DNA of 64,000 bases. It comes from an uncultured Methanosarcinales archaeon (GTDB lineage: Archaea > Nanobdellota > Nanobdellia > Woesearchaeales > ARS49). The stretch lies in assembly GCA_964637115.1 (NCBI GenBank), contig CAZWVL010000007.1:1-64000 (forward strand), read 5' to 3'. Of this stretch, positions 1-64,000 are shown piece by piece; position 1 is the first letter of the stretch, and each line of letters opens with the position of its first letter. Position numbers and translations under genes: made by a program. The notes under the pieces were generated by a model that was not told where the DNA came from, did no database searches, and saw only the letters and a list, made by a program, of their open reading frames with translations.

Positions 1-2
1 TG

Positions 3-83
3 CCAGTCTGGTGGATAACAACGTGGACGCTAATGACTTTTGTTATTGTGCACGTGTATATTTTGCTGAAGAAGAAACGTTAA
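3..83 (+). CDS. 3' end of a membrane protein (window-truncated)
   Basis: Frame reads PVWWITTWTLMTFVIVHVYILLKKKR*: a hydrophobic helix plus basic tail; not in the ORF track. Confidence 0.55.
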   Translation, partial: PVWWITTWTLMTFVIVHVYILLKKKR

Positions 84-352
84 AGTTGTTTCTCAATCTC
101 TTTCAAGGCGAAATCAACACCAAAGAAAACATTCGAATGGGTTGCCTGGGCGTTGACAGTATTTCCGTGCGCGACGGCTTCAATCCTGATTTCCGGATGG
201 GCAAAAGAAATGGCTAATTTTTCCAGCCCTTTCTCTGAAAACTTACGGGCATAAGTCCCGATTATCTTCTTCAGAACAATCATCGTTGCGTGGTCAATAG
301 AATCCACGCCATACAGCTCGATGTTGCCACCGAGCCGCACTCCTTCGTCCAT
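80..352 (-). CDS. Small hypothetical protein with HPF/RaiA-like pattern
   Basis: 90 aa; C-terminal half (EIRIEAVAHGNTVNAQATHSNVFFGVDFALKEIEKQL) resembles the HPF strand-strand-helix end; by-eye similarity only. Confidence 0.6.
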   Translation of the reverse strand: MDEGVRLGGNIELYGVDSIDHATMIVLKKIIGTYARKFSEKGLEKLAISFAHPEIRIEAVAHGNTVNAQATHSNVFFGVDFALKEIEKQL

Positions 353-482
353 ACACGTGATTAACCACTGTTAAGCTTTTAATTTTTTCTAAAAAAGGAT
401 ACTATTTAGTTATTACTCCATAGTAACTTCAATAGCGAAAATCTTTTAAAGGACTGCCACATTGCACGAGTGGGGAGCAATA

Positions 483-608
483 ATGATTAAGTGCCAACGA
501 TGCGGCGACGCCGTGAGATCATACAGCCCAATGCGCAAATGGTGCGTTGACTGCAGGCGAGTAGTCTCCCTCGAGCAGGCAAAAGAAAGAAAGCTTGCGC
601 TGAAGTGA
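483..608 (+). CDS. 41-aa zinc-ribbon microprotein
   Basis: MIKCQRCGDAVRSYSPMRKWCVDCRRVVSLEQAKERKLALK; two CxxC; GGGGAG SD-like motif upstream; below ORF-track cutoff. Confidence 0.7.
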   Translation: MIKCQRCGDAVRSYSPMRKWCVDCRRVVSLEQAKERKLALK

Positions 609-613
609 TTCTA

Positions 614-961
614 ATGAAAATCTACGAGCAATCTGAAGAATTTCGGAGAAGTATTGACACCGGCGCCGATATTCTTGCAGTCCCTGCAGACAGACCAGCA
701 GCACAAATCGGCAGCCGACATACGCCAGAAACATACCAAGCACTCGCATCTTTTATTGCCCAGCGCAGCGGCTGGGCAAATGCCAGTCTCGGACACTTCT
801 CAACCATAACTCTCAAGTCAGCGTTTGCGTGGTACCACGGCGACAAATCTAACATCCTTAAACAATTAACCGAACTGGCTGCAAAAGAAAAAACACGACT
901 TGATACATCGGCTTTTGGATTGACAGAATTATTACAACAAGCACGTAATTCTCAATTATAA
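614..961 (+). CDS. Hypothetical protein
   Basis: ORF track 605..961; ATG at 614 follows the microprotein stop. Confidence 0.6.
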   Translation: MKIYEQSEEFRRSIDTGADILAVPADRPAAQIGSRHTPETYQALASFIAQRSGWANASLGHFSTITLKSAFAWYHGDKSNILKQLTELAAKEKTRLDTSAFGLTELLQQARNSQL

Positions 962-1575
962 TATCCCGCTTCCACGTTATCGACCAACTTCTCCATAATC
1001 TGCTCCATTGCAGGCAATGGTTTGCCGTAATAAGGCGTGTCAAAGAAATAAATCGTCACAACAATATTCTTTTCAGGGAAAAACACATTTCCAAGCGCAG
1101 CTGTTCCCTGATAGTCATCTGTTGTATCTTCAGGATCATACTGACTACGAACAAGACGCAGGACATGATTGTGATACTCCCACTCTTTCACATCAGTATC
1201 CGGGAATGCAAACGCCTGCAAGTATAGAGACTTGAAATTATCAAAGTCAGTGTTTGCAATCTCAGCGTGCAGCTTAAACGCAGCAGGACCATCAGACCCC
1301 ATGGTGTACACAACACGCCGTCCTGCCTTGACCGGAATTGTGATATTGTCAAATTCCAAATCAAAGGGGTCGAGCGCACCGGTGAGCTCTGTGCGCCAAT
1401 AACCTTGGCCGCCGATATCACCGTAAAGCCTTATCACAAATGGTTGAAAAACAGGATCCTGCTCGTACTGCCCCCAGCCCTGCTTTTGAACAGTCCACCA
1501 GCCATAAAACAAGAATGACCCATAGCCAAGCACAATTATTCCTAACGCAATGAGAACAATCCATAACTTACGCAT
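952..1575 (-). CDS. Membrane-anchored hypothetical protein
   Basis: 207 aa with N-terminal hydrophobic helix (LWIVLIALGIIVLGYGSFLFYGWW). Confidence 0.75.
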   Translation of the reverse strand: MRKLWIVLIALGIIVLGYGSFLFYGWWTVQKQGWGQYEQDPVFQPFVIRLYGDIGGQGYWRTELTGALDPFDLEFDNITIPVKAGRRVVYTMGSDGPAAFKLHAEIANTDFDNFKSLYLQAFAFPDTDVKEWEYHNHVLRLVRSQYDPEDTTDDYQGTAALGNVFFPEKNIVVTIYFFDTPYYGKPLPAMEQIMEKLVDNVEAGYYN

Positions 1576-1627
1576 ACACTGTAATTCTCGGTAATCTTTA
1601 AAAACCTTATGCTACCGACCATCTGTT

Positions 1628-2869
1628 ATGAAAGTACACGTCAAATCATATGGCTGCTCAGCAAATATGGCAGAAGGAGAGCAGATAAAAGGCCAGTTCA
1701 CTGAATTAGCTGAAGAAAAAGATGCTGACCTTGTAGTTCTTAACATTTGCACAGTCAAAGGGGACAAGAACGCGCTTGATGAAATTAAAGAAATCAAGAA
1801 GCAATACCCGAACAAAAAAATCGCGATTGCCGGCTGCATCACGCCAAGCATAGTGCAGCCGATAAAGCTAATTGATCCTGAGGCAATTCTGGTAAATACG
1901 CATCATATTGACAACATTTCTATGTTGGTTAATACCAAGACAGATGCATTAACGCACGCAAAACCGATAAAATTATTGCAGCCGCGTGTAAGAATGAATC
2001 CAGTTGTAGGCATAGTGCCGATAAGCTCTGGCTGCCTTGATGCGTGCGCATTCTGCAGCACAAGATTAGTCAAGGGAGTATTGTTCAGCTTCCCGCCAGA
2101 AATTATTGTCAAAGAAGTCGAGAAATGCGTGGCAGATGGATGCAAGGAGATTTGGATTACAGGCCAAGACACGTGCTGCTATGGATTTGACAGAAGCACT
2201 AATTTGGCAAAACTTTTACAGCAGGTTGTTGCAGTCCAAGGAGATTTCAAAGTAAGAGTAGGAATGGGAAATCCAAGACATATTCCAAAGTACCTCAATG
2301 AACTTGTTGAAATAATGAAACACCCAAAAATATTCAAATTCTTACACATTCCAGTGCAAGCTGGCAACAATGAAGTGCTGAAAGCAATGAAAAGAGGGCA
2401 TACAGTTGAAACTTTTGCGGATATAATAACGGCCGTGAGAAAGGAAGTTCCTGAAATGACAATAAGCACAGACATTATCGTCGGATATCCAACTGAGACT
2501 GAGAAACAGTTTGAAGATACACTAAAATTAGTTGAAAAAGTGAAGCCGGATGTCATCAATATTGCCAGATTTGCGCCAAGGCCGGGAACAACAGCAGCAA
2601 CAATGCAAGGACAAGTGCACGGCAACATCAAAAAGGAAAGAAGCAGACAATTGACAGAACTTCACAAAAAAATCTCACTTGAAAGAAACAAACAATGGCT
2701 AGGATGGCAGGGAGAGGTAATTGTTGACGGAAAAGCAAAAGACGGAGTTTCAGCAAGAAATTACGCATACAAGACAATCATCATAAGAAAGGACATTCCA
2801 CTCGGAACAATCTTGAAAGTCAAGATAACGGAAGCGAGAAATTTTTTCTTGGTTGGAACTATAAATTGA
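1628..2869 (+). CDS. tRNA methylthiotransferase (MiaB-like, archaeal MtaB/CDKAL1 type)
   Basis: UPF0004 N-domain (SYGCSAN, NICTVK, IAGC), radical-SAM CLDACAFC, C-terminal TRAM domain. Confidence 0.93.
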   Translation: MKVHVKSYGCSANMAEGEQIKGQFTELAEEKDADLVVLNICTVKGDKNALDEIKEIKKQYPNKKIAIAGCITPSIVQPIKLIDPEAILVNTHHIDNISMLVNTKTDALTHAKPIKLLQPRVRMNPVVGIVPISSGCLDACAFCSTRLVKGVLFSFPPEIIVKEVEKCVADGCKEIWITGQDTCCYGFDRSTNLAKLLQQVVAVQGDFKVRVGMGNPRHIPKYLNELVEIMKHPKIFKFLHIPVQAGNNEVLKAMKRGHTVETFADIITAVRKEVPEMTISTDIIVGYPTETEKQFEDTLKLVEKVKPDVINIARFAPRPGTTAATMQGQVHGNIKKERSRQLTELHKKISLERNKQWLGWQGEVIVDGKAKDGVSARNYAYKTIIIRKDIPLGTILKVKITEARNFFLVGTIN

Positions 2870-2879
2870 ATTGCAAAGT

Positions 2880-3587
2880 TTACGACTTATTGTAAATCTG
2901 GACGAATGTGCCAAGATCTTTATCCATTCGTTCGTCAAGTGGCCAGATTTTATGTTCAGCGGTTTTTACGAAACCGCAATCAGCGAACTGCTTTTCGGCA
3001 AATGACTTGGAAACCTTGAATTCTTCATCATCGCTTCGTGCAGTTTGGTCAAGGAATTCTTTGAGTCCAGGAATAGTTCTTTCTTTAGGTATTGCTTTGA
3101 AGAGTTCTCGGTAATAGGTAAGGCAGTCTTGTTTTGTAGGAAGATAAATTTCTGCGAGGATCAGGGCGCCATTCGACTTGAGTCCGTCACAGACTTTTTG
3201 AACGAAAATATGCTTTGAGCGATCTGGTATGTGGTGATAGGCAAAAATGCTCAAAACCAGATCATATTCTTGTTCGAGATTCACGTCAAGAATATTTTGG
3301 CAGCGAAAATCAAGTTCCTTTGCTTGAATTCCGGCTTTCCTTGCCTTGCCAAGAAAGCCTGGATTTTTGTCGATGAGTGTTGCCTTTGTAATGCCGCCCA
3401 ATTCCTTAGCAAGACTATCAGTATTGCTACCCACTCCACAGCAAAAGTCTGCCAAAGAAACTTTTTGCTTACCTATAACATGATTCTTTGCCAAGCTGAG
3501 CGCCATCTCAATGGCTTTAGGATAATCAGGCCTGCATTGCTGATAAGCCAAGTACTTGTCCGGTTGTGTGTATGCTTTGATTGTCAT
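2880..3587 (-). CDS. Class I SAM-dependent methyltransferase
   Basis: ADFCCGVG motif I, YDLVLSIFAYHH, LKSNGALILAE. Confidence 0.85.
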   Translation of the reverse strand: MTIKAYTQPDKYLAYQQCRPDYPKAIEMALSLAKNHVIGKQKVSLADFCCGVGSNTDSLAKELGGITKATLIDKNPGFLGKARKAGIQAKELDFRCQNILDVNLEQEYDLVLSIFAYHHIPDRSKHIFVQKVCDGLKSNGALILAEIYLPTKQDCLTYYRELFKAIPKERTIPGLKEFLDQTARSDDEEFKVSKSFAEKQFADCGFVKTAEHKIWPLDERMDKDLGTFVQIYNKS

Positions 3588-3638
3588 AGTGTTTATCGTG
3601 CATCATTTGAACTTTTTTCGCGTGCATTGTTTTTGGTT

Positions 3639-4454
3639 TTATCCTTTGATGTATGAACTTGCTGAGTCGCTATCAGCAATGCTGATAGCAATGCCATCCT
3701 TTTTCAGCAACCGCATCCAGTGGTCGAGAGGTGGAAGTGGATACTTTTCTTTCAAATAACAATATTCGTTTCCATCTAACTTCCGTGTGTCCTTCATCCC
3801 TTGAGTTTCCGGCAAGCGGCGCAATTCATTACCCCAGTCGTGTTTACTCAACACGATAAGGTCCAACTGGCCTCCAGTTTTCTTAAGAATTGTCTCTAGC
3901 GTTTGAGGATTCCGCAGGTTAGCCTCGATATGGTATTTTTCTTCATTTTTGCGTGCCTTCTGGTAGAATGGCTTTAATGCCCAGTACATTTTTTTCGCGG
4001 ATTCGACGCCAACGGTATAGACTTCTGCGCCCAATTCACGCGCGACGCGTGCAAAAATTGGACCTCGAAAACAAGACTCAGTATACTGGTTAACTTCATC
4101 CAAATCAAGTATTTTCAGGCCCTTGAATACTTTGGCGTCGGCCAGCGACTTGCAATAGACCTTGGAGTTTTCAGGTGTGATATTTTGTCTTTCCAGGTTC
4201 AGAACCAACGGGTGCTGCGACAATGCAAGTGTGTACACTAGCTTCGTTGCCTCGTAGTGATAAGCGTGAGTCTCGTGATTGATTCTGTCGCGAATTGGGC
4301 AGCATTCGCCAGTATACTCTATAAAGCCCGGCAAAGAACAACCCCCGCCGAGACCGTGGGAGTAGTCCTTGTCTTTTACAAGCAGAGTATTTACGTTGTC
4401 AAGAGTTTTCATTACATTTTCAGGGAATTCATATGGCTTAATTTGTGGCTGCAT
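3639..4454 (-). CDS. Hypothetical protein, possibly degenerate methyltransferase fold
   Basis: GLKILDL...FARVARELGAEVY...LDLIV pattern without the GxG motif; start chosen at MQPQIK (upstream alternatives exist). Confidence 0.6.
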   Translation of the reverse strand: MQPQIKPYEFPENVMKTLDNVNTLLVKDKDYSHGLGGGCSLPGFIEYTGECCPIRDRINHETHAYHYEATKLVYTLALSQHPLVLNLERQNITPENSKVYCKSLADAKVFKGLKILDLDEVNQYTESCFRGPIFARVARELGAEVYTVGVESAKKMYWALKPFYQKARKNEEKYHIEANLRNPQTLETILKKTGGQLDLIVLSKHDWGNELRRLPETQGMKDTRKLDGNEYCYLKEKYPLPPLDHWMRLLKKDGIAISIADSDSASSYIKG

Positions 4455-4604
4455 TGTACTACCGCCTTCCTTCTCAGATAATGCTTCTTTGTTTCGTTTC
4501 ATTTTCCATCTCCAATCGCCGATATGCGATGCATATGTCACTTAGAAGTGGTAGCTTAATAATATAATTTTACCCGTATAGGTACGGGGTTTATTCGTAA
4601 GAAC

Positions 4605-5252
4605 TCACAAATACGAAGGCATGAGCTTCTCTTCAGCTCTTCGCAAATGCTCCTGAAATGTAGAAACAGCGACTTTCATGAGTTTGGCAAGTTCTTGCAG
4701 TTCGATCTTTCGAGGGTATTTGTAGTACCCTTGCTGGACAGCCAGCTGGAAGGCTTCGTGCTGCCGCTCGCTCAACTTCGGCACAACCTTGGGATACTGT
4801 ATCATGTCAAGCTTGGTATTTTGGAAACTCTGAACGACCACTTCCATCTTCCCGCTTTGCTGCATTCCCCTGAGGAAAGACATTAGCACTTCCTTCTCCC
4901 ACGAGGCAAACTCACAAAATTCATACCCTTCAGGAGAAGCATAAACCGGCTTGACAGCAAACATCTTCGGAGTATAGTGCGCCGTAATCAAGTCTTCGGT
5001 CTTTCGCCTTTGGACCAGAAAGACCGTATTCCCAGATACTTCCATCCGGATAATTTCAGGATCACGTTTCAGATCGGCAAGAAAGCGTTTGACGATTTTT
5101 GTTGGACCCACAAGCGTATGAATATGAGAAGTGTACGAATATCCCTTTTCGTGCCAATTGCTGATAGGCATAGAAATGCTGGCACACTTGAATTTCCGGC
5201 AGCGATTGCCGATAACGCAGTTGTGCACAATACGGACACGCAGGATCCACAT
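4605..5252 (-). CDS. Transcriptional regulator with C-terminal HTH_10 (bacterio-opsin activator type) domain
   Basis: LSERQHEAFQLAVQQGYYKYPRKIELQELAKLMKVAVSTFQEHLRRAEEKL. Confidence 0.9.
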   Translation of the reverse strand: MWILRVRIVHNCVIGNRCRKFKCASISMPISNWHEKGYSYTSHIHTLVGPTKIVKRFLADLKRDPEIIRMEVSGNTVFLVQRRKTEDLITAHYTPKMFAVKPVYASPEGYEFCEFASWEKEVLMSFLRGMQQSGKMEVVVQSFQNTKLDMIQYPKVVPKLSERQHEAFQLAVQQGYYKYPRKIELQELAKLMKVAVSTFQEHLRRAEEKLMPSYL

Positions 5253-5310
5253 GCATTATAGGGGCCTTTAGGAGTTTATATAATTAGCGAGAAACTTCTT
5301 CCTGATAGGC

Positions 5311-6183
5311 TCACCACATTAAATTTCTCAGCCACTTTGAAACAACAGCCTCGGTTTCCTCTTCCTTCAAACAAAAGCAGTGGTCGGCTTTTGGTATCAA
5401 TGCAGTCTTTGAATAAGGATTCTGAAACTTGCCTGACAAAATTTTCAGCATCCTTCTGGGCGACATAGCTGCAAATTCTTCCTTGCCGCCAAAAATGGCA
5501 AGCATCGGAATCTTGATTTTGGAAACTGAACTCATCCTTCCTTCGTAATTGAACAGTTCGCCCTCAACACTTCCAGGACGATACAAGTCATAATAACGCC
5601 TTGCACTGAAATAAGACGGCTCTGCTTGCGGCGACATTAATTCTCTGCCCTTACCACTTCGGACTAACTTACGGGCAATCTGCAATTTCTCCTTGAACTT
5701 CTTCGGACCAAGCATCTTAATCTGCCAATTATAATCATCAGCAGGACCCAGGAAGATTAGCCCTCTCACAGAACGCGGATTCTTACGATACTGATAATAA
5801 GCAATCTTCTGACAGCCAGTACTTTGCCCGGAAAGAATAAAATTCTTATAGCCCCTCTCGCGCAGCATTTTCAAAGCTGCATCAATGTCTAACACGCAAT
5901 CCTTGAAATTCTCAAACGACGTGCCTATTGTTCTAAAAGTCAAGTGCTGCTTCAGCTTTGAAAAAACAGTAATCGTTCCATGCCCGCGATTGTTAAAAGA
6001 GAAAAAAGACATCTCATTCCTAAAGGCAGCGTGCATCAAATTATCAACCAGCCACAACCCGTAAAAATTGTCAGTCATACCGTGCACGTGCACAAGACAG
6101 GTCTTTGAACGAGTTGGAGCGCATAACATACCTTCCAACTCCAGCTTGTCAGCCGCTTCAAAACTAATAAGTTCTCCCTGCAT
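5311..6183 (-). CDS. Alpha/beta hydrolase (DUF1749-like)
   Basis: HVHGMTDNF, nucleophile elbow GQSTG, ADH near C-terminus; ATG start at 6183. Confidence 0.8.
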   Translation of the reverse strand: MQGELISFEAADKLELEGMLCAPTRSKTCLVHVHGMTDNFYGLWLVDNLMHAAFRNEMSFFSFNNRGHGTITVFSKLKQHLTFRTIGTSFENFKDCVLDIDAALKMLRERGYKNFILSGQSTGCQKIAYYQYRKNPRSVRGLIFLGPADDYNWQIKMLGPKKFKEKLQIARKLVRSGKGRELMSPQAEPSYFSARRYYDLYRPGSVEGELFNYEGRMSSVSKIKIPMLAIFGGKEEFAAMSPRRMLKILSGKFQNPYSKTALIPKADHCFCLKEEETEAVVSKWLRNLMW

Positions 6184-6197
6184 CCTCGTATAAGTTG

Positions 6198-7478
6198 TCA
6201 CGACAAATACCCCCACGTATGCAATCTATCAGAGTCAGCGAACCAGCGCATGCCAATGTCTGTACGGTAAAACATATTAGGAATCATAATGTTTTCAACT
6301 CTTTGATAAGTCTGCTTTCTTGCATCTTCCATTGTTTGACCATGACCAGTCACGACCAGACAATAGCCAGAATAGCCGGCAAGATTCCAATCACCATCAA
6401 CTAACTTGATATCACCCAAATGCACGCCATCGGTGTTTGGCTTCTTGAACAACACTGTTGCGTCCTCGGCATACTTCTTGAACGCAGCCATATCGTAGAA
6501 AGGAAAAGGAGGACAGGCAACAACAATGCCCACTTGAAATCCTTTCTTGGTTTTCAAGTCATAAGGTTTGTGATTGGCAAGCGCGTGCAAGAACTCTCCC
6601 CACGGAGAAAGAATGCCTTCCATCTGGATACTAACAGTCGGATAACCGAATCTGCTCGTGAATTCCAACGGGTGAATGCCCTTGCTATTTACGATGCAGT
6701 TAATATCGATATAACCAACATAATTTGCCTGTTGGAGAGCAGGTTTCATTTTTGCCAGAGTTTCAGTAAAAATCCTGTTTGTAGAAGTCCAATACATATG
6801 AGTGCCCATCTCTCCTGTGGAAGGACCGATATCGCCTGGAAACATCCTCTTGTTCTCAAAATTGACATTTATCGGAGTGATGAAATCAACTCCGTTGAAA
6901 AAGGCGCCAACAGCAACTTCAACACCAGCAACATATTTCTGAATCTGGAAATACTTGATTTTCTTCGACCATTCTTTCTTGTAATGTTCTAAAAGCTGGA
7001 TGACGTCTATGCCGTCTTCTTCCTGGCCGACAAACAACAGTTCTTTTTCTCCAGTCTTTGAAGTCGGCTTGAGAACGTATCTGCCAGGAGTCTTCTGCAC
7101 GAATTTTATCGCCTCATCAAAATCAGTAAAGTCCCAATGAGGAAGAACGTTAATGCCTACTTTCTTAAGCTCGTCCTGGCCAAACTCGCGGTCTTCCTCC
7201 AATCTATCCGTGTAAACAGAGCCGCCGACAACAGCTTTGCCATCTTTTCTTAACTTGTCAGCATCCTCGCCATAGAAAACGTCATCAAACACTATAACAT
7301 CAGCCCAATCCTTCAAAGCTTTCCAGTCCTCGCACTTGTCAACAAAACCATTACAAATATCTCGACTGGCCTTTTCTCCAATGAAATACTTGACCTCGTG
7401 GCCCTCCTTCTTCACCTGCCACGCAAGATCGCCAATGAGCGCCTCCTCAGAAACGAATAAAAACTTCCTCTTTTCCAT
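6198..7478 (-). CDS. Phosphoribosylamine-glycine ligase-like ATP-grasp enzyme
   Basis: LEEDREFG, YVLKP, GDIGPSTGEMG, LEFTSRFGYP, FYRTDIG. Confidence 0.8.
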   Translation of the reverse strand: MEKRKFLFVSEEALIGDLAWQVKKEGHEVKYFIGEKASRDICNGFVDKCEDWKALKDWADVIVFDDVFYGEDADKLRKDGKAVVGGSVYTDRLEEDREFGQDELKKVGINVLPHWDFTDFDEAIKFVQKTPGRYVLKPTSKTGEKELLFVGQEEDGIDVIQLLEHYKKEWSKKIKYFQIQKYVAGVEVAVGAFFNGVDFITPINVNFENKRMFPGDIGPSTGEMGTHMYWTSTNRIFTETLAKMKPALQQANYVGYIDINCIVNSKGIHPLEFTSRFGYPTVSIQMEGILSPWGEFLHALANHKPYDLKTKKGFQVGIVVACPPFPFYDMAAFKKYAEDATVLFKKPNTDGVHLGDIKLVDGDWNLAGYSGYCLVVTGHGQTMEDARKQTYQRVENIMIPNMFYRTDIGMRWFADSDRLHTWGYLS

Positions 7479-7570
7479 TGTCGCAAGTTATTACCATTTG
7501 ATATTTAAAACTTCTTAAGACAAAACTTTTTTATATACAGACGCAGAAGAAAAAGCAAAAAGGTGATAAA

Positions 7571-7975
7571 ATGCCAAAAAAACTAGACACGGGCGATTAC
7601 AAAAAGATTTCACACGCAGATTTTGAAAAATTGCAGTTGAGGGTTGGAACAATAACAGACATAAAAAAACACCCGAAAAATCCAAAAGACTACATAATCA
7701 TAGTCGATTGCGCAGCATCAGATGAAGACATCCAAGTGGTGGCAGCACTTGCAGAAAGCTACAAAATGGAAGAACTTCTTGGAAAACAAGTAGCAGTATT
7801 GTGCAATATTGAGCCTGAAAGTGTCGGAGGGATAGAGAGCTGCGGAATGCTATTATGCACGCACATAGGAAAGAAAAAAATTCTTTTAACAACTGACAAA
7901 AAAACTCCTCCGGGAACTGAAATATCAGGCATTATGGATGGAGAATGCGTCCACTTCAGCGAGAGAGACCATTAA
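7571..7975 (+). CDS. tRNA-binding OB-fold protein (CsaA / MetRS C-terminal-like)
   Basis: LQLRVGTI, LLGKQVAVLCNI, GIESCGMLL, PPGTEI. Confidence 0.85.
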   Translation: MPKKLDTGDYKKISHADFEKLQLRVGTITDIKKHPKNPKDYIIIVDCAASDEDIQVVAALAESYKMEELLGKQVAVLCNIEPESVGGIESCGMLLCTHIGKKKILLTTDKKTPPGTEISGIMDGECVHFSERDH

Positions 7976-9285
7976 TGAGCATTTTCCACTCATACGACGT
8001 AAGAGCAAAGTATCCTTCAGAGATAAATGAAGACATAGTATACAGAATCGGACGAGCGACTGCAGTGTTCCTAAAATCAAAGAAAATTCTCGTCGGCAGG
8101 GACTGCAGGACAAGCAGTTTGTCATTAAAAAAATCACTCGTGTATGGAATAACGGACCAGGGATGCGACGTGGTAGACACGGGCTACTGCAACACCCCAA
8201 TGTGCTACTACGCCGCACAGAAAATGGATGCGATAATGGTCACGGCATCACACAATCCTCCGGAATACAACGGCCTCAAAACCTGCAAGAAAGGCGTCAT
8301 AAAAATAGGAATGAACAGCGGATCAAGAGAAATAGAGAAAAACAGCAACGCATGCCACTTCAAGGAGCCCAAAAAAAGAGGAAAAGTAACTGCACAAAAC
8401 ATTCTTCCGGCTTATGTCAAGGACGTGAGAAAGATCATTGAAGGCAAGTTCAAGCCGCTCAAAGTCTTAATTGACTGCGGCAACGGAATGGCAGCATACG
8501 TTGCCCCTGCGCTATTCAAAGGATTGCCTCTCAAAATAAAGCTGTTATACGGCGAGATGGACGGAACATTTCCCAATCATGTTGCAAATCCACTAATCGC
8601 GGAGAATACTGCTGACTTACAGAGAGAAGTGGTTGAGGGAAATTATGATATTGGCGTTGCATATGACGCGGATTGCGACAGGATGTTTTTCATAGACGAA
8701 AAAGGCAGACGAGTGCATTCAGACAGAGTATTGGCGTGCTTTGCGGATAAACTTCTGAAAAAAGGACAATCAGTTTCCTATGCAGTCAACATGGGCAAGA
8801 TAGTAAAGGAAACAGCCGAGTCAAAAGGCTGCAAGGCATACCCGAGCAAAATTGGACATACGGAAGTGCCATTAATAATGCGAAAACACAAATCTGCATT
8901 AGGAGGAGAGGTAAGCGGGCACTATTACTACCAGAAATTCCACTATGCAGACTCAGGAGACATCACAGCACTGCAAATGCTAAGCATTCTCTCACAGTCA
9001 GGCAAAAAGATGAGCGAGCTGATCAAGCTATACGACAAATATGCAACAAGCGAAGAAATAAATTACAAAGTCAAGAACAAAATGGAAGTCCTGAAGAGAA
9101 TTGAAGAAAGTTACAAAAAGCAGATAACAATGAGGATTGATGGCTTGAACGTTGATGCAGGAGACTACTGGTTCAACTTCCGGCTCAGCAACACGGAGAA
9201 TTTAGTAAGATTGAATTGCGAGGCAGTCGATCAGAAAAAACTGCGACAGGCAATCGAATGGATTTCTCAGATAATACTAAGGTAA
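7975..9285 (+). CDS. Phosphomannomutase/phosphoglucomutase
   Basis: VTASHNP phosphoserine loop, DADCDR metal loop, GGEVSGH, RLSNTE; TAATG overlap with upstream gene. Confidence 0.93.
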   Translation: MSIFHSYDVRAKYPSEINEDIVYRIGRATAVFLKSKKILVGRDCRTSSLSLKKSLVYGITDQGCDVVDTGYCNTPMCYYAAQKMDAIMVTASHNPPEYNGLKTCKKGVIKIGMNSGSREIEKNSNACHFKEPKKRGKVTAQNILPAYVKDVRKIIEGKFKPLKVLIDCGNGMAAYVAPALFKGLPLKIKLLYGEMDGTFPNHVANPLIAENTADLQREVVEGNYDIGVAYDADCDRMFFIDEKGRRVHSDRVLACFADKLLKKGQSVSYAVNMGKIVKETAESKGCKAYPSKIGHTEVPLIMRKHKSALGGEVSGHYYYQKFHYADSGDITALQMLSILSQSGKKMSELIKLYDKYATSEEINYKVKNKMEVLKRIEESYKKQITMRIDGLNVDAGDYWFNFRLSNTENLVRLNCEAVDQKKLRQAIEWISQIILR

Positions 9286-9288
9286 ACA

Positions 9289-9296
9289 TTTATAAT
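9289..9296 (+). promoter_or_regulatory. Archaeal TATA box upstream of the GGDEF gene
   Basis: AAACA-TTTATAAT, matching the motif seen before several genes in this window. Confidence 0.55.
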
Positions 9297-9331
9297 ATCA
9301 AGAAGTAAAAAACCACTACAAAGAGGAACCC

Positions 9332-10753
9332 ATGGTAGAAGCAGCACTTCTCATTTTCCAGAAACTAACACAGGAAGAAAAGAATGTTCTAAAAACATTT
9401 GAAAAAAGAATCCACGCTTTATACCCGTTCAAAGAGCAAGTAGGCTATCTGGTAAACTGGCTTGACCTGTGCAAATCTGACCCTGTAAGGCGTACGTCCG
9501 TGGAAGTGGCACTTTACACCCTCAAAAAACAAATAACTGAAGTTTTTGCAAACCTTAACTTTGAATCAGCAGCAGAAGAAAAAGGAACACTGGACAAGTT
9601 CGCAGGGGAAAAAAGACACTTGTATGAAGACCTGTTCAGAGACCAGACTTCCGGCGGCCTGGAAGCAGAACAGGCAGGCAAAAAAATAGCCACAATACTT
9701 CACGATACAGAAGAAGAACTCAAAGCAATCGGCAAGGCGCAGACCTCGCTTGAACATTTCAAAGAAGGAATAGTGCTCTTCCAAGGAATGATAAAAAGAG
9801 AAAGGGAACTATCAAACAGAGTGCATGAGCTTGCAGAAGAGACGATGAAGTTCGGCACAAACATTGACATCGATCACCTCATGCTTGAATGGAGAGAGTT
9901 GGCAAACGAGATAGAGAAAATTGTTCTGCAGGAAAAAGCACAGGTGTACGACAGACTGCAAAAAATGCTTGAAGAAAAAACCTGGGCAGAAAAACTCGTG
10001 GAAAAATATGAAGCACCAAGGAAAAGATGGTTGTTCTTTACCGCCAAGATAACAAAACAAGATATTGAAAAGGATGTTGCCACTCTTGTGGATTTGCCTG
10101 AATTCACGCATTACCAAAGCCTGCTCGTGAAGCACGCCAACCTGCTGACAAAAGAGGCGCTTGATTATTTGCAGGGCGAAGGAATGAAGCAGGCACAAAA
10201 AGGCAAAATAGCGTTTGCAAGGACGACACAAAATGCAACACACGATGAAAAAACAGGACTGCTCAGGGCGCACACTTTCAAAACAGTTGCTGAAGAAATG
10301 ATAGAACTTGAGATCAGACAAAAAGGACCATTAGCATTCATCTTCATTGACATTGACGACTTCGGCCAATTCAACAAGAAATACGGCGAAGAAATGGGGG
10401 ACAGGGTGCTTGCAAAAGTCGGAGAAATAATCAAAAAACATATCAGAAAAAGCGATGCGGCCGGCAGATGGGGAGGGGAAGAACTTCTGGTCATATCTCC
10501 AAACTCCGGATTAGTGGCAGGGCTGACAATTGCAGAAACACTCAGAGAATCAATTGAAAGGGAAAGCGCAGGAACAGCACCAGAGCCAATAACCGTAAGC
10601 ATTGGAATGACATTGCTCAGGCAGGATGGCAATACATTTGAAGAGCTTTTCAAGGTGGCAGACGAAAGAATGAGGCTTTCAAAAATGGGCGGAAAGAACA
10701 GGGTAACAGGCCCGAAACTAGAGATGCCAGCCAAACCTGTCATCACTCAGTAA
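9332..10753 (+). CDS. GGDEF-domain protein (diguanylate cyclase-like) with N-terminal helical/coiled-coil region
   Basis: HDEKTGLL, FIDIDDFGQFNKKYGEEMGDRVL, RWGGEEL, TVSIG, ADERMRLSKMGGKNRV. Confidence 0.9.
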   Translation: MVEAALLIFQKLTQEEKNVLKTFEKRIHALYPFKEQVGYLVNWLDLCKSDPVRRTSVEVALYTLKKQITEVFANLNFESAAEEKGTLDKFAGEKRHLYEDLFRDQTSGGLEAEQAGKKIATILHDTEEELKAIGKAQTSLEHFKEGIVLFQGMIKRERELSNRVHELAEETMKFGTNIDIDHLMLEWRELANEIEKIVLQEKAQVYDRLQKMLEEKTWAEKLVEKYEAPRKRWLFFTAKITKQDIEKDVATLVDLPEFTHYQSLLVKHANLLTKEALDYLQGEGMKQAQKGKIAFARTTQNATHDEKTGLLRAHTFKTVAEEMIELEIRQKGPLAFIFIDIDDFGQFNKKYGEEMGDRVLAKVGEIIKKHIRKSDAAGRWGGEELLVISPNSGLVAGLTIAETLRESIERESAGTAPEPITVSIGMTLLRQDGNTFEELFKVADERMRLSKMGGKNRVTGPKLEMPAKPVITQ

Positions 10754-10803
10754 TGGTTACTTTTGCGAAATGTTTAAATACTCCTTAAATATACCTCATC
10801 GAT

Positions 10804-11337
10804 ATGAACCGCGTCATATGGGGAGTGAACGGGGCACAGCTGGAGCTTGAAAGACTCACGCACGAGGAAGACAAAATAAATCTTGACGTGATTGAAGTGC
10901 CTCATAAAAGCGGAAGATTCTTCTACGAAATTCTTGTTCATGGAAACGAACCAATAACGGCAGTTGATATCGGAAGCGCACACAAAGACATGCGGCTTGC
11001 AGATTCTATCAGCAGATATGCAGAAGCGTATGCAATGAGAAACAAACTCTCAACAATACTCGGAACTCCGCACAACTGCTATCAACGTTACGGGGAAAAG
11101 GTCCTGGCAGGACTTGCAACAACGGATCTTACTATACCTGCAGAAAACAGGCACATGTCTCCAGCAGCAGAATTAGGATTTGTCTTATCAACTCTCTTGT
11201 GCGCGCACACAATCGGATTTAACAAAGTGCAAAGCATAGGAAGAATAGAAACAGATGCTGGAGTGTTAAGAGAGGCGCTCGGATTCTTGTCCCAAAGCAG
11301 AAAAGGACAAACACCAGGAAGATACGAAGTAGCATAA
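10804..11337 (+). CDS. Hypothetical protein
   Basis: 177 aa ORF filling the gap, with TATA-like element upstream. Confidence 0.7.
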   Translation: MNRVIWGVNGAQLELERLTHEEDKINLDVIEVPHKSGRFFYEILVHGNEPITAVDIGSAHKDMRLADSISRYAEAYAMRNKLSTILGTPHNCYQRYGEKVLAGLATTDLTIPAENRHMSPAAELGFVLSTLLCAHTIGFNKVQSIGRIETDAGVLREALGFLSQSRKGQTPGRYEVA

Positions 11338-11347
11338 GCCAGCAACA

Positions 11348-11355
11348 TTTATAAA
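11348..11355 (+). promoter_or_regulatory. TATA box of eIF2-gamma (probably leaderless mRNA)
   Basis: AACA-TTTATAAA ending 23 nt before the ATG. Confidence 0.6.
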
Positions 11356-11378
11356 CAGTTTCTAGTTTTGTCGACGTA

Positions 11379-12650
11379 ATGGCTCCAAGAAAGAAAGCAA
11401 AAGCAGAAGAAGCTACGAAAGTTACACTCCAGCCAGAAATCAACATAGGCATGATAGGCCACGTTGACCACGGCAAGACCACTTTGGTACAGACTTTATC
11501 AGGAAAGTGGACCGATACGCATTCTGAAGAAATCAAACGAGGAATTACGATCAGGCTGGGCTACGCAGACGTAACATTCTACAAATGCAAAAAATGTGAA
11601 GGTTCGGATGCGTATGGTGTACAACCTAAATGCGCAAAATGCAACGGAGACGCAGAATTGCTTAGAAAAATATCACTTGTAGACGCACCAGGACACGAAA
11701 GCTTAATGGCAACAATGCTGTGCGGCGCAAACATCATGGACGGAGCATTATTGCTAGTGTCAGCAACAGAAAGCTGCCCGCAGCCCCAAACAAGAGAACA
11801 CCTGCAAGCGCTTGAAATAGTAGGAATTGACAACCTGATTGTCGTGCAAAACAAAATAGACCTTGTCAGTGCCGAGCAAGCCAAGAAAAATTTTGACGAG
11901 ATTAAAGCGTTCCTGAAAGGAACAAAATTTGAAAAAGTGCCAATCATTCCAATGAGCGCCATTCATTCAATCAACTTAGATGTTCTTATACAGACAATCC
12001 AGGAATTATTCAAAACCCCGCAGCGGGACATTACGGCAGACCCGGTAATGTTTGTTGCAAGAAGCTTTGACATCAACAAGCCAGGCTCAGAACCTGAGAA
12101 AATGGTTGGAGGAGTATTAGGAGGAGCTTTGAAGCAGGGCAAGTTGATTGAAGGCGCAGAAATAGAGATACTTCCAGGCTATGAAGTTCAAGAAAAAAAC
12201 CAAAAGATCTGGAAGCCATTAAAGACAAAAATTGTCAGTTTAATGTCAGGCGGAGACCACGTCAAGGAAGTCATTCCAGGTGGAAGCATAGCTGCAATGA
12301 CCAATCTGGACCCAAGTGTAGTAAAGAGCGATAAACTTGTCGGCAGCATGGTCGTGCTTGAAGGACAAGCTCCCAAAGTCTGGTACGAATTCCAACTGGA
12401 AACACATTTGCTTGAAAGAGTTGTCGGCGCAAAAGACAAACTCGTGGTAGATCCGATCAAGTTAGGAGAAATGCTTATGCTTAACGTAAATTCTGCAGCA
12501 ACTGTGGGTGTAGTCAAGGAACTTGGCAAGAACGTGGTTAAATGTGCTTTAAAGAAGCCGGTATGCGCGGACAAAGGCGCGAGAGTAACGATGTCAAGAA
12601 ATCTCGGACAAAGATGGAGATTAATCGGCTACGGAATAATCAAAGCATAA
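11379..12650 (+). CDS. eif2g: Translation initiation factor 2 gamma subunit
   Basis: GHVDHGKT, RGITIRLGY, Zn ribbon CKKC..CAKC, DAPGHE, NKID, RWRLIGYG. Confidence 0.97.
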   Translation: MAPRKKAKAEEATKVTLQPEINIGMIGHVDHGKTTLVQTLSGKWTDTHSEEIKRGITIRLGYADVTFYKCKKCEGSDAYGVQPKCAKCNGDAELLRKISLVDAPGHESLMATMLCGANIMDGALLLVSATESCPQPQTREHLQALEIVGIDNLIVVQNKIDLVSAEQAKKNFDEIKAFLKGTKFEKVPIIPMSAIHSINLDVLIQTIQELFKTPQRDITADPVMFVARSFDINKPGSEPEKMVGGVLGGALKQGKLIEGAEIEILPGYEVQEKNQKIWKPLKTKIVSLMSGGDHVKEVIPGGSIAAMTNLDPSVVKSDKLVGSMVVLEGQAPKVWYEFQLETHLLERVVGAKDKLVVDPIKLGEMLMLNVNSAATVGVVKELGKNVVKCALKKPVCADKGARVTMSRNLGQRWRLIGYGIIKA

Positions 12651-13155
12651 GCTTTCCATTCTTCCAATCACGATACAGCATCATAATAACAGATGCTTCG
12701 TGCAAAAAATCAAATTCTCCATTCAGAACACGATGGTAGAGTTCTTCGATTGAGAATGATTTGACTTCTTCCACTACATCACCATCGGGATTGGGCTTCT
12801 TTTTCTCTTTCAGGTCAAATGCCAGAAAATAAGTAATTGGAATAACAAAAGAATGTCTATCTTCAAGACAATGATATTTTTTGAATTTACCGGCAGCATA
12901 TCCTGCCTCTTCCATAAGCTCTTCCTGTGCAACCTGTTCTTCACTCAATCCGGGCTTGTCCATAAAGCCGGAAACAAACTTCCAGCGAGAACGGCCTTCC
13001 ATTGGACGCTTTTCCTTAATCATCAATACCTTGCCATCCTTGAAAGGAATGACCTGAACAGAAGAACGCAAGTAAGCACGCTCAAAAACAAACTGGCCTA
13101 TCGGCTCTTCTTTCATAGTAATGTACTTGCCAGTGTAAACGGTTTTCTCCCCCAT
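12640..13155 (-). CDS. NUDIX hydrolase (ADP-ribose pyrophosphatase-like)
   Basis: Nudix box GFMDKPGLSEEQVAQEELMEEAG. Confidence 0.85.
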   Translation of the reverse strand: MGEKTVYTGKYITMKEEPIGQFVFERAYLRSSVQVIPFKDGKVLMIKEKRPMEGRSRWKFVSGFMDKPGLSEEQVAQEELMEEAGYAAGKFKKYHCLEDRHSFVIPITYFLAFDLKEKKKPNPDGDVVEEVKSFSIEELYHRVLNGEFDFLHEASVIMMLYRDWKNGKLML

Positions 13156-13186
13156 AAAAGAAAGCTAAGAGCTACAGTATAAAAAG

Positions 13187-15298
13187 TTACCCGCCAAACA
13201 AACTCGCAAGCCACGCAAAGAAGCGCGCGAAGATATTGGTCGTAACGGGCTTTTCAACAACGGGCGGCAAGGGAGAACAACCGCAATTAATGCACTTGTA
13301 GCCAGGACCACAATCAATATCTGCCTCGCACTGCTCGCCACGCTCCAACAAATTATTGCCACAAACTGAAGGAGGAATCGGCTTGCACTTGCATCCATCA
13401 CAGAAGAATCCAGCCATACAGTCAGCGGTTGCCTCGCAATCCTCACCTTGTTCTAGAAGCTTATTGCCGCACTGAGTTAATGGCGTAAACGTGCAACTCA
13501 TACAGTCAGCAGCACAAGTTCCAGTTCTTCTAAACTGATCAGCACAAGGACTGCCAGGAGGATCACAAAACTCAGGTTTAGTGATTAAAGCGTCGCCGCA
13601 TTTAGGCGGAGCAGCGGGAACTTCAGGCTGTTTCTTCAACTTAGGATTAAAAGTAATGTAGACATTGCCCAAAGCACCGCCCCTTGATGCAGAAGCGTAT
13701 GAACCTGGAACTGTCAATCTAAGATCATCATTGTCAGAATCGTGGTCCCACGTGAACAAGATACCCCACTTGGTGAGGCCCTGCTTGATGCCGGATCCAG
13801 GACTCTCCAGTTTGAACGTGTAGCCAGGAACAGTAACTTGAGGCGACGGAACGTTCAGACCTGCGTATCCTGCAAAAGTCAACATTATGTCAGTAGTTTC
13901 ATCGCCCATAGGCTCGTCAAACAATCTTGAAGGAGTAATCACCCTGACAGTAAATCCAGGACCAAAGTCAACTTTACTGCCTCCAGGCAAAATAAATTTC
14001 GCTTCATTGCCGCTGATAGCGCCGTTATTCGTCTGGTCCATCGCCAAAGCATTTCCAGCGCCTACAACAAACTTATACGTGCCCTCGCCGACCAATAACT
14101 GGCCTTCCATTGTACCAGCATCAAATGTAGCGTCCTTTGTCGAGCCGGCAAGATCTTTGAAAACAATTCTGTTGTTAGTTGTATCAATGCTGTCATACTG
14201 CAAAACATTAGAAACACCATTCACGTCATCCTTGCTCATCACGAGGAAATAATCCTGTAAATTGATGTTAGGCGCGCCAGGCGCAGCAGCTTCCACAAAC
14301 ACAAAATTCCTGCCCTTGTTGCCGTACATACCCGGCATTTGCGCCAACGGGATTTTATACAGTTGTCCTCTCGAATTTGCAGAGTTCATCTGCAATTCAT
14401 CACCGCCTGATGTGTGCAATCGCACTTCATTGCCAGAAATGCCGCCTGAAGGAATACCTGAAGCGGGCGCAGTGAGACCTTTATAACAAATGTCAAAGTT
14501 CGGTACAAGCATCGCAGTCGGATTCTGCAAGTACTGCCTTACGCAATGCAAAGGAATAAGCTGCACGTCACCGCCCTGCACTGAGTCTGCCAGAGGAATG
14601 TATTGGATTGAGTAAATTGTCGGCTTGCCGCCGGACATAGTCGCCTTGATTTTAACCAAGGATTGAATGCTCTTTCCGTTAATCTTCGCGCCATTTGACT
14701 GATAATTATCATCAACAGCATTGCCGTCCATTAAGTCAATGCTGCCAAAACCGCCAAACATTCTGAGTTCTACCCTGTTTGTTCCAGTGTTGTATTCAGC
14801 ATCAACAATCGAAAAAGTTTCCCCCAATAATTTGACGTCTTCGTCAATGATGTCAGTCATCTTGCTGCCATCCAAAGAACTTCTCAAGCCGGCACCAAAA
14901 TCAACCTGATACTTGAACATTCCATCACCAGAATCAAACTGGAGGAAATCACTCACCCTGTTCTGTTCATCACGGCCAAAGAGAACGTGGCCGCCAGCAA
15001 AGGTTCCAGGCTCAGAAAATCTCAATGACTGTGTGTAATCTGTTGAAACGTCTTTTGCGTAAACGTTACCGCTTCTCAATGCAGAAAGCTGAGATTCACT
15101 CAAAGCAGTAATCTCATTAGAAATGTACTCGCCAACCTCTAAATCGATAATGACTGTATCTTCAACAGGAATAGAAGGACCAGGAACATACGAGATTGCA
15201 AACGGAACAGTCTCTGGATACAAAGAGACAGAAAGCATCATTATAGTGATGCCGAGAATGGCAATAATTGCAAGAATGCTTACTGGAACGTGCTTCAC
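13187..15298 (-). CDS. S-layer-like surface protein with C-terminal Cys-rich (DUF4215-type) repeats
   Basis: GTG start with AGGTGA SD; N-terminal TM helix; three CGxxxxExGExC-type repeats; C-terminal amphipathic FARFFAWLASLFGG. Confidence 0.7.
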   Translation of the reverse strand: MKHVPVSILAIIAILGITIMMLSVSLYPETVPFAISYVPGPSIPVEDTVIIDLEVGEYISNEITALSESQLSALRSGNVYAKDVSTDYTQSLRFSEPGTFAGGHVLFGRDEQNRVSDFLQFDSGDGMFKYQVDFGAGLRSSLDGSKMTDIIDEDVKLLGETFSIVDAEYNTGTNRVELRMFGGFGSIDLMDGNAVDDNYQSNGAKINGKSIQSLVKIKATMSGGKPTIYSIQYIPLADSVQGGDVQLIPLHCVRQYLQNPTAMLVPNFDICYKGLTAPASGIPSGGISGNEVRLHTSGGDELQMNSANSRGQLYKIPLAQMPGMYGNKGRNFVFVEAAAPGAPNINLQDYFLVMSKDDVNGVSNVLQYDSIDTTNNRIVFKDLAGSTKDATFDAGTMEGQLLVGEGTYKFVVGAGNALAMDQTNNGAISGNEAKFILPGGSKVDFGPGFTVRVITPSRLFDEPMGDETTDIMLTFAGYAGLNVPSPQVTVPGYTFKLESPGSGIKQGLTKWGILFTWDHDSDNDDLRLTVPGSYASASRGGALGNVYITFNPKLKKQPEVPAAPPKCGDALITKPEFCDPPGSPCADQFRRTGTCAADCMSCTFTPLTQCGNKLLEQGEDCEATADCMAGFFCDGCKCKPIPPSVCGNNLLERGEQCEADIDCGPGYKCINCGCSPLPPVVEKPVTTNIFARFFAWLASLFGG

Positions 15299-15396
15299 TC
15301 ACATCACCTTTTGTCAGTGTGGAAATATGTATACTATTTAAATGCATCGATGGAGAAGGCAGGGGAATTCTTATGATTAAGAAGACTTGCTCAGTA

Positions 15397-15813
15397 TTAG
15401 CGTACCCAATCTTCTAAAGGAAGGCGTATACTGGTTAATTTCTGTTCAAGGGCGGAATATAAACTCTGTGCAAATGCTAATTCTGGTTCTGAAAGCCCAC
15501 TTTCATCAACTACGAGATGCTCATCTTCGCCTCGTCTCAACCACATTCCTACAATTCTCCGATTCGGATTATATTTCAATGTCACAGTGATGTCTTTCAC
15601 TCTTGGTCTCCACGTATCATTGAAACTTCCTCTTACCTGCTCGAGAAGCGTGCGTTCTTCCTCTTTCAGAAACAGATACTCATCAGGACGAACACTCAGT
15701 AAATAACGACAGGTCATAGGTTTTTTCAGTTGTGAGCACATATAAATCTTTTGATTTAGAAAATCCTCACCTTTCCATCCACTTAACAAATATTTCTTAG
15801 AATAGCGCTTCAA
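15397..15813 (-). CDS. Hypothetical protein
   Basis: 138 aa, TTG start. Confidence 0.6.
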   Translation of the reverse strand: MKRYSKKYLLSGWKGEDFLNQKIYMCSQLKKPMTCRYLLSVRPDEYLFLKEEERTLLEQVRGSFNDTWRPRVKDITVTLKYNPNRRIVGMWLRRGEDEHLVVDESGLSEPELAFAQSLYSALEQKLTSIRLPLEDWVR

Positions 15814-15846
15814 ATAGTAAAAAATAAGCCCAGGATTACGGGTTAA

Positions 15847-15909
15847 TTACCCTTCGTAATCTTCCCAGTCTTCGTCCTTGAATTTCTTTTCTTCCTCTTC
15901 TTCAGGCAT
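15847..15909 (-). CDS. Candidate 20-aa acidic micropeptide
   Basis: MPEEEEEKKFKDEDWEDYEG*, starting 2 nt after the upstream stop; GGGAG upstream. Confidence 0.4.
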   Translation of the reverse strand: MPEEEEEKKFKDEDWEDYEG

Positions 15910-15911
15910 CT

Positions 15912-16052
15912 TTATTTCATACTCCCGGCTTTGCGAATCCATTCTCTTGCAATCTGCTTTGCAAGCTCCTTGTCCTTGATATGAGTCTTATCAAGGATAT
16001 TACTGCGTATAACATCAATCATCTTCACTCTCTTTTGCGGTGTAATAACCAA
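15912..16052 (-). CDS. 46-aa basic microprotein
   Basis: TTG start 5 nt after GAGGGGGTGA SD; MVITPQKRVKMIDVIRSNILDKTHIKDKELAKQIAREWIRKAGSMK. Confidence 0.6.
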   Translation of the reverse strand: MVITPQKRVKMIDVIRSNILDKTHIKDKELAKQIAREWIRKAGSMK

Positions 16053-16114
16053 TCTAATCACCCCCTCGTGATGAGCTTTTTTATGTCGAATAAGTATTTA
16101 AATCTTATGCACGA

Positions 16115-16492
16115 CTAACATTTGCTGGTGCACGAATTAAACAGGATATCGCATTTAGAAACGTACGAATTGAAACAGATTTCCCTGCTCTTTGAGTATT
16201 GCAGACGGCAGTAAGCATCATCGCCTAAATTCAGGCACAATTTCAAATCACGCCTGGCATAATTAGTGCACGTGTCAAACGGAGCCTTGTTTCTATATCT
16301 GCATTTATTGAGCTCTATAGTGCACCCGTTCATACACATCTTATTACGAGTAACGGGCACGACTGTCGACGTTGCAGAAGGCTGCACGACTTCTGCAGGT
16401 GATTCAACGACTGGCAAGTCAACAGCTTGGCCAGGCTGTTTTACAGCGCACGCTGCAAGCAATAAGAGAATTATGACTAGACCTCTTTTCAT
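16115..16492 (-). CDS. Cys-rich lipoprotein
   Basis: MKRGLVIILLLLAAC lipobox; P/S/T/V linker; C-terminal domain with 10 Cys. Confidence 0.75.
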   Translation of the reverse strand: MKRGLVIILLLLAACAVKQPGQAVDLPVVESPAEVVQPSATSTVVPVTRNKMCMNGCTIELNKCRYRNKAPFDTCTNYARRDLKLCLNLGDDAYCRLQYSKSREICFNSYVSKCDILFNSCTSKC

Positions 16493-16548
16493 TAGAAGCA
16501 CGAATAGAACACAATATAAAAATGTTAATAAAAAAAAGAAAACAGGAA

Positions 16549-16698
16549 TTACTTAGCTTTTCCGAGAATACGGAAGACTTTTGTGCCACAAGCACCACAA
16601 AGGCCCTTCATAGCACGCATACCATTCTTCATGGTGACTTCTTTTGCGTCCTTAATGGGTACTTGCTTCTTGCACTTCATGCATCTGCCTTCAACCAT
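16549..16698 (-). CDS. DUF5679-like zinc-ribbon protein (49 aa)
   Basis: MVEGRCMKCKKQVPIKDAKEVTMKNGMRAMKGLCGACGTKVFRILGKAK; GGAGGGG SD. Confidence 0.85.
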   Translation of the reverse strand: MVEGRCMKCKKQVPIKDAKEVTMKNGMRAMKGLCGACGTKVFRILGKAK

Positions 16699-16782
16699 CA
16701 AAATCCCCTCCTTAGAGTGTTATAAAGCCACATAAATAGATGTTCCAATATAAACCTTTGGTTTTCTACTAGAAATCGCTGT

Positions 16783-17379
16783 TCAGAGGTCTACAAATAT
16801 GCGGTGTTTCTCTTCACCACCCAATTCGGCCAATATACGCTTCATAACGGCTTTTTCAGGGTCTGGCATGAGTTTCACACGGTCTTTAATGTCTTTGAAA
16901 CTGTCAAACGGCTTTTCATCACGTTTTTCAATGATTTCCCACATATGCTTCTTGCCCAAGCCAGGAAGGAGCTCTAATTGGTGCATACGGGTTGTTAAAG
17001 GCTGCGATTTGTTAAAAAAGTCAACAAAACGCTTCTCGTTATTGTGAATTATGTCCTTTAGCACCATTTCCAGCTCACTTTTGGCAGTAGCAGATAGTCT
17101 TTCCATAGGCAACTTGCCAATAATGTGATGAATCTGGTCTCGCTTGCCTTCTCCTATATAGACTTCCTGCAAAGGCTGCAGGAAGACATCTTTCTTAGGA
17201 ACAAGCTCCAACAAGACAAAGTGCTCTTTACCGATAGCCTGAACTATGGGAGTTTTCTTATGAGAAGGCCTTGTGTCAAACGGATAACCGTGCGGCAGGA
17301 AGTCTAACACGACTGCTTGTTCCTCCCGAACGTGATGCTCTCTGTGCTCGGGTGACTGTTCTTGATGTGTTTCTTCCAT
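16783..17379 (-). CDS. DUF655 RNA-binding HhH protein
   Basis: VLDFLPHG, LTTRMHQLELLPGLGKKHMWEII; usual neighbour of rpo4. Confidence 0.92.
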   Translation of the reverse strand: MEETHQEQSPEHREHHVREEQAVVLDFLPHGYPFDTRPSHKKTPIVQAIGKEHFVLLELVPKKDVFLQPLQEVYIGEGKRDQIHHIIGKLPMERLSATAKSELEMVLKDIIHNNEKRFVDFFNKSQPLTTRMHQLELLPGLGKKHMWEIIEKRDEKPFDSFKDIKDRVKLMPDPEKAVMKRILAELGGEEKHRIFVDL

Positions 17380-17451
17380 ATCCGTTTTTGCTATCTTCTA
17401 ACATTTGAATTATGAGAAAAGCAATAGCAGAGGTGTATAAATAAGTTGTGA

Positions 17452-18549
17452 TTAACTGTCGAGACCCGGAGCTCTAACAACTCTATAAACTTCTCTTTTA
17501 AGAATGTCAAAATGATCAAAGGGATATGTTGCCTGAAGCTTCTTGAGTTTATCAAAGTCAACTTTAACTTCCGACGCTTCTGTCGGCAAGCCAAAAAGCT
17601 TTGAAGCATTTTCCCAGACTGCTGCCCGTATGTTCTCTGGAGACATGCCCCTGTTTTCAAGATACTGAATTACAGACGGCCACGCAGTGCCACAGGCTAT
17701 ACCAGAAGCAGGCTTGTCGCCTTTCTTATCATCAGCAGTATGAGGGGCATGGTCGCTTTCAATAAGCGGAATACGTCCATGCAGTAAACGATTTTCCAAC
17801 TGCTCACGCGTGCCTTCAGAACGCAACGGAGGATTGCACTTATACCACGCGCCAGCAGGACAATTAAGAGCTGCATCGCTATAAATAAAATGATGCGGCG
17901 TAATGCCGCAGCTCAACTTCAAAGTTCCTTGATAATTGTTGATAAAGTCAACCACATATGCAGTGCTCACGTGGCAAACGTGAAGCGTGCCCTTGAATTT
18001 AGCCGCTTCAGCCAGTTCAATCAAGTCTTTGAACGATTCAATTTCAGCTTCTTCCGGACGACAGATGGTGCTCCACGTCTGCGGATCTTTCGGATTATAT
18101 TTTTGGTCATCCATTAAAGCTTCTTTTTCGCAATGACTCATCAGCACTTTATCATAGCCTTCTTTTGCAAGCGTCTCAATGACAGAACGCTGCTGGTCTT
18201 TGTGAATAACACTCAAATCGCCGACTGATTTGCCCATATACCATTTCATGGCACGAATTCTATGGCTTTTATTTGTTGCTTCTACAGCACGCTTCACTTG
18301 CACAAGATCAGGAGTCAGGCCAATATTAACAAAAGTTTCCACTTGTGTGTTTGAAGAATCAGAAATTTTCAGATATTCCAAACAGCCATCAAGCGTTGTC
18401 AAAGGCGGATCAGTATTTGGCATATATGCAAGACGGCGGATTCCAACTGCTTCTGCCACTTGCATTGAACGTTGCAATGTTTCCTTGTGCGATTGCTTCA
18501 AATCGCGCCCGTGCCAGTGCAAATCAAAAATCGGATAAGACATGCGCAT
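17452..18549 (-). CDS. pyrC: Dihydroorotase-type amidohydrolase
   Basis: DLHWHGR, MPNTDP, KWYMG, HCE, HVCHVST, KCNPPLR, SDHAPH. Confidence 0.8.
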   Translation of the reverse strand: MRMSYPIFDLHWHGRDLKQSHKETLQRSMQVAEAVGIRRLAYMPNTDPPLTTLDGCLEYLKISDSSNTQVETFVNIGLTPDLVQVKRAVEATNKSHRIRAMKWYMGKSVGDLSVIHKDQQRSVIETLAKEGYDKVLMSHCEKEALMDDQKYNPKDPQTWSTICRPEEAEIESFKDLIELAEAAKFKGTLHVCHVSTAYVVDFINNYQGTLKLSCGITPHHFIYSDAALNCPAGAWYKCNPPLRSEGTREQLENRLLHGRIPLIESDHAPHTADDKKGDKPASGIACGTAWPSVIQYLENRGMSPENIRAAVWENASKLFGLPTEASEVKVDFDKLKKLQATYPFDHFDILKREVYRVVRAPGLDS

Positions 18550-18588
18550 CAGACTTACTGAATTACTTAAAAGAATTTAGCTAAATAA

Positions 18589-18930
18589 TTATACATATTC
18601 AGCAACAGTATCTGCAATCTTCTTGCAGGCTTCGGCTGTAACGGTCACGTTATAACCCTGAAGAATTGTCTTGACATCCTTCTGATTGGAAGGCATCAAG
18701 TCAACAATCTTGTGGAAATGCATTTCACGCAATCTTGGAACGTCAAGCTTCATCAACTTGTCAAAAAGTTCCTTGCCCTTCTTGGCATCCATAACATTCA
18801 TGCTTTCCAAATAATCAACAGTCTTCTGCGCCCTGAAGCCAAGCTCTTTGTCCCTGTCTTTGATACGCTTCATTTCAGCAAATAACTCAGTTGAGTTAAT
18901 TGGAGTTGTGTTCAAGATTTTTTGTGCCAT
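18589..18930 (-). CDS. rpo4: RNA polymerase subunit Rpo4 (RpoF)
   Basis: ELGFRAQKTVDYL...KIVDLMP...VKTIL; between L21e and DUF655. Confidence 0.88.
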   Translation of the reverse strand: MAQKILNTTPINSTELFAEMKRIKDRDKELGFRAQKTVDYLESMNVMDAKKGKELFDKLMKLDVPRLREMHFHKIVDLMPSNQKDVKTILQGYNVTVTAEACKKIADTVAEYV

Positions 18931-18931
18931 T

Positions 18932-19222
18932 TTAAAGTTTCTTCATGTGCACCGGGTGCACTATAATCATCTTTGTCTTACCGCCATCCTGGATTTCAAG
19001 CTCGTAGCAGTCGCCGCGACTACCAACAATAAAGCCAGACTTGCCGTGGAAGCGCTGATGGTAGAGGTTCTTCTGCAATGCAGGCTCGGCTGACAAACAA
19101 GCTCTGTCACCTACCTTGTACGGCATAAAGAACTTTGTCAACGAGATCTTGCCCTTAGAACGGGGGTGTTTTCGGAAAAGTCTTCTAGTGCCCGCCCGCG
19201 AACCACCTTTGCGCTTCGACAT
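18932..19222 (-). CDS. rpl21e: 50S ribosomal protein L21e
   Basis: MSKRKGGSRAGTRRLF...RFHGKSG...IIVHPVHMKKL; true start 19222. Confidence 0.95.
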   Translation of the reverse strand: MSKRKGGSRAGTRRLFRKHPRSKGKISLTKFFMPYKVGDRACLSAEPALQKNLYHQRFHGKSGFIVGSRGDCYELEIQDGGKTKMIIVHPVHMKKL

Positions 19223-19353
19223 GACTAAAGGGGATAGTGAAGGGTTTATAAAGGTTACTGTGTATTCTCCACTAGCAAAAGCTTTAAATATCAGCTGAAC
19301 TCTTAGCCATTCAAGAGTAAAAACAAAATAGGTGCGATGAGGTGTTGTGACAA

Positions 19354-19755
19354 ATGGGCTTTTTTTCGAAAATGAAAGATAAGTTATCCGGCCCGAAATA
19401 CGAGGAGCTGGAACAAGAAACAGGATATGTTGAACTCGAGAATGATGGGGAAATTTCAAAATCAAAAGTTCTCGTAAGACCATTCATGCTGGAAGACTTT
19501 GATGATGTCAAGCCAGTGCTGGATTCTTTACGCGAAGGTTACACGATTGCTTTAGTAAACATCCGACCGTTGAAAGACAAGGACTTGGTTGAATTGAAAA
19601 GAGCAATCAACAAGCTCAAGAAAACAACTGACGCCATTGAAGGCGAGATTGCAGGATTTGGAGACGACTTCCTCGTAATCACGCCATCATTTGCTTCAAT
19701 TTACAGAAGCAAACAAATGAAAGCAGTTGAGCACGGCGCAGAAGAAGTGCAATAA
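19354..19755 (+). CDS. sepF: Archaeal cell division protein SepF
   Basis: LREGYTIALVNIRPL...LKRAINKLKK...GEIAG...VITP. Confidence 0.9.
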   Translation: MGFFSKMKDKLSGPKYEELEQETGYVELENDGEISKSKVLVRPFMLEDFDDVKPVLDSLREGYTIALVNIRPLKDKDLVELKRAINKLKKTTDAIEGEIAGFGDDFLVITPSFASIYRSKQMKAVEHGAEEVQ

Positions 19756-19761
19756 TAAATT

Positions 19762-20424
19762 TTATTTTCTTTCTTTTCTAGTTTCGATATGCAAATCTAT
19801 ACGATACTTCCACAAATCAACTTCCTCCTGAGTGCGCAAAGGCCTTTCCTGTTCCAACTGTTTCCTGAAAATTTCAGTTTCGGGACCCAATTCACCATCA
19901 ACCTGGCAGATATAACTATCAACGTGACCTGCAAGATCTGTCGGTGGATACTGCACAAGTATTCCACCCCATTTATCATTCCAATCACGAAAGCCAGACA
20001 TAACTGATTTTCCGTCGCCCAGTGCATACTGGAAATAAGGCATTACAAACTGCTCGCCCTTGCGAATAACACCCGGCTCATACTCCATAACGTCGCCATT
20101 GATTTCAAACTTCCAATTAGGACGAGTATAGGAGGCGATGCATTCCAAAGGCCCAGTCAGGCCATTTGCTTTTGGATCGTTCCAGATATTCACAATCCTT
20201 CCTTTTTCAGTATCATCAACTCTCATCGTAAAACCTAAATTTGCATATTCATAACCAGCAGCAAGCGCTATTGTCTTGTCAGGCACTTGACTCAAGTCCA
20301 CCATATCCAAGTTTTCCAATTTACTCATATCAATCAAAGGAGCGGTATATTCACTATTCGGAATCATTGATGCGCGCAAATGCGACATTAGCTGAAGAAA
20401 ATCATGGAATCTTGCTTTGGGCAT
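19762..20424 (-). CDS. Hypothetical protein
   Basis: 220 aa, co-oriented 2 nt after endonuclease V. Confidence 0.7.
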   Translation of the reverse strand: MPKARFHDFLQLMSHLRASMIPNSEYTAPLIDMSKLENLDMVDLSQVPDKTIALAAGYEYANLGFTMRVDDTEKGRIVNIWNDPKANGLTGPLECIASYTRPNWKFEINGDVMEYEPGVIRKGEQFVMPYFQYALGDGKSVMSGFRDWNDKWGGILVQYPPTDLAGHVDSYICQVDGELGPETEIFRKQLEQERPLRTQEEVDLWKYRIDLHIETRKERK

Positions 20425-20426
20425 TT

Positions 20427-21119
20427 TCAGTCCTCGATGCGGGTTTCGTTTGCAACCAGTTCTTTTTCTTTCACCGGATCATCCTTGTGCTTCTCAGCCA
20501 TTTTGTCAGCGAACCTGTGAGCCTGGTGCAAAGGCTCAGGCATTTTGTGCGGAGGAACAACGCATCTCTTTACAATCTCAGCGGCTGTTTCAATGCTGAT
20601 AAGATTTCCTGGAGAGACGAACAAAGGATTCGCGTGTTCCTTTGTTTTTACGGTTTTGCCGACAAGTTCACCTTCATAAAATATCTGAGAGTCCTTTTCT
20701 TCGCCGACCAAAAGACTTTTTGCGACACCAATGGTTGGCTTGCCCAATTCAACACCGACAAAAGTCGCAAGACCGGCATTTAATGGATGAGCCATGCCGT
20801 GGCCGTCAACCATAATAACATCAGGATCGCATTCCAAATCAAAATAAGTCTGGCAGATAGGAGGGCCTTCCCTGAAAGCCAAAAAGCCGGGAACATAATT
20901 CATCGGAGTTTTTGTAACCAAAAATTTTCTTTCAACAACTTCAAAAGTCTTAAAGTTTAATACAACAACAGAACAAACACATTTATTGCCAAAATATGAA
21001 ACGTCAAAACCGGCAATGTGCTTGATTTCGTCAATCTTAACGCCGTCTTCTGTTCTCAGCTGTCTTGCAAACTGCTCCTGCTGATCCTTCAATTGTCCGA
21101 AACTAATGTGTGATTTCAT
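20427..21119 (-). CDS. nfi: Endonuclease V
   Basis: AGFD, YVPGFLAFREGP, VDGHGMAHP, IGVAKS, PEPLHQAH. Confidence 0.93.
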   Translation of the reverse strand: MKSHISFGQLKDQQEQFARQLRTEDGVKIDEIKHIAGFDVSYFGNKCVCSVVVLNFKTFEVVERKFLVTKTPMNYVPGFLAFREGPPICQTYFDLECDPDVIMVDGHGMAHPLNAGLATFVGVELGKPTIGVAKSLLVGEEKDSQIFYEGELVGKTVKTKEHANPLFVSPGNLISIETAAEIVKRCVVPPHKMPEPLHQAHRFADKMAEKHKDDPVKEKELVANETRIED

Positions 21120-21423
21120 TTTCAGGAATTGCCGCAATGTATGCCAACTTTCCATACCTGCCTTTGAACTGGATGCTCATTTTATCAGATTTCAGATAGT
21201 CAGCCATGCGGTTTAATCTGGACTCATCAGCCGAAAGAAAACAATGCCAGTTTTCGTGCTTGAAAACAACAAGTTCGTCAATCATTCCTTCCAAAATGAC
21301 ATCGTCAGCTTTGACTATAATTTTTCCATCCAGGCATTTTTCTTCACTGTGTTGAAACTTGTAGACAGTAATCGCATTTGCAATCAACTGCTGCGCATTC
21401 AATATTTCAGTGTCAGTTATCAT
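21103..21423 (-). CDS. Hypothetical protein
   Basis: 106 aa from MITDTE; GGGGTG SD. Confidence 0.65.
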   Translation of the reverse strand: MITDTEILNAQQLIANAITVYKFQHSEEKCLDGKIIVKADDVILEGMIDELVVFKHENWHCFLSADESRLNRMADYLKSDKMSIQFKGRYGKLAYIAAIPENEITH

Positions 21424-21620
21424 ATCTGGACACACCCCATTTCTTTAAGATTGGAAGACCGTTTTCATATATAAAGGTTTCGTTTGTTAGTTACTGGTGA
21501 GTGATGACATTATACGGTCGCTTTTGACACAAATGTGCCAGTATACAAAAAGGCACACTGATTTGTGTCGCCAGATATATATTTTCCAGTTGCCTACACA
21601 ACATGCTTTAGTGAAGACCA

Positions 21621-22352
21621 ATGACAAAAGTGCTAACAGACAGAGTTGAAGAAACGTACAAACTGGTGTTTGGCGACACAATTGCAGAACCAGACCGGGA
21701 AAGAATCAATTTCTTACGAGATGTTGTAACGGGCGAAGTTGACTATGAAGGCAATCGATTGCAGCTGGAAGCAGCTGACGACGTTGTAAAACAGGAAAAA
21801 AATGAATTGATAAATAAAGTTCAGAAAATAAAAGTAAAGAAAGAAAAAGACTTGATGCTGGATGAAATCGCAAGTCTTGATGACACGTTGAAAACATATG
21901 ACGCAGTCAGGGCAATGCGCGAATGGTACTTGCAAGCAGAATACAATGATAGGGACGAAGCGAAATTAAAGGCGATTTCACCGCTTCACATAGCAGGGCT
22001 CATCCAGATATGTGAATCATTCTACGACTGCCTTGAAGTGCTGCACAAGCAGCGAATCCAATCGCTAATTCAGACACTTGATGACGCCTTCAAGACAAAA
22101 AAATACCGTGACGCCGTCATCAGTTCACGCGCAGATCAATTGCTTGCAAAAAAAGTTCCAGAGCTGACTGAAGCTGTTATAACACGAATGATTCCATACC
22201 ATGACCACTTAAGAGAACTGCTCGATAAAGCAGTTGAGACAGGCAACGAACGCGCGTTAAAACGTGCAGCTGTGCGGTTGAACGACACCGGCGTACCGAG
22301 CCTCATCAAATACGCTCAAGAACGAATGAAAACATACAAGGCACAAACATGA
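21621..22352 (+). CDS. Hypothetical helical protein
   Basis: 243 aa; ATGA-coupled to the next gene. Confidence 0.75.
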   Translation: MTKVLTDRVEETYKLVFGDTIAEPDRERINFLRDVVTGEVDYEGNRLQLEAADDVVKQEKNELINKVQKIKVKKEKDLMLDEIASLDDTLKTYDAVRAMREWYLQAEYNDRDEAKLKAISPLHIAGLIQICESFYDCLEVLHKQRIQSLIQTLDDAFKTKKYRDAVISSRADQLLAKKVPELTEAVITRMIPYHDHLRELLDKAVETGNERALKRAAVRLNDTGVPSLIKYAQERMKTYKAQT

Positions 22353-22594
22353 AAGACGCATTTGTGATGGGATTAGATGGAAAATTGGAGAAGCACGAGA
22401 TTGAAGAAACAGCGGACGGAGAACTTGTGGAAAAAATGGGCCGTGGAAAGAAGATAGCCATTGCTGTTCTGCTCCTAGCAATGATAGGAGGAGGCATTAA
22501 GGCATACTTCAGCAGCCAGCCAGCACAACCGCGCACAGAATACAGGGAAAACCAAAGCCATCAGACAGGGCAAGAATACTCCGCCAAGAAATAA
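22349..22594 (+). CDS. Small single-pass membrane protein
   Basis: KKIAIAVLLLAMIGGGI TM segment. Confidence 0.65.
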   Translation: MKDAFVMGLDGKLEKHEIEETADGELVEKMGRGKKIAIAVLLLAMIGGGIKAYFSSQPAQPRTEYRENQSHQTGQEYSAKK

Positions 22595-22595
22595 A

Positions 22596-22745
22596 TTACT
22601 TCAAAAGTGTCTTCCTTTTCTCTATAGGCATTTCTCTCAATCTAATCTGCTCGTCCAGATGGTCGAGAATTATGTTAGTGTCTAATGTCTTTAGATCAAG
22701 AAATTTGTCTGCGAGCTTTAATTCTGGTCTAAGTTTTTTGTTCAT
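22596..22745 (-). CDS. Small hypothetical protein (49 aa)
   Basis: MNKKLRPELKLADKFLDL... with TTTATATA upstream. Confidence 0.45.
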   Translation of the reverse strand: MNKKLRPELKLADKFLDLKTLDTNIILDHLDEQIRLREMPIEKRKTLLK

Positions 22746-22848
22746 ATTAGCATTAGAACAGCCGAAGTATATAAATCGTGTTATTGTCACCTTAGAGTAG
22801 TTACAGAGCGAAAGGTTTAAATAGCCACATTAATTGCCTATTATTGAT

Positions 22849-24630
22849 ATGACTCACACATCCCTTAAAGAGCCTGATATTTTGAACAGCACAATTGACG
22901 GCTTCAAAGTATTGGAGAAAATAGGCCAGGGCAGATTCTGCAAAGTGTATAAGGTACAAAGCCCAGGCCTCAAAAACAACTTTTCAGCATTAAAAGTATT
23001 CCATCAAGGCACGCCTCTTTACCGCCAAGTAGCCCAATCAGAAGCAGAAATCCTTGACCAGTTAGACCATCCAAACATAATCAAAATACAGCACGCAAAT
23101 CCTGCATCGGAATTACCCTATATGTTTGTTGAATTTGCACCGGAAACATTACGCAACAGAATGAACAAGAAACCCAATCCATTCTACAGCTATGATACTC
23201 AAAATCCGGCCGCGGTTAACTATGAGCCCGTATTACGCTTCACTTCACAAGTCCTTGATGCACTTACACATGCCCATTCACGCGGCGTTGTACACAGAGA
23301 CATCAAGCCAACCAATATTCTTGTAGGCAGAACCGGCTCTGCAAAACTCACTGACTTCAACCTTGGCAGCAAAATGACCTTAGAACAGGCAGGACTTGCA
23401 GAAGAAATTGAGACTTCTGACATTGAACTTTCAAATGTGGTTGCTTTAAGCAAAGAAAAGCTGTCGCTACAGGGCGGCACTGAAGGCTACCGTGCTCCAG
23501 AACAAATACGCGGAGAAAAAGAGATTGGACCGCGCACAGACATCTACCAAGTTGGAGTTGTTTTATATGAAATATTAACCGGCCAATTGCCGCAGGGAAA
23601 ATACAAGCCAGTATCACAGATTAATCCAGCTGTTCCGAAAGCGCTGGACGAGATAATTGGCATTGCACTTGAACCAGACCAACGTGACAGATACGTCAAG
23701 GCAGAGGACATGAAAAAAATGCTTGAGAAAGTTCTGGCTGGCGAATTAGTGCAGGGTGGCAAACGATTCGGATTTCTTGGAAAATCAAAAGCAAGCGAAA
23801 TTGAAGAAGAGAAACGGCGCATCAAAAACGCACAAGAAAATTTTGAGAAAGGGATAAGAGACACAGAGGACTCGGCGCAACGTGCGAAACGGGATGCGGA
23901 TTATTCAGAACGCCAGGCATTGCAATGGAAAGAAGAAGAGGAACGCAGAAAAAAAGCAAATGAAGAGACTGCACGACAGGCTCAGGAAAAAAAGACGAAA
24001 CTTGAACAAATTGTTAGCGAGTTCAGGGCGAATGCTTCTGGATTTATCGCATATTTGAGCGATGAGGGATTATTTGAAATACTGCCGGCGAAAGACGCTG
24101 GACAAAAAAAAGCAACAAAAGTCATCGATGTAGAAGTTGAACCAACAGCAATTAAGGCATTCTTGGCATCCAGAGATGGAACGACATTCTATGTTATCAG
24201 CCAGTATCATGAAAAAGACCCGAATGACAGGCATGGCCCCTCGATAAAGAAATACAAAATCGCCAGCCTTGAATATGACGGCAAAGAAGTCAAGACAAAA
24301 AATGAAGGCAATGTTCCAAGCATGCACAAAGCATTCATATCAGGAAACAAATTGTACATACAGACCAATGATAAAAAAGACTGGTATGCATGCGAACCTG
24401 GCAAGGACTTAGAAAAGAAAACAGCCATAATGATGGAATTTGAACGAATTCGTGAATCACCAGATGGAAAATACAAAGTAATTGATGCCCATGAAAACAG
24501 CAACATCAGCAGACAATACGGCTTCATCAAGATTACTTCAGCTAAAGGAGAAGAAATTGCAGAACTGGGTGCTGGCAGTTTCCCCTGCTGGCTTGCATCT
24601 CTGCCAGGACAAAATGAAAAAGCAAGGTGA
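22849..24630 (+). CDS. Hanks-type Ser/Thr protein kinase with coiled coil and beta-rich C-terminal domain
   Basis: IGQGRFCKVYK, ALK, EAE, HRDIKPTN, DFN(LG), GTEGYRAPEQ, DIYQVG. Confidence 0.92.
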   Translation: MTHTSLKEPDILNSTIDGFKVLEKIGQGRFCKVYKVQSPGLKNNFSALKVFHQGTPLYRQVAQSEAEILDQLDHPNIIKIQHANPASELPYMFVEFAPETLRNRMNKKPNPFYSYDTQNPAAVNYEPVLRFTSQVLDALTHAHSRGVVHRDIKPTNILVGRTGSAKLTDFNLGSKMTLEQAGLAEEIETSDIELSNVVALSKEKLSLQGGTEGYRAPEQIRGEKEIGPRTDIYQVGVVLYEILTGQLPQGKYKPVSQINPAVPKALDEIIGIALEPDQRDRYVKAEDMKKMLEKVLAGELVQGGKRFGFLGKSKASEIEEEKRRIKNAQENFEKGIRDTEDSAQRAKRDADYSERQALQWKEEEERRKKANEETARQAQEKKTKLEQIVSEFRANASGFIAYLSDEGLFEILPAKDAGQKKATKVIDVEVEPTAIKAFLASRDGTTFYVISQYHEKDPNDRHGPSIKKYKIASLEYDGKEVKTKNEGNVPSMHKAFISGNKLYIQTNDKKDWYACEPGKDLEKKTAIMMEFERIRESPDGKYKVIDAHENSNISRQYGFIKITSAKGEEIAELGAGSFPCWLASLPGQNEKAR

Positions 24631-24688
24631 ACTCAGATCTTGCAATGATTCCGATGCAAATAAATATACAAACGTATTACCAACACAT

Positions 24689-25015
24689 ATGTACATTGCC
24701 AGAAAAATATATGAGGGTGTGAAAGCAATTCCGGCATCTGTTTATGAGATAGCATTTTCTGCAGGCGTGATTGCTTTTGCATCATTTATGGCAATGCGCA
24801 GCCCTTCAGAGCTTGAAAGAAAAGTTGTTGAACAAAAACCTGTTGCGCCGGCCGGAGGAGGAGGCGGAGGCTCTTACGGACCAAAAGCATGCCCGCCAAT
24901 CCTGAATGGAAATTTTGGCACACTTGATTATGGCGATTTCGACAGGGAAAAAAATAATTCAATCCTGATACCTGAAAAACTCAAAGCTTCGCTCTTACAG
25001 CCTTCTCAGAAATAA
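24689..25015 (+). CDS. Small membrane protein with Gly-rich linker
   Basis: MYIARK start; IAFSAGVIAFASFMAM TM; PAGGGGGGS; convergent overlap with ZPR1. Confidence 0.55.
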   Translation: MYIARKIYEGVKAIPASVYEIAFSAGVIAFASFMAMRSPSELERKVVEQKPVAPAGGGGGGSYGPKACPPILNGNFGTLDYGDFDREKNNSILIPEKLKASLLQPSQK

Positions 25016-25505
25016 TTGCCGAGTTACCAGTCGGGTCTTCAATAACAATCTTGAGTTTTTCGCTTCCCCACAACACGTTCTGAAGCTTTTTCAAAAGATT
25101 CTTTGCCTTTTTCTTGTCGTCATCATCTTCAGCAGTATCGCGCAAAACTTCAATCTGCTTCTTGAACTTTTCAATGATGCCTTCAATGTTTGAAACAAAG
25201 CCCTCTGCATTAGGGCCGGGCTCAATTGAGCCTACGTGTGGAATCTTTACAATGCCTTCGCTGCTTCTTACAACTCTAACTCCAAGATCATCTTTTCCAT
25301 TAACTTCAAAAGTGAACCTGCACGGCTCCTTATGCTCTGCAGCCTCAACATCAGCCTTATGATAATGACAGGCATCGCAGTGCATGCTAAAGAGAAAGAT
25401 TTTGCCGAAAAAAGGAACTTCTGACTCACCTTCAGTCAGAGTAAGCTCTTTCTTCCCGCACATCGGGCACTGCTGTCCACCTAATGATTCTGTTTTATCG
25501 GGCAT
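24981..25505 (-). CDS. ZPR1 zinc-finger protein
   Basis: CPMCG, VPFFGKI, CDACHY, SNIEG, IEDPTGNSAI; start MPDKTE. Confidence 0.93.
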   Translation of the reverse strand: MPDKTESLGGQQCPMCGKKELTLTEGESEVPFFGKIFLFSMHCDACHYHKADVEAAEHKEPCRFTFEVNGKDDLGVRVVRSSEGIVKIPHVGSIEPGPNAEGFVSNIEGIIEKFKKQIEVLRDTAEDDDDKKKAKNLLKKLQNVLWGSEKLKIVIEDPTGNSAIISEKAVRAKL

Positions 25506-25531
25506 ACTCTTGACAAGCAGGATAAGTTTTA

Positions 25532-25595
25532 AAAAGCTTTCGAGGAATGGGTTCCTCGAGAACCCGCCGAAAATGAAATTTTCGGCGATGCTTTT
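25532..25595. repeat. Tandem-hairpin intergenic element
   Basis: TCGAGGAA-TGGG-TTCCTCGA (8 bp), CGCCGAAAAT-GAA-ATTTTCGGCG (10 bp), closed by AAAAGC/GCTTTT. Confidence 0.75.
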
Positions 25596-25634
25596 GTAGT
25601 AACATTTATAATAAGGAAAAAAGAGGAACATCGC

Positions 25635-26225
25635 ATGCCATTAAGGTTTTCACGAAAAGAGAAGATAACTGAAGCTCCGGAACTGTTTGAACCGATAACA
25701 CCCAACGACTTTGAAAAAAAGCTGGAATCATGGGAAGTTATCACGCTAAGACTTCTACAGAATATCAGTAAAGTTCTCAAACGAACTGATGATTTTCAAA
25801 TACTAGTCAAGGAAGGCACTGTGAATGGAGCGGAAATGAGGGCATACTTTGTAAATAACCTGCAGCAGCCATTGGAAGACTACCAGAAAACGATTTACGC
25901 ATCTTACAAAGTATTTCTTCAGACAATCAAAGTCCAGCTGGCGAGATTTCCAGAAACAAGCGAGCTGGCAGCAGAAGCAGAAGCTGAGTTCAGATCACTT
26001 AAACATTTTGACATAAATGCACAAATAATCATATCAGTATGCGCAAACATATTCAAACAGTCGAGCAACCTTGAAGAGCAATTGAACGGATTGCGACAAG
26101 TATTCAAAACACGCCTTTCGGAAATGCAGAAACAAATAACCAGACAGCACGAAAATATGCACGAACTTCTTGAAAAACTACGGGCTGCAAAAGCAAAACT
26201 CGGCCAGGAATTGATCGGAGTATAA
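25635..26225 (+). CDS. Coiled-coil hypothetical protein
   Basis: 196 aa, helical and charged; GAGGA SD. Confidence 0.75.
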   Translation: MPLRFSRKEKITEAPELFEPITPNDFEKKLESWEVITLRLLQNISKVLKRTDDFQILVKEGTVNGAEMRAYFVNNLQQPLEDYQKTIYASYKVFLQTIKVQLARFPETSELAAEAEAEFRSLKHFDINAQIIISVCANIFKQSSNLEEQLNGLRQVFKTRLSEMQKQITRQHENMHELLEKLRAAKAKLGQELIGV

Positions 26226-26281
26226 CTGCTCTATCTAAATATTTAATAATGATTAGAAAACATTCTAAGTAAAGGGTGGGT

Positions 26282-28339
26282 ATGCAGCTAGTTTCGTTAA
26301 GTCTGAGAAATGTACGCAGTTATACCGGTGTTAAGATAGATTTTCCTACGGGAATTGTGATGCTTTCCGGAGACATTGGAAGCGGAAAAAGCACGATACT
26401 TCTGGCAATTGAATTTGCACTGTTTGGACTGCTGAGAGGGGAGTTATCAGGCAATGCATTGCTGAGAAACGGAACAAATGAAGGATTCGTAGAACTTACG
26501 TTCAAACTGGGAGAGAATACTTACGCAATCAAGAGAACGCTGGTCAGAACAAAAAAGTCTGTAGAACAGGATGCCGGATATCTTCTTGTGAATGGAGTGA
26601 AAAAAGACGCAACTGCAGTAGAACTCAAGAGCCACATACTGGATTTACTGGGCTATCCGCAGGAATTGCTCACTAAAAGCAAAAATTTCGTCTTCAGATA
26701 CACAGTTTACACGCCACAAGAAGAAATGAAAAGAATCCTGATGGAAGACAAGGAAGACAGAGTTGCAATACTGAGAAAAGTGTTCGGAGTGGACAAGTAC
26801 GAACGGATAACACAGAATGCTTCAAGCTACGCAAAAGTGCTCAGAGAACAACAAAGAGCATTCAACGCATTATTGGCGGACGTTGAAGAGAAAAAGAAAT
26901 TAGCAGAAGAAACAAAGAAAGAGAAAGAAGACGCCAGTGAAGAGCTGAAAGCATTGCTGCCGCAGGTCGAACAGGCAAGGACAAAAATGACAGACGCAAA
27001 AAAACAACTGATTTTGATAGAACAGCAAAGAAAACAAGCAGAAACCCTAGAAAGAGAAGTACAAGTAGCCAAGACGCAATTAATTTCAAAACAACAGCAG
27101 AACAAGCAAGTGCAAAATGACCTTGCTGCAGTAAGCCAGCAATTGCTTGCAGCACAAAAAGAACTTCCGAAACAAACAGATACAAACGGCATTACAAAAA
27201 GAACTGTTGAAATAAATCAGCTTGTTGTGGACAAGGAAAAACAGATAAGACAAGCAACAGTAAAGATAGCTGAACTAAGCACGCTCAAAAAACAATCGGC
27301 AGACACTACACAAAAAATCTCTGTTCTTGCACAATGCCCCACATGCCTGCAGAACGTCACATCTGACCACAAACACGCAATCATCAGCACAGAACAGAAA
27401 AAAATGCAGGAATTAGACACACACCTCGAACAACACACAATTCTAATCAGGAAATCAGAACAAGACCTATTGCAGTTCAAGAAAGAACTTGAGCAGCTAA
27501 GACAGCAGGAAAAAGAAGCAGCAGTTGTAAAAATAAAAATACAACACGCAGAAGAATTGGCAAAGAGAAAAATTGGTCTTGAAATGCATGTTACGACAAG
27601 TACTGCAGATATACAAATCACGAACGGAAAAATAGCACAATTGGAACAACAATTTGCGCCGTTGAAAGACATTAATACTATTTATGATAAATTAAGAGAA
27701 CAAACAGAAACGTTTTCAGCACAAGAGAGAACATTCAGCATACAGCATTCAACTCTATTCCAGAAAGAACAGCATCTAGCAAGGACGCTATTGTTACTAG
27801 AGCAGGAATTAGAGAGAAAACAGAAAACAAGGAAGCAACTGGAAAAAACACAGCACGTCCACCAATGGGTAACGGACTACTTCGTGCCCTTAATGGACGT
27901 AATGGAAAAGCACGTCATGGCCAAAATTCATCACGAATTTGACGCACTTTTCCAGCAATGGTTCGGAATGCTGGTAGAAGATATTATGACTGCAAGACTG
28001 GATGAGACATTCACGCCAATCATACAGCAAAATGGATACGATACTGAAGTTGAACATCTTTCTGGAGGCGAAAGAACAGCGTGTGCACTTGCGTATAGAT
28101 TGGCATTGAATAAGACAATAAATTCGCTCATAAATTCCATCAAGACAAAAGATTTACTGATACTGGATGAACCAACAGACGGATTCTCAGCAGAACAACT
28201 GGACAGGATGAGAGATGTTCTTGAACAATTGCACTTGAGGCAGATACTGATCGTCAGCCACGAACAAAAAATAGAAAGCTTTGCAGACAGGGTAATAAGA
28301 GTCTCGAAAGCAGAACACGCGAGCCAGATAAGTTTTTAA
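26282..28339 (+). CDS. rad50: Rad50/SbcC-like SMC-family ATPase
   Basis: Walker A GDIGSGKS, zinc hook CPTC, LSGGE signature, LLILDEP, VSH. Confidence 0.88.
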   Translation: MQLVSLSLRNVRSYTGVKIDFPTGIVMLSGDIGSGKSTILLAIEFALFGLLRGELSGNALLRNGTNEGFVELTFKLGENTYAIKRTLVRTKKSVEQDAGYLLVNGVKKDATAVELKSHILDLLGYPQELLTKSKNFVFRYTVYTPQEEMKRILMEDKEDRVAILRKVFGVDKYERITQNASSYAKVLREQQRAFNALLADVEEKKKLAEETKKEKEDASEELKALLPQVEQARTKMTDAKKQLILIEQQRKQAETLEREVQVAKTQLISKQQQNKQVQNDLAAVSQQLLAAQKELPKQTDTNGITKRTVEINQLVVDKEKQIRQATVKIAELSTLKKQSADTTQKISVLAQCPTCLQNVTSDHKHAIISTEQKKMQELDTHLEQHTILIRKSEQDLLQFKKELEQLRQQEKEAAVVKIKIQHAEELAKRKIGLEMHVTTSTADIQITNGKIAQLEQQFAPLKDINTIYDKLREQTETFSAQERTFSIQHSTLFQKEQHLARTLLLLEQELERKQKTRKQLEKTQHVHQWVTDYFVPLMDVMEKHVMAKIHHEFDALFQQWFGMLVEDIMTARLDETFTPIIQQNGYDTEVEHLSGGERTACALAYRLALNKTINSLINSIKTKDLLILDEPTDGFSAEQLDRMRDVLEQLHLRQILIVSHEQKIESFADRVIRVSKAEHASQISF

Positions 28340-28362
28340 CATAGCAGATTTTCTTCCAACAC

Positions 28363-28863
28363 ATGTTCCACCACTGGATAGCGCTTGCATTCTTTGCGCT
28401 GTTCGCGCTTGCAGGAGTTGTGCTGACAATCGCAGGAATTGGAGGCACGTTTCTTGTTTTAGCAGGAGCGCTCATTTACAATCTAATCACCTGGTCAATG
28501 ACTGTTTCAGGCACTACACTATTGTGGCTTTTGGGACTAGCCGTTCTTGGAGAAGTACTGGAATGGTTGTTTACACTTATCGGCGTAAAAGCAGGAGTTT
28601 CAAAATGCGGAATAATAGGCACGGTCATAGGAGCAATCATTGGAGCGATGCTATTGAGCATAATCCCAATAATCGGAACAATCATAGGATTCTTCTTAGG
28701 AGCCATTGTCGGAGCATTTGTTGGAGAATATCTGCACACAAAACACGCAAAGAAAGCCTGGAAAGCAGCAAAGGCAGCATTCTTAGGAAGAGTATTGGCA
28801 AGCCTGAGCAAATTTATTCTTGCAGTAATACAGATAGTTATTGTGGTGAGAGAAGTTTTCTAA
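28363..28863 (+). CDS. DUF456 (YqgC-like) membrane protein
   Basis: GIGGTFLVL, Gly-rich TM repeats GAIIG..GFFLGAIVGAFVGEY. Confidence 0.85.
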   Translation: MFHHWIALAFFALFALAGVVLTIAGIGGTFLVLAGALIYNLITWSMTVSGTTLLWLLGLAVLGEVLEWLFTLIGVKAGVSKCGIIGTVIGAIIGAMLLSIIPIIGTIIGFFLGAIVGAFVGEYLHTKHAKKAWKAAKAAFLGRVLASLSKFILAVIQIVIVVREVF

Positions 28864-29598
28864 TTATTTCGGCAATTCAAGTGTGTAAACAGTATCTTCC
28901 ACGTGCTTTTTCCACTCAAAAAGCTTTGCTCTTGGGTCGTCTGCAGGATACGGACGGTGCAGGCACTTTACAAAAGTATTTGCGACAGTCTTGAAGCCCT
29001 TTGCCCTTGCGTCAACAAAAAAAGCCATGTCCTCGCCGCCAGTTGCAGAATTATCAAAAGTGCGGAAAGAAATTTCCTTCAAAACTTTCTTTGAGATTAA
29101 TGTGCAGCCAAGGCCGGCAGCGCCGATTTCCAAAACTTGCTGCTTGGCAGCACCTTCATAAGTGTATAATTGGCACTGACCATTGCCGATATCTTTGAAC
29201 AAGACTGGCGCGACAACCGGCTTGCCATCAATCTGGAAAACACTCAAATAGGCACCGGCAACAACATCATACTTGGTTGCCAGCAACGCTTCTAATGTCC
29301 TTGGATGAATCAAGACATCGCTGTCAAGAAACAAAAGATAATCATAATCGTTCTTCAAAGCGTGGTCGCGAATGTAATTCCTGCCGTTCACAATCTTTTC
29401 AATTCTGGTTTTGGCGGGCTTCGGGTCTTCAACAGCTTTCCAGTTCTTGGAGCGGATTAAAGCAGCGTAAGCTGATTCACCGTTATTAACTACAAAGAGA
29501 ATATCTGCCTTGACTGTCTGCCTGCCCAGACATTGAAGAAATTCATCAAGACAATAACGCTGCTTGCCATAAGTCACGATGCCGATAAGGACTTTCAT
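28864..29598 (-). CDS. Family 2 glycosyltransferase
   Basis: YDYLLFLDSDV DxD motif, GLGCTLI, GEDMAF. Confidence 0.85.
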   Translation of the reverse strand: MKVLIGIVTYGKQRYCLDEFLQCLGRQTVKADILFVVNNGESAYAALIRSKNWKAVEDPKPAKTRIEKIVNGRNYIRDHALKNDYDYLLFLDSDVLIHPRTLEALLATKYDVVAGAYLSVFQIDGKPVVAPVLFKDIGNGQCQLYTYEGAAKQQVLEIGAAGLGCTLISKKVLKEISFRTFDNSATGGEDMAFFVDARAKGFKTVANTFVKCLHRPYPADDPRAKLFEWKKHVEDTVYTLELPK

Positions 29599-29761
29599 GC
29601 AGAATGCTTTCAATGACAGGGTTTTAATCTTTTCGTTCAGCTTTAGTTACTAGACTGGAGTAATTTAATAATTATCTTCAATATGGAAAATAATTACTTT
29701 TCGTCAAAAAATTTAAATACACAACACCATAGAGAAAATAAATCAAAAAGGGGAGTATTGG

Positions 29762-31852
29762 ATGGGGCGCATACAAAAAGTCAGGAAAAGGGACGGCAGC
29801 ACAGAGCAATTCCAGCCAGGAAAAATAGAAATAGCGGTTGGAAAAGCACTTGCTTCCGTAGGCAGAAAAGACAAAGGCCTGTCAAAGAAATTAGCTGCAC
29901 AAGTAGTCAAGGAACTAGAAAAACATTTTACCTTGAAAGTAATTCCCGCAGTGGAAGACATACAAGACATTGTTGAAGAAGTCTTGCTGAAGAACAGACT
30001 AACGGACGTTGCAAAATCATTCATCATCTACCGAGCGCAGCACAAAGAAATCAGGGAATTCAAAACATTTCTTGGCGTACGCGATGAATTAAAATTAACA
30101 CCAAACGCGATAAAAGTCCTTGCATCGCGCTACTTATTACGCGATGAAAAAGGCAACATCACAGAAACACCTGCGCGGCTTTTTAGAAGAGTAGCAAAAG
30201 CAGTTGCGGCAGCGGATGCCCTTTACAAGAAAGGCGCTTTGAAAAGAACAGAAGAAGAATTTTATTCAATTCTCTCAAATCTGGAGTTTATACCAAACAC
30301 TCCAACATTAATGAATGCGGGAGCGCCAGTAGGGCAGCTAAGCGCGTGCTTTGTTCTTCCAGTAGGCGATTCACTCGTAGAGATATTTGATGCGCTAAAG
30401 TACACGGCCCAAATCCAGCAGAGTGGTGGAGGCACTGGATTTTCATTCTCACACTTAAGACCTAGAGGCGACATAGTCAAAAGCACAAAAGGCGTCGCTT
30501 CAGGACCAATAAGCTTCATGCGCGTATTTGACATGACAACAGAAATATTGAAGCAGGGTGGAAAAAGAAGAGGAGCCAATATGGGAATTCTAAAGTGCGA
30601 TCACCCGGACATTATTGATTTCATCACAGCAAAAAGCAGGGAAGACATGCTCCAAAACTTCAACATCTCGGTAGCTGCAACTGATTCCTTTATGGAAGCA
30701 GTGCAGAAAGGACACGAATATGACTTGGTTAATCCGCACACCAAACAAAAAGTCAAACGCGTAAACGCTGCAGAAATATTTGATTTAATCGTCGCGAACG
30801 CCTGGCGAACAGGAGACCCAGGAATGATATTCATCGACGAGATAAACAGAAAGAATCCGACGGCAGCAACAGGACTAATTGAAAGCACAAATCCGTGCGG
30901 AGAACAGCCACTGCATCCATACGAAAGCTGCAATCTTGGGTCCATTAATCTGACAAACATGCTCAAGAACGGCAAAATGGACTGGGACAAATTCAAACAA
31001 ACAATACACACTGCCGTGCACTTTTTAGATAACGTAATTGACGTCAACAAGTATCCTCTGCCTCAAATTGAGATGGTTACAAAGGCAAACAGGCGCATTG
31101 GTCTTGGAGTAATGGGCTTTGCAGAGCTCTTGATAAACATTGGAATACCATACGATTCAGACAAAGCAACACAATTTGGAGACAAGTTGATGAAATTCCT
31201 GAACGATGAATCCAGAAAGGCAAGTAATAAGCTCGGCGAAGAACGAGGAAGCTTCCCCAACTTTGAAAGAAGCACGTGGAAAGGAAAGTTCAAGGCAACA
31301 CGCAATGCAACAGTAACAACCATTGCGCCAACCGGAACTATTTCCATAATTGCAGGAGCAACATCAGGCATTGAACCATTATTTGCCGTTACTTTTGTAC
31401 GCGACGTTCTTGAAGGGACGCATCTGCTGGAAGTAAATCCATCATTTGAAAAGATTGCACGCAAAAGAGGCTTTTACTCAAAGTCATTAATGATGAAAAT
31501 AGCCAAAACAGGCAAAGTTACCGGCTTAAAAGAAGTTCCAAGAGATGTTCAAAGATTGTTCAAGACAGCGCTTGAAATAAAACCAGAAACACACGTCAAA
31601 ATGCAGGCAGCATTCCAAAAATTCTGCGACAACGCAGTCAGCAAGACAATCAACCTGCCAGCCACTGCAACGCCACAAGACATCAAGAAAGCATATTTGC
31701 TTGCCTACAAATTAAAGTGCAAAGGAATTACAGTTTACAGATACGGCAGCAAAAAAGAGCAAGTTCTCTATATCGGCAAAGCGCCTGAAGAAATTGTTTC
31801 AGCCAAATCAGAATATGCCGGCGGGCATGTTTGTTTGGAGTGCATGTTCTAA
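29762..31852 (+). CDS. nrdJ: Class II (AdoCbl-dependent) ribonucleotide reductase with N-terminal ATP cone
   Basis: KVRKRDG ATP cone, QLSACF, GGGTG, RRGANMG, TNPCGEQPL...CNLGS, TIAPTGTIS. Confidence 0.92.
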   Translation: MGRIQKVRKRDGSTEQFQPGKIEIAVGKALASVGRKDKGLSKKLAAQVVKELEKHFTLKVIPAVEDIQDIVEEVLLKNRLTDVAKSFIIYRAQHKEIREFKTFLGVRDELKLTPNAIKVLASRYLLRDEKGNITETPARLFRRVAKAVAAADALYKKGALKRTEEEFYSILSNLEFIPNTPTLMNAGAPVGQLSACFVLPVGDSLVEIFDALKYTAQIQQSGGGTGFSFSHLRPRGDIVKSTKGVASGPISFMRVFDMTTEILKQGGKRRGANMGILKCDHPDIIDFITAKSREDMLQNFNISVAATDSFMEAVQKGHEYDLVNPHTKQKVKRVNAAEIFDLIVANAWRTGDPGMIFIDEINRKNPTAATGLIESTNPCGEQPLHPYESCNLGSINLTNMLKNGKMDWDKFKQTIHTAVHFLDNVIDVNKYPLPQIEMVTKANRRIGLGVMGFAELLINIGIPYDSDKATQFGDKLMKFLNDESRKASNKLGEERGSFPNFERSTWKGKFKATRNATVTTIAPTGTISIIAGATSGIEPLFAVTFVRDVLEGTHLLEVNPSFEKIARKRGFYSKSLMMKIAKTGKVTGLKEVPRDVQRLFKTALEIKPETHVKMQAAFQKFCDNAVSKTINLPATATPQDIKKAYLLAYKLKCKGITVYRYGSKKEQVLYIGKAPEEIVSAKSEYAGGHVCLECMF

Positions 31853-31884
31853 AAGACCGTCTTAGAGGGTAGGGGTTTCTCACT

Positions 31885-32469
31885 CTACTTAGCCAATGGC
31901 TTCTTAGCAATGATGTCAGCAACTTCAGCGGTTCCGCCTACCGCAAGATTTGCTTTCCTTTCCTCATAATGTAAAATCTCCCAATTTGTGTATGCTTGTT
32001 TCAGTTCGTTGTGAGCAAATACTTTCTTCTGGTCCTCGAAAGGCTTCGACGTGAAAGCGGTTACCACATTGATACCACCCGGAACCGTATGTTGTTTCAT
32101 TGCATGAATTGCACGGGTAGCATCTTCAGGAGAGAGTACGTGTAAAACATTAACGCAGATGATGCAGTCAAATTGTTTGCTCCACTCGTACCGTTCAAGC
32201 GTTCCGACCTGAACATCTACCGATAATCCTTCTGCATTTGCTTGCGCTTGCAAATCCTTTAGCGGTTCAGCAGCAGGATCAAGCGCAATAACCTTGAATC
32301 CGTTGCGTGCCAGAAAGAGGGCATTGCGACCGGTAAATGCTCCAATGTCGAGCGCGTGAGGTACCTCTCGCGAGGGTTTCCAAAGCTTGAGCGCTTCCAC
32401 AACGAGTGCACTGGGATCGGTTCCGAAAAGGCGACCTTTCTCGGCAAAGGTTTTGTTCCATGAATTCAT
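31885..32469 (-). CDS. TehB-like SAM-dependent methyltransferase
   Basis: ALDIGAFTGRNALFLARNG, TVPGGIN. Confidence 0.85.
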   Translation of the reverse strand: MNSWNKTFAEKGRLFGTDPSALVVEALKLWKPSREVPHALDIGAFTGRNALFLARNGFKVIALDPAAEPLKDLQAQANAEGLSVDVQVGTLERYEWSKQFDCIICVNVLHVLSPEDATRAIHAMKQHTVPGGINVVTAFTSKPFEDQKKVFAHNELKQAYTNWEILHYEERKANLAVGGTAEVADIIAKKPLAK

Positions 32470-32562
32470 GTATTGCTTGAAACGAATACGGTATAAAAGA
32501 GTTCACCTTTTCGGGCGGTTCTCATCATGCTTCATTCAAACATTAAATCGAATATTTAGAAA

Positions 32563-32730
32563 CTATTCCTCTTCCTTTCCTTCTTCACTCATCACTTCCT
32601 CTTCGTAATCCTTGTGCTCCTCATCGTGGTGCTCCTTGTGCGCTTCCTTCTCGCGCTTTTCTATCTCTTCCCAGAGCTCCTGGACTTCCTTAGAGTGCTT
32701 CTTGTGATCTTTAGGAGATTCTTCGTGCAT
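32563..32730 (-). CDS. 55-aa His/Glu/Lys-rich microprotein
   Basis: MHEESPKDHKKHSKEVQELWEEIEKREKEAHKEHHDEEHKDYEEEVMSEEGKEEE; TTTATAAA upstream. Confidence 0.6.
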   Translation of the reverse strand: MHEESPKDHKKHSKEVQELWEEIEKREKEAHKEHHDEEHKDYEEEVMSEEGKEEE

Positions 32731-32847
32731 AGGGCATATTTCGCAAACTTGATTTATAAAGGTTGCTAAAGGCATATTACTCAAAATAAATTGACTCAAC
32801 TAACGTCGAGAAAAAGCATATTGGGAAGGGGGCATTTTGAGTCAAGT

Positions 32848-35490
32848 ATGAGCAGCAAAAAAACAATCGGGGACCAGAATACGGTCATTGGAAAGAACAT
32901 CAACAGAAAGGTAGTGCCATTTGCGAAAAAGCACCCTGACTCGGCAGAAGCACACTTTCTCAAATTAATACAAGCCGAGAAGGCAAAAGCGCGAATAAGA
33001 GGCCCCATAAAAAGCATAGAATTGGACTTTGATGAAAAACCGGATTCAACAGAGAAAAAAGAAAACAACTGCGTAAACTGCATAGCAGGCATAAAGTACA
33101 TGCGCAAAGTTGACATTTATGTCAACGATAAAAAACTGAATTTTGGCGAGACAGGAACGATGATGGGCGAAGACTGTTTCACAATAACATCAGGACTCTG
33201 CCAGGCGCTTCCAGACAAGAACTACAAGCCAAGAGTAATTGAGCCTAAAGAGCACCGAAGGAACGTTGACAAGGCCGCAAAAGCAAAAATCCCCCTCGAA
33301 AATCTTTCAAACAAAGTTGTAGCAAGCTTGAGAGAGCAAGGATACGACCTCACACAAAGAATACGAGCAGACTTAGCAGACGGAATACAGGAACAAATAA
33401 TGGCTGGAGAGTTCAGCGGATTGCAAAAAGAACTCGACCCAGGAAGATTTTTGGACGTATATGATTGGGCATCAGCACAACCAAACACAGACAAAAGAAT
33501 CATAAAAACCGTTACCCTGCTCGCCACAAACCCAGAAAGCGTAAGGCCGAAAGACATGGCAGACCTTGTTCTATACGAATGGCAGACAAGACTTTGGACA
33601 ACAAGCGGAGAACTGGGAGGACTAAAGGAAGACATACACTACCTCGCAACACTTTCAAAGAATAAACCAGACAGCCCTGTAATAAAAGAATACGGCAAAG
33701 TTGACCTTGAAAAGAAACTTGACCCTATCAGAGTCTGGGACAGAGCAACCTGGGAAGAGCTAACTCTCAGAGATGTTATTGGAGATACTCCTGAAGAATT
33801 GAAAGCAAAATCAAAAGATGAGCAAAACAAAGGCAAACCTGCAATAAGCAAAGCACAAGCAAGATCAGTAAAGTACGCAGTGTCTGGGCTAAGAGAAAGA
33901 AGAATATTCCACAATAGAGAAATAGTCAGACAATACTGTCCCAGCCTGGACGAATTTGCAGACCTTCTCGAAAATGTTGAAAAACGATACAACAAAGAAA
34001 AAGCAGACTACTCTGCAGCAAAAAAAGCACGCATAAAAGAACCAGCAGGCAGTTGGAATTCAACATACAAGAAACTAGCTCCATTCTTTAGCCTAAAAGA
34101 AGAAGTCTACAAGACCAGAGCAAGACCAACACTAAGGCAAATCATACTTGACTACGTCTTCATGAAAGATGCAGACAAAGTAGTACGCGACTTGCTGGTA
34201 GAAGGAAGAAAACTGCAATTGAAAGATGAATCCATAATTGGACAAAAATACAGCACAGTGCAAGAGGCAGCCGACAAGATCTACAACAAAATTGAGAAGC
34301 CAGCCGAACGCCTGCAGAAATTCGATGAAGACCTCGACAAACTGCTCAATGGAGCAATAGAGTTTGATGAGAAAGTGGATGGCAAAAAAATAAAGCGCGT
34401 CACTCGCAAAACACAGAATAGATTCAATGACGCGGGAATTAGCCAGCAAACCGTTCGAAAACTGATTGCAGAAGTGCGAGAATCTGCCAGCGCCGGACTC
34501 GTGCCCACCAAATACATACAACCAAACGACGAAAAGAACAGTTTGCTAGAACGCGCGCTCAAGATAACAACAAACTATGAAAAAGACGACGGCAGCACTG
34601 CACAAAAAATTGGCTATTTAAGACAGCTGGAGAATGAGCTGGACGTCAAAATAGTAGACGTAAAAGCTGACGACGGCAGAACATCCCGAAAGAAAGCAGA
34701 TGCAAAATTCAGTGCAAAAGCATACGAAGGCAAGAAATACTTCAGCACTGCACAAAAAGAAGCGGTAAACAATGTACATGACATGCTGAACACAGAAATC
34801 AGAGAATTAAACATTCCGCAAGCCAAAAGAGCAGTGCAGGAAGTAGAGCAGTTCTACGAAAAACACAAAGTTTACTCAGACGTCTGGTTTAGAAAAGAAG
34901 AACTGTTCAGCCATGGAGCATCAATAAGATACAAGCCTTTCAAACAGTGCATCGAAATGGCTGAAGAAGTACAGAAATTCGGCAAAGGCGATGAAAGCAA
35001 GTACGTAAGGATGAATCAAAGACTGAGAGAAAGAATTGCAGGCCTGAAAAACCACGTAGCTGTTCCAAAAAACATCGATGAAGTTCTGGCAGGCGACAAT
35101 GTACTGCTTACGAGAAAACTTGTAAGCGACATAGATACAAGATACAAAGCAATAGCAGAACGCGTAATAATTGAAGGCGCTGAAAAGTACCAAAACCCGA
35201 ACATGCGCTATTTCGACATTATAGTGATGCGAAGAGATATAGACGACGACAAAGAAGACCACAGGATAAGATCAGCATACGGACCAAAAAGAAACGACAA
35301 TAAGCCGCTGCTTAAATGGGCAGATCCAGAGGACGGAATCCGCAGATTCAGCAACATGACCGTAGAGCCACACCCCAGTTGGGGAACATGGTACGGCAGA
35401 GGAAGACCACGAGACTACGTGGAAAAATTATGCGCCAAAGCAGAAGCCGAGAGAGGAGTATATCTCAAAATAGTCAATGCGCGCAGATAA
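32848..35490 (+). CDS. Large hypothetical protein (880 aa)
   Basis: Long uninterrupted ORF; N-terminal CVNC...GEDC...C cluster; no recognised domain. Confidence 0.8.
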   Translation: MSSKKTIGDQNTVIGKNINRKVVPFAKKHPDSAEAHFLKLIQAEKAKARIRGPIKSIELDFDEKPDSTEKKENNCVNCIAGIKYMRKVDIYVNDKKLNFGETGTMMGEDCFTITSGLCQALPDKNYKPRVIEPKEHRRNVDKAAKAKIPLENLSNKVVASLREQGYDLTQRIRADLADGIQEQIMAGEFSGLQKELDPGRFLDVYDWASAQPNTDKRIIKTVTLLATNPESVRPKDMADLVLYEWQTRLWTTSGELGGLKEDIHYLATLSKNKPDSPVIKEYGKVDLEKKLDPIRVWDRATWEELTLRDVIGDTPEELKAKSKDEQNKGKPAISKAQARSVKYAVSGLRERRIFHNREIVRQYCPSLDEFADLLENVEKRYNKEKADYSAAKKARIKEPAGSWNSTYKKLAPFFSLKEEVYKTRARPTLRQIILDYVFMKDADKVVRDLLVEGRKLQLKDESIIGQKYSTVQEAADKIYNKIEKPAERLQKFDEDLDKLLNGAIEFDEKVDGKKIKRVTRKTQNRFNDAGISQQTVRKLIAEVRESASAGLVPTKYIQPNDEKNSLLERALKITTNYEKDDGSTAQKIGYLRQLENELDVKIVDVKADDGRTSRKKADAKFSAKAYEGKKYFSTAQKEAVNNVHDMLNTEIRELNIPQAKRAVQEVEQFYEKHKVYSDVWFRKEELFSHGASIRYKPFKQCIEMAEEVQKFGKGDESKYVRMNQRLRERIAGLKNHVAVPKNIDEVLAGDNVLLTRKLVSDIDTRYKAIAERVIIEGAEKYQNPNMRYFDIIVMRRDIDDDKEDHRIRSAYGPKRNDNKPLLKWADPEDGIRRFSNMTVEPHPSWGTWYGRGRPRDYVEKLCAKAEAERGVYLKIVNARR

Positions 35491-35530
35491 GTCGCAGGAT
35501 ATTTAAACTTCTTTTACTTTTATTTTAAAA

Positions 35531-36271
35531 ATGTTTGGCGCAGTGAAGAGAACATTGTGTGAAATAGTTCTTGCAGGATTTGCAATATTGCCAATCGGAT
35601 GCGGAGCAATACAATCCGAATCTGTTCCAGGACAGCAAGCCGAGCAGCAGACCAAGTCTGTCATAAAACAAACAATCGATTACTTTGTAAACAAAGAATT
35701 CGCTAAGGCGCAAGGACTTCTGGAACAGAGATGGGACTATCTCGGCAAAGAATACCGGGCCAAACTAGAAGTGGCTCAGAAGACGCCAAGCATTTTTGTT
35801 CCAGTTCCCCAGCTAACGCCAAGCGAAGAAGCGCTGCTGGCACTCTCATATTCAATGAACAACCATTACGACAAGGCAGAATCACGCTTTACCAGCCTAA
35901 TGACGCATTTCAAAAACCAGCCTGTTGAAACCATAGCAGATATAGAAAACAACCTCCATCACTTCTTTAAAACAGCGCAGTATGAGCGCGCAGAAAAAAT
36001 AGCTGTCAGTTCCACAGGATTGTTCCCAAGAATGAACGCAGTCGTAGGCTTCCTAAAGCTAGGAAAAAGAGACTATGAAGGAGCACTCACTTACTTTGGG
36101 CGAGCAGTGCCAAACTTTGAAGAAAGCACAGTCAAAGAATACCGCGCAGCTTTTGAAAAACTGCTGATAGAAGGATGCAAAATACAGCATCCTGACGTTA
36201 CAGAATATGCAAAGATACTCAGCGAATTGTACAGGGTCAAAGGAAAAGAACCTGAGAAAAACGCGCCTTAA
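35531..36271 (+). CDS. TPR-like lipoprotein
   Basis: Lipobox LPIGC; YDKAESRF, YERAEKIA, DYEGALTYFGRA repeats. Confidence 0.7.
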   Translation: MFGAVKRTLCEIVLAGFAILPIGCGAIQSESVPGQQAEQQTKSVIKQTIDYFVNKEFAKAQGLLEQRWDYLGKEYRAKLEVAQKTPSIFVPVPQLTPSEEALLALSYSMNNHYDKAESRFTSLMTHFKNQPVETIADIENNLHHFFKTAQYERAEKIAVSSTGLFPRMNAVVGFLKLGKRDYEGALTYFGRAVPNFEESTVKEYRAAFEKLLIEGCKIQHPDVTEYAKILSELYRVKGKEPEKNAP

Positions 36272-36864
36272 CGAGAAGAATCTGCCTGTCTTTCTATTTC
36301 TCCCTTCTTCATAATAGCCAAAGACTTAGGATCAAGCCTGAAAGCGCAGAGAATTTCGTCAGCAAGAGCTTCCTGAACTGAAGTCTTCTTGTTAAAACAC
36401 CTGTCATAAGCGCCCTGGATGAAATATCTTAATGCAACATCAACCCTTCTTTGAGGAGCACAATCGGTTGCCTTAGGATAACGAGCGCCACCATATTCAA
36501 TCGTGACAATCTCCTCACGAGGAGCAGCGTTCTCCAAAGCCTTGACAAACACCGCAACAGGATTTTGTTTTATTTTCTGCTCGATAATCTTGAAAGCGTC
36601 CATAACAATGTTGTAAGCAAGCGCGCTCTTGCCAGTATTGTGGCCGGAACTTCTCAAATGCTTCTTGCCCTTGTGGCCCGGAATCATAACCTTGTTAATC
36701 AAACGCTCAACAATAAAAGTTCTTGACTTGTAGAATTTCTTGCCAGCATATCTTGCGCCGGTCTTCGGAACAAATCTTGCATCAAGAGTAATGTATCTCT
36801 GCAAACCCAGGTCATCAACCTTGATGCCTTCAGTCGTCCACTTGTTAAAAACAAGAACAGTCAT
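36268..36864 (-). CDS. rps7: 30S ribosomal protein S7
   Basis: IVERLINK, ENAAPREE, PQRRVDVALR, ERQADSSR. Confidence 0.96.
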   Translation of the reverse strand: MTVLVFNKWTTEGIKVDDLGLQRYITLDARFVPKTGARYAGKKFYKSRTFIVERLINKVMIPGHKGKKHLRSSGHNTGKSALAYNIVMDAFKIIEQKIKQNPVAVFVKALENAAPREEIVTIEYGGARYPKATDCAPQRRVDVALRYFIQGAYDRCFNKKTSVQEALADEILCAFRLDPKSLAIMKKGEIERQADSSR

Positions 36865-36865
36865 T

Positions 36866-37303
36866 TTACTTTCTCGCCTTCTCTATCTTGCCCTTCAACA
36901 GGGCATCCAAACTTTGATCATTAACCTTGATAACCTGCCAGCGAATGCCAGGAATATCTCCTTTTGATTTTCCCTGACAGCCGCCAATGCGCTCAATAAT
37001 AACCTCATCGTGCTCATCAATCAACTTCTGAGCGCCGTCCTTTGGCATGAACACGCCAACCTGCCTGCCATTCTTGACCAATTGAACACGACAACACTTC
37101 CTCATTGCAGAGTTAGGCTGCTTTGCTTCAACCTGGAACTTTTCAATCACAATACCCTTGGCCTGCGCAGCACCCTCCAACGGGTCTGCCTTCTTTGCAA
37201 GTTGAAGAACACGTCTGATATAGTTTCCATCGTGCCATCTGCCAAAATGCCTGCGTCTCTTCAACGCCTTTCCAGTGTTCAAACCATTTGATTTATTGCT
37301 CAT
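36866..37303 (-). CDS. rps12: 30S ribosomal protein S12 (uS12)
   Basis: [19 protein letters not shown]. Confidence 0.96.
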
Positions 37304-37713
37304 ACAACTCTCAATTCCTTAATCGGAAAGTACCTCTGCACAATCGCTTCGGACAAGCGAAGATTAGAGGCCCCACGACCTATCAGCAAGCCACGGGTTT
37401 TTAAATCTTTCGCAGCCAAAAAGAGGGTGGAATCCTCCAATTTTGCCTCTTTCAACTCCAATGGAGCCACGACATTCTTCACAAATTGAATAACGTCAGT
37501 ATGATATTCAACAATTTTAACACGCTTCTTTAATTTGAATTCAAGATTGCGAACGTGCTGGCCGCCCCTGCCAATAGCCTTCGCAATCTCGCCCTCGTGG
37601 ACGATAAAAATAACCTGCTCATCTCCAGGCACGCAGTCCTTAACATGGGCGCCGGTCAACTGTTCGAACAAAACGATTGTCTGCAACGTATTAGTATCAA
37701 GAACTATCTTCAT
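37300..37713 (-). CDS. nusA: NusA-like transcription factor (archaeal)
   Basis: KH motifs AIGRGG and LIGRGASN; operon position. Confidence 0.92.
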
Positions 37714-37991
37714 GCGCTAACGCCAACAACAGAAACAGCAAATGGCTTTTTGCATATGACACCTATTTCATCATTGCTCTGCACGAGCTCAACACATTCA
37801 ACATTGCCAACCTTGCACAATTGCTCGATGTCAGCCTTTGATTCTGGTTCGCAGTTTGATGACAGGTAAACCTTCTTTATTTTGCCCTGACGCAACATTT
37901 TAACCGTAACATCAGCCCCCAAAACAGCTTTCTTTGATTCCAAAACCTTCTTCAGCTCAGAAACAATTTCTGCAACAACTTTCTTCACCAT
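37710..37991 (-). CDS. rpl30e: 50S ribosomal protein L30e
   Basis: AVLGAD..K, ELGxxC-like EIGVICKKPFAVS; operon position. Confidence 0.88.
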   Translation of the reverse strand: MVKKVVAEIVSELKKVLESKKAVLGADVTVKMLRQGKIKKVYLSSNCEPESKADIEQLCKVGNVECVELVQSNDEIGVICKKPFAVSVVGVSA

Positions 37992-37992
37992 A

Positions 37993-39135
37993 TTACTTCT
38001 TCACCTTGGTAATTTTTGTAATCAAACCCGGCAAACCAGTACCGACAGGAACAGCCTGGTTAAGCATAACGTTCTCAACAACGCTGTTAAGCATATCAAC
38101 CTCTCCTTTCAATGCAGCATTAATAACGTGCTTGATAGGAGTTTCAAATGACGCTCTTGCAAGAACAGAAGCTTTCTCGCTGACAACACCATAACGGGTG
38201 ATGCCCTTAATCTCGCCGCTCACAGTCATAGTATCAGCAACAAGCATAATGTGACGGATGTCAACGTTAAGTCCTTGGGTCTCAATAACCTTGAAAACTT
38301 CGTCCATAATGGCCTGCCTGGCAGCCTCGACGCCCAAAACTTCTGAAATCTCATAAATGTCATTAGTTGAAGTTCTCTCAGTATCAACAAAGTCAAGCTC
38401 GAAAACCTTCTTCAGGTTGCTTCCTGCAGTAATGATGATGAACTCGTCCTTTCTTTTGACAGGCAAAATCTGGGTAACACCCTTAATGCCCTTGATGTAA
38501 ACATCCTTCGCCTTTTCCTTCAAGCGATACAAAGCATTCAAACCTTTTTCCTCTTCCTTGCCCTTAAGCTTCAAAGTAATAACACCAGCATCATACTTGA
38601 CAGAGGCCTCTGAAGACAAACCCTTCTCAACAGCCTTTGAAACAATAGCACCAGTAAGCTCAAGCTCCTTCAACTTCTCAGAATCAAGCTTGAGTTCAAT
38701 CTTCAAATCAACAATGTTCATACTATACTCTGTAACAAACTCACCAAGCTTCGTTTCCTTGATCTCCAAAGCAATCTGCTTAATGTCCTTCCCCTTGTTG
38801 TACGGAGCTTTCAGGAAAATCTCCATTTGAGGAGTAGTAATTGACTTTCTACCATCAAGAATCTCAATAATTCTCGGCAGACCCATTGTGACGTTCATTT
38901 CCGCAACACCCGCGAAGTGGAAAGTGTTCAAAGTCATCTGCGTGCCAGGTTCGCCAATACTCTCAGCTCCAACAAGACCAACAGCCTCGCCTGCATCGAT
39001 CTTGGCAGCTTCATACTCTTCCAAAACTTTCTTGGCAACCTTCTTTATCTTGCCGGCAGGACAATTTTCCTCGATTTCCTTCAATAGGCTTGGAGTGAGC
39101 TTGCCTTCATATTCCTCAAGATCTTTGTGCACCAT
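37993..39135 (-). CDS. rpo1C: RNA polymerase subunit A'' (Rpo1C)
   Basis: [31 protein letters not shown]. Confidence 0.97.
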
Positions 39136-39143
39136 TTTCCACC

Positions 39144-41873
39144 TTAGTCAGTTGTTTTAATTATGCGCTTAACGTCAATCTTGCCGCTCTCAGAACGCGC
39201 AACATCAACACCGTCTTCACCGTATGCAAACTGGATGATTCTGCCATTTGCATCACGAACCGTGCCGTCATATTCAACACGCAAGTCCTGCATTGCGTTT
39301 GCCAAACGACGGTAAAGATAACCGGACTTTGGCGTACGCAAAGCAGTGTCCATAAGAGCGTCTCTTCCGGTAATTGCGTGGAAGAAAAACTCCTTAGGAT
39401 TAATGCCGTGTTTGAAACCGTGAATGATAAAGCCGCGTGCTTCAGGCGACAAGTCATTGCGCTTGAAACAGCTCAATGTTCTCTCCCTATAGCCCTTCTC
39501 GATACGCTTTCCACGCATAGCCTGCTGGCCAACACAGGCACTCATCTGAATAAGAGAAGTAATACTGCCTCGCGCGCCAGACAAAATCATGACAGCAGCC
39601 ATGTTCGAATCATTTACGAAACCTTTGATAACCTGACCGCAAGCGTTACGCGCCTTGTTCAAGCGCTCCAAGATTTTCAGCTCCAAAGTTTCCCTCATTG
39701 TTCTGCCCGGGAACACTTCCAACTGCTTATTCTTGTAACTCTCAATCATAGCTGCAGCATCTTCCTCGGCCTGCTGCAAAAGCTGGTCAATCTGCTCGCG
39801 CGCTTCCTGCGGCAAGTCCTCATCAGCAATACCTGTAGAGAATCCGCGCTGCAGCAAATACTCAATACCCAAGCGGAAAATCTGATGGATAATCTTGATC
39901 GTCTTGGAAGGACCGTATTCCTTGTGCAAACTTCGCAACAGCAAACCCTCGCCTTCACCACCGATGGCCTTGGTGTCAATAACACCTTCCATCAGCGTGC
40001 CATTCTTGATAACAACCAATTCCCCAGTTCGCGAGTGGCCTTCATAGTTGAAGCCCTCAGGCAATAATGCGCTGAAAATTTCTCTTCCAGTAACTTTCTT
40101 CTTTGAACCAATCTTTCCAAAGTCATTGATGCCAACAGCAGCCAGCAGCATGGATGCCTGCTCGCCTGTCAATTCACCGTGCTTTGTAAGCAAATAATTT
40201 CCGCTGATTGCATCCTGAATGCAGCCAATGACTGAAAGACCATACCTTGGCGAAATCAATTGTGTTTGAACTTCCATCAAAATCTCGGCTTCTGCCCTTG
40301 ATTCCTCAGTCTGAGGAATGTGGAGGTTCATTTCGTCACCGTCAAAGTCTGCGTTGTAAGGGTTACAGACAGCAGGATTAAGCCTTAATGTTCTGCCCGG
40401 CAAGACTTTTACTTTGTGACACATCATGCTCATCCTGTGCAATGAAGGTTGTCTGTTGAAAATAGCGACATCGCCGTCCATCAAATGGCGCTCTACAACG
40501 TAACCAGGCTGCAATTCTTCCAAAGCAGCCTCCTTTGTTTCCTCAGTAATCTTTTTCTTCTTGCCATCAGGCCTGACAACATAATTAGCGCCCGGATAAA
40601 CGCCAGGACCGTTGGATACAAACTTCTTCAAATAAACCATGTTCCATTCATTGACAGTTTCCGGAACAGTGAGCTTCATAGCAATAATCTTCGGAACACC
40701 AACCTCATTCAATGCAAGCATCGGGTCAGGCGAAATGACTGTTCTTGCACAGAAGTTTGTTCTCTTACCAGCAAGGTTATGACGGATACGGCCTTCCTTG
40801 CTCTTAATACGCTCGGTAATCGTCTTCAAAGGCTGACCAGAACGGTGTCTGGCAGGAGGAAGCTGCGCAATACTGTTGTCAAAGAAAGTTGTAACGTGAT
40901 ACTGCAACAAGTCCCACAAGTCCTCAATGATAATCTCCGGCGCACCAGCATTAATGTTTTCGAACAACCTCTGATTTATACGAACGATGTCACCTAACTT
41001 GTGCGTAAGATCGTCCTCAGAACGTTCACCAGATTCAAGAGTGATGGATGGCCTGACTGTGACAGGAGGAATCGGAAGAACTGTCAAAATCATCCATTCC
41101 GGCCTTGCAGTCTTGGAATTCAGACCAAATAATTCAGAATCTTCATCTGAAATCTTTTCCAGGCGTGCCCTGATTTCTATAGGAGAAATACGCTTATCGC
41201 CTTCTATATATGTAGTCGGCTTCTCGATAGTAATCTTTGACTGCTTTGCCTTGCAATGAGGACACTTGCCACCAGTCTTTGAAGAATCAATCAAAGCCTT
41301 AACTGCCAAACGCCTTGCTTCAGGGCCTTCCTCTACCTCAATCCTGTCCAAATGGGCTTTTGCTTTTGCCAATTTCTCAGGAGCAATCATCAACTTTCCG
41401 CATTCACGGCAGGAAGTTTTCAACAACAAATGAATAATTCTGACAAACTTAACGTGAATGACTGAACGCGCCAGTTCAATGTAACCAAAGTGGCCAATGC
41501 ATTCCTTCAACTTACTGCCACAAGTCTTGCATCTCAAACCAGGGTCAATGACGCCCAAACGGACGTCCATAAGTCCACCATCAACAGGATAACCTTCCTT
41601 ATCATACAATTCTGGAGTCACGATCTTGGCAGACGCCATCTTCTTGACCATCTTAGGAGAAAGAACACCGAAAACTACACTAGCAACCTGCTTGAAAACA
41701 TAATGCTGGATTGCTTCCATCCGCTCTCTTGAAAACTGCTCTTTCTCAATTTTCTCTTCCTTTGGAGCTTCAGCTACCTTTTCAGCAGCTTTTTCAGCTA
41801 CAATTTCCGCTTTCACTTCTTCAGCCGCAGGGGCTTCAGTTGTTACCGCTTCTTCCTTTTTCTTGCGTGGCAT
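39144..41873 (-). CDS. rpo1N: RNA polymerase subunit A' (Rpo1N)
   Basis: [32 protein letters not shown]; start MPRKKK after GAGGA. Confidence 0.97.
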
Positions 41874-41877
41874 AGTG

Positions 41878-42061
41878 TTCCTCAATACTTATTCTTCAAC
41901 TGCAAACTTTCGGAAAGTTTGATCAAATCGCTCCTTGTCTCGGCTCGAGAAACATTCCATCCGCTGTTTTCTTCGAAAACAGGTTTAATACTTTTCTCTC
42001 GCCTCGACAATGTCGCGAAACTCATGTTTTTGTTTCCTCAATACTTATTCTTCAACTGCAA
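41878..42061. mobile_element. 128-nt hairpin-rich insert (41906-42033) flanked by 28-nt perfect direct repeats
   Basis: TTCCTCAATACTTATTCTTCAACTGCAA at 41878-41905 and 42034-42061; several hairpins between. Confidence 0.7.
41882..42025 (-). CDS. Candidate 47-aa ORF created by the insert; ends with the Rpo2C terminus LQLKNKY
   Basis: MSFATLSRREKSIKPVFEENSGWNVSRAETRSDLIKLSESLQLKNKY*; GAGGA SD upstream. Confidence 0.35.
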   Translation of the reverse strand: MSFATLSRREKSIKPVFEENSGWNVSRAETRSDLIKLSESLQLKNKY

Positions 42062-43840
42062 TCTTGGATAAATACCCAAGCTCTTGAACTCGTCCAAGAT
42101 AAGCTTGAACGCGTATGAAATTTCAATGTCAGAGATTTCAACATTTTCTCCGCAAATCGGACAATATCTTTTGTCCTTGAACTGGTCGTAAATGGCAATC
42201 ATACCACAACCTTCGCAGACCGGCACAACAGTCTTGTCAGAATCAAAACGTTCTTTCAAGAGCAATGATGCGCCGTGCGCGACAAAAGTATCCTTCTCCA
42301 TTTCACCCAATCTCAAACCGCCTTCCTTTGCACGACCTTCAGTCGGCTGTCTTGTAAGCAATTGGATTGGACCTCGTGCACGCGAGTGAATCTTGTTCGC
42401 AACCATGTGCTTCAACTTCAAATAGTACATGTTGCCAACGTAAATCTTCGCTTCAAACATTTCGCCACTCATACCGTTGTACATCGTCTCATTACCGGCT
42501 TCGTTAAAGCCCAACGAGGCAAGCGCTTTCCTGATTTCAACTTCAGGCTCGCCGCTGAAAGTAGTGCCGTCGATAATCCTGCCGCCCAAAGCAGCAGTTT
42601 TTCCGCCAATCAATTCAATCAAGTGTGAAATAGTCATACGCGAAGGAATACCGTGAGGCGAGAAAATAAGGTCCGGCATAATACCTGATGCAGTAAAAGG
42701 CATATTTGATTCAGGCACGATAAGACCAACAACTCCCTTTTGACCGTGGCGTGAAACAAACTTGTCGCCAATCTCCGGAATTCTTTGATCTCTCATTCTG
42801 ACCTGGACCAATTTGTTGCCTTCCTCGTTTTCAGTCAAAACAACAAAGTCAACAACGCCCTCTTCACCGTGTCTAAGAGAGATAGATGATTCACGCCTGA
42901 TGTTTGATGCTAAACTATATTCCTCGAGATTTGAGAGGAATCTTGGCGGAGAAGTTTTCCCAATAATAACGTCCTCTTCTTTCACTTTAGCTTCCGGATA
43001 AACAATACCGTCGCCTTCGAGGAATCTGTAATCTCTTTCTGACTTGTAGCCCTTGACGTCCTTGTCTGGAATGCAGACAGAGTCCATAAGGCCTCCTGAA
43101 TAACGAAGTTCCTCGCTGACTGCTGGCCTAAAGTAAGTGCTTCTGCCAAAGCCTCGCTCGATAGAACCCTTATTGATAATGACTGCGTCTTCCATATTAT
43201 AACCCTTGTAGCTCATGATCGCAACAACAATATTTTGACCGCTTGGGTGCGCGCTGTACTCGGACAATTCGTGCATCATTGTTTGCACTAAAGGCATCTG
43301 AGGATAATGCAGCAAGCTAACATCCATGTCCATCCTGACAGGGAAGTTTTGAGAATAAAGACCAATAGACTGCTTCAAGTTTCTTGAACCAATAATCAAA
43401 CGAGCAGACTGAATATAGTCGCCATAAGGAATAAGAGCGGTGACAATGCCCAGCATAGCCAAAGGAGAAATTTCCAAGTGCGTGTACTCTTGAGTCAAGT
43501 CCTGATCTGAGAACGCGATAAGACAGTTTTCCTCTTCAGCTGCATCAATGAACTCAATGACGCCCTGATCGATAAGGTCAGACCAAGTTATTTCTCCCTT
43601 CTGCAATTGCTTGACGTGCTTATCAGTCAAGGCCGGCATGCCTTCATTGACAACAATCAAAGGCCTTCTGCATCGGCCTCTAGAACTCTCAACACGCACT
43701 TCATCAAGAACTTCATCATAATAAACGTTAACGTTAGTTGATAAAGCGCCAGAACGTCTGTCTGTTCTAACTTTCTTAGCATATTCCTGACCATTATCAA
43801 CATCGCCTACAAACTTGCCGTTCAGGTAAACTTCACTCAT
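42038..43840 (-). CDS. rpo2C: RNA polymerase subunit B' (Rpo2C)
   Basis: GDKFVSRHGQKG, EGGLRLGEME, CEGC..CPIC. Confidence 0.97.
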   Translation of the reverse strand: MSEVYLNGKFVGDVDNGQEYAKKVRTDRRSGALSTNVNVYYDEVLDEVRVESSRGRCRRPLIVVNEGMPALTDKHVKQLQKGEITWSDLIDQGVIEFIDAAEEENCLIAFSDQDLTQEYTHLEISPLAMLGIVTALIPYGDYIQSARLIIGSRNLKQSIGLYSQNFPVRMDMDVSLLHYPQMPLVQTMMHELSEYSAHPSGQNIVVAIMSYKGYNMEDAVIINKGSIERGFGRSTYFRPAVSEELRYSGGLMDSVCIPDKDVKGYKSERDYRFLEGDGIVYPEAKVKEEDVIIGKTSPPRFLSNLEEYSLASNIRRESSISLRHGEEGVVDFVVLTENEEGNKLVQVRMRDQRIPEIGDKFVSRHGQKGVVGLIVPESNMPFTASGIMPDLIFSPHGIPSRMTISHLIELIGGKTAALGGRIIDGTTFSGEPEVEIRKALASLGFNEAGNETMYNGMSGEMFEAKIYVGNMYYLKLKHMVANKIHSRARGPIQLLTRQPTEGRAKEGGLRLGEMEKDTFVAHGASLLLKERFDSDKTVVPVCEGCGMIAIYDQFKDKRYCPICGENVEISDIEISYAFKLILDEFKSLGIYPRLQLKNKY

Positions 43841-45324
43841 TTCTGCACCGCCCTGAGACCAGATGCCTTCAATTGCTTCAAAACATCATCTTCAGGCAAG
43901 TCCTTGCTGACAGTTGCCAGCATGCTGAAATTCTTTCTTAGACCAATATTAGTACCTTCAGGTGTTTCGGATGGGCACAACCTGCCCAAATGAGTAGCGT
44001 GCAATTCTCTTGCTTCAAAGTTTTCCTGAGATGCGCTCAAAGGAGAAACAACTCTCTGCAAATGTGAAAGAGTATTCAGGAAGTTCAGCCTCTGAATTCT
44101 TTGCGAAACACCCTTTCTTCCACCGACCCAGTTGCCGGTAGCCATTGCGCTGTAAATTCTACTTGTTAAGAGCTTGTCACGGATAATGACTTTAATGCTT
44201 GGGAACTTGCCACGCTTCACAATCCTTTGGAAGTTGTACAACAAGTCGCCTATAAGAACTTTCAAGTTCATCCTGAACAAATCAGCCAAAAGATCGCCTG
44301 ACATCTTAATGCGCTTGTTCATATAATGGTCTTTGTCATCCAACGGCGCTTCTCCTCTTGCTACAATAATATACTTCTTGAGCATCTTGCACAAGTTCTG
44401 CGCCTTTGCCAAGCGGTCTTCTTTCTTTGCACCTATGTGAGGCAACAAGTACTTGTCAATAAGCTCAATCATCCTTTCCAAACGAATTTCCCTCGTCTGG
44501 GTGATGCCTATGAGCTTTGCAATCCTGTCCATAGAATCATCCGAGTTTTTGACATCAACAAATTCAAACAAATTGATAAGCACTTCATCAAACTGGCGGT
44601 CTTTGCTGATGGCCTGCATGATTTCCTCATCCTTGATGAGGCTCAATGCCTTGATGACGAGAATAATCGGAACACGCTTTACCCTGGTAAAGCTCAAATA
44701 ATAAATGCCATCCTTCATCTTTTCTACAGTGTGCGGAATCTTGTAAGAGCCTTGTTCAGAGAACAGCTTGCCCACGAATTCAGTAACACCGCCTGATTCC
44801 TCATCCACCAAGAACCTGTTAGCGCCCAAATCTTCAATGTTCACGAGAACTCTTTCCGTGCCATTGATGATGAAATAGCCGCCCGGCTCGTTAGGATCTT
44901 CGCCCTTTTCAATCAATTCCTGATTTGAAAGTTTGTTCAGGTGACAGTAATTGCTGTGCAGCATAATCGGCAGGCTGCCGATCTGAGTAGTAAAGGATTC
45001 TCTCTGCACTTCATTAACGTGCGCTGAAACTTCAATAAAGATAGGAGCAGCATAAGACAACTTTCTCAATCTTGCTTCTGCCGGGTAAATGCTCCTCTTG
45101 GAACCATCAGCTTCTGTTATTTCCGGCTTCGTCACCCAAATCTTGTCTAGGCGGATTTTGAAGCTTTCCACGTTTGGAGGAATGATTGTAGGCTCGATTT
45201 CCTTGTTTTCTTCAAGAACATTATTGAGCTCCTTTTCAGCAAAATGATTGAAGCTCTCAATGTTAGACTTAACAAAACTGTTTTCCTCAAAAAACTTCTT
45301 GATGAGAGTTTTTGCTACAGTCAT
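43837..45324 (-). CDS. rpo2N: RNA polymerase subunit B'' (Rpo2N)
   Basis: GGYFIINGTERV, DKDHYMNKR, GRLCPSETPEG. Confidence 0.97.
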   Translation of the reverse strand: MTVAKTLIKKFFEENSFVKSNIESFNHFAEKELNNVLEENKEIEPTIIPPNVESFKIRLDKIWVTKPEITEADGSKRSIYPAEARLRKLSYAAPIFIEVSAHVNEVQRESFTTQIGSLPIMLHSNYCHLNKLSNQELIEKGEDPNEPGGYFIINGTERVLVNIEDLGANRFLVDEESGGVTEFVGKLFSEQGSYKIPHTVEKMKDGIYYLSFTRVKRVPIILVIKALSLIKDEEIMQAISKDRQFDEVLINLFEFVDVKNSDDSMDRIAKLIGITQTREIRLERMIELIDKYLLPHIGAKKEDRLAKAQNLCKMLKKYIIVARGEAPLDDKDHYMNKRIKMSGDLLADLFRMNLKVLIGDLLYNFQRIVKRGKFPSIKVIIRDKLLTSRIYSAMATGNWVGGRKGVSQRIQRLNFLNTLSHLQRVVSPLSASQENFEARELHATHLGRLCPSETPEGTNIGLRKNFSMLATVSKDLPEDDVLKQLKASGLRAVQK

Positions 45325-45560
45325 GCCACCACCCGTCTATAAAAGTGAGTATATCCCGCAGTCGGACTCTTTCGTGAAATCTTGATGATATCGCCATCTT
45401 TCACGTCAAGATGCTGGATTGAAGGATCGGTCTTGAAAATTCTCGGAAGATTAGGAAGTTCAATTGAGTATTTCTCAAAAAGCTCTTTCATCTCTTTCTC
45501 CGAGAGCTTTGCGTGCTTAGGTACAAGCTCGTGTTTTGTAACATCAAATTTTGCTGCCAT
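45321..45560 (-). CDS. rpo5: RNA polymerase subunit H (Rpo5)
   Basis: HELVPKH, LPRIFKTDP, GDIIKISRKSPTAG. Confidence 0.95.
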   Translation of the reverse strand: MAAKFDVTKHELVPKHAKLSEKEMKELFEKYSIELPNLPRIFKTDPSIQHLDVKDGDIIKISRKSPTAGYTHFYRRVVA

Positions 45561-45572
45561 TTTTCAGTATAA

Positions 45573-45689
45573 CGGGCCGGACGGGAATGTCAACCATGGG
45601 CAGGAAGCCCATGACTTTTGAACCCGTGACCATCCGCTTTCTCTCTTGCGATAAAAGGCGGATGCTCTACCAGACTGAGCTACCGGCCC
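45573..45689 (-). tRNA. tRNA-Lys(UUU) with two introns (45639-45651 at 37/38; 45587-45616 at 59/60)
   Basis: Acceptor GGGCCGG/CCGGCCC, D-arm GCTC/GAGC, anticodon arm TCCGC-CTTTTAA-GCGGA, T-arm ACGGG-TTCAAAT-CCCGT after removing both inserts; both fold as BHB motifs. Confidence 0.9.
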
Positions 45690-45920
45690 TTGATTGTGCT
45701 TCACTCGAATAGCGATATCCGTATAGTCTGGTATGAATGTGAAAGAATTTTGAGATTTTTGACCCCATTGTGCGCACTACCCTGTAACAATAGAACCTGA
45801 GGGAAAGGAGGGGGTTTATAAAGGTTACGGTTTTTAAGGGCGTTATACATAGGGGGCAGATAATTCTAAACCCTTTTTTGTGCAAAATTGCCGGGGTTGG
45901 CTTGAGGAGTATCTTAGTGC

Positions 45921-47009
45921 TCAAACGTCGGCACGCGTAAATGCTTGATACGCTTCCTCGATAAAATTCTTTATTTTCTTTTTAAATAATTTCCGATCAA
46001 AACGGATAGCGTTTTTTCTGCAATCTTCGGCTGAAAATCTCATTCGTTCAAACTTGAGAACGGCTTTCGCTAATTCTCCTGCTGTTTGCTCATGGAAAAA
46101 ATGTCCTGTTTTGCCTTCAGTAACAGTCTCTAATAGTCCTCCTTTGGCGTATGCGACAACCGGCCTGCCGCAGGCCTGGGTTTCTAAAGGAGTTATACCA
46201 AAATCTTCTTCACCCGGAAATATGAGCGCCTTGCATCTCCTATAATAATCTCTGACTTCATTGTCAGGCAATCTTCCCAAAAACTTGATATTCGCATGAG
46301 CCATGTTTTTCAAACGAGACGCTTCAGGTCCATCTCCGATAATTATTAGCTGTTTTCCAAGGTGATTAAACGCCTTAACGGCAAGGTCTATTCTTTTTTG
46401 AAGCTGAAGTCGAGAAACAATAAGGTAAAAGTCCTCTGCCTTGCCTTTCGGAGTGAAAAAATCAACATCGACAGGTGGGTAAATAACAGTCGAATCCTGG
46501 TGATAGTGTTCTTTGATACTATTTTGGGTATTCTTTGAGTTGGCAATAAAATAATCAACGTTTTTTGTTTGCCGAAGATCCCATTTTTTTAGTCGTGAAA
46601 GCGTCCATTTAACCAGCGGACGGATGACCGGATTCATCCTACTTAGATACGTCTTGGGCATTGTGTATACAAATCTCATAGGGGTATGGCAATAACAAAT
46701 GTGGCAAGTCCGAGGAGGTTTGTTAATGTTCTTAGAAAAAGCTGCTGAACTGCTCAAAATCATATCGAAGTCTGACAAATCCAGACTTTCTGTTGCCCGT
46801 GGATACAGCGGAAGATACACGTAATGGTTTTTTCTTGAAAAAGGGAGCTTTTGAGCGAAACTTGTCCTGATTTTTGCGTCTGGAAAATATTGCTTTTTGT
46901 GGATCAAGGTGAAAATTGGCGCTTGAGGGTAGAGTTCATGGAATATCTCCAAAACTCTTTCACCGCCGCCAAATCCAGTCAGGAAATCATGTACTAGAGC
47001 GAGTTTCAT
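45921..47009 (-). CDS. Family 4 glycosyltransferase (WbaZ-like)
   Basis: GGGERVL, YCHTPMR, EDFGITPLETQACG. Confidence 0.92.
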   Translation of the reverse strand: MKLALVHDFLTGFGGGERVLEIFHELYPQAPIFTLIHKKQYFPDAKIRTSFAQKLPFSRKNHYVYLPLYPRATESLDLSDFDMILSSSAAFSKNINKPPRTCHICYCHTPMRFVYTMPKTYLSRMNPVIRPLVKWTLSRLKKWDLRQTKNVDYFIANSKNTQNSIKEHYHQDSTVIYPPVDVDFFTPKGKAEDFYLIVSRLQLQKRIDLAVKAFNHLGKQLIIIGDGPEASRLKNMAHANIKFLGRLPDNEVRDYYRRCKALIFPGEEDFGITPLETQACGRPVVAYAKGGLLETVTEGKTGHFFHEQTAGELAKAVLKFERMRFSAEDCRKNAIRFDRKLFKKKIKNFIEEAYQAFTRADV

Positions 47010-47039
47010 GTTGGAAGGTGTTTTTGTGTTGTAAATTTT

Positions 47040-48623
47040 TTATTTGGCCAGATCATTTTCTAATTCAACATAATTATAGTAGATTATAAAGGGAATTGCC
47101 ATTACTGTGGCGAATATAAAATGCAGCCCATGATGGAAAAAATAGTCAAAAAGATTATTGATTGAAAAGGCTAAAAAGCTAGCGAAGGATGCCAACACCA
47201 AAGGAATTTTCCTAAGCTTCAAACAGCAAATTATGAATAAAAACATTATAGACAAAAACAAAAGCAAGACAAACACCCCTCCTTCCAACCCGATCTGCAA
47301 ATAAAGATTATGAATATGACTCTTAGAAAACTCCTTACCCAATCCATACATTATTATCATCGATTCATAATTTCCAGGCCCGATTCCAAACCAAAGGTGG
47401 TTTTTAATCATGAGCAAAGCAGTTCGATATGCTTTAAACCTCGCCGAAACGCCAATATCTGCTGCAGAGAATTCCGCCTCCTGAAATGCGCCCGAGGGTG
47501 TTGTTCCGGAAGATGCTTCTTCTGGAACTTGAACTAAACTCACACCACTCGCTTCTATATTCTTTTGCACATCAAAGCCGAAACGATTTGTTAGTGTTCC
47601 ATTTAGAATAAATGGACTAACTGCGATAAACAAAAACAAGAACGCAAAAGCTACCTTCATTCTCATTTGTTTATTGCCTTTTACAATATGATATGCCGAA
47701 AGTAAAAGAAAAACAATACTAAATGACAATATTGAAGCTCTTGAAACTGATGAGAATAATGCGGCAAAGCATATTAGAAAAGCTAATGAGAGAAAAAAAT
47801 ATTTCATCATGTTTTTCTGATGAAAAGACAATACCAGAATGAAAGGCAGGACTAAGTTCAGAAATCCTCCCAAAAGATTAGGTTGATCGAGCGTTCCATA
47901 TCCTCTGATAAAATCATCATTTACGACATACTCAAGTTCAATATTCACAGGATTCGTTATACCAAAAAAATGCTGGTGCATTGCCAAAACTGAATTAAGA
48001 ACTGCAAAAATAATCAGCCACTTAATAGCTCTCTTTACATCAAACTTCCCTAAGAGCATCAACATAGAGATGAGACCAAAAAACTCTATCATGTGTATCA
48101 AAAAGCGGCTATTTGAAGAGAATGTTTTTTCCAAGGCCAAAAAAGGGCTCTGAAAAACCGATAAAAAATAAAAAATGCTAGTCAAAGTCACAAATGTGAG
48201 AAAAAAGATTATTGCTGTAAAAGTTGTCCAGAATAATGGCTTGTCTTTAACTTTGAAATATTTCTTTCTAAATAGAAACGCGATATAAAGACCCAACATA
48301 ACAGGTAAATTGACAATATATGCCAAAAATATACTTTTGTTTAAAATCAGGATATTTTTATTAACGCCAAATACCGCAAAAAAAATAACAATAATCACGC
48401 CATTTTCAACCTTCAAAAGAGTCAGGATGAAAATAAGAATAAGAAAAGGTATGAAAGAATACAAGTTGAGCGGAGACAATATAATAAATATTGAATAAAG
48501 AATGGCGGCAATAAATTGCAGTTCATTCAAATTAATTTTTGTTAGCAATGAATTTATCCAATTTTTTTCATCGCATAAGTTTAAAGGATGAACCTTATTA
48601 TACCCCGCTTGTGAATCTCCCAT
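47040..48623 (-). CDS. O-antigen ligase/polymerase (Wzy_C) family membrane protein
   Basis: Many TM helices; RGYGTLDQPN, SRAS, FGIGPGNY, HIHNLYLQ; start uncertain. Confidence 0.85.
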   Translation of the reverse strand: MGDSQAGYNKVHPLNLCDEKNWINSLLTKINLNELQFIAAILYSIFIILSPLNLYSFIPFLILIFILTLLKVENGVIIVIFFAVFGVNKNILILNKSIFLAYIVNLPVMLGLYIAFLFRKKYFKVKDKPLFWTTFTAIIFFLTFVTLTSIFYFLSVFQSPFLALEKTFSSNSRFLIHMIEFFGLISMLMLLGKFDVKRAIKWLIIFAVLNSVLAMHQHFFGITNPVNIELEYVVNDDFIRGYGTLDQPNLLGGFLNLVLPFILVLSFHQKNMMKYFFLSLAFLICFAALFSSVSRASILSFSIVFLLLSAYHIVKGNKQMRMKVAFAFLFLFIAVSPFILNGTLTNRFGFDVQKNIEASGVSLVQVPEEASSGTTPSGAFQEAEFSAADIGVSARFKAYRTALLMIKNHLWFGIGPGNYESMIIMYGLGKEFSKSHIHNLYLQIGLEGGVFVLLLFLSIMFLFIICCLKLRKIPLVLASFASFLAFSINNLFDYFFHHGLHFIFATVMAIPFIIYYNYVELENDLAK

Positions 48624-48667
48624 ATTTTTAAATAGAAAAATGTAAGCTTAAATATTTATCGGGGCAC

Positions 48668-49888
48668 TCATCTGATCAATGCCTTCGCCTTGGAACAATA
48701 CACTATAAACAAAAGAATCTGCGTGCCTACTGTGGCAATAGCAGCACCAATGAAGCTATATCGGGGAATCAGCAACAGATTCAATACAATGCCTACCAGA
48801 GCGCCGAAGCCCGCTGCCTTCACCACGAATTTTTGCTCATTGACTGCAATAACGAAATAGCTGACGATTGTTGAAAAAGAAAGAACGAAGAAAGACCAAA
48901 CGAGTATTTGCAGTACGGGAACGGATTTGTCAAATTCTGGTCCGTATAATGTTTTAATGAGCAAGGGCGAAGCGATAAAAATTGCTATGCTTACCAATCC
49001 TCCAAGAAGAAGCGACGCCCAAAAAATCTTTTTAAAAACCTTTTTCAGCGCAATCTGGCGCTGATGCAGGGAAGTAAATCTGGGCAAAACCGCTTTAACC
49101 AGCACCAGGGGAATAATGCCCAAAGCAAGTACAATCTGATTTGGTGCGCTAAACAAGCCAACAGCCTCCTCGGTTTTCATAATTCCAAGCAAAATCGTTG
49201 CTATCCTTTCACTAACTAGCGTGAAAGCAACGATAAAGAAAAAAGGCAGACCCTCCCTTAAAAAGATCTTCCACTTCTCGATATTAACCAAGAGCTTCGT
49301 CTTGCCGAATCTTCTCAAATAATAAATTGTGACAAAAAGACCAATCAGGGAGGCGAGCAAATAGAAAAAGAATATTTTTTCCACACTAATGGTGCCCAAG
49401 ATCGTGCCAAAGATAGCAATCATTGCAATTATGAAAAAGAGTGATTTCTCGACGATTTTTGCAATAGCCTCAAACTTTAACTGCTCATAAGCCCTGAATA
49501 TCACTTTCAAACTTTCATCGATCATATCTATGCTAACAAAAATACCAGCCAGGACGATTGCCAGAATGCTCTTTTTGAGAATAAACCCGACTATGATCAT
49601 GAGAACTATTACTCCTGCAGCCAGGAAAAATTTTAACGAAAGAATGTTTTCCAGATATTCTCTTTTCAGCTTTTTATTCTGTGCAATGTTTTTCAGATAG
49701 GCAAAAGGAATGCCAAAATCTATCAGCATGCCAAACAGCAAAGCGTATGCGAAAGTGAAAGAGTACAAGCCGAATTTTTCAACACCCAACGCTCTTGCGA
49801 AGAGAACCGTGAGTATGAACATCAACACCTTTGCAAAACCTTCTGCAAAGAGCATGTATGCTGAGTTTCTTATAATGCGCTTAAGCAT
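48668..49888 (-). CDS. Wzx-type oligosaccharide flippase
   Basis: ARALGVEKFGLYSF, AVGLFSA, LNLLLIPRYSFIGAAIAT. Confidence 0.88.
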   Translation of the reverse strand: MLKRIIRNSAYMLFAEGFAKVLMFILTVLFARALGVEKFGLYSFTFAYALLFGMLIDFGIPFAYLKNIAQNKKLKREYLENILSLKFFLAAGVIVLMIIVGFILKKSILAIVLAGIFVSIDMIDESLKVIFRAYEQLKFEAIAKIVEKSLFFIIAMIAIFGTILGTISVEKIFFFYLLASLIGLFVTIYYLRRFGKTKLLVNIEKWKIFLREGLPFFFIVAFTLVSERIATILLGIMKTEEAVGLFSAPNQIVLALGIIPLVLVKAVLPRFTSLHQRQIALKKVFKKIFWASLLLGGLVSIAIFIASPLLIKTLYGPEFDKSVPVLQILVWSFFVLSFSTIVSYFVIAVNEQKFVVKAAGFGALVGIVLNLLLIPRYSFIGAAIATVGTQILLFIVYCSKAKALIR

Positions 49889-51011
49889 AGAATTCCTTGT
49901 AAACTCCCAATGTTTCTAGAGCTGCTTTCTGCCAGCTAAATCTTTTTGCTTGAATTAATCCCTTTTCTATCATTTGTTTTCTTAATTTATCATTTGTCAG
50001 GACACTCTTCATGGCACTGGCCAATTCGTTGACATCATTAGGATTTACCCTTATTGCAGCGTCTCCTGCAACTTCAGGTAATGAGGAAACATTGCTTGTG
50101 ATAACCGGACAGCCGCAAGCCATTGCTTCCAGAACCGGGAGCCCAAAGCCCTCATGCAAGCTGGGAAAAACAAAAGCTTCTGCACCATTATAATAGAATT
50201 TCACCTCAGAATGATCAACGGGTCCGATAAAGCTCACATCGCCTTGCAAATTGAATTTTTCAATTGAATCGAAGACCTCGTCTGAACGCCAGCCTTTGCT
50301 GCCCGCAATAATGAATTTTTCTCGAATCTTATGCTCTTTTTTCAGCTTTGCGTATGCCTCAATTATTCTCGTGACATTTTTTCTCGGCTCTATTGTACCA
50401 ACAAAAAAGATAAAAGGAAAATCGATTTTCCTTTTTTTTAGAAAAACGTCAACCGTTTTCCTATTAAGAGGGTTGAAAAGATCACTAGCAGCTTCATAAA
50501 TAACAGAAATTTGCTTCGGGGGGATTTTAAAATACTTAATCATGCCTTCTTTTACCGATTCAGAAACAGCAATTATTTTTTTGGCCCGTTTCACAGAAAT
50601 TTTCGTGAGTAAATTGTGATAAAGATTTCTTTTCGAATCACGAGTTTCTTGAGATTTTATAGGCACTAAATCATGCATCGTTACAATTGCCTTCACAGGA
50701 CAAAAAAGAGGAAGAATATTCATGCCTGAATGAAAAAGATCAATCTTATATCTCAACAGCAAGATGGGAAGAATCAGTTGCTCCCAAAATACTCTTATTT
50801 GAGGATTCACCGTATTAATTCTTGATTGAATAAAATGGAAATTTTTCTTGTGCACGAAATGTTTGAAAGTATTATTTACGAAAATAAAATACTCATTCTG
50901 CGAATCTATTTTCGCAAGTTCATCAATCAAATTATAAAGATACGTACTGACGCCTGTGTTTCGAGGCGACTTACCCAATAGGAGCAATTGTGCGTTAATT
51001 CCAATGCGCAT
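49881..51011 (-). CDS. Family 4 glycosyltransferase (mannosyltransferase-like)
   Basis: [27 protein letters not shown]. Confidence 0.92.
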
Positions 51012-51083
51012 TATTCATCAAGATAAAAGGTGTTTATTTAAACTTTTGTTTAACTAATAATTGCAATCCTATGCGGAGACAGA

Positions 51084-52427
51084 CTATTTTCTAAAAATAA
51101 TCATTGGAATAGTTTTAAGAATTATTTTAATATCAAAAGGTAATGACCAGTTTTCTATATAATAAAGGTCGTATCTAATTCTTTCCTTCAGGGAAGTGTT
51201 TCCTCGGTAACCGTTGACTGCTGCCCAACCAGTCAATCCTGCCTTAATATTCAACCTTTCGAGGTATTTGGGGACTTTTGTTTCAAAATCTCTGACAAAA
51301 ACAGGTCGCTCTGGTCTCGGTCCAACAACGCTCAGGTCTCCATTTAATACGTTAACAAGTTGGGGTAATTCATCTAGATATGTTTTCCTCATGAAACTTC
51401 CCAGTCGCGTGCACTTTTGTCTGTCGTGACTCCACATAGCACCCGTTTTGCCTTCAGCTTTGTCGACCATGGATCTGAATTTGTATAAAGTGAAAAATTT
51501 GTTCCCTTCTGTCACTCTTTTTTGCTTGTATATTATTGGGCCTTGTGAATCAAGTTTAATTGCGATTGCCAAAAGAATAAGAAAGGGAGAGACAATAATG
51601 AGCAATAAGCTTGCTACAACAACATCAAAAGCACGCTTTAAAACAAGGTTAAATCCTTTCAAAGGGGTTTTAACTGTTAGCAGTGGAATTCCTTTTATTG
51701 TGTTGAGGTCGATTTTTGTGATGATGTCAAGCACGTCAGGAACTATTTTATAGGTTATTTTTTTGCCGCAGGCGGAGATTATCTGCAGGATTTTTTCGTG
51801 ATCATTGGGACCAAAAGCGAGTACCAGTTCGTCTATTTTCCTATTATCAATTATGCTTTTTAATTCGTTCAAATCTTTTATTGATGAATGCTTGCTATTT
51901 ATGAAATCAACAATTTTATATTGCGGAAGATCTCCTATTTTCTCATGTATTTTTCTAGCAAAGACTTTATCCCCGATGATAAGCACTCGTTGAACGCCAA
52001 TCCCGCGCATGAATAAATATTTGTTCACTGCATTGACCGCTTTACTCGAGATAAAAACAACTAAAATAGAGAGAATAAAAGCAATAACAACAACCAATCT
52101 CGAATAAGATTCTGCTCTATACAGAAAGGTGGTGGATAAAAGGATCAAAAAGCACAGACTCAGGGCCTTTACCACATTAAAAAAATCGATATTCGCGGAT
52201 TCATAAACATTCATGAGCTTAAAGACAACCACGCTGACAACCGTAACTACTATCATCGCCCTTAAATAAATTGAAAATGCAGGGATTTCGCTCGTCAATG
52301 GAATTAAAGGGGTATAGAATCTGATAAAGTACGCCAGCGTAAAAGCAAGATTTATGCTTAGAATATCTACTATAAAAAGAAGAAATTTTGAAATCCATTC
52401 GTAATCCTTTTGCCACCTGTATTTCAT
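51084..52427 (-). CDS. Polyprenyl-phosphate sugar phosphotransferase (WcaJ/WbaP family)
   Basis: 4 N-terminal TM, CoA-binding-like domain, KRAFD, KFRSM, DELPQL, VGPRPERP, GLTGWA, DLYYIENWS. Confidence 0.92.
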   Translation of the reverse strand: MKYRWQKDYEWISKFLLFIVDILSINLAFTLAYFIRFYTPLIPLTSEIPAFSIYLRAMIVVTVVSVVVFKLMNVYESANIDFFNVVKALSLCFLILLSTTFLYRAESYSRLVVVIAFILSILVVFISSKAVNAVNKYLFMRGIGVQRVLIIGDKVFARKIHEKIGDLPQYKIVDFINSKHSSIKDLNELKSIIDNRKIDELVLAFGPNDHEKILQIISACGKKITYKIVPDVLDIITKIDLNTIKGIPLLTVKTPLKGFNLVLKRAFDVVVASLLLIIVSPFLILLAIAIKLDSQGPIIYKQKRVTEGNKFFTLYKFRSMVDKAEGKTGAMWSHDRQKCTRLGSFMRKTYLDELPQLVNVLNGDLSVVGPRPERPVFVRDFETKVPKYLERLNIKAGLTGWAAVNGYRGNTSLKERIRYDLYYIENWSLPFDIKIILKTIPMIIFRK

Positions 52428-52566
52428 TTTGTGTAGCTACCAAATGCTTTCGAAAGCCTTATTCTACATAAATGTTGGCTAAGCGCAGAATCCGCTTCTT
52501 TGTTTTAAAGGTATTGGTAGTTAAGAGAAGAAAAAATTAAAAGTTAAAATAAAAAAAATAAAAAAA

Positions 52567-53151
52567 TTATAGACCTTTGCCGCACATTTCCTTCAAACAG
52601 GCCTCCCCATTCTGTTCGCAGCCCTGTATGCACGCGGCGTTACCTGGGTTAATAATGTTGCAGCTGGTTATGCAATGTCCTTTAAAAATATTACAAAAGT
52701 GTGCACAGTCTCCAGGAGTGTCGCAAATGACATCTTTTGTAACGGTGCATATCAGTTTGGAGAAGTGTCCTGGGTCCTCTTCACATGTGCGCGTAGCTAT
52801 GCTTGGAAGAACATACCAAGTAACACCAGTCACCTTGCAAGGCAAAGGTGGAGCTACAGCTCCACACTTACCTCTTGCTTTCGAGGCCCATGTTGTAATA
52901 GCAGAATCACAAAGTGAGTTCATAATGGCATTCGTATTTAAGTTCCCATGGGCTGCACAATTGCTAGGACTTGTGAAAGACCTGTCCTTTATTACTGTCA
53001 AGCCGGGGTCTGCACTTACGAAGCACGGGCCTAGTACGGAATTCGAATTAGGCGGAGGAGCTTGTTGCGCCATAGATGCTATAGCAAGAACAAGCGCAAA
53101 AATAGTTGCTATAACAGAAATTGATAATCCTATTCTACCTTTTGTATCCAT
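52567..53151 (-). CDS. Cys-rich exported protein, paralog 1
   Basis: MDTKGRIG leader + TM helix; EEDPGHFSKLIC; C-terminal CxxxC pairs; GGTGA SD. Confidence 0.8.
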   Translation of the reverse strand: MDTKGRIGLSISVIATIFALVLAIASMAQQAPPPNSNSVLGPCFVSADPGLTVIKDRSFTSPSNCAAHGNLNTNAIMNSLCDSAITTWASKARGKCGAVAPPLPCKVTGVTWYVLPSIATRTCEEDPGHFSKLICTVTKDVICDTPGDCAHFCNIFKGHCITSCNIINPGNAACIQGCEQNGEACLKEMCGKGL

Positions 53152-53202
53152 TATTATCACCTTTTTTTACGATAAAAAATTAAAAGTTAAAAAAGAAAAA
53201 AA

Positions 53203-53805
53203 TTATGGGTCTGCGCAGGCCATCTTGCATCGCATTTCCTCGGCTACACAGGCTTGTTTGCAGGCTGCATTGTCCGTACCACAAAATTCATCGCAGGACG
53301 CTTTAAAAACGGTTGTGCACGTCTTTTGACAGTCTCCAGGAGGTGCGCAAATTGCGTTAGCTTTAACTGTACATATCAGTTTGCTGAAGTGCCCTGGATC
53401 CTCTTCGCAAGAGCGTACTTGCGAACCTTCTGCAAGCCTCCATGAAACTGCACTCATCTTACAAGGCGAAAACGGTTTAGTTTCGCCGATAAACGGCGGA
53501 GGCAGTACAATCGCCGCGCACTTATTTTTTGTTAGAGCGAACCAATCTGTAAGAGCACGCTCGCAAAGTCTATTCATAATTGCATTCGTATTCAAGTTTC
53601 CATGCGCTGCACAAGTACTAGGAGTTGTAAAACTTTGATCTCTTATTACTGTTTGATCTGCGGTCACTACTACAAAACAACCTTTTAGAAACGTCTCCGC
53701 GAAGTCAGGCGGGGTTACAATAGTTGCCGATGCCATCGCCATAACAAGCGAAAGCGCAGTTGCGATAACGGCAATAGCCAATCCTATTCGACCTTTAGTA
53801 TCCAT
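53203..53805 (-). CDS. Cys-rich exported protein, paralog 2
   Basis: Same leader and motifs (CAAHGNLNTNAIMN, EEDPGHFSKLICTV); GGTGA SD. Confidence 0.8.
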   Translation of the reverse strand: MDTKGRIGLAIAVIATALSLVMAMASATIVTPPDFAETFLKGCFVVVTADQTVIRDQSFTTPSTCAAHGNLNTNAIMNRLCERALTDWFALTKNKCAAIVLPPPFIGETKPFSPCKMSAVSWRLAEGSQVRSCEEDPGHFSKLICTVKANAICAPPGDCQKTCTTVFKASCDEFCGTDNAACKQACVAEEMRCKMACADP

Positions 53806-53927
53806 TATTATCACCTTTTTCTTTTTTGGAACTGAAAAGTAGTTATTAATAATCTCAGTATTTAAACTTTTCTGTTTTACATTCGTACCAAAACATTTAA
53901 ATATAAGAAGATTATCGTTATTCACAG

Positions 53928-54446
53928 GTGGTTAAAATCGGCTTAAGAAAGAACTTGGTTATCGGAGGGCTTCTGGCAATTCTTGGGTGCTCGGAAAAAA
54001 AGGAACCATACACTCCTCCCACGCCGGAAAAACCAGCAAATCAGGAAAAAAGCACCGAAAAAACTCAGCCTCCTCTACAACCAAGCAGACTTGAAAAGTA
54101 TGAACAACCTACACAAACACGTCAAGCTTATGAGATTGTTTATTTTTATGACACGAATAAGATAGAAAAGCATGGCGAAGGCGTTGAGGGTGATCCAGAA
54201 CTCTCCCTACTCTGCCATAACTACGGCTTTTCTCTGTTCACTATTGCTTCTAATGCTGAGCTTGCCAAAAAGGAATTTAAACTAGCCGATAAGCCAGTGA
54301 TCATGATTTGCAAAGATATTATCGAGCTTGAACGATTTTTAGTAACAGACAGGCAGCAACTTGCTAGCCGCCTTGAGCAGGAGTTACGGTACCATAGTGG
54401 AAAAGGTACGCCTCCAGCAGGATGCAAGGATTATCAGAAGAAATAA
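53928..54446 (+). CDS. Lipoprotein, hypothetical
   Basis: GTG start, lipobox LAILGC, Pro/Lys/Glu-rich linker. Confidence 0.65.
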   Translation: MVKIGLRKNLVIGGLLAILGCSEKKEPYTPPTPEKPANQEKSTEKTQPPLQPSRLEKYEQPTQTRQAYEIVYFYDTNKIEKHGEGVEGDPELSLLCHNYGFSLFTIASNAELAKKEFKLADKPVIMICKDIIELERFLVTDRQQLASRLEQELRYHSGKGTPPAGCKDYQKK

Positions 54447-54449
54447 CTG

Positions 54450-56129
54450 TTAAATCTCTTTTTTAACCTCATAAATGAAATATCCTGTTACATTGCTCTG
54501 CACTTCCTTAAGATATACACAATCGAGAGCTTTTTGTGAAATAAGAAGTTTAGGCTTGTACCGCTCAACCCAGTCCAACCCCTGCTCGCACGAAGGTGAC
54601 TCAAAAAATCTGTCCGCTTCCCCTGATAATTCCGCACCACCCATCCAGTGAACAACAACAGAATTATTAGTTATGGGAATGGCGGAACTGAACCTCGGAT
54701 TAGCCAGTATCCTCTGGCCGGAATAATGAATTTTCAGCCAATCGAGCATCTCGTAATCCTTGTCGTCCACAATATAATCAAAAAGCGGGGGGAAATTGGC
54801 ACGAAGTTGGAAGCCAAAAATCAATGCGAGGAGTACGCCTGCGATTAATATAAAGACGTACTTCTTCTTTATTTTATGCCTGAGAATTCCAAGAAGATGA
54901 CTAAAACCTATACTGCCGATGAAAATAGCGAACAAAAGGACCAGATATATCAGTCTCTCCGGCCTAATTAGGTAAGAATATTTGATTATGGAACTAATTA
55001 AAAAACCTACAAGTGAAAAAATGAAAAAGAATGATAAAATTTTTTGATGCTTCTCCCCAAGTATAATATACAATCCAAACAGTCCACAAATAGCGAGTGG
55101 AATTCCAATGAGAAAATAATTTATGTTGTGGTACGGAAACTCTAATCGCCAGAAATTGGACAAAATTGTTTCTTTAATACCGCCCTTCCAGAACCAGCTC
55201 AAGAAGACTGCAGCAGATACGGCCAAGAGTCCAATAAAAAAAGCGCAGAAAACCTTCCAGTCCTTTTTCATGTTATAAACAACATAAGGCAAGGAAACGA
55301 CAAGAATGTACGCAGCAGCGCTCCCATGCAGCGTGAATGCGATGAAGATAAAAATACCCGCAAGAATCAGATAATTCGCACTTCTTTCAGTAAGCCATTT
55401 GTGCATGAGAAGAAGAAAGAGGAAGCAGAGTATGAGTGAAACTGTGAAAGGGACTGCCAGAATCAATCCCAGTATCAAAGAATTGCCCGGGATAGTGGCA
55501 GACAGAACCATGGCCAAAAGACTCGTCCAGAAATTCTTAGTCAGTTCATAAATAAACACAAAAATCACGAGGGCAGTGATAATACCGAACAATGCTGGCA
55601 GGAACTTGTAATCGAGCAACGGATCCATCTTAGTTAGCAGGAAAATGCTGGCAAGAAGCGCAGGAAATCCGGTCTTTGCATCGCAGTCATAAATATCATT
55701 ATATGGATTTATACAGAGCTTACCAGTTTCTGTTATCTTATACGCATGGTTCATGTAAAAGTATTCGGTGACGTGCAAAGGAAACCTATATGTGAAATGA
55801 GGAGAATAAATCAGAAAAAATACGACAATAACACCACTGAGAAGAAAAATGATCTTTTTAACCTCGAATTTTGGCACATCAACTAGCTTGTATCTTTTTG
55901 AAACAAAAAGGGACATAATTGTCAGCAGGGATCCTGCGAACAATGCTAATTTTACCGTAAAGCCATTGATTACATAAAAATTAAGCAACAATCCAGTTAA
56001 AACCAAAAAAGAAATAGAAAGCCCCAGCCCACAAACCACCCGTTCAAGAAAATCCTGCTTTTTGAAGAAGAAAAAAGTCAGCAAGTATCCAGTTACTAAT
56101 AATATAACAATCCACAATAAACCCGGCAT
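54450..56129 (-). CDS. Multi-pass membrane protein, probable GT-C-fold glycosyltransferase
   Basis: Over 12 TM segments; soluble C-terminal domain (EMLDWLK..ILANP..). Confidence 0.65.
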   Translation of the reverse strand: MPGLLWIVILLVTGYLLTFFFFKKQDFLERVVCGLGLSISFLVLTGLLLNFYVINGFTVKLALFAGSLLTIMSLFVSKRYKLVDVPKFEVKKIIFLLSGVIVVFFLIYSPHFTYRFPLHVTEYFYMNHAYKITETGKLCINPYNDIYDCDAKTGFPALLASIFLLTKMDPLLDYKFLPALFGIITALVIFVFIYELTKNFWTSLLAMVLSATIPGNSLILGLILAVPFTVSLILCFLFLLLMHKWLTERSANYLILAGIFIFIAFTLHGSAAAYILVVSLPYVVYNMKKDWKVFCAFFIGLLAVSAAVFLSWFWKGGIKETILSNFWRLEFPYHNINYFLIGIPLAICGLFGLYIILGEKHQKILSFFFIFSLVGFLISSIIKYSYLIRPERLIYLVLLFAIFIGSIGFSHLLGILRHKIKKKYVFILIAGVLLALIFGFQLRANFPPLFDYIVDDKDYEMLDWLKIHYSGQRILANPRFSSAIPITNNSVVVHWMGGAELSGEADRFFESPSCEQGLDWVERYKPKLLISQKALDCVYLKEVQSNVTGYFIYEVKKEI

Positions 56130-56208
56130 AGTGAGCGAAAAAGTTGCCGGTGCTTTAAAAGTTTCTATTAAGCGCTAGGCTGAATTTTATAAAATTAAGA
56201 GAAAAAAA

Positions 56209-56796
56209 TCAGGGGTCTATACACGTGTCAATGCATGCTCCCATATCAGACACGCACTTCTGCCTGCAAGGCGCGTTATCATCGCCACACGTTGACAAGC
56301 AAATTTTCTTGATACGCTCACAGTCTTTCACACAGTCACGCATATGCGAACATATCGGCGTATCTTTGGTTGTGCATGTGAGTTTGACTATGTGCCCTGG
56401 ATCAACCACGTCGCACTTGCGCGTATCAGCCAGACCACTCCTAATAAAAATGGTTGCCCATGGCGAATTGATTGTGCACGCTCTTTCTCCGGAAACAGTC
56501 ACGCATGATTTCTTTGCCTGGCTTATCCAAGATTCCTGCGTTTCCTTACATAGCGTATTCAATCTCGCATCCGTCTGCAACTGAGCTGCAGAAGGACAGG
56601 GACCAGCAACCGTAACGTCCTTTACGACAGTAATATCCGTTATTACAGCATTTGCTGCTTCACATTTTGCAATTGAAGAATCGGGCGCGGGAGCTGCCAC
56701 AGCTGTTTCCGCACCTATGCTTGCAAAGGCAACAAACAGCGAAATAATCGTTGCTATAAGAGCGATTCCAAGTCCTATCCTCGCTTTTACGTCCAT
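56209..56796 (-). CDS. Cys-rich exported protein, paralog 3 (diverged)
   Basis: MDVKARIGLGIALIAT leader; VVDPGHIVKLTC; CVKDC..CLSTC..CRQKC..CIDTC; GAGGTGA SD. Confidence 0.8.
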   Translation of the reverse strand: MDVKARIGLGIALIATIISLFVAFASIGAETAVAAPAPDSSIAKCEAANAVITDITVVKDVTVAGPCPSAAQLQTDARLNTLCKETQESWISQAKKSCVTVSGERACTINSPWATIFIRSGLADTRKCDVVDPGHIVKLTCTTKDTPICSHMRDCVKDCERIKKICLSTCGDDNAPCRQKCVSDMGACIDTCIDP

Positions 56797-56918
56797 CAGA
56801 ATCACCTCTTTATTGTACCCTTAAGTGCGCGCCTATTTAAAAAATTTTCCATTATACTGCTGGCACATCGCCCTTGAACACGCGAAGCTTTTTATTCAAA
56901 AGAAATTCCTGACCTACC

Positions 56919-57587
56919 ATGAGCACAAACAAAAAACACCCATTTTCCCAACACCATCTCTATCTGCTAATTCTCAGCATTTTTTTATTCTGTTTTTTTG
57001 CCAAAATAACTGAAGATGTCATGAATAATGGGTTCTTTACTAAATTTGATTCGTTGGTGAGTACGAAAATAGTTTTGCTCTGGAATCCTGTGCTTACAAA
57101 AATAATGGTGTTCATCACAAATATCGCCAGCACTCCTAGTTTGTTCATTCTTTCACTCACGTTTTTGGGCGTGCTCGCATACAAGAGAAAATGGCGTGAT
57201 TCCTTGCTCTTGATATGTGCACTGGCTGGCACACGGATATTGGAGCTGCTTACAAAATTCATGGTCCACAGAGCGCGACCGGAGAATGCATTGATTGAAG
57301 TTTCTAACTACAGTTTTCCAAGCGGGCATGCAGCAATGTCAATCGTTTTCTTTTCACTGCTTATCTATTCATTTAAGGACGACATCAAAAATAAAATGTT
57401 CAAGAATTTTTTTATAACCGCTAATGTATTCTTATTCATATTGATAGGATTCAGCAGGATTTACCTTAATGTCCACTGGTTGAGCGACGTGCTGGCAGGA
57501 TTTGCCCTCGGGTCATTCTGGCTCACCTTAATGATCCTGACTTTTCAATCAGTAATTGCTCTCGCAAAAAAGACTTTCCCTTCCTGA
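56919..57587 (+). CDS. PAP2-family phosphatase (polyprenyl-diphosphate phosphatase-like)
   Basis: KFMVHRARP, SFPSGHA, SRIYLNVHWLSDV. Confidence 0.9.
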   Translation: MSTNKKHPFSQHHLYLLILSIFLFCFFAKITEDVMNNGFFTKFDSLVSTKIVLLWNPVLTKIMVFITNIASTPSLFILSLTFLGVLAYKRKWRDSLLLICALAGTRILELLTKFMVHRARPENALIEVSNYSFPSGHAAMSIVFFSLLIYSFKDDIKNKMFKNFFITANVFLFILIGFSRIYLNVHWLSDVLAGFALGSFWLTLMILTFQSVIALAKKTFPS

Positions 57588-57645
57588 AAAACTGGAAAAC
57601 GGCTCCTTCTTGTTTGCCGGTCTAAATCTTGAAATACGCCGAGGC
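57568..57645. repeat. Repeat R copy 2, including a 9-nt tRNA-Asp 3'-end remnant (57637-57645)
   Basis: 50/63 ungapped identities (hand count) between 57583-57645 and 59175-59237. Confidence 0.8.
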
Positions 57646-58148
57646 TACTTCAAAAGCTCCTTAGCCTTTTGCAGATAGAACAGGTCCCTTTTAACTATAA
57701 ACTTGCCATTATACTCATCGGGCCTTTCGTTCTTAAGCAGCTCTATTGCTTTATCAATTGACACCCAAACAAGTTTAGCCCCTTCTTCAATTTCTTCCTG
57801 AGTAAATTCCGGCTTGCCTTCCTTGACAACCTCTGCAAGAAAACAATGCGACGTTTGAACCATATCCTCGTGCGTGCGGTGCTCAATAATCTCACCCAGT
57901 TCACCAATCACACGAACAGAACAACCAGTTTCCTCCTTGATTTCCCTGGCAAGCGCATCAGGAATGCTCTCGCCGGAATCAACACCGCCACCTGGCAGCT
58001 TATGGTATTTGTGTTTGCTAATATGAAGCAAAGCGATAAGACCCTTATTCATCATAACTGCCCTGGCAGCAGTTCTAGGAATATGCTTAGAATCCTCTTT
58101 TGGCTTCACACCAACATCAACATCACTGAGTTCAAGAATGGTTTTCAT
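57645..58148 (-). CDS. NUDIX hydrolase
   Basis: LPGGGVDSGESIPDALAREIKEETG. Confidence 0.92.
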   Translation of the reverse strand: MKTILELSDVDVGVKPKEDSKHIPRTAARAVMMNKGLIALLHISKHKYHKLPGGGVDSGESIPDALAREIKEETGCSVRVIGELGEIIEHRTHEDMVQTSHCFLAEVVKEGKPEFTQEEIEEGAKLVWVSIDKAIELLKNERPDEYNGKFIVKRDLFYLQKAKELLK

Positions 58149-58154
58149 AAAATT

Positions 58155-58248
58155 AAAACGCCGGGGCCGGGATTACTTGCGAAGTGCGCTTCGCAAGTTG
58201 CTCGGAAATCCAAAGGATTTCCGACATGAACCCGAGGGTTCAAATCCC
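58155..58248 (-). repeat. Duplicated tRNA-Asp 3' end (att-like) expanded into a four-way-junction palindrome
   Basis: 58155-58174 identical to 59225-59244; 58227-58234 identical to 59245-59252; 52-nt double-hairpin insert between. Confidence 0.85.
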
Positions 58249-58387
58249 CTTCACAAAATAGTGCAAGAGCTTCGCTCGAAACATACGCCGTTGTGTTTAC
58301 TGTTCTGGCTTTTTAATCTTTCTGGATGAGCCGTGCATTACAATTTCATTACATATCTCAAAAAGCGGGCAAACACCCTAAGAAAAG

Positions 58388-58774
58388 GTGAAGAGTTTTG
58401 CGATTAAGTTTGGCAATATTTATAAAGAAAATCATTTTTATGAGTTTTCAATGGGACGTCTCGTAAAAACTCAGGATTGGGAGAGCCGAGCGATTGTAAG
58501 TTTTTTGGGCGGATACAGCATAACACAACAAGCTTTTAAGGCAGACTTTGAAACAAAGCGAGGAAAATTTTACGTGCTTATTTGGGCAGATCTAGACCGA
58601 CATGAAATGGTTATTAATGATCGTTATAATATAGAAGCGTTGCAAAAGGCGTGCAGTCAAAATGCGTTTGTACTGATTTCTGAATTGTTCCCGAAGGGAA
58701 GCAAAATAATAACTTCGTATAATGAGATTAATGATGTTTTGGCAAAAATTGCAGATATCATAAAAGAAGAATGA
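58388..58774 (+). CDS. Hypothetical protein (AT-rich, cassette cargo)
   Basis: 128 aa, GTG start; lies between the two tRNA-Asp end copies. Confidence 0.6.
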   Translation: MKSFAIKFGNIYKENHFYEFSMGRLVKTQDWESRAIVSFLGGYSITQQAFKADFETKRGKFYVLIWADLDRHEMVINDRYNIEALQKACSQNAFVLISELFPKGSKIITSYNEINDVLAKIADIIKEE

Positions 58775-59025
58775 TTGCTCATACAACCTTTAGGAACAAT
58801 TCCGGATTGCTTGCCAGGCTTATCATGGATATGCGATATTAACCTAATAACCTCTAGTTTGTTGAGGGGTGTTCTACAGGTCCAATTTTTACTGTTCTTA
58901 CCAAGCTTAGTTTTTTCTTAAAAATTTGCGCGAACCGGTACAAATCCTGAAAAGAATTTTACTTTCATTTTATTTATAAATGAAAGTTGTTGCCGGTTCA
59001 AATCCTGTTTTGCAAGGATAGATTT

Positions 59026-59139
59026 ATGAATTTCGCTCACAACTTGCTTTCCGAAATTGCCAGAATGGTGCTGAGAGGCGCTATTCCGGCAAAAACAATG
59101 CAAGAAAGTGATTTGGCTAAAATTTTGAGAAAAAAATGA
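59026..59139 (+). CDS. Possible 37-aa microprotein
   Basis: MNFAHNLLSEIARMVLRGAIPAKTMQESDLAKILRKK; AGGA upstream. Confidence 0.3.
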   Translation: MNFAHNLLSEIARMVLRGAIPAKTMQESDLAKILRKK

Positions 59140-59157
59140 CAAGAAAAACAAGCTCAG

Positions 59158-59228
59158 AAAAGACTTTTTTCTTACCTGAACGGCCGGCAAACAGCTCCTT
59201 TTCGATTGCCAGTCTAAATCCTGAAAAA
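59158..59228. repeat. Repeat R copy 1, immediately 3' of tRNA-Asp
   Basis: Homologous to 57568-57636. Confidence 0.8.
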
Positions 59229-59301
59229 CGCCGGGGCCGGGATTTGAACCCGGGTTGCAAGCGCGACAGGCTCGCGTGCTAGACCACTGCACTACCCCGG
59301 C
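59229..59301 (-). tRNA. tRNA-Asp(GUC), intronless, no encoded CCA
   Basis: GCCGGGG/CCCCGGC acceptor, G73, CGAGC-CTGTCGC-GCTTG anticodon arm, CCGGG-TTCAAAT-CCCGG T-arm. Confidence 0.95.
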
Positions 59302-59327
59302 AGCAGTTTTGAGAGGGAAACACGTGG

Positions 59328-59335
59328 TTTATAAA
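59328..59335 (-). promoter_or_regulatory. TATA box of tRNA-Asp
   Basis: AACA-TTTATAAA on the minus strand, 26 nt upstream of G1. Confidence 0.65.
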
Positions 59336-59371
59336 TGTTATGCGAGAATAATATACTGAAGAAAAGAGAAA

Positions 59372-59830
59372 TTACTCTGCGAACTCGTCTTCCAGATAAG
59401 CGAATCTGCAGGACGGGTCTGGCTCGACATCATCGGCAGGAACACGCACGGGCTGTTTGCTGGTTAGTCTCTTCCTCTCCACTGACTGCGGGTCATTCAA
59501 ATAATTAACAATTCTTCTCATAGCGGTTTCTGAACCGCCCTCCACAGAAACCTGGTCTCCATTGCCTAACATGACCTTCGCGTGGTAGCCATACCTGCCG
59601 CCATAATTTATCGTCAATGTGGCCTCTGCAAGCGTACCAACATTCGTTGCTTTCACGCTCAACACGCTGCCCTTAGTAGATTCTTCAACAATGCAGCCTA
59701 AATCATCTGACTTTTCCATAATGCCCAAAAATGCAGCAATGCTTCCGCACGAAACGTTATTTTTCGGCTTTAACAAGCGCCCTTCTTTTGAGAAATCGTA
59801 CGTTACAGTATCCAACCCAGTTATGCTCAT
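59372..59830 (-). CDS. Hypothetical protein
   Basis: 152 aa from MSITGL; AGGTGA SD. Confidence 0.7.
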   Translation of the reverse strand: MSITGLDTVTYDFSKEGRLLKPKNNVSCGSIAAFLGIMEKSDDLGCIVEESTKGSVLSVKATNVGTLAEATLTINYGGRYGYHAKVMLGNGDQVSVEGGSETAMRRIVNYLNDPQSVERKRLTSKQPVRVPADDVEPDPSCRFAYLEDEFAE

Positions 59831-59889
59831 CTTCACTCACCTAATACCGTCGATAAAAAGTTATTATTTAAAAGCTTTATGACAGGAAA

Positions 59890-60723
59890 TTATATGGTTT
59901 TTAAAACAACTTTTGTAGACAACATACCGCACGCGGCATTCTTGTCAATGCCTTTTGTTGTTCTAATTATAGTCTTGTAGCCAGCATCAATTAACGTCTG
60001 TTTGAATGCCTTTGCAGACTCTTCTGACGGTCTTGTAAATGAAATTCCTGTGACAGGATTGTATTGAATTAAATTAATAACTGTGTGTTTGAACGGCCTC
60101 AAAAGTTCTGCCAATTCTTTCGCATGCTCGATTTTATCATTAACACCTGCTAGCAAGACATACTCTATCATTAGCGGACCGTGTTTTGAGAATGGGAAGT
60201 CCTTGCAGGCATCAAGCACTTCTTTAATCGAGTATTTTGCATTTAATGGCACTATTTTGCTTCTTAGTTCGTCATTGGGAGCGTGCAGTGATAATGCCAG
60301 CTGGCACTGAGTATCTTTTCCCAATTGTCTGATTTTGTCCGGAATCCCGACGGTGGAAACAGTAATCTTTTGCCAGCTATAAGACTGTTTTCTGAACTCA
60401 TTGACTGCCTTCACAACATTATCATAATTGTGCAACGGCTCGCCCATGCCCATAAAGACAATATTTGTAATCTTTTGCTCTGAGACGGACTGCATTAATG
60501 ATAATTGGCCGACAATTTCTTCTGCTGACAAATGCTTCGAAAAACCCATTAATCCTGTTGCGCAGAAAGAACATTTCATTGCGCAGCCCACTTGAGAAGA
60601 AATGCAAGCACACAAAGTCCTTTTATGAGAAATAAGAACACTTTCAACCTTTTTGCCGTCGGCTAATTCAATCAGGAATTTGCGGGTGCCGTCTGCGGAT
60701 TTGACTTCGGAAGCGATATGCAT
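59890..60723 (-). CDS. RlmN/Cfr-family radical-SAM RNA methyltransferase (N-terminally short)
   Basis: CISSQVGCAMKCSFC, MGMGEP, STVG, SLHA, EYVLLAGVND, AACGML. Confidence 0.9.
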   Translation of the reverse strand: MHIASEVKSADGTRKFLIELADGKKVESVLISHKRTLCACISSQVGCAMKCSFCATGLMGFSKHLSAEEIVGQLSLMQSVSEQKITNIVFMGMGEPLHNYDNVVKAVNEFRKQSYSWQKITVSTVGIPDKIRQLGKDTQCQLALSLHAPNDELRSKIVPLNAKYSIKEVLDACKDFPFSKHGPLMIEYVLLAGVNDKIEHAKELAELLRPFKHTVINLIQYNPVTGISFTRPSEESAKAFKQTLIDAGYKTIIRTTKGIDKNAACGMLSTKVVLKTI

Positions 60724-60755
60724 ATGATAAATTCGAGAACAAGACTATAAATTAC

Positions 60756-61559
60756 TTACTTCTTTTGCTTAACCAGATAAGTCAATTGTCCTCCAGAAGA
60801 ACTTTCAAACTGCTCATACGTACCACAGCCGGTAGAAGTTTCATTTTGACCTGAACGGTATATGCGTTCAGCATCCACAAAATTAGCAAGAGGCCGCAAC
60901 ACGCCATCGTCGTGTTTCTGAACAGGCAGTTTGCCACTGATCAACAAATCATTCATAACTTGGCAATAGCCCCAGGAGAATTTGAGATTTTTAGCATTAA
61001 TTTCTTTCAGCGACACTGCAACAATCTTACTTCCCCACTTCAAATTATCAGTAGTTAATTTTCCGTCAAATTCCACTATCAAATCCACAAGACTGCCAAA
61101 CTCACCCTCAGATAACTGCTTTGTGAAAATAGTTGACCCATACTTCAACGGATCTCTTGTAATCGGCGGATGAACAGTCATAAGATAATCAGCCGCGTGC
61201 TTCATGCCATCTAGAAAAACAGGAACAACTTGCTTTATTCTTGCAATACTGCCTGAATCATATTTTTTAACAACATCGGGTTCGCTCGCTATAAACTTCT
61301 CACCAAGCAAATCATTCAATGACTCAGGAGCTTCGTATGCCTTCCAGAATTCCTCAGAAATCTCGCGCCTTGCAGTATCCTCGGGAGAAAAATCATCATG
61401 AACGCCTTTTTCGCGATTGCCGCCTGCAAAATTTAGTCCGTTATCAAAGAAGGGAGCCTTATATTTAGCGTCCTTTTGCTCTAAAATAAAAGTAAGCCCA
61501 TCCTTTGGATGGACAAAAAATGGTAATACCCCCGCACTATGATGATTCACTGTATGCAT
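60756..61559 (-). CDS. Hypothetical protein with a divergent NUDIX-like N-terminus
   Basis: SAGVLPF...FAGGNREKGVHDDFSPEDTARREISEE. Confidence 0.6.
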   Translation of the reverse strand: MHTVNHHSAGVLPFFVHPKDGLTFILEQKDAKYKAPFFDNGLNFAGGNREKGVHDDFSPEDTARREISEEFWKAYEAPESLNDLLGEKFIASEPDVVKKYDSGSIARIKQVVPVFLDGMKHAADYLMTVHPPITRDPLKYGSTIFTKQLSEGEFGSLVDLIVEFDGKLTTDNLKWGSKIVAVSLKEINAKNLKFSWGYCQVMNDLLISGKLPVQKHDDGVLRPLANFVDAERIYRSGQNETSTGCGTYEQFESSSGGQLTYLVKQKK

Positions 61560-61596
61560 ACGCTTCTCGTCGAGGAATTAGTATAAAAATATTTCG

Positions 61597-63009
61597 CTAC
61601 TTAAGTTCGCCAAATGCTATAGCATAAGTCGCTGCATAGGGACCAAGCACAATTGCCTGATTGGAAACAGCGTGCAGTGTTTTTTGCGCCATTTTCTCGT
61701 ACTTGGGCTCTTTGGAGATTTCTGCAAGCATTTTCAACACTAAAGCTGCAAATGCGTTATCCTCAACATTCTTCCTGCGCTCTTTCAGTTTTCCAACAGC
61801 ATCTTTCGATGCAAGAACGTCATAAAATCCGCCGTTTTTCCTGTCATAGAACTTCTCCATTGCCTTTGCAACAATAAGCGCTTTTGTTTTCCATTCCAAT
61901 CTATTTGTAACTTTAAACGCACGCACCAATGCAGCGAGCAAACACATATTATCCTTAAACAAGAACAACGGCTTTTCCGACGGATAACTGTGCGCCACAC
62001 CACCACGCAAGTTCATCTTGTACAATGACTCGAGCAATTTCAGCCCAATATCGTTATATTTTTTATCCAATGTTCCTGCTTCGAACAATGCCATAGCCAT
62101 TGCGACATTTGCATACGTGTAAATGGTTTTGTCAATAAACGGCTGTTCGTGGCGCATACGCTCAGTCAATGGCAGCTTACAATACTGCTCATCAGCATCC
62201 TGACTACCATAAAACACGCCCTTATCGTGGTCGTACATCACAGTGAAAAGCCAGAAAATCGTCTTATTGACCGCAGTCAGGTATTCCTTCCTGTCAAAAA
62301 ACCTGCACGCATAGAAATAACAAGACAATATTCTAGCATTATCCTCCAGCATCTTCTCAAAATGAGGAATAGTCCAATTCTGCCCGGTTGCGTATCTGTA
62401 GAAACCGCCGCCAACGTGGTCAAATATTTCACCATCAAGCATTTTCTTGAAAGTAAAATCAAGCATCTTTTTCGCTTCGGTATCCTTATGCTTCATCACG
62501 CGCCAAATTAAATATTCAAGAATTTCAGGATGAGGAAACTTCGGCTCAAGACCAAAACCGCCATTGACTGGATCGTAATATGACTTTACAATAGTATAGA
62601 ACTGCTGTTCATCAAATTCAACAGGCATTTCCTTCACTATTTTCTTCTTTGAAGGCTTGTACTTCTTCGAACGACTGATAGCATCTTCCAGAAAATGAAC
62701 CATATGCTCAGGAGGAACGTAAGTAGCCGCAGAAACAATTTCACCGTCAGCTGCAAGAATAGCAGTTGTCGGCCAGCCGCCGACGTTATAACGGTCGTTA
62801 ATGTCAGGACGCAAATCCGTGTCAACGCGAATTGGAATAAAGTTTTTGCTTATGAATTCGATAATTTCCTTATTGGAATAAGTTAACCTGTCCATAGTGT
62901 GACACCAATGGCACCAGCGAGCAGAAATCCCAAGCAAAACGGGCTTTTTCTCCTTCTTTGCTCTCAAAAAAGCAGCCTTGCTCCATTCCTGCCAGTTCAA
63001 TCCTTCCAT
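61597..63009 (-). CDS. Thioredoxin-domain protein, YyaL/SSP411 (DUF255) family
   Basis: WCHWCH, RPDI, GGWP, KFPHP, GGGFYRY, PHFEKML, QDAD. Confidence 0.9.
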   Translation of the reverse strand: MEGLNWQEWSKAAFLRAKKEKKPVLLGISARWCHWCHTMDRLTYSNKEIIEFISKNFIPIRVDTDLRPDINDRYNVGGWPTTAILAADGEIVSAATYVPPEHMVHFLEDAISRSKKYKPSKKKIVKEMPVEFDEQQFYTIVKSYYDPVNGGFGLEPKFPHPEILEYLIWRVMKHKDTEAKKMLDFTFKKMLDGEIFDHVGGGFYRYATGQNWTIPHFEKMLEDNARILSCYFYACRFFDRKEYLTAVNKTIFWLFTVMYDHDKGVFYGSQDADEQYCKLPLTERMRHEQPFIDKTIYTYANVAMAMALFEAGTLDKKYNDIGLKLLESLYKMNLRGGVAHSYPSEKPLFLFKDNMCLLAALVRAFKVTNRLEWKTKALIVAKAMEKFYDRKNGGFYDVLASKDAVGKLKERRKNVEDNAFAALVLKMLAEISKEPKYEKMAQKTLHAVSNQAIVLGPYAATYAIAFGELK

Positions 63010-63998
63010 AAGAACTTGTCCAACTTGCTTCTTGCCTTTTCGCGCTCTTTTTGATGCTGCGCGAGGAACTTAGCTATTTTATCAATCGCAATCTCTTTCA
63101 ACTCAGAAGTCAACAACTTTCCAGACTTATAATCATCATAAATCTTTGCCAGCTTCTTGTCATCAGGCTCAAGACCATAACGCAGCATCTGGAAAGCAAC
63201 ATCAACATCAGGATTGCCGCCAAGCTTTCTGTGCTCCTCAACAGTCTCCCTGCCTCCTGAAAACGCATACTTCTTGATTTTCCTTGCAGTCTCTTCAGGC
63301 GAATCAGTCAAAGCAATAAATGACATTGGGTCGGAAGACGACATCTTGCCGCCTTTCAAGCCAGGCTGGAACAAATGATAAGTTGAGCTCAATTGTATGA
63401 ATTTGAAAGTTTTCTGGCGCGCAGCAATATCACGAGCCAGACGCAAATGAGGATCCTGGTCAACTCCCACAGGAACAACGGTAGGAATGGGACCTTCAAA
63501 CTCGGGCAGCTGCGGATGCAGCATATCAGACGCCTGCAATAATGAAGAAGCCATCTTAGCAGGAGAAATCTCGCCATAAACCGCCTTGAATTCATTAAAA
63601 GTAGCGTTGCGCGCAAGCATTTCTGCCAAAGAGTAATATGCACAAGATTTCTTCCCATCTTTAGAACGCTTTGACTGGAAGTAAAAATCACAATTCTTCG
63701 GCTCAAGACCAAGCGCAACATAGTTCAGCAAATATTCCTCAACAGCAGTTTTGTGCAGCTCAGCCATGTCAGGAGTGCGCGTGTTGAAAGCTTCAATGTC
63801 AGCAACAGCAACATATAATTTAGCGCCAAGCTGCTGATAGAAAATCATCTGGTCAGCAACCATCTTATGTCCAAAGTGGAACTTGCCAGAAGGCATCAAG
63901 CCAGTCATCATCACAAACGGCTGCTTTTTCTGCACAGCTTCCACAATTCTTCCAAAATCGCGCTGGGCGAAAATGATATTTCTTCTAAACAGAACATT
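62997..63998 (-). CDS. trpS: Tryptophanyl-tRNA synthetase (5'-truncated by window edge)
   Basis: TGLMPSGKFHFGH, PVGVDQDPH, KMSSS, KKYAFSGGR; frame stays open to the window end. Confidence 0.93.
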   Translation of the reverse strand, partial: NVLFRRNIIFAQRDFGRIVEAVQKKQPFVMMTGLMPSGKFHFGHKMVADQMIFYQQLGAKLYVAVADIEAFNTRTPDMAELHKTAVEEYLLNYVALGLEPKNCDFYFQSKRSKDGKKSCAYYSLAEMLARNATFNEFKAVYGEISPAKMASSLLQASDMLHPQLPEFEGPIPTVVPVGVDQDPHLRLARDIAARQKTFKFIQLSSTYHLFQPGLKGGKMSSSDPMSFIALTDSPEETARKIKKYAFSGGRETVEEHRKLGGNPDVDVAFQMLRYGLEPDDKKLAKIYDDYKSGKLLTSELKEIAIDKIAKFLAQHQKEREKARSKLDKFLWKD

Positions 63999-64000
63999 GT

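Follow-up and report, generated by a model that had tools for sequence, protein, structure and literature searches.

The RNA polymerase operon of a woesearchaeal MAG (G000; 98% complete, 27 contigs) contains a real and recent insertion of a hairpin-cassette family member between rpoB' and rpoA'. The window, i.e., the whole stretch of DNA analysed, comprises 64,000 nt of this genome. The insert is one member of a dispersed family of approximately 125 nt, consisting of a long covarying hairpin and a terminal hairpin. The family is apparently undescribed, and searches of open-access papers and preprints by topic, sequence and peptide found no published account of these cassettes.

Insertion at the rpoB'-rpoA' junction

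According to the ORF list, the minus strand of the window carries rpoH, rpoB'', rpoB', rpoA' and rpoA'' in this order. The rpoB' gene (rpo2C, 42038..43840), defined by the ORF list, its translation and alignment with relatives, ends with RLQLKNKY-TGA, and rpoA' (rpo1N, 39144..41874), assigned from the ORF list, the sequence and its relatives, starts at the ATG 41874-41872. At the junction of the two genes, positions 41878-41905 and 42034-42061 form an exact 28-nt direct repeat with copies 156 nt apart, enclosing a 128-nt insert. An exact repeat of this length at such spacing is far beyond chance, and it extends to 32 nt if one mismatch is allowed. On the coding (minus) strand the repeat reads TTGCAGTTGAAGAATAAGTATTGAGGAA, which takes in the final 7 codons of rpoB' (LQLKNKY) together with the TGA stop and the Shine-Dalgarno sequence GAGGAA; the duplication of these elements around a 128-nt insert, proposed from inspection of the sequence, is thus present as described.

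The two copies found by the repeat search play different parts. Copy 1 (42034..42061, minus strand) is attached to the gene and corresponds to the single copy of the empty alleles; because it provides the last 7 codons and the stop, rpoB' is intact. Copy 2 (41878..41905, minus strand) is a spare rpoB' end, the GAGGAA of which lies just 5' of the rpoA' ATG and acts as its Shine-Dalgarno sequence, with the ATG 6 nt past the duplicated GAGG, so that rpo1N keeps a ribosome-binding site of its own, as had been claimed. The RNA polymerase operon therefore survives, and it tolerates the insertion because neither gene is damaged once the 28 nt are duplicated. As their sequences are identical, the repeat copies of the window carry no information on a foreign origin.

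Eight genomes of the same genus possess the empty junction, with one repeat copy and no insert (...AAGTAyTGAGGrAAAAAATGCC...), and the 290-kb metagenome contig L133 contains the identical 28 nt once, followed directly by AAAATG. This comparison of related rpoB'-rpoA' junctions was the check suggested with the original prediction, and it yields the single-copy empty allele expected there. Furthermore, the rpoB'-rpoA' operon lacks the element in 14 of 14 congeners. The junction insert is a true insertion with target duplication, specific to the species of G000 among those sampled. A donor carrying a cassette at this junction was not found in the genomes of relatives or in metagenomes: the first exact filled/empty junction pattern has no match in metagenomes, and the second recovers one relative, L133, with an empty site.

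The nearest relatives differ on the two sides of the insert. On the rpoB' side they are G005, G009 and L133, at 92-93% identity (G011, 79%), and on the rpoA' side it is G011 at 92% (G005, 68%), the switch falling exactly at the junction. This is suggestive of a recombination breakpoint; it is not counted as evidence, because the rpoA' N-terminus is, by reading, apparently a fast-evolving Lys/Glu-rich segment and the repeat copies are of the same type.

A chimeric join induced by repeats during assembly would give a similar picture, and G000 is a MAG of 27 contigs in which the insert is a dispersed repeat. Such an artefact is very unlikely. The layout of repeat, cassette and repeat is seen again at 40 further loci, drawn from about 20 independent assemblies, the junctions are clean with both genes intact, and the insert is 85% identical to the other copy in G000, a level at which reads could not be confused between the two.

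Architecture and fold of the cassette

A 27-copy alignment divides the cassette into four parts: a weak leader resembling GACCTGAGTT, a long imperfect hairpin, the conserved block TTTGATC, and a terminal hairpin of the form CAAACTTTC-n-GAAAGTTTG. In the window, all on the minus strand, the 5' leader assigned from the family alignments occupies 42020..42033 with the sequence ACAAAAACATGAGT, similar to this weak 5' motif. The long imperfect hairpin, identified by folding and RNAalifold, constitutes the body of the cassette at 41929..42019, with an apical hairpin at 41964-41982 bearing a loop of the C-GAA-G type. The 3' module (41903..41928), defined by repeats, alignments and pattern searches, consists of TTTGATC followed by the terminal hairpin CAAACTTTC-C-GAAAGTTTG. 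The module marks the exact 3' limit of the cassette, shares its final 3 nt with repeat copy 2 and is conserved across archaeal phyla. The four palindromes noticed earlier (41903-41921, 41939-41951, 41964-41982 and 42005-42015) all exist; three of them are best taken as segments of the one hairpin 41929-42019, and the fourth, 41903-41921, is the separate terminal hairpin.

RNAalifold on the 27 copies predicts 30 pairs, 15 of which show compensatory double changes and almost none of which is G-U; the hairpin structure is under selection. Both strands fold as DNA, with z scores of -4.4 and -3.7. Of 83 copies, 37 have the C-GAA-G apical loop and 14 have the complete GCGAAGC, GCGAAGC being a very stable DNA mini-hairpin motif (PMC13037366). 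The near-absence of G-U pairs, the C-GAA-G triloop and the DNA folds of both strands suggest a structure at the level of DNA rather than RNA, and the cassette probably acts as single-stranded DNA hairpins. Neither G000 locus has an Rfam match at E <= 1.

Members and distribution of the family

The 128 nt were compared with the genome of origin, as had been recommended, and a second copy was recovered at C9:14489-14614, between two convergent genes and 85% identical to that of the window. The covariance model finds exactly these two copies in G000. Within the taxonomic family, which belongs to Woesearchaeota (DPANN; GTDB Nanoarchaeota), it gives matches in 26 of 61 genomes, representing 10 of 29 genera, with 1-16 copies per genome. 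These tallies include G023, G064 and G081, none of whose sequence is in the set of 83 distinct copies with flanks that was gathered for the insertion-site analysis. Most whole-element matches cover nearly the full model (positions 4-15 to at least 120), and approximately 10 of 97 end early on the 3' side. Nineteen of 29 genera have no copy, and most orthologous sites lack the element.

Among the 83 copies no pair exceeds 93% identity, and the nearest copy to that of the window, at 88%, belongs to a different species and a different locus; in the lack of near-identical copies, nothing points to recent transposition within any one genome. Three species carry cassettes of different subfamilies at one common locus; the flanking repeat measures about 8 nt in two of these species and 56 nt in the third. 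G008 and G002 contain tandem arrays, in which units of gene end and cassette follow one another up to a closing gene end. In addition, a shorter two-hairpin cassette of G000 with the same 3' module adjoins a tRNA and lies between two copies of the tRNA 5' end and promoter.

A structured element of this kind might be kept by selection for the host, as a 3'-UTR stabiliser, a processing or termination signal or a protein-binding DNA site, with its spread incidental. The conservation of sequence blocks and structure across genera fits this reading, as do the filling of some loci in several species and the position of 48 of the 66 copies having a left neighbour behind a co-directional gene or tRNA 3' end. 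It is nevertheless improbable. The patchiness across genera and orthologous sites, the two copies of G000 and the element-free operon in all 14 congeners all argue against it; an insertion in an essential operon of one species only looks accidental; the pairing pattern and triloop point to DNA over RNA; and Rfam offers no match.

The 47-aa reading frame

The insertion creates a mini-ORF of 47 aa (P0001; 41882..42025, minus strand), running from the leader through the cassette into repeat copy 2 and ending with LQLKNKY. Its ATG (42025-42023), a chance product of the leader motif YTGAG, is 10 nt past the duplicated GAGG. The peptide reported earlier is thus encoded as stated, including its rpoB'-like tail; no sign of a gene accompanies it, and its frame is not conserved. 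The other G000 copy has a different frame with stops, the family alignments show 1-nt indels, and a stop-free sense frame across the core exists in only 30 of 83 copies, near the chance level by a rough estimate (about 0.35, for 42 codons and three frames). The ORF is judged, from these sequence comparisons, to be an accidental by-product. A genuine small-protein gene made or carried by the insert, for which the spacing from GAGG and the open frame ending in the duplicated rpoB' tail would speak, is hardly credible given the second copy, the indels and the proportion of open frames. The duplicated GAGG 10 nt upstream might still allow some translation of the 47-aa frame.

Insertion sites and spare gene ends

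Of the 83 copies, 41 lie between significant direct repeats. These are 12-88 nt long and in most cases represent a gene or tRNA end present twice. The right repeat starts 0-14 nt past the terminal GTTTG, directly at it in 27 of 41 and within 7 nt in 39 of 41; the 3' boundary of the cassette is precise. On the other side, the left repeat copy stops 0-46 nt ahead of the cassette core, and in coding cases it ends approximately -2 to +4 nt from the stop codon, a few stops being completed by the first bases of the insert. No conserved motif is seen at either junction of the 41 repeat-flanked copies. The repeat in the window was correctly said to be far longer than an ordinary IS target duplication, and the range across the family extends this statement.

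The terminal hairpin of the window's cassette shares 3 nt (TTG) with repeat copy 2. This overlap, already pointed out in the original prediction, is real; 35 of 41 family copies show no such overlap, and it therefore looks like chance. On this count of 35 of 41 right junctions free of microhomology, microhomology-mediated template switching is rejected.

The family occupies dozens of targets that are unrelated to one another; besides rpoB' they include further protein genes, as well as several tRNAs in both orientations. The earlier analogy with tRNA cassettes, in which the 3' end of a gene is regenerated after insertion, holds for a family found behind both tRNA and protein-gene ends in relatives, and the shorter tRNA-flanking cassette of G000 itself follows this logic.

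The spare ends show the marks of working genes. In 23 coding repeat pairs (285 codons), 63 codon changes between the copies are synonymous and 15 non-synonymous, and the nucleotide differences are distributed over the three codon positions as 8/12/68. The stop codon is kept in both copies even when its type differs, e.g., TAA and TGA. In two tRNA repeat copies of L088, the bases that differ in what appears to be the anticodon-stem region seem, by eye, to compensate one another. A freely decaying non-coding spare would not differ in this manner, which indicates that one copy was recently a functional gene end in another lineage. As to which repeat copy travels with the cassette, the shared loci give conflicting signals.

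A guide function was considered as well. Segments antisense to the duplicated end were not found inside the 41 cassettes (median z 0.05), and an antisense guide is rejected with z above 3 in only 2 of 41.

Search for an enzyme, a carrier and a source copy

Family searches of G000 gave no match to TnpB, Y1 transposase, reverse transcriptase, tyrosine recombinase (PF00589), Cas1 (PF01867), rve, DDE_Tnp_1, serine resolvase (PF00239) or IS110. Only 3 of 61 genomes have a TnpB (PF07282) match above the cut-off, and the element is found in none of these; one sub-cut-off match occurs in G024, which contains one cassette copy. A TnpB/omega-RNA end, with the flank after the 3' end as guide, is rejected since the element-bearing genomes lack TnpB apart from this match. 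Y1 transposase (PF01797) is absent from G000, G018, G067, G045, G011 and G013, and reverse transcriptase (PF00078) from G000 and most element-bearing genomes; the copy-rich complete genomes G018 (13 copies), G067 (11) and G045 (9) contain neither of them nor TnpB. Y1 transposase and reverse transcriptase are discarded as movers, as neither tracks the element across the family. Tyrosine recombinase was also not detected in G011 and G013.

Between neighbouring copies, no autonomous longer version and no cargo was found; the genes there are housekeeping genes (MinD/ParA, NAC, Gins51, rhodanese and S-layer). The 3' module has 0 matches in the IMG/VR viral contigs, and a viral carrier is dismissed on this result. 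Nor does G000 contain a close source copy from which the insert could derive, the best match overall being 88% identical.

Classical cut-or-copy transposition could nevertheless proceed with an enzyme supplied in trans, since a 98%-complete MAG may lack an enzyme gene that an unbinned plasmid or virus supplies. Such an enzyme would recognise the terminal hairpin and make nicks with a wide and variable stagger, giving duplications of 12-88 nt, and gene-conversion tracts from cassette-free relatives would later overwrite one repeat copy, halting at the cassette. The precise 3' boundary free of microhomology, the many repeats that are 100% identical, including that of the window, and the strong conservation of the terminal module, resembling a protein-recognition site, are consistent with this reading. 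So is the left repeat boundary, which clusters -2 to +4 nt from stop codons even in identical or near-identical pairs. Transposition is the main rival explanation but a rather unlikely one, because G000 has no match to the nine enzyme families that the search could detect, the module is missing from IMG/VR, only housekeeping genes and no autonomous version separate neighbouring copies, and near-identical copies are lacking within every genome. Moreover, we know of no transposase that makes duplications without a fixed length.

Comparison with known systems

The closest published phenomenon to the cassette insertions is insertion with long target duplication, which Furuta, Abe and Kobayashi (2010; PMC2853133) describe for restriction-modification units in naturally competent bacteria. 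The repeats in these cases are tens of bp long and variable, are single in the empty allele and commonly reach into a gene's 3' end; neither a transposase nor an integrase takes part, the mechanism is unknown, and the cut-off used is 30 bp (PMC2853133). The cassettes match in the long variable repeat, its overlap with gene 3' ends, the single-copy empty allele and the lack of a detected mobility gene, the 28 nt of the window being just below the cut-off of those authors. There are differences, too: the bacterial units are kilobase-sized, whereas the archaeal cassette is a gene-less hairpin family represented here by 128 nt, and it possesses a conserved terminal module and a precise 3' end. Insertion with a long, variable target duplication is reportedly also the subject of Nobusato et al. 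2000.

MITEs, REP/REPIN sequences and Rickettsia palindromic elements resemble the cassettes in being short, non-coding, hairpin-forming, dispersed and patchy between relatives, and the Rickettsia elements form in-frame gene inserts like those of the 3' module in ANME-1 housekeeping genes. MITEs have short target duplications of fixed length (2-10 bp) and share their ends with autonomous IS. In contrast, the cassette repeats are neither short nor fixed (12-88 nt in 41 copies, 25-28 nt in the window), and no autonomous IS was found, with rve, DDE_Tnp_1 and IS110 lacking in G000 and housekeeping genes between copies. REPINs depend on a RAYT/Y1 enzyme; for these, as for IS200/IS605 PATEs, the absence of PF01797 from G000 and from the copy-rich G018, G067, G045, G011 and G013 marks the difference. 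PATEs utilize a fixed 4-5-nt target without duplication, whereas the cassettes have long duplications and no conserved junction motif. Near-identical pairs, too, are missing among the cassettes, unlike MITEs and REPINs.

Integrase elements with a surrogate target 3' end (attL/attR), together with their integrase-less remnants, regenerate the 3' end and leave a displaced copy on the far side, as the cassettes do; copies that are possibly alleles from different hosts, and tandem insertions, are further points of likeness. One integrase serves one target, whereas one cassette family occupies dozens of unrelated targets with an insert devoid of genes, and PF00589 (G000, G011, G013) and PF00239 (G000) are missing.

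Integron attC sites, including archaeal ones (PMC9668308), share with the cassettes imperfect hairpins of 60-140 nt directly after a stop codon, a structure kept more than its sequence, and a presumed action as folded single-stranded DNA. By eye, ATCAAAC...GTTTGAT fits the attC core (RYYYAAC...GTTRRRY) at 6 of 7 positions on each side, but the boundary of the cassette lies after GTTTG and not at G|TT. Cassettes are single or in tandem without ORFs and form no ORF-attC arrays; no tyrosine recombinase, IntI included, was detected in G000, G011 or G013; and target ends are duplicated, which attC recombination does not do.

Integration by Cas1 or a casposase is at odds with the lack of PF01867 in G000 and the repeat length varying from 12 to 88 nt. 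A retroposed element is at odds with the absence of PF00078 from G000 and most element-bearing genomes, and with the nearly full-length span of most copies. Archaeal tRNA introns include 'transposed' intron families, and the same 25-nt module lies inside a tRNA gene of another MAG, apparently at the anticodon loop; the copy of the window is instead located between protein genes. Direct repeats cannot pair into a bulge-helix-bulge, so that RNA splicing of the window's cassette would not be expected.

The 3' module across Archaea

The pattern TTTGATCAAACTTTCNNAAAGTTTG occurs in more than 115 genome contigs, almost all archaeal, against a chance expectation of approximately 0.02 matches that we estimate from the size of the collection. 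The taxa comprise Woesearchaeota, Nanoarchaeota, Aenigmatarchaeota, Nanohaloarchaeota, many ANME-1/Methanophagales, Methanosarcinales, Syntrophoarchaeum, Nitrosotalea and Thermococci. Beyond the Woesearchaeal family, only the last 32 nt or so of the cassette match; most of the copies there follow TGCGAAGCRT or a similar sequence, within which lies the GCGAAGC mini-hairpin.

In ANME-1, many such modules are located in frame, on the opposite strand, inside housekeeping genes, where they add QTL(G/R)KFDQNASQ; the genes encode GlmS, an NAD-epimerase, a CCG-domain protein, PurL, a glutamate-synthase domain and TraB. Flanking repeats surround these short ANME-1-type modules in only 3 of 59 cases. 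The 25-nt module is also found inside a tRNA gene of the Woesearchaeota MAG L192 (Rfam tRNA, 104 nt), where by eye it appears to occupy the anticodon loop. Two other Woesearchaeota MAGs carry a two-hairpin cassette inside the RNase P RNA gene, before P4 by reading, and the RNase P RNA of G000 has an ordinary 5' region at the corresponding place.

A proposed model of insertion and spread

We favour a model with two tiers, rare de novo insertion and lateral spread assisted by homologous recombination, and give it about an even chance of being correct. In the first tier, new sites would arise rarely, through a reaction at the exact 3' end of the cassette. In the second, most spread would be lateral, with the cassette travelling together with one copy of a gene end: a popped-out unit of cassette and gene end would meet the corresponding gene end of a related genome and integrate there through one homologous crossover. 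Such a crossover would leave two gene-end copies, their length set by the homology carried, one being the donor and the other the resident allele, and repeated integration would generate tandem arrays. Applied to the window, the cassette would have entered the rpoB'-rpoA' junction after the species split from its sampled relatives, with a target duplication of 25-28 nt, and most likely came laterally from an unsampled close relative.

Several lines of evidence are counted in favour of the two-tier model. They are the empty sites and the copies of relatives, the compensatory pairs, DNA folds and C-GAA-G loop, and the xenologous spare ends; in addition, they include the 35 of 41 junctions free of microhomology, the missing enzyme match, the lack of near-identical copies, the locus filled by several subfamilies and the tandem arrays. 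Against it, no intermediate was seen, neither a small circle nor a linear unit of cassette and gene end, no donor was found with the cassette at rpoB'-rpoA', and insertions at new loci are not explained by it. Homologous recombination on 12-30 nt of homology is, moreover, inefficient in the organisms studied.

Taken jointly, the observations can be read more broadly, albeit doubtfully. The cassettes may be selfish DNA without a dedicated enzyme, in which a nuclease-resistant hairpin unit carries a short 'address', the working gene end of its previous host. Ordinary homologous recombination would then return the unit to this gene in other lineages, swapping gene ends between species. The 25-nt terminal module could then be a pan-archaeal mobile hairpin that gave rise to tRNA introns, RNase P RNA inserts and the in-frame 12-aa inserts of ANME-1.

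Biological implications

The rpoB'-rpoA' case adds an example in a core operon with a documented empty allele, a family-wide test of the spare ends, negative results in the search for an antisense guide and for members of nine enzyme families, and a link to the pan-archaeal terminal module. For annotation, cassette sites produce spurious small ORFs and pseudo 'gene fragments'. The 25-nt terminal module connects the gene-end cassettes of DPANN archaea, a tRNA intron and the in-frame palindromic inserts of ANME-1 enzymes, which have so far been treated separately. It provides a sequence handle for seeking the moving protein or repair pathway, and points to a possible route for the origin of archaeal tRNA introns.

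A compact archaeal genome without a match to the nine mobility-enzyme families tested still gains DNA, even inside the essential RNA polymerase operon, and does so without breaking genes because two copies of the gene junction flank the insert. The spare ends found across the family are functional alleles of foreign lineages, which makes the cassettes markers of frequent inter-lineage recombination in DPANN archaea and possible drivers of gene-end exchange.

Nearest-relative switch at the rpoB'/rpoA' junction

Window positions 41600-42400 were compared with the corresponding junctions of relatives, using the last 150 nt of rpoB' and the first 150 nt of rpoA'. At the rpoB' end, the nearest sequences are those of two related genomes (G005 and G009) and of L133, a metagenome contig with an empty site, at 92-93%, while G011, another related genome, reaches 79%. 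At the start of rpoA', G011 is the nearest at 92%, and G005 falls to 68%. This switch could mark an old recombination breakpoint, or could reflect no more than the N-terminus of RpoA', which is rich in Lys and Glu and appears to evolve fast.

A search for tyrosine recombinases (PF00589) gave no match across the whole genome that carries the window, nor in its relatives G011 and G013 (97-100% complete); hence, a XerA-type chromosome resolvase would be missing from all three as well. Public databases appear to list several MAGs of about 1 Mb (binchicken isolates) from the window's Woesearchaeal genus as 'uncultured Methanosarcinales archaeon', a taxonomic label that is probably wrong.

Gene ends flanking the cassettes

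Outside the window, the same genome carries a short two-hairpin cassette (GTGGGGCTTTATGCCCCAC ... TTTGATCAAACTTTGGATAAAGTTTG) adjoining the 5' end of a tRNA (C2:148900-149170), and bracketed by two diverged copies of that 5' end together with the tRNA's TTTTTAAGCTTATG promoter box. Related hairpins are present at C7:76736 and C8:45638. In L108 (contig C43 of the family genome G085), the gene end HAKEVSELDI* in the left flank is stacked three times around a single cassette, with a full copy on the left, a partial copy within the leader, and one copy on the right. Such an arrangement suggests that this single site underwent insertion or exchange more than once.

The 3' module inside RNA and protein genes

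In another Woesearchaeota MAG (L192:4086-4189), a tRNA gene, recognized by Rfam as a 104-nt tRNA and missed by ARAGORN, contains the 25-nt hairpin module, apparently in the anticodon loop as judged by eye. The insert resembles an intron built from that mobile module. Two-hairpin cassettes ending in the same module are located inside the RNase P RNA genes of two Woesearchaeota MAGs (L155:1225-1504, minus strand; L188:2649-2972, plus strand); in our reading, they lie between the P1/P2 5' strand and P4 (GAGGAAAGTCC). The RNase P RNA of the window's own genome (C18:6145-6465) has an ordinary 5' region at the corresponding place.

Furthermore, a ~36-nt unit consisting of TGCGAAGCRT, TTTGATC and the hairpin, the final 25 nt of which are common to the window's cassette, is carried by contigs of ANME-1/Methanophagales, Methanosarcinales and Methanomicrobia (L146, L174, L179, L198, L213, L214, L222 and L223). 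The unit is situated in frame within real housekeeping genes and read from the opposite strand, contributing the peptide QTL(G/R)KFDQNASQ, in some cases in tandem, to GlmS (with an intein), an NAD-epimerase, a CCG-domain protein, PurL, a glutamate-synthase domain and TraB. These in-frame units are similar to the Rickettsia palindromic elements, but their hosts are archaeal.

Follow-up and report, generated by a model that had tools for sequence, protein, structure and literature searches.

How did a small archaeal genome in which no recombinase is recognisable come to carry 13.3 kb of inserted foreign DNA directly behind a tRNA gene? The locus lies in a stretch of 64,000 nucleotides that was analysed as a whole (the window) and belongs to a Woesearchaeota-type archaeon with a small genome of 1.27 Mb (98% complete, GC 0.43). 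Here, tRNA-Asp and tRNA-Lys(UUU) are 13.5 kb apart, compared to 0.15-2 kb in congeners, and the foreign DNA between them is made up of at least four separate pieces, a surface-sugar gene cluster among them (Table 1); genes for an unknown 154-aa protein and for a radical SAM protein adjoin it. The block of leader and tRNA-Lys sits 20-130 nt past tRNA-Asp or its module in the congeners G001, G006, G005, G014, G009 and G003, and the entire insert is missing from G001, G006, G005 and G014: in the first two tRNA-Asp is found ~20 nt from the leader, in the other two a 127-nt module (module B) alone lies in between. Other inserts of 0.08-1.9 kb occupy the same spot in G002, G003, G004, G007, G008, G009, G011 and G012. 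Synteny with the congeners picks up again at ~45832, 52 nt beyond the last tRNA-end copy (copy D). An earlier note had read the interval as DNA inserted in several pieces with copies of the tRNA 3' end at the junctions, and the comparison with the congeners bears this out.

Table 1 Features of the tRNA-Asp to tRNA-Lys interval. Positions are counted from the first nucleotide of the window.
Feature	Position	Strand	Basis or remark
tRNA-Asp(GTC), intact	59301..59229	-	ARAGORN; Rfam RF00005, 65 bits
Junction J0, last bases of tRNA-Asp (...CCCCGGCG)	59233..59229 (CGGCG)	-
Unit 1, integrase-less islet, 943 bp	58286..59228	-	GC 0.366 vs genome 0.43; left end TTTTTCAGGATTTAGAC
Unit 1 left arm	58854-59228		91% identical to C2:153399-153771
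Unit 1 cargo ORF, 128 aa	58388-58774	+	no Pfam match
Unit 1 right arm, ending ...AACACAACGGCG (junction J1)	58286-58393		96% identical to C2:154911-155022; right end ...CAACGGCG at 58286
Module B, 127 nt, hairpin-rich	58159..58285	-	carries copy B; order: small hairpin, inverted T-arm copy (GGGGATTTGAACCC), TC, GGGTTCA, two 10-bp hairpins, 16-nt exact tRNA-Asp 3'-end copy (junction J2)
Copy B 16-mer, AATCCCGGCCCCGGCG	58174..58159	-	last 16 nt of tRNA-Asp
NUDIX unit, 513 bp	57645..58158	-	10 nt + NUDIX gene
NUDIX hydrolase, 167 aa	58148..57645	-	Pfam PF00293, E=1.9e-16; stop codon overlaps copy C
Copy C, GCCTCGGCG (junction J3)	57645..57637	-	starts on final base of NUDIX TAG
Copy C with arm	57566..57645	-	~70-80 nt homologous to start of unit 1 left arm
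11.7-kb unit body, polysaccharide and surface-protein genes	45901..57565	-	Pfam; opened by copy C and arm
PAP2	56919-57587	+	Pfam
Three unknown exported proteins and a 559-aa membrane protein	52567-56805
Wzx/Wzy-type polysaccharide cluster: Bac_transf	51084-52427		Pfam
Same cluster: GT4	49881-51011		Pfam
Same cluster: flippase	48668-49888		Pfam
Same cluster: Wzy_C	47040-48623		Pfam
Same cluster: second GT4	45921-47009		Pfam
Copy D, CCAACCCCGGCAATTTT (degenerate distal junction J4)	45900..45884	-	20 nt past GT4 stop
Distal anchor, conserved	45573..45832	-	read from sequence; followed by rpoH, rpoB
Leader, ~140 nt, with TATA box	45690-45832	-	part of distal anchor
tRNA-Lys(UUU), two introns	45689..45573	-	part of distal anchor

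The motif CGGCG occurs 11 times on the minus strand between 45.5 and 59.4 kb, and the non-coding occurrences (4 of 11) coincide exactly with J0, J1, J2 and J3, each directly followed by a T. The match is 16 nt and exact between J0 and J2, 5-6 nt (CGGCG) at J1, 8 of 9 positions plus an adjoining arm at J3 and 13 of 17 at J4. Direct repeats of the tRNA 3' part flank the units as attL and attR do, though they are shorter than usual. The three tRNA-end copies described before, B, C and D, are real, as judged from the exact 16 nt at B, the arm at C and the low chance frequency at D; the three units counted then are actually four, since the supposed 1.0-kb unit is composed of the 943-bp element and module B.

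Unit 1 has a sister element of 1.6 kb, located on contig C2 behind tRNA-Ser(GGA). At least three congeners (G005, G007 and G013) lack precisely this element, with exact boundaries. The empty site reads tRNA-Ser ...CGGCG/TATG, with TATG at the gene start, and in the filled site TATG is preceded by the element end ...CAACGGCG. The proposed capture of integrase-less DNA is supported by this family, which has one member in the array and a second copy at another tRNA with exact empty sites in relatives. These sites already argue against the arm being an ordinary trailer of these tRNAs kept by descent. Further members of the arm family were found directly behind tRNA-Ser(TGA) in G006, tRNA-Arg(CCG) in G083, tRNA-Tyr in G045 and tRNA-Ser(CGA) in G019, so that the arm occurs behind at least five different tRNAs. 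No single core sequence fits all of them, because one member abuts a tRNA-Tyr ending in ...GGGGA, and the repeat common to both ends of unit 1 amounts to just 5-7 bp, compared to the usual 40-50 bp of archaeal att sites. Unit 1 shows nothing integrase-like in its cargo ORF or at its right end. In its left arm, a small ORF at 59026-59139 that reads into the tRNA in G083 was considered as an N-terminal piece of a "suicidal" integrase of the SSV type and rejected; a long ORF with this N-terminus was not found across 77 family genomes, and the conservation is at the nucleotide level, since the conserved letters use a different frame in G019. A viral source of the arm was rejected as well, with four matches in IMG/VR, all of them chance matches within coding regions.

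The 16-mer of copy B has no third copy anywhere in the 1.27-Mb genome and ends 10 nt ahead of the NUDIX ATG. Copy B had been described as 28 nt, exact apart from an insert, and ending 10 nt before the NUDIX start; the distance is correct, but the part upstream of the 52-nt insert reads AACCC-TC-GGGTTCA and contains an additional 2-nt insertion. This part is better taken for two partial T-arms, one inverted and one direct, than for a plain 28-nt copy. Module B is located directly behind tRNA-Asp also in G005, G014, G002 and G004, which makes five genomes including this one, and is missing at tRNA-Asp in G001, G006, G007, G008, G011 and G012. The module family was found behind tRNA-Pro(TGG) too, on contig C21 and in G006, where the distal repeat is decayed. 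Its members are hairpin-rich inserts with direct repeats of 15-32 nt which also occur at the ends of protein genes and, therefore, module B may have arisen by a different mechanism. The module pattern gave 0 matches in IMG/VR.

The stems of module B show compensatory changes, the T-loop letters (A/G) follow each genome's own tRNA and folding is strong (z = -5.3 here; range z = -4 to -6). Together with the presence of the module in five genomes and of T-loop introns in this genome (tRNA-Lys at 59/60), these findings would fit a functional RNA gene of which copy B is a part, either the 3' half of a split or T-loop-intron tRNA or a structured RNA that matches the neighbouring tRNA. We consider this very unlikely, since tRNA-Asp is already complete, no 5' half (GCCGGGG...) is present upstream and manual pairing revealed no bulge-helix-bulge joining the exon pieces, unlike in the tRNA-Lys intron; on these grounds the split-tRNA and T-loop-intron versions were rejected. 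The absence of the module at tRNA-Asp in six congeners, the decayed repeat in G006 and the Rfam search, which returned nothing at module B, also speak against it. Copy B is part of an older, separate structured module; it does not close the first unit at its far side.

Behind module B, the NUDIX gene has no DNA homologue in 14 congeners. A homologue of the protein is encoded in one of 76 family genomes, and there it adjoins neither a tRNA nor tRNA-end copies, for which reason NUDIX as a travelling cassette was rejected. Copy C on its stop codon is stronger than had been claimed, since ~80 nt of arm homology follow. This arm is ~80% identical to the sequence behind tRNA-Asp and tRNA-Ser(GGA) (BLAST E=4e-12 and 1e-12), with a match to C2:153390-153470 at 80% identity; alignment of the copy C region gave 71-73 of 103 aligned positions. 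The arm overlaps the final codons of PAP2 on the opposite strand, and the T variant in copy C is the tRNA-Asp 3' end of the congener G006 (CCCGGCCTCGGCG). Copy C and its arm are all that sets the NUDIX unit apart from the 11.7-kb unit, because the two were not seen separately.

For the 11.7-kb unit, no DNA homologue was found anywhere in the 14 congener genomes except for PAP2, which is located elsewhere in G005. Its GC content is 0.389 (polysaccharide genes 0.371), by tetranucleotide distance from the genome it ranks in the top 3% of random windows, and in composition the half with the polysaccharide genes is the more foreign of the two. The low GC and the atypical tetranucleotides of the insert speak for integrated DNA. 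As for the suggestion that the array feeds surface-glycan variation, this genome does carry a glycan locus here, but a DNA counterpart was not found in the 14 congeners. Boundaries within the unit were rejected; its intergenic spacers contain neither CGGCG nor the arm. At the distal end, the 17-mer of copy D was checked for its frequency: with up to 4 mismatches it gave 22 matches in 2.54 million strand-positions (P ~9e-4 per 100 nt), and copy D adjoins the independently defined synteny breakpoint. The flank of copy D aligned weakly with the sequence that follows the module in G005, where the score fell within the top 2.6% of shuffles; the alignment with G014 was not significant.

A match of only 13/17 at copy D and of only 5-6 nt at J1 could also be expected if the interval were simply a variable region, prone to recombination, that lies between two conserved tRNA genes and is filled by homologous swaps through the flanks or by illegitimate ones, with copies C, D and CAACGGCG being partly coincidental. 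Flanks conserved throughout the genus (the gene upstream of tRNA-Asp; leader, tRNA-Lys and rpoH downstream) could anchor such recombination and, going by the reference list of 10.1101/2020.12.28.424599, glycan islands are classic replacement islands. This explanation is nevertheless quite improbable in view of the exact empty sites of the unit 1 family at a second tRNA, the same arm behind at least five different tRNAs, the ~80 nt of arm homology beside copy C (E about 1e-12), the position of all four non-coding CGGCG motifs exactly on junctions, and a P of ~1e-3 for copy D next to a breakpoint that was defined independently.

The question then arose of which enzyme could have acted here. In the 98%-complete genome, neither a tyrosine recombinase (PF00589, PF16795) nor an SSV-type integrase was matched and tblastn with the genus's own 425-aa integrase returned nothing, which leaves the tyrosine recombinase acting in trans, as envisaged in the earlier note, without a candidate in this genome. 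A serine recombinase was not found in it, and the serine-recombinase reading was rejected; Cas1 was not found either. Insertion by a casposon or Cas1 was rejected, since Cas1 is lacking and terminal inverted repeats are absent from the ends of unit 1 and module B; the one point of agreement is the repeat of module B, which with 16 nt has the length of the 14-16-bp target duplication of casposons. In G019, which belongs to another genus, a fragmented tyrosine-integrase gene is located on contig C61 2.4-4.7 kb from the arm (PF00589 E=2.7e-15). The far boundary of this arm-bearing element was not located, and direct repeats were found neither around it nor around the 425-aa integrase adjoining tRNA-Thr(CGT) in G006 and G009. 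Two scans of JGI metagenome contigs gave 0 matches to circular junctions, strain variants or conspecific empty sites, and a scan of genome contigs returned solely a congener already in the set.

The array had also been called integron-like, a term that does not fit: no IntI with attI and Pc was found beside the array, PF00589 has no match genome-wide, and an imperfect attC-type palindrome is not present at each cassette end, since J1, J3 and J4 have no such fold and only module B is palindromic. In other congeners, the same tRNA-Asp is followed by a GNAT gene with a small upstream ORF, an APH-family kinase and unknown ORFs, and a related arm-bearing islet at tRNA-Ser(TGA) in G006 carries MazEF; GNAT, APH-family kinase and MazEF are cargo typical of mobile islets. 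Many very small units of single-gene or toxin-antitoxin size at one site throughout the genus, a common junction motif (CGGCG, then T), the GNAT cassette at different array positions in G004 and G008, and 91-96% arm identity at two tRNAs, which speaks for recent movement with no recombinase present, would all suit a working cassette-capture platform. The tRNA-Asp end would be its counterpart of attI, and a dedicated recombinase of no recognised family, or encoded on an unbinned replicon, would act in trans to insert, excise and shuffle the small integrase-less cassettes. We regard this as unlikely, because there is no recombinase candidate, no attC-like fold at cassette ends except for module B and no excised circle or reshuffled order of the same cassettes for the array, and because the CGGCG motif is lacking at several distal junctions in congeners. 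Loss of the integrase after integration is simpler and already documented (PMC8371274).

Taken as a whole, the interval is probably an additive genomic island seeded by tRNA-Asp, which grew by serial site-specific integration and then decayed ("gene capture"); the action of a tyrosine integrase at the array is inferred. Starting from an ancestral order of tRNA-Asp, short spacer, leader and tRNA-Lys, at least four independent insertions would have been stacked, each entering at the tRNA 3' end or at an earlier copy of it. The 127-nt structured module would have arrived first, since it is common to four congeners, and the 11.7-kb unit and the NUDIX unit would then have entered at the tRNA-end copy of the module. 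The 943-bp islet would have come last, into tRNA-Asp itself, as its arms are still 91-96% identical to the sister at tRNA-Ser(GGA). The enzyme may have been an integrase borne by transient integrative elements, with the crossover at the tRNA end, within a short core of CGGCG followed by T, and subsequent loss of the integrase and of most element genes would have left integrase-less cargo between repeated att remnants.

Islands of this tRNA-seeded type are already known (model in 10.1101/2020.12.28.424599) and the present instance is conceptually ordinary. It is established that elements integrate in tandem at archaeal tRNA genes, that the integrase may be lost once they have integrated and that "gene capture" occurs (PMC8371274, citing She et al. 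2001). As in those cases (She et al. 2001, 2004; Krupovic et al. 2010; PMC8371274), foreign DNA lies behind a tRNA in several stacked units with partial tRNA 3'-end copies at the boundaries, the integrase is lost and the cargo fixed. Here, however, the units are tiny, at 0.13-1.6 kb except for a single one of 11.7 kb, the repeats measure 5-16 nt instead of ~40-50 bp, no virus or plasmid backbone genes are left and no integrase was found in this genome. The tycheposon islands of Prochlorococcus (Hackl et al., 10.1101/2020.12.28.424599) share the tRNA seed, transient elements as vectors, scattered partial tRNAs, the pile-up of degenerate elements, variation that peaks beside the tRNA, and the fact that most islands are free of elements at a given time; those are bacterial, with tyrosine recombinases specific for each tRNA, whereas one insertion here would have used a distal tRNA-end copy and not the tRNA. 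Streptococcus CIMEs and ICE tandem accretion (Pavlovic et al. 2004; PMC5812530, PMC5704250) also involve att-flanked, integrase-less elements at a gene 3' end, able to join further elements in tandem and to be mobilised in cis or trans, but are bacterial and conjugation-linked with long att sites. Integrons and CALINs, including archaeal ones (Ghaly et al., PMC9668308), resemble the present array in their rows of small, mostly single-gene cassettes at one site, the short junction motif and toxin-antitoxin-type cargo (here in congeners); they differ in having IntI, attI and an attC palindrome per cassette, and here the repeats are tRNA-derived and the cassettes carry their own promoters.

A more far-reaching idea, which we hold to be a long shot, is that tRNA ends in this Woesearchaeota genus serve as acceptor sites of a true cassette-exchange system with a 5-8-bp core and a recombinase of no recognised family or on an unseen replicon. 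The modules with T-arm copies and four-way-junction hairpins would then be folded recombination sites, and the units exchanged may include GNAT, MazEF, the kinase, NUDIX and even the whole glycan locus. As to the island itself, a tiny, host-dependent archaeal genome without a recombinase of its own still acquires accessory genes, including a complete surface-polysaccharide pathway with a likely influence on contacts between cells. Such genes arrive by way of a landing pad anchored on a tRNA, which has been reused repeatedly across the genus. Concrete sequences with which the enzyme and the vector could be sought are provided by the arm, which is non-coding and conserved, and by the exact empty sites.

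In each congener (genomes of the same genus, given by G numbers) in which both genes are readable, tRNA-Asp and tRNA-Lys are adjacent and on the same strand. Nothing claimed here depends on the unpublished genomes G010, G023, G054 and G064. In G001 and G006, tRNA-Asp is separated by about 20 nt from a conserved leader, which is followed by tRNA-Lys; in G005 and G014 the sole intervening piece is a 126-197-nt module in which the tRNA end occurs once more, and G002, G003, G004, G007, G008, G009, G011 and G012 carry different inserts of 0.08-1.9 kb at the same spot. In the window, the distance is 13.5 kb and likeness to the congeners' leader picks up at ~45832, 52 nt past copy D, the last of three copies (B, C and D) of the tRNA-Asp 3' end which an earlier note had named and which were all found on re-reading. 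No DNA homologue of the 12.3 kb between copies B and D was found in the 14 congeners, except for the PAP2 gene, which has a 65%-identical DNA match at another location in G005. The GC content is 0.389 in unit 3 (11.7 kb between copies C and D), 0.371 in the polysaccharide genes and 0.43 in the genome, and the tetranucleotide make-up of the insert is in the top 3% of random windows of the same size. Taken together, the arrangement in the congeners, the lack of a homologue and the composition show the whole interval to be inserted DNA.

The leader (45690-45832, minus strand) comprises ~140 nt of non-coding DNA from a TATA box to tRNA-Lys, is strongly conserved genus-wide (core GGGTAGTGCGCACAATGGGG) and had no match in Rfam; it may belong to the pre-tRNA or be a small RNA that is not yet recognised. 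tRNA-Lys(UUU) has an anticodon-loop intron of ~13-14 nt at 37/38 and a T-loop intron of 30 nt at 59/60, the latter conserved in every congener that was read, where its stems co-vary; rpoH and then rpoB come next. Directly upstream of tRNA-Asp, a 154-aa protein without Pfam match is encoded (59372-59836, minus strand), which is syntenic in the congeners and has 69% DNA identity in G005.

Features of the array and related inserts in the source genome (G000; C numbers are its contigs, other positions refer to the window)
Feature	Position	Strand	Remark
tRNA-Asp(GTC)	59301..59229	minus	intact tRNA at head of array
Module B	58285..58159	minus	hairpin-rich, carries copy B
Copy B	58174..58159	minus	exact 16-mer AATCCCGGCCCCGGCG, 10 nt ahead of NUDIX start codon
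Copy C	57645..57637	minus	GCCTCGGCG, starts on last base of NUDIX stop codon
Copy D	45900..45884	minus	CCAACCCCGGCAATTTT, 20 nt beyond last glycosyltransferase gene
tRNA-Lys(UUU)	45689..45573	minus	two introns; missed by ARAGORN; 23.9 bits, under Rfam threshold
tRNA-Arg(GCG) and repeat	C2:83135-83303		
tRNA-Val(GAC) and repeat	C3:137518-137666		
tRNA-Pro(TGG) and repeat	C21:3-277		
tRNA-Ser(CGA) and repeat	C3:144220-144422		
Hairpin-rich inserts with repeats that copy a protein-gene end or start	window 41878-42061; C8:45600-45830; C9:49950-50060		
Sugar dehydrogenase site	C2:155020		

Two stretches near tRNA-Asp recur on C2, where they enclose other cargo directly behind tRNA-Ser(GGA): 58854-59253 matches C2:153374-153771 with 91% identity, and 58282-58393 matches C2:154911-155022 with 96%. 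Where G005, G007 and G013 read straight from the tRNA-Ser end ...CGGCG into TATG of a sugar dehydrogenase gene, G000 has 1,614 bp in between, and the insert ends with ...CAACGGCG. The three congeners thus show the empty site exactly, and the repeat measures 5-7 bp. The start codon of this PQQ-type dehydrogenase is there one base past the tRNA discriminator (...CGGCG-T-ATG; L041, L043 and L044 of G005, G013 and G007), so the gene is essentially without an upstream region of its own. Like the C2 element, the sequence behind tRNA-Asp ends, at 58286, with ...AACACAACGGCG, and what follows (TATGTTTCGAGC...) aligns with the sequence right after tRNA-Asp in G005 (TACTTTTCGGGC...). The shared end and this alignment show that a 943-bp islet (unit 1, 58286-59228) was placed between tRNA-Asp and a module already present. 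The cargo ORF of the islet (128 aa) had no match in Pfam.

The module behind unit 1, module B (127 nt), consists of a small hairpin, an inverted T-arm copy (GGGGATTTGAACCC), TC, GGGTTCA, two perfect 10-bp hairpins and the 16-nt tRNA end, of which the 1.27-Mb genome holds no third copy. The same architecture is found behind tRNA-Asp in G005, G014, G002 and G004, with compensatory changes in the stems; a tRNA T-loop with TTCGAAT in place of TTCAAAT goes together with the corresponding change in the module's two T-arm pieces. Both C21 and G006 have a sister of module B behind tRNA-Pro(TGG). Behind tRNA-Arg(GCG) and tRNA-Val(GAC), and probably behind tRNA-Ser(CGA), there are shorter inserts, also structured, that finish with a 15-17-nt copy of the end of the tRNA in question. 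Against shuffled controls, folding is much stronger for every module (z = -4 to -6). Since module B recurs at tRNA-Asp in four congeners and has sister inserts, copy B belongs to an older insertion from a separate small-element family and does not mark the far end of a first unit, as had been supposed; the proposed 1.0-kb unit is inserted DNA, made up of two pieces and not one.

At the Arg-GCG, Val-GAC, Pro-TGG and Ser-CGA genes, the last 15-17 nt recur exactly or nearly so within 77-201 nt, past the structured insert, and in the Arg-GCG and Pro-TGG inserts the inverted T-arm piece agrees with the local tRNA. Related inserts of ~130-200 nt, likewise rich in hairpins, are found at protein genes, bounded by direct repeats of 28 and 32 nt that copy the gene's end or its start. 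Hairpins of the CGGAAAT...ATTTCCG type are found in module B and also in the C8 and C9 inserts. The inserts at protein genes give the impression of a MITE-like family whose target repeats are unusually long.

Copy C proved better supported than the earlier note had it. The adjoining ~80 nt match, at ~80% identity, the first part of the left arm, the conserved end of unit 1 behind tRNA-Asp, and its counterpart behind tRNA-Ser (E=4e-12 and 1e-12), so copy C marks the start of another, third arm-family member; the T variant in copy C is the tRNA-Asp end of congener G006. CGGCG occurs 11 times on the minus strand between 45.5 and 59.4 kb, and the four non-coding occurrences are the four proximal junctions, with T next in each. 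Copy D has a P of ~9e-4 per 100 nt and adjoins a breakpoint defined independently; its flank aligns weakly with that of G005. Additional junction marks were not found in the interior of unit 3.

The left arm, a block conserved at the nucleotide level, lies directly behind tRNA-Ser(TGA), tRNA-Arg(CCG), tRNA-Tyr and tRNA-Ser(CGA) in other genomes. Across genera it is the nucleotide sequence of the arm and not a protein that is conserved, which makes a non-coding site or an RNA probable. Two small ORFs in it (59026-59139 and 59136 onward, plus strand) overlap by ATGA, and the second crosses tRNA-Asp on the opposite strand. In the relative G019, a fragmented tyrosine-integrase gene is located on the contig of the arm, 2.4-4.7 kb away from it; a far boundary of this element was sought and not found. 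We read the arm as the conserved att-proximal end of a family of integrative elements, whose decayed members would include unit 1, the C2 element and the start of unit 3.

A recombinase acting in trans, as envisaged earlier, was not encountered: the 98%-complete genome contained no tyrosine recombinase, SSV-type integrase, serine recombinase or Cas1, and XerA is therefore missing, too. In the wider family, tyrosine recombinases are common all the same (43 of 61 genomes). Within the genus, three of the five members searched gave matches, mainly of a ~430-aa type and none scoring like the short type (~270-300 aa, E~1e-40), which we take to be XerA. G006 (L030 9399-10676) and G009 (L031) encode, in synteny, a 425-aa tyrosine integrase with a C-terminal zinc ribbon 370 nt behind tRNA-Thr(CGT); tblastn of G000 with this integrase gave no match. 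The tRNA-Thr(CGT) flank on C23 near 6380 is common with G006 and G009 for 17 nt and then passes into a diverging contig of 39% GC.

Unit 3 encodes PAP2, three unknown exported proteins, a 559-aa membrane protein and a Wzx/Wzy-type set of an initiating sugar transferase, two GT4 enzymes, a flippase and a Wzy-like polymerase. A homologue of the NUDIX protein, encoded in the 513 bp between copies B and C, was found in one of 76 family genomes, away from any tRNA. Cargo at tRNA-Asp in congeners includes a GNAT gene with a small ORF upstream (G004, G008), an APH-family kinase (G012) and unknown ORFs; in G006, MazEF lies inside an arm-bearing islet at tRNA-Ser(TGA).

On balance, we lean towards an origin of the array by serial site-specific integration: elements would have integrated repeatedly at the tRNA-Asp end and at previous copies of that end, and the integrase would have been lost thereafter. 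Against this count the short core, the genome without any recombinase, the lack of evidence for separate movement of the NUDIX unit and unit 3, and a possibly different origin of module B. The array had also been called integron-like, but integrons have IntI and attC, and the label fails because both are absent here. The pattern is the same as in the "gene capture" and tandem integration described at archaeal tRNA genes (PMC8371274), and the array fits the model of tRNA-seeded additive islands (10.1101/2020.12.28.424599).

Follow-up and report, generated by a model that had tools for sequence, protein, structure and literature searches.

A two-hairpin module at a split T-arm copy behind tRNA-Asp, and a candidate family of protein-less DNA insertions in an archaeal lineage

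Mobile DNA classically inserts at tRNA genes, and in archaea these genes are known for odd interruptions. The split tRNA genes of Nanoarchaeum carry complementary leader sequences that hold the pieces together. Copies of a tRNA 3′ end also occur in E. coli, where the tRNA-linked repeats of the tyrT operon (RtT RNA, Rfam RF00391) lie downstream of the gene within structured spacer units; these repeats have no inverted T-arm and no T-loop insert, and they are ascribed to unequal recombination. A further point of reference is given by integron attC sites, which act as folded single strands.

The locus described here lies in a 64,000-nt stretch of DNA from an uncultured archaeon (hereafter, the window; genome G000). 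A first-pass annotation, made from the sequence alone, had described it as a tRNA T-arm remnant rebuilt into a four-way junction, and had proposed that it served either as a folded single-stranded DNA substrate for recombination or as a structured leader for the adjacent NUDIX gene. The tRNA-like part of the locus comprises positions 51-73 only, with the acceptor 5′ strand absent upstream, and an intact tRNA-Asp gene is found about 1 kb away. A literature search for such elements in DPANN or Woesearchaeota returned no description.

Architecture and folding of the locus

Read on the tRNA strand (minus), the module is made up of an inverted arm, a loop, tRNA positions 51-57, an insert and positions 58-73, together spanning 58159-58249. 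The features of the locus are as follows.

59228-59302, minus strand: intact tRNA-Asp(GTC) gene (ARAGORN; Rfam tRNA, 65 bits), source of the copied 3′ part of the module
58284-59227, minus strand: repeated cassette of ~940 nt that separates tRNA-Asp from the module; it occurs again behind tRNA-Ser(GGA), on contig C2
58250-58283, minus strand: spacer S, 34 nt, element-borne, with a GC mini-hairpin (58267-58277) and then a T-rich tract; a homologous core is present at other tRNAs
58236-58249, minus strand: inverted copy of the tRNA-Asp T-arm ("splint"), 14 nt, identified from the sequence
58243-58249, minus strand: part of the inverted arm that forms stem P1 with the start of the tail copy
58236-58242, minus strand: part of the inverted arm that forms stem P2 with the direct T-arm half
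58234-58235, minus strand: 2-nt loop at the centre of the palindrome
58227-58233, minus strand: tRNA-Asp positions 51-57 in direct orientation (5′ strand of the T-stem and first four T-loop bases), from alignment with the tRNA
58199-58226, minus strand: HP1, a hairpin of the 52-nt insert, 12 bp with one extrahelical G and a conserved foot; member of a dispersed hairpin family
58175-58198, minus strand: HP2, the other hairpin of the insert, 10 bp with a conserved foot
58155-58174, minus strand: tail copy, with tRNA-Asp positions 58-73 in direct orientation and then a T-run, giving a direct repeat of 20 nt with the end of the gene itself

The 52-nt insert thus consists of two flush hairpins (58175-58226) placed exactly between A57 and A58, which is the dyad centre of the T-arm. 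The structural elements of the first-pass annotation are present in the sequence: the closing stem pairs 58169-58174 with 58243-58248, the 10-bp hairpin corresponds to 58175-58198, the 12-bp hairpin with one extrahelical base to 58199-58226 and the T-arm hairpin to 58227-58242. Excision of 58175-58226 does yield an inverted duplication of the tRNA-Asp T-arm, and the mini-hairpin, previously placed at about 58265-58275, was found at 58267-58277. The expression "remnant rebuilt", on the other hand, is misleading, because a split T-arm copy and an inverted arm typify every copy of the family described below.

An insert at this position could be an intron. According to one explanation, the module would be the original, intron-bearing 3′ half of tRNA-Asp, displaced by an incoming intron-less half, and the 52 nt would be a T-loop intron. 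A true T-loop intron does exist in the tRNA-Lys(UUU) gene of G000 (45573-45689), and one layout in a relative (locus L003 of G014, described below) looks like a displaced 3′ half. However, the insert has no bulge-helix-bulge motif, as its central helix forms only 1 of 4 pairs in either canonical arrangement, the predicted pre-tRNA fold presents two flush hairpins in the T-loop, and no intact tRNA gene with the insert was found in G000. We regard this explanation as highly improbable, and in large part refuted. A bulge-helix-bulge intron as such was ruled out on the same count of 1 of 4 central-helix pairs, obtained with a model pre-tRNA (tRNA-Asp plus insert). Likewise rejected was a minus-strand tRNA gene that is split or rich in introns, since ARAGORN with introns allowed and Rfam both came back empty and no acceptor 5′ strand lies upstream.

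When the locus was folded with DNA parameters, the minimum-free-energy structure of both strands was the four-way junction (-29.5 and -29.0 kcal/mol; z = -6.1 and -5.7), and none of 200 shuffled sequences matched this energy. The gap-free character that had been claimed for the junction, with zero unpaired bases at the branch point, was thereby confirmed. With RNA parameters the plus strand gave the same four-way junction (-44.8, z = -5.0), and the minus strand retained the three hairpins, with a neighbouring GGGG/CCCC as the closing stem instead.

Covariation in the hairpins was analysed on a model-based alignment of 35 distinct rows, for which the insert model had been derived from four well-aligned copies. 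In this alignment, where fitting to the model itself favours pairing, 95% of the pair cells were actually paired and compensatory changes were seen in 18 of 20 pairs. The cells changed on both sides numbered 128, as compared to 33.5 ± 4.7 in shuffles (0 of 500 shuffles reached 128), and fell to 5-10 when the pairing partners were slid, showing that the hairpin tops covary. The feet of the hairpins, in turn, were conserved, and one base was invariably extrahelical across modules, a combination that fits what would be expected if a protein recognized the folded strand.

The stems of the modules were nearly all Watson-Crick on either strand, with 22 G-U pairs in the sense and 15 in the antisense orientation; without one old copy the count was 14 versus 14. 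The old copy in question is the decayed module behind tRNA-Pro in G006, whose fold is held by 8 sense G-U pairs versus 1 antisense, which hints that selection has acted on a single strand, be it of DNA or as an RNA.

These data bear on the possibility that the module is a functional small RNA or a structured tRNA trailer, transcribed with the tRNA or just after it and forming a stable, cloverleaf-like domain; such an RNA might, for example, lock away the tRNA-tail decoy, bring about termination or processing of the tRNA transcript, or serve as a leader for whichever gene comes next. The strength of the RNA folds (z between -4.7 and -5.0) would agree with such a role, as would the sense G-U pairs in the decayed copy (8 vs 1) and the resemblance of the spacer to a hairpin plus T-tract terminator. 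Furthermore, read-through is plausible, since no clear T-run terminator separates several of the modules from their tRNA. Against it stand the nearly pure Watson-Crick stems and the equal folding of both strands, and a scan of 58150-58300 with Rfam (including the RtT and tRNA families) gave no match at E-values up to 10. Together with the comparison of relatives, presented below, these observations make a functional RNA quite unlikely.

Given an arm, a split T-arm copy and two hairpins, the four-way junction is necessarily adopted whenever the DNA is single-stranded or extruded. In topology, the modelled structure is a Holliday junction with three capped arms, predicted to join the target duplex (arm plus split T-arm) and the two-hairpin insert. 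If its two crossing strands were cut, the insert would come free in the form of a closed dumbbell, and what is left would be a perfect hairpin.

Modules behind other tRNA genes

A second module was found in G000, on contig C21, following tRNA-Pro(TGG). In relatives, the host tRNAs were Asp, Glu(UUC), Glu(CUC), Pro(UGG), Pro(CGG), Arg(GCG), Tyr and several Ser. The search of DPANN genomes for tRNA 3′ fragments carrying T-loop inserts, suggested by the first-pass annotation, showed that the layout recurs: 21 distinct modules were parsed, behind at least 10 different tRNA genes and in 4 genera of the window's family. All 21 had flush junctions, with a P1 of 4-7 bp, a P2 of 4-9 bp, a loop of mostly 2-3 nt and an insert of 50-125 nt. 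The earlier opinion that such order was unlikely to result from decay therefore holds, the architecture being a family trait behind many tRNAs, with covarying hairpins.

A strict pattern (arm, loop, half T-arm and insert start) matched 20 times in 13 of 77 genomes of the family, belonging to 4 of its 29 genera, whereas the reversed pattern, used as a control, gave 0 matches. The unpublished genomes G010, G023 and G094 count in the denominators, and in the integrase tally given below, but carry none of the conclusions. Beyond the family, 394 genomes representing 135 other families of the order were free of matches to the strict pattern. A metagenome-assembled genome labelled Aenigmatarchaeota, from a distant part of DPANN, had this layout too, built with unrelated hairpins. 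Viral contigs yielded 7 pattern matches and no true module among them, and the matches listed in a wider scan of genome contigs were mostly chance ones in large bacterial genomes. Since the layout is repeated on contig C21 and was recovered from over a dozen assemblies that are independent of each other, a fold-back assembly artefact is very unlikely.

Two public contigs labelled "Methanosarcinales", CAYYLN010000001.1 and CAYGVI010000001.1, contain modules that are identical to the ones present in G088 and G087, which belong to the window's family, and the label of both contigs looks wrong. At G000:C3:144205-144322, a tRNA-Ser(CGA) gene is followed by a stretch of about 100 Ns and then by a copy of its own last 16 nt, which is probably another module.

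Comparing modules at different tRNAs allowed us to tell target-derived from element-borne parts. The inverted arm, 13-14 nt long, follows the tRNA it adjoins: its base opposite position 57 was T for A57 and C for G57 of the module's own tRNA in 21 of 21 cases. It mirrors the T-stem, too, as in the module behind tRNA-Pro(CGG) of G009, where three departures from the common arm all match that tRNA. The tail copy is a direct repeat of 17-22 nt with the gene, from A58 to 1-6 nt beyond the discriminator base. The spacer core, in turn, is common to the modules behind the Asp, Glu and Tyr tRNAs of the genus, and the feet of both hairpins are common to modules at different tRNAs. We know of no transposition or site-specific recombination mechanism that makes a target-derived inverted copy of 13-14 nt; the copy could be templated at insertion or homogenised afterwards.

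The tRNA-Asp site varies among close relatives. It carries the module in G000, G005, G014, G004 and G002, and is empty in G001 and G006, where the same downstream spacer and tRNA-Lys are kept; the empty sites identify the module as an insertion. In G003 the site holds a variant that has the spacer and the arm, other hairpins and no direct T-arm half, and in G009 a different small element. Turnover is fast: even between G005 and G014, whose flanks are near-identical, the first hairpin differs, having been exchanged for another subtype in one genome and tripled in the second, and one of the three copies in G014 is inverted. That close relatives either lack the module or have different hairpins in it also speaks against a functional RNA.

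Insert and arm were found together with a single exception, namely an armless insert at locus L003 of G014, which interrupts the T-loop of a diverged 3′ half of tRNA-Ser that follows a small gene cassette. The converse arrangement, a palindrome of the arm and an intact T-arm with no insert, was found in 0 of 77 family genomes, and a two-step origin through a long-lived insert-free palindrome was rejected on this ground. A metagenome collection returned five matches to the insert-free palindrome, which were high-GC operator-like palindromes or head-to-head tRNA fragments, none of them in a module context. A perfect T-arm palindrome that lacks an insert and is followed by an acceptor 3′ strand lies at about 1939-1985 on metagenomic contig Ga0214917_10062383; the contig, with a GC of 0.55, stems from another organism, and the palindrome may be an att-type site belonging to another lineage.

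Hairpins of the HP1 type are also dispersed through G000, in about 25-28 copies, compared to 5 in the shuffled genome, with five head-to-head pairs. Examples are found at C8:45707-45760, C2:5562-5664, C4:102096-102189 and C26:2580-2653. The foot of these hairpins starts with TGTC and ends with GAGCA, one G is extrahelical and the stems fall into two classes; copies are frequently arranged head-to-head in pairs that measure about 95-100 nt, and nested hairpins occur inside loops.

Neighbouring elements and the search for enzymes

The ~940-nt cassette between tRNA-Asp and the module ends in a short tRNA-tail copy (58284-58292). Its second copy (G000:C2:153400-155022, L090) is 91-96% identical at the ends, of which about 375 nt on the left and 112 nt on the right are conserved, and has a different middle: one copy encodes a 128-aa ORF with no known family, and the other a 355-aa lipoprotein-like ORF. 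The ORF near the module (58388-58774) matched no Pfam family. A 15-mer resembling an inverted T-arm opens the left end of the cassette and is repeated twice in its interior. The cassette is absent in G005 and G014, whose modules directly follow the tRNA.

On the other side of the module, a 12.4-kb island (window 45760-58154) extends to tRNA-Lys(UUU); it is absent in G005, G014, G001 and G006. Its genes encode NUDIX (the first one), PAP2, two GT4 glycosyltransferases, a Wzy-like ligase, a flippase, a sugar transferase and several ORFs without a family, and no recombinase was found among these proteins. The island is bounded by the tail copy of the module on one side and by a degenerate tail copy near 45888 on the other. 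The NUDIX gene belongs to this island and is found only in the window's genome; in G005 and G014 it is missing, and tRNA-Lys lies about 190 nt after the orthologous module. The proposal that the structure was a leader for the NUDIX gene did not survive this comparison, because the orthologous modules of those two genomes precede tRNA-Lys and the other copies precede unrelated sequence. For the same reason, i.e., a downstream gene that differs at every copy and a NUDIX gene specific to G000, a leader role of the kind considered above for a functional RNA loses ground, and the NUDIX leader was rejected.

Other tRNA inserts were observed in G000. The tRNA-Lys(UUU) gene (45573-45689, minus strand), missed by both ARAGORN and an Rfam gathering scan, has two introns, and the one in the T-loop is unrelated in sequence to the 52-nt insert. 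Following tRNA-Val(GAC) (G000:C3, 137518-137590) and tRNA-Leu(CAA) (G000:C12, 16751-16860) are inserts of 63 and 84 nt that share a hairpin. They are flanked by tRNA repeats of 13-14 nt, from the T-stem 3′ strand to the end, a length like that of the attR repeats left by the family's integrases.

Profile searches of G000, which is 98% complete, were run with positive controls and returned no match for a Y1 HUH transposase (PF01797), tyrosine recombinase, TnpB, serine recombinase, IS110 recombinase (PF01548), Cas1 or reverse transcriptase. For PF00589 there were zero matches, not even a Xer-type recombinase with that profile. Tyrosine integrases that target tRNA genes are present in relatives. 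G004 encodes one of 444 aa (L222:1636-2970; PF00589, 9e-17) after an intact tRNA-Pro(UGG); its Pro module lies on another contig, and the two contigs have no sequence overlap. Homologues occur in 27 of 77 family genomes (including the unpublished G023 and G094) and in 25 of 75 public ones, and 24 of the 28 public loci adjoin a tRNA 3′ end. The integrase genes of the relatives (L226-L255) lie 60-500 nt after Pro, Phe, Gly, Tyr, Thr, Ala, Asp, Leu, Glu and Asn tRNAs, in elements about 5-12 kb long, whose distal ends (attR) are plain tail repeats of 11-13 nt from the T-stem 3′ strand (~position 61). No inverted arm or hairpins were found at these attR scars. Ordinary integration scars therefore exist in the lineage and differ from the module, and a tie between the module and those integrases would be conjectural.

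The same facts help to weigh a more conventional history, in which a tyrosine integrase left an attR in tRNA-Asp, a two-hairpin, MITE-like repeat later entered the spare T-loop, and the arm derives from a lost att region or from chance. Integrases beside tRNA genes are common in the family, as just described, their elements do end in tRNA-tail repeats, the first hairpin is a member of a dispersed family, and the insert of G014 (L003) lies in its T-loop with no arm. However, two independent events would not give the same layout 21 times, at 10 or more tRNAs and always at A57|A58; the arm never occurs without the insert (0 of 77 genomes), the canonical attR starts at about position 61 and has no arm, and G000 has no integrase. 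An integration scar combined with an unrelated repeat is, in our opinion, unlikely.

Interpretation and comparison with known systems

Considering the evidence as a whole, we think it somewhat probable that the locus belongs to a lineage-specific family of small, protein-less DNA insertion modules, located directly 3′ of tRNA genes, and that the folded form is the substrate. A non-autonomous insertion or recombination module acting at the DNA level best fits the sequence data, given the presence or absence of the module in close relatives, the many targets, the fold available to both strands almost only through Watson-Crick pairs, and the conserved feet and extrahelical base. The folded single-stranded recombination substrate of the first-pass annotation is, to this extent, consistent with the insertion status of the module, with its Watson-Crick stems on both strands and with the conserved feet and the invariably extrahelical base. 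The analysis turned up no enzyme, intermediate or excision product.

Mechanistically, we envisage a module composed of the spacer, the inverted T-arm copy, the T-arm 5′ half, the two-hairpin insert at A57|A58 and the tRNA copy from A58, so placed that the intact upstream tRNA would stay functional. The folded junction could then serve as substrate for a structure-specific strand exchange that creates, relocates or removes the module. This activity might be provided in trans by the tRNA-targeting integrative elements of the family or, alternatively, by host junction-processing enzymes, and the inverted arm might act as a guide by pairing with the target T-arm. The G000 module itself would be non-autonomous and is probably inert, and its tRNA-tail copy may later have become the landing point of the 12-kb polysaccharide-gene island that starts with NUDIX.

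A bolder version, which we consider doubtful, is that these modules are a new class of protein-less mobile DNA, in which a target-complementary arm is carried along or copied at each insertion and movement proceeds via an intermediate that folds on itself like a Holliday junction and is processed by junction enzymes of the host or by a trans-acting recombinase. The same process would also seed T-loop interruptions in tRNA genes. If this were true, archaeal tRNA introns and split tRNA genes could have arrived by this route.

The module places structured DNA at the T-loop of a spare tRNA copy, with an arm matched to the target, in genomes without the usual transposases. If the junction is the working form, it provides a concrete oligonucleotide substrate of about 95 nt with which to find the enzyme, and it could also represent a new, base-pairing way of targeting DNA. 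Were it only a scar, it would still mark the interval between tRNA-Asp and tRNA-Lys as a hotspot in which cassettes and a polysaccharide island have accumulated.

Among known systems, the bridge-RNA elements of the IS110 type share with the module a target-complementary arm, a resemblance only, as PF01548 has no match in G000. Like the E. coli RtT repeats, the module includes a copy of a tRNA 3′ end downstream of the gene; unlike them, it has no match in Rfam. Archaeal T-loop bulge-helix-bulge introns and split tRNAs are similar in that an intervening sequence sits in the T-loop of a tRNA-like sequence, here in a DPANN archaeon, but the module has neither the bulge-helix-bulge motif nor a tRNA 5′ part, and an intact tRNA of the same type is nearby.

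The HP1-type hairpins are reminiscent of REP, BIME and REPIN sequences and of MITEs, being short, dispersed, intergenic, often head-to-head and provided with conserved feet, with no coding gene. Unlike REP/REPIN and the palindrome-associated IS200/IS605 elements (PATE), they have no RAYT/Y1 transposase in G000 to go with them, and within the module the hairpins are fixed inside a tRNA-tail copy, accompanied by a target-derived arm and a long, variable duplication. This duplication, 17-22 nt and always reaching the tRNA end, also departs from MITEs, and no parent element or transposase was found.

With the attL/attR duplications of integrative elements, the module shares a direct repeat of the tRNA 3′ part (20 nt here) that flanks the inserted DNA and leaves the tRNA intact. 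The repeat, however, is 17-22 nt long and begins at A58, whereas the integrase scars have 11-13 nt from about position 61; moreover, in the module it is preceded by an inverted T-arm matching the tRNA and by a split half of the T-arm that bears two hairpins. Most modules carry no cargo or integrase, and homologous spacers and hairpins recur at many tRNAs.

Finally, the likeness to integron attC sites, raised in the first-pass annotation and intended as an analogy only, extends to an imperfect palindrome, a conserved extrahelical base, a variable but covarying top, a conserved foot and a position flanking gene cassettes. The feet of the module hairpins differ in having no R and L boxes and no GTTRRRY core, and G000 has no IntI-type integrase. 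An attC site is a single hairpin, whereas the module forms a four-way junction built in part from the sequence of its target.
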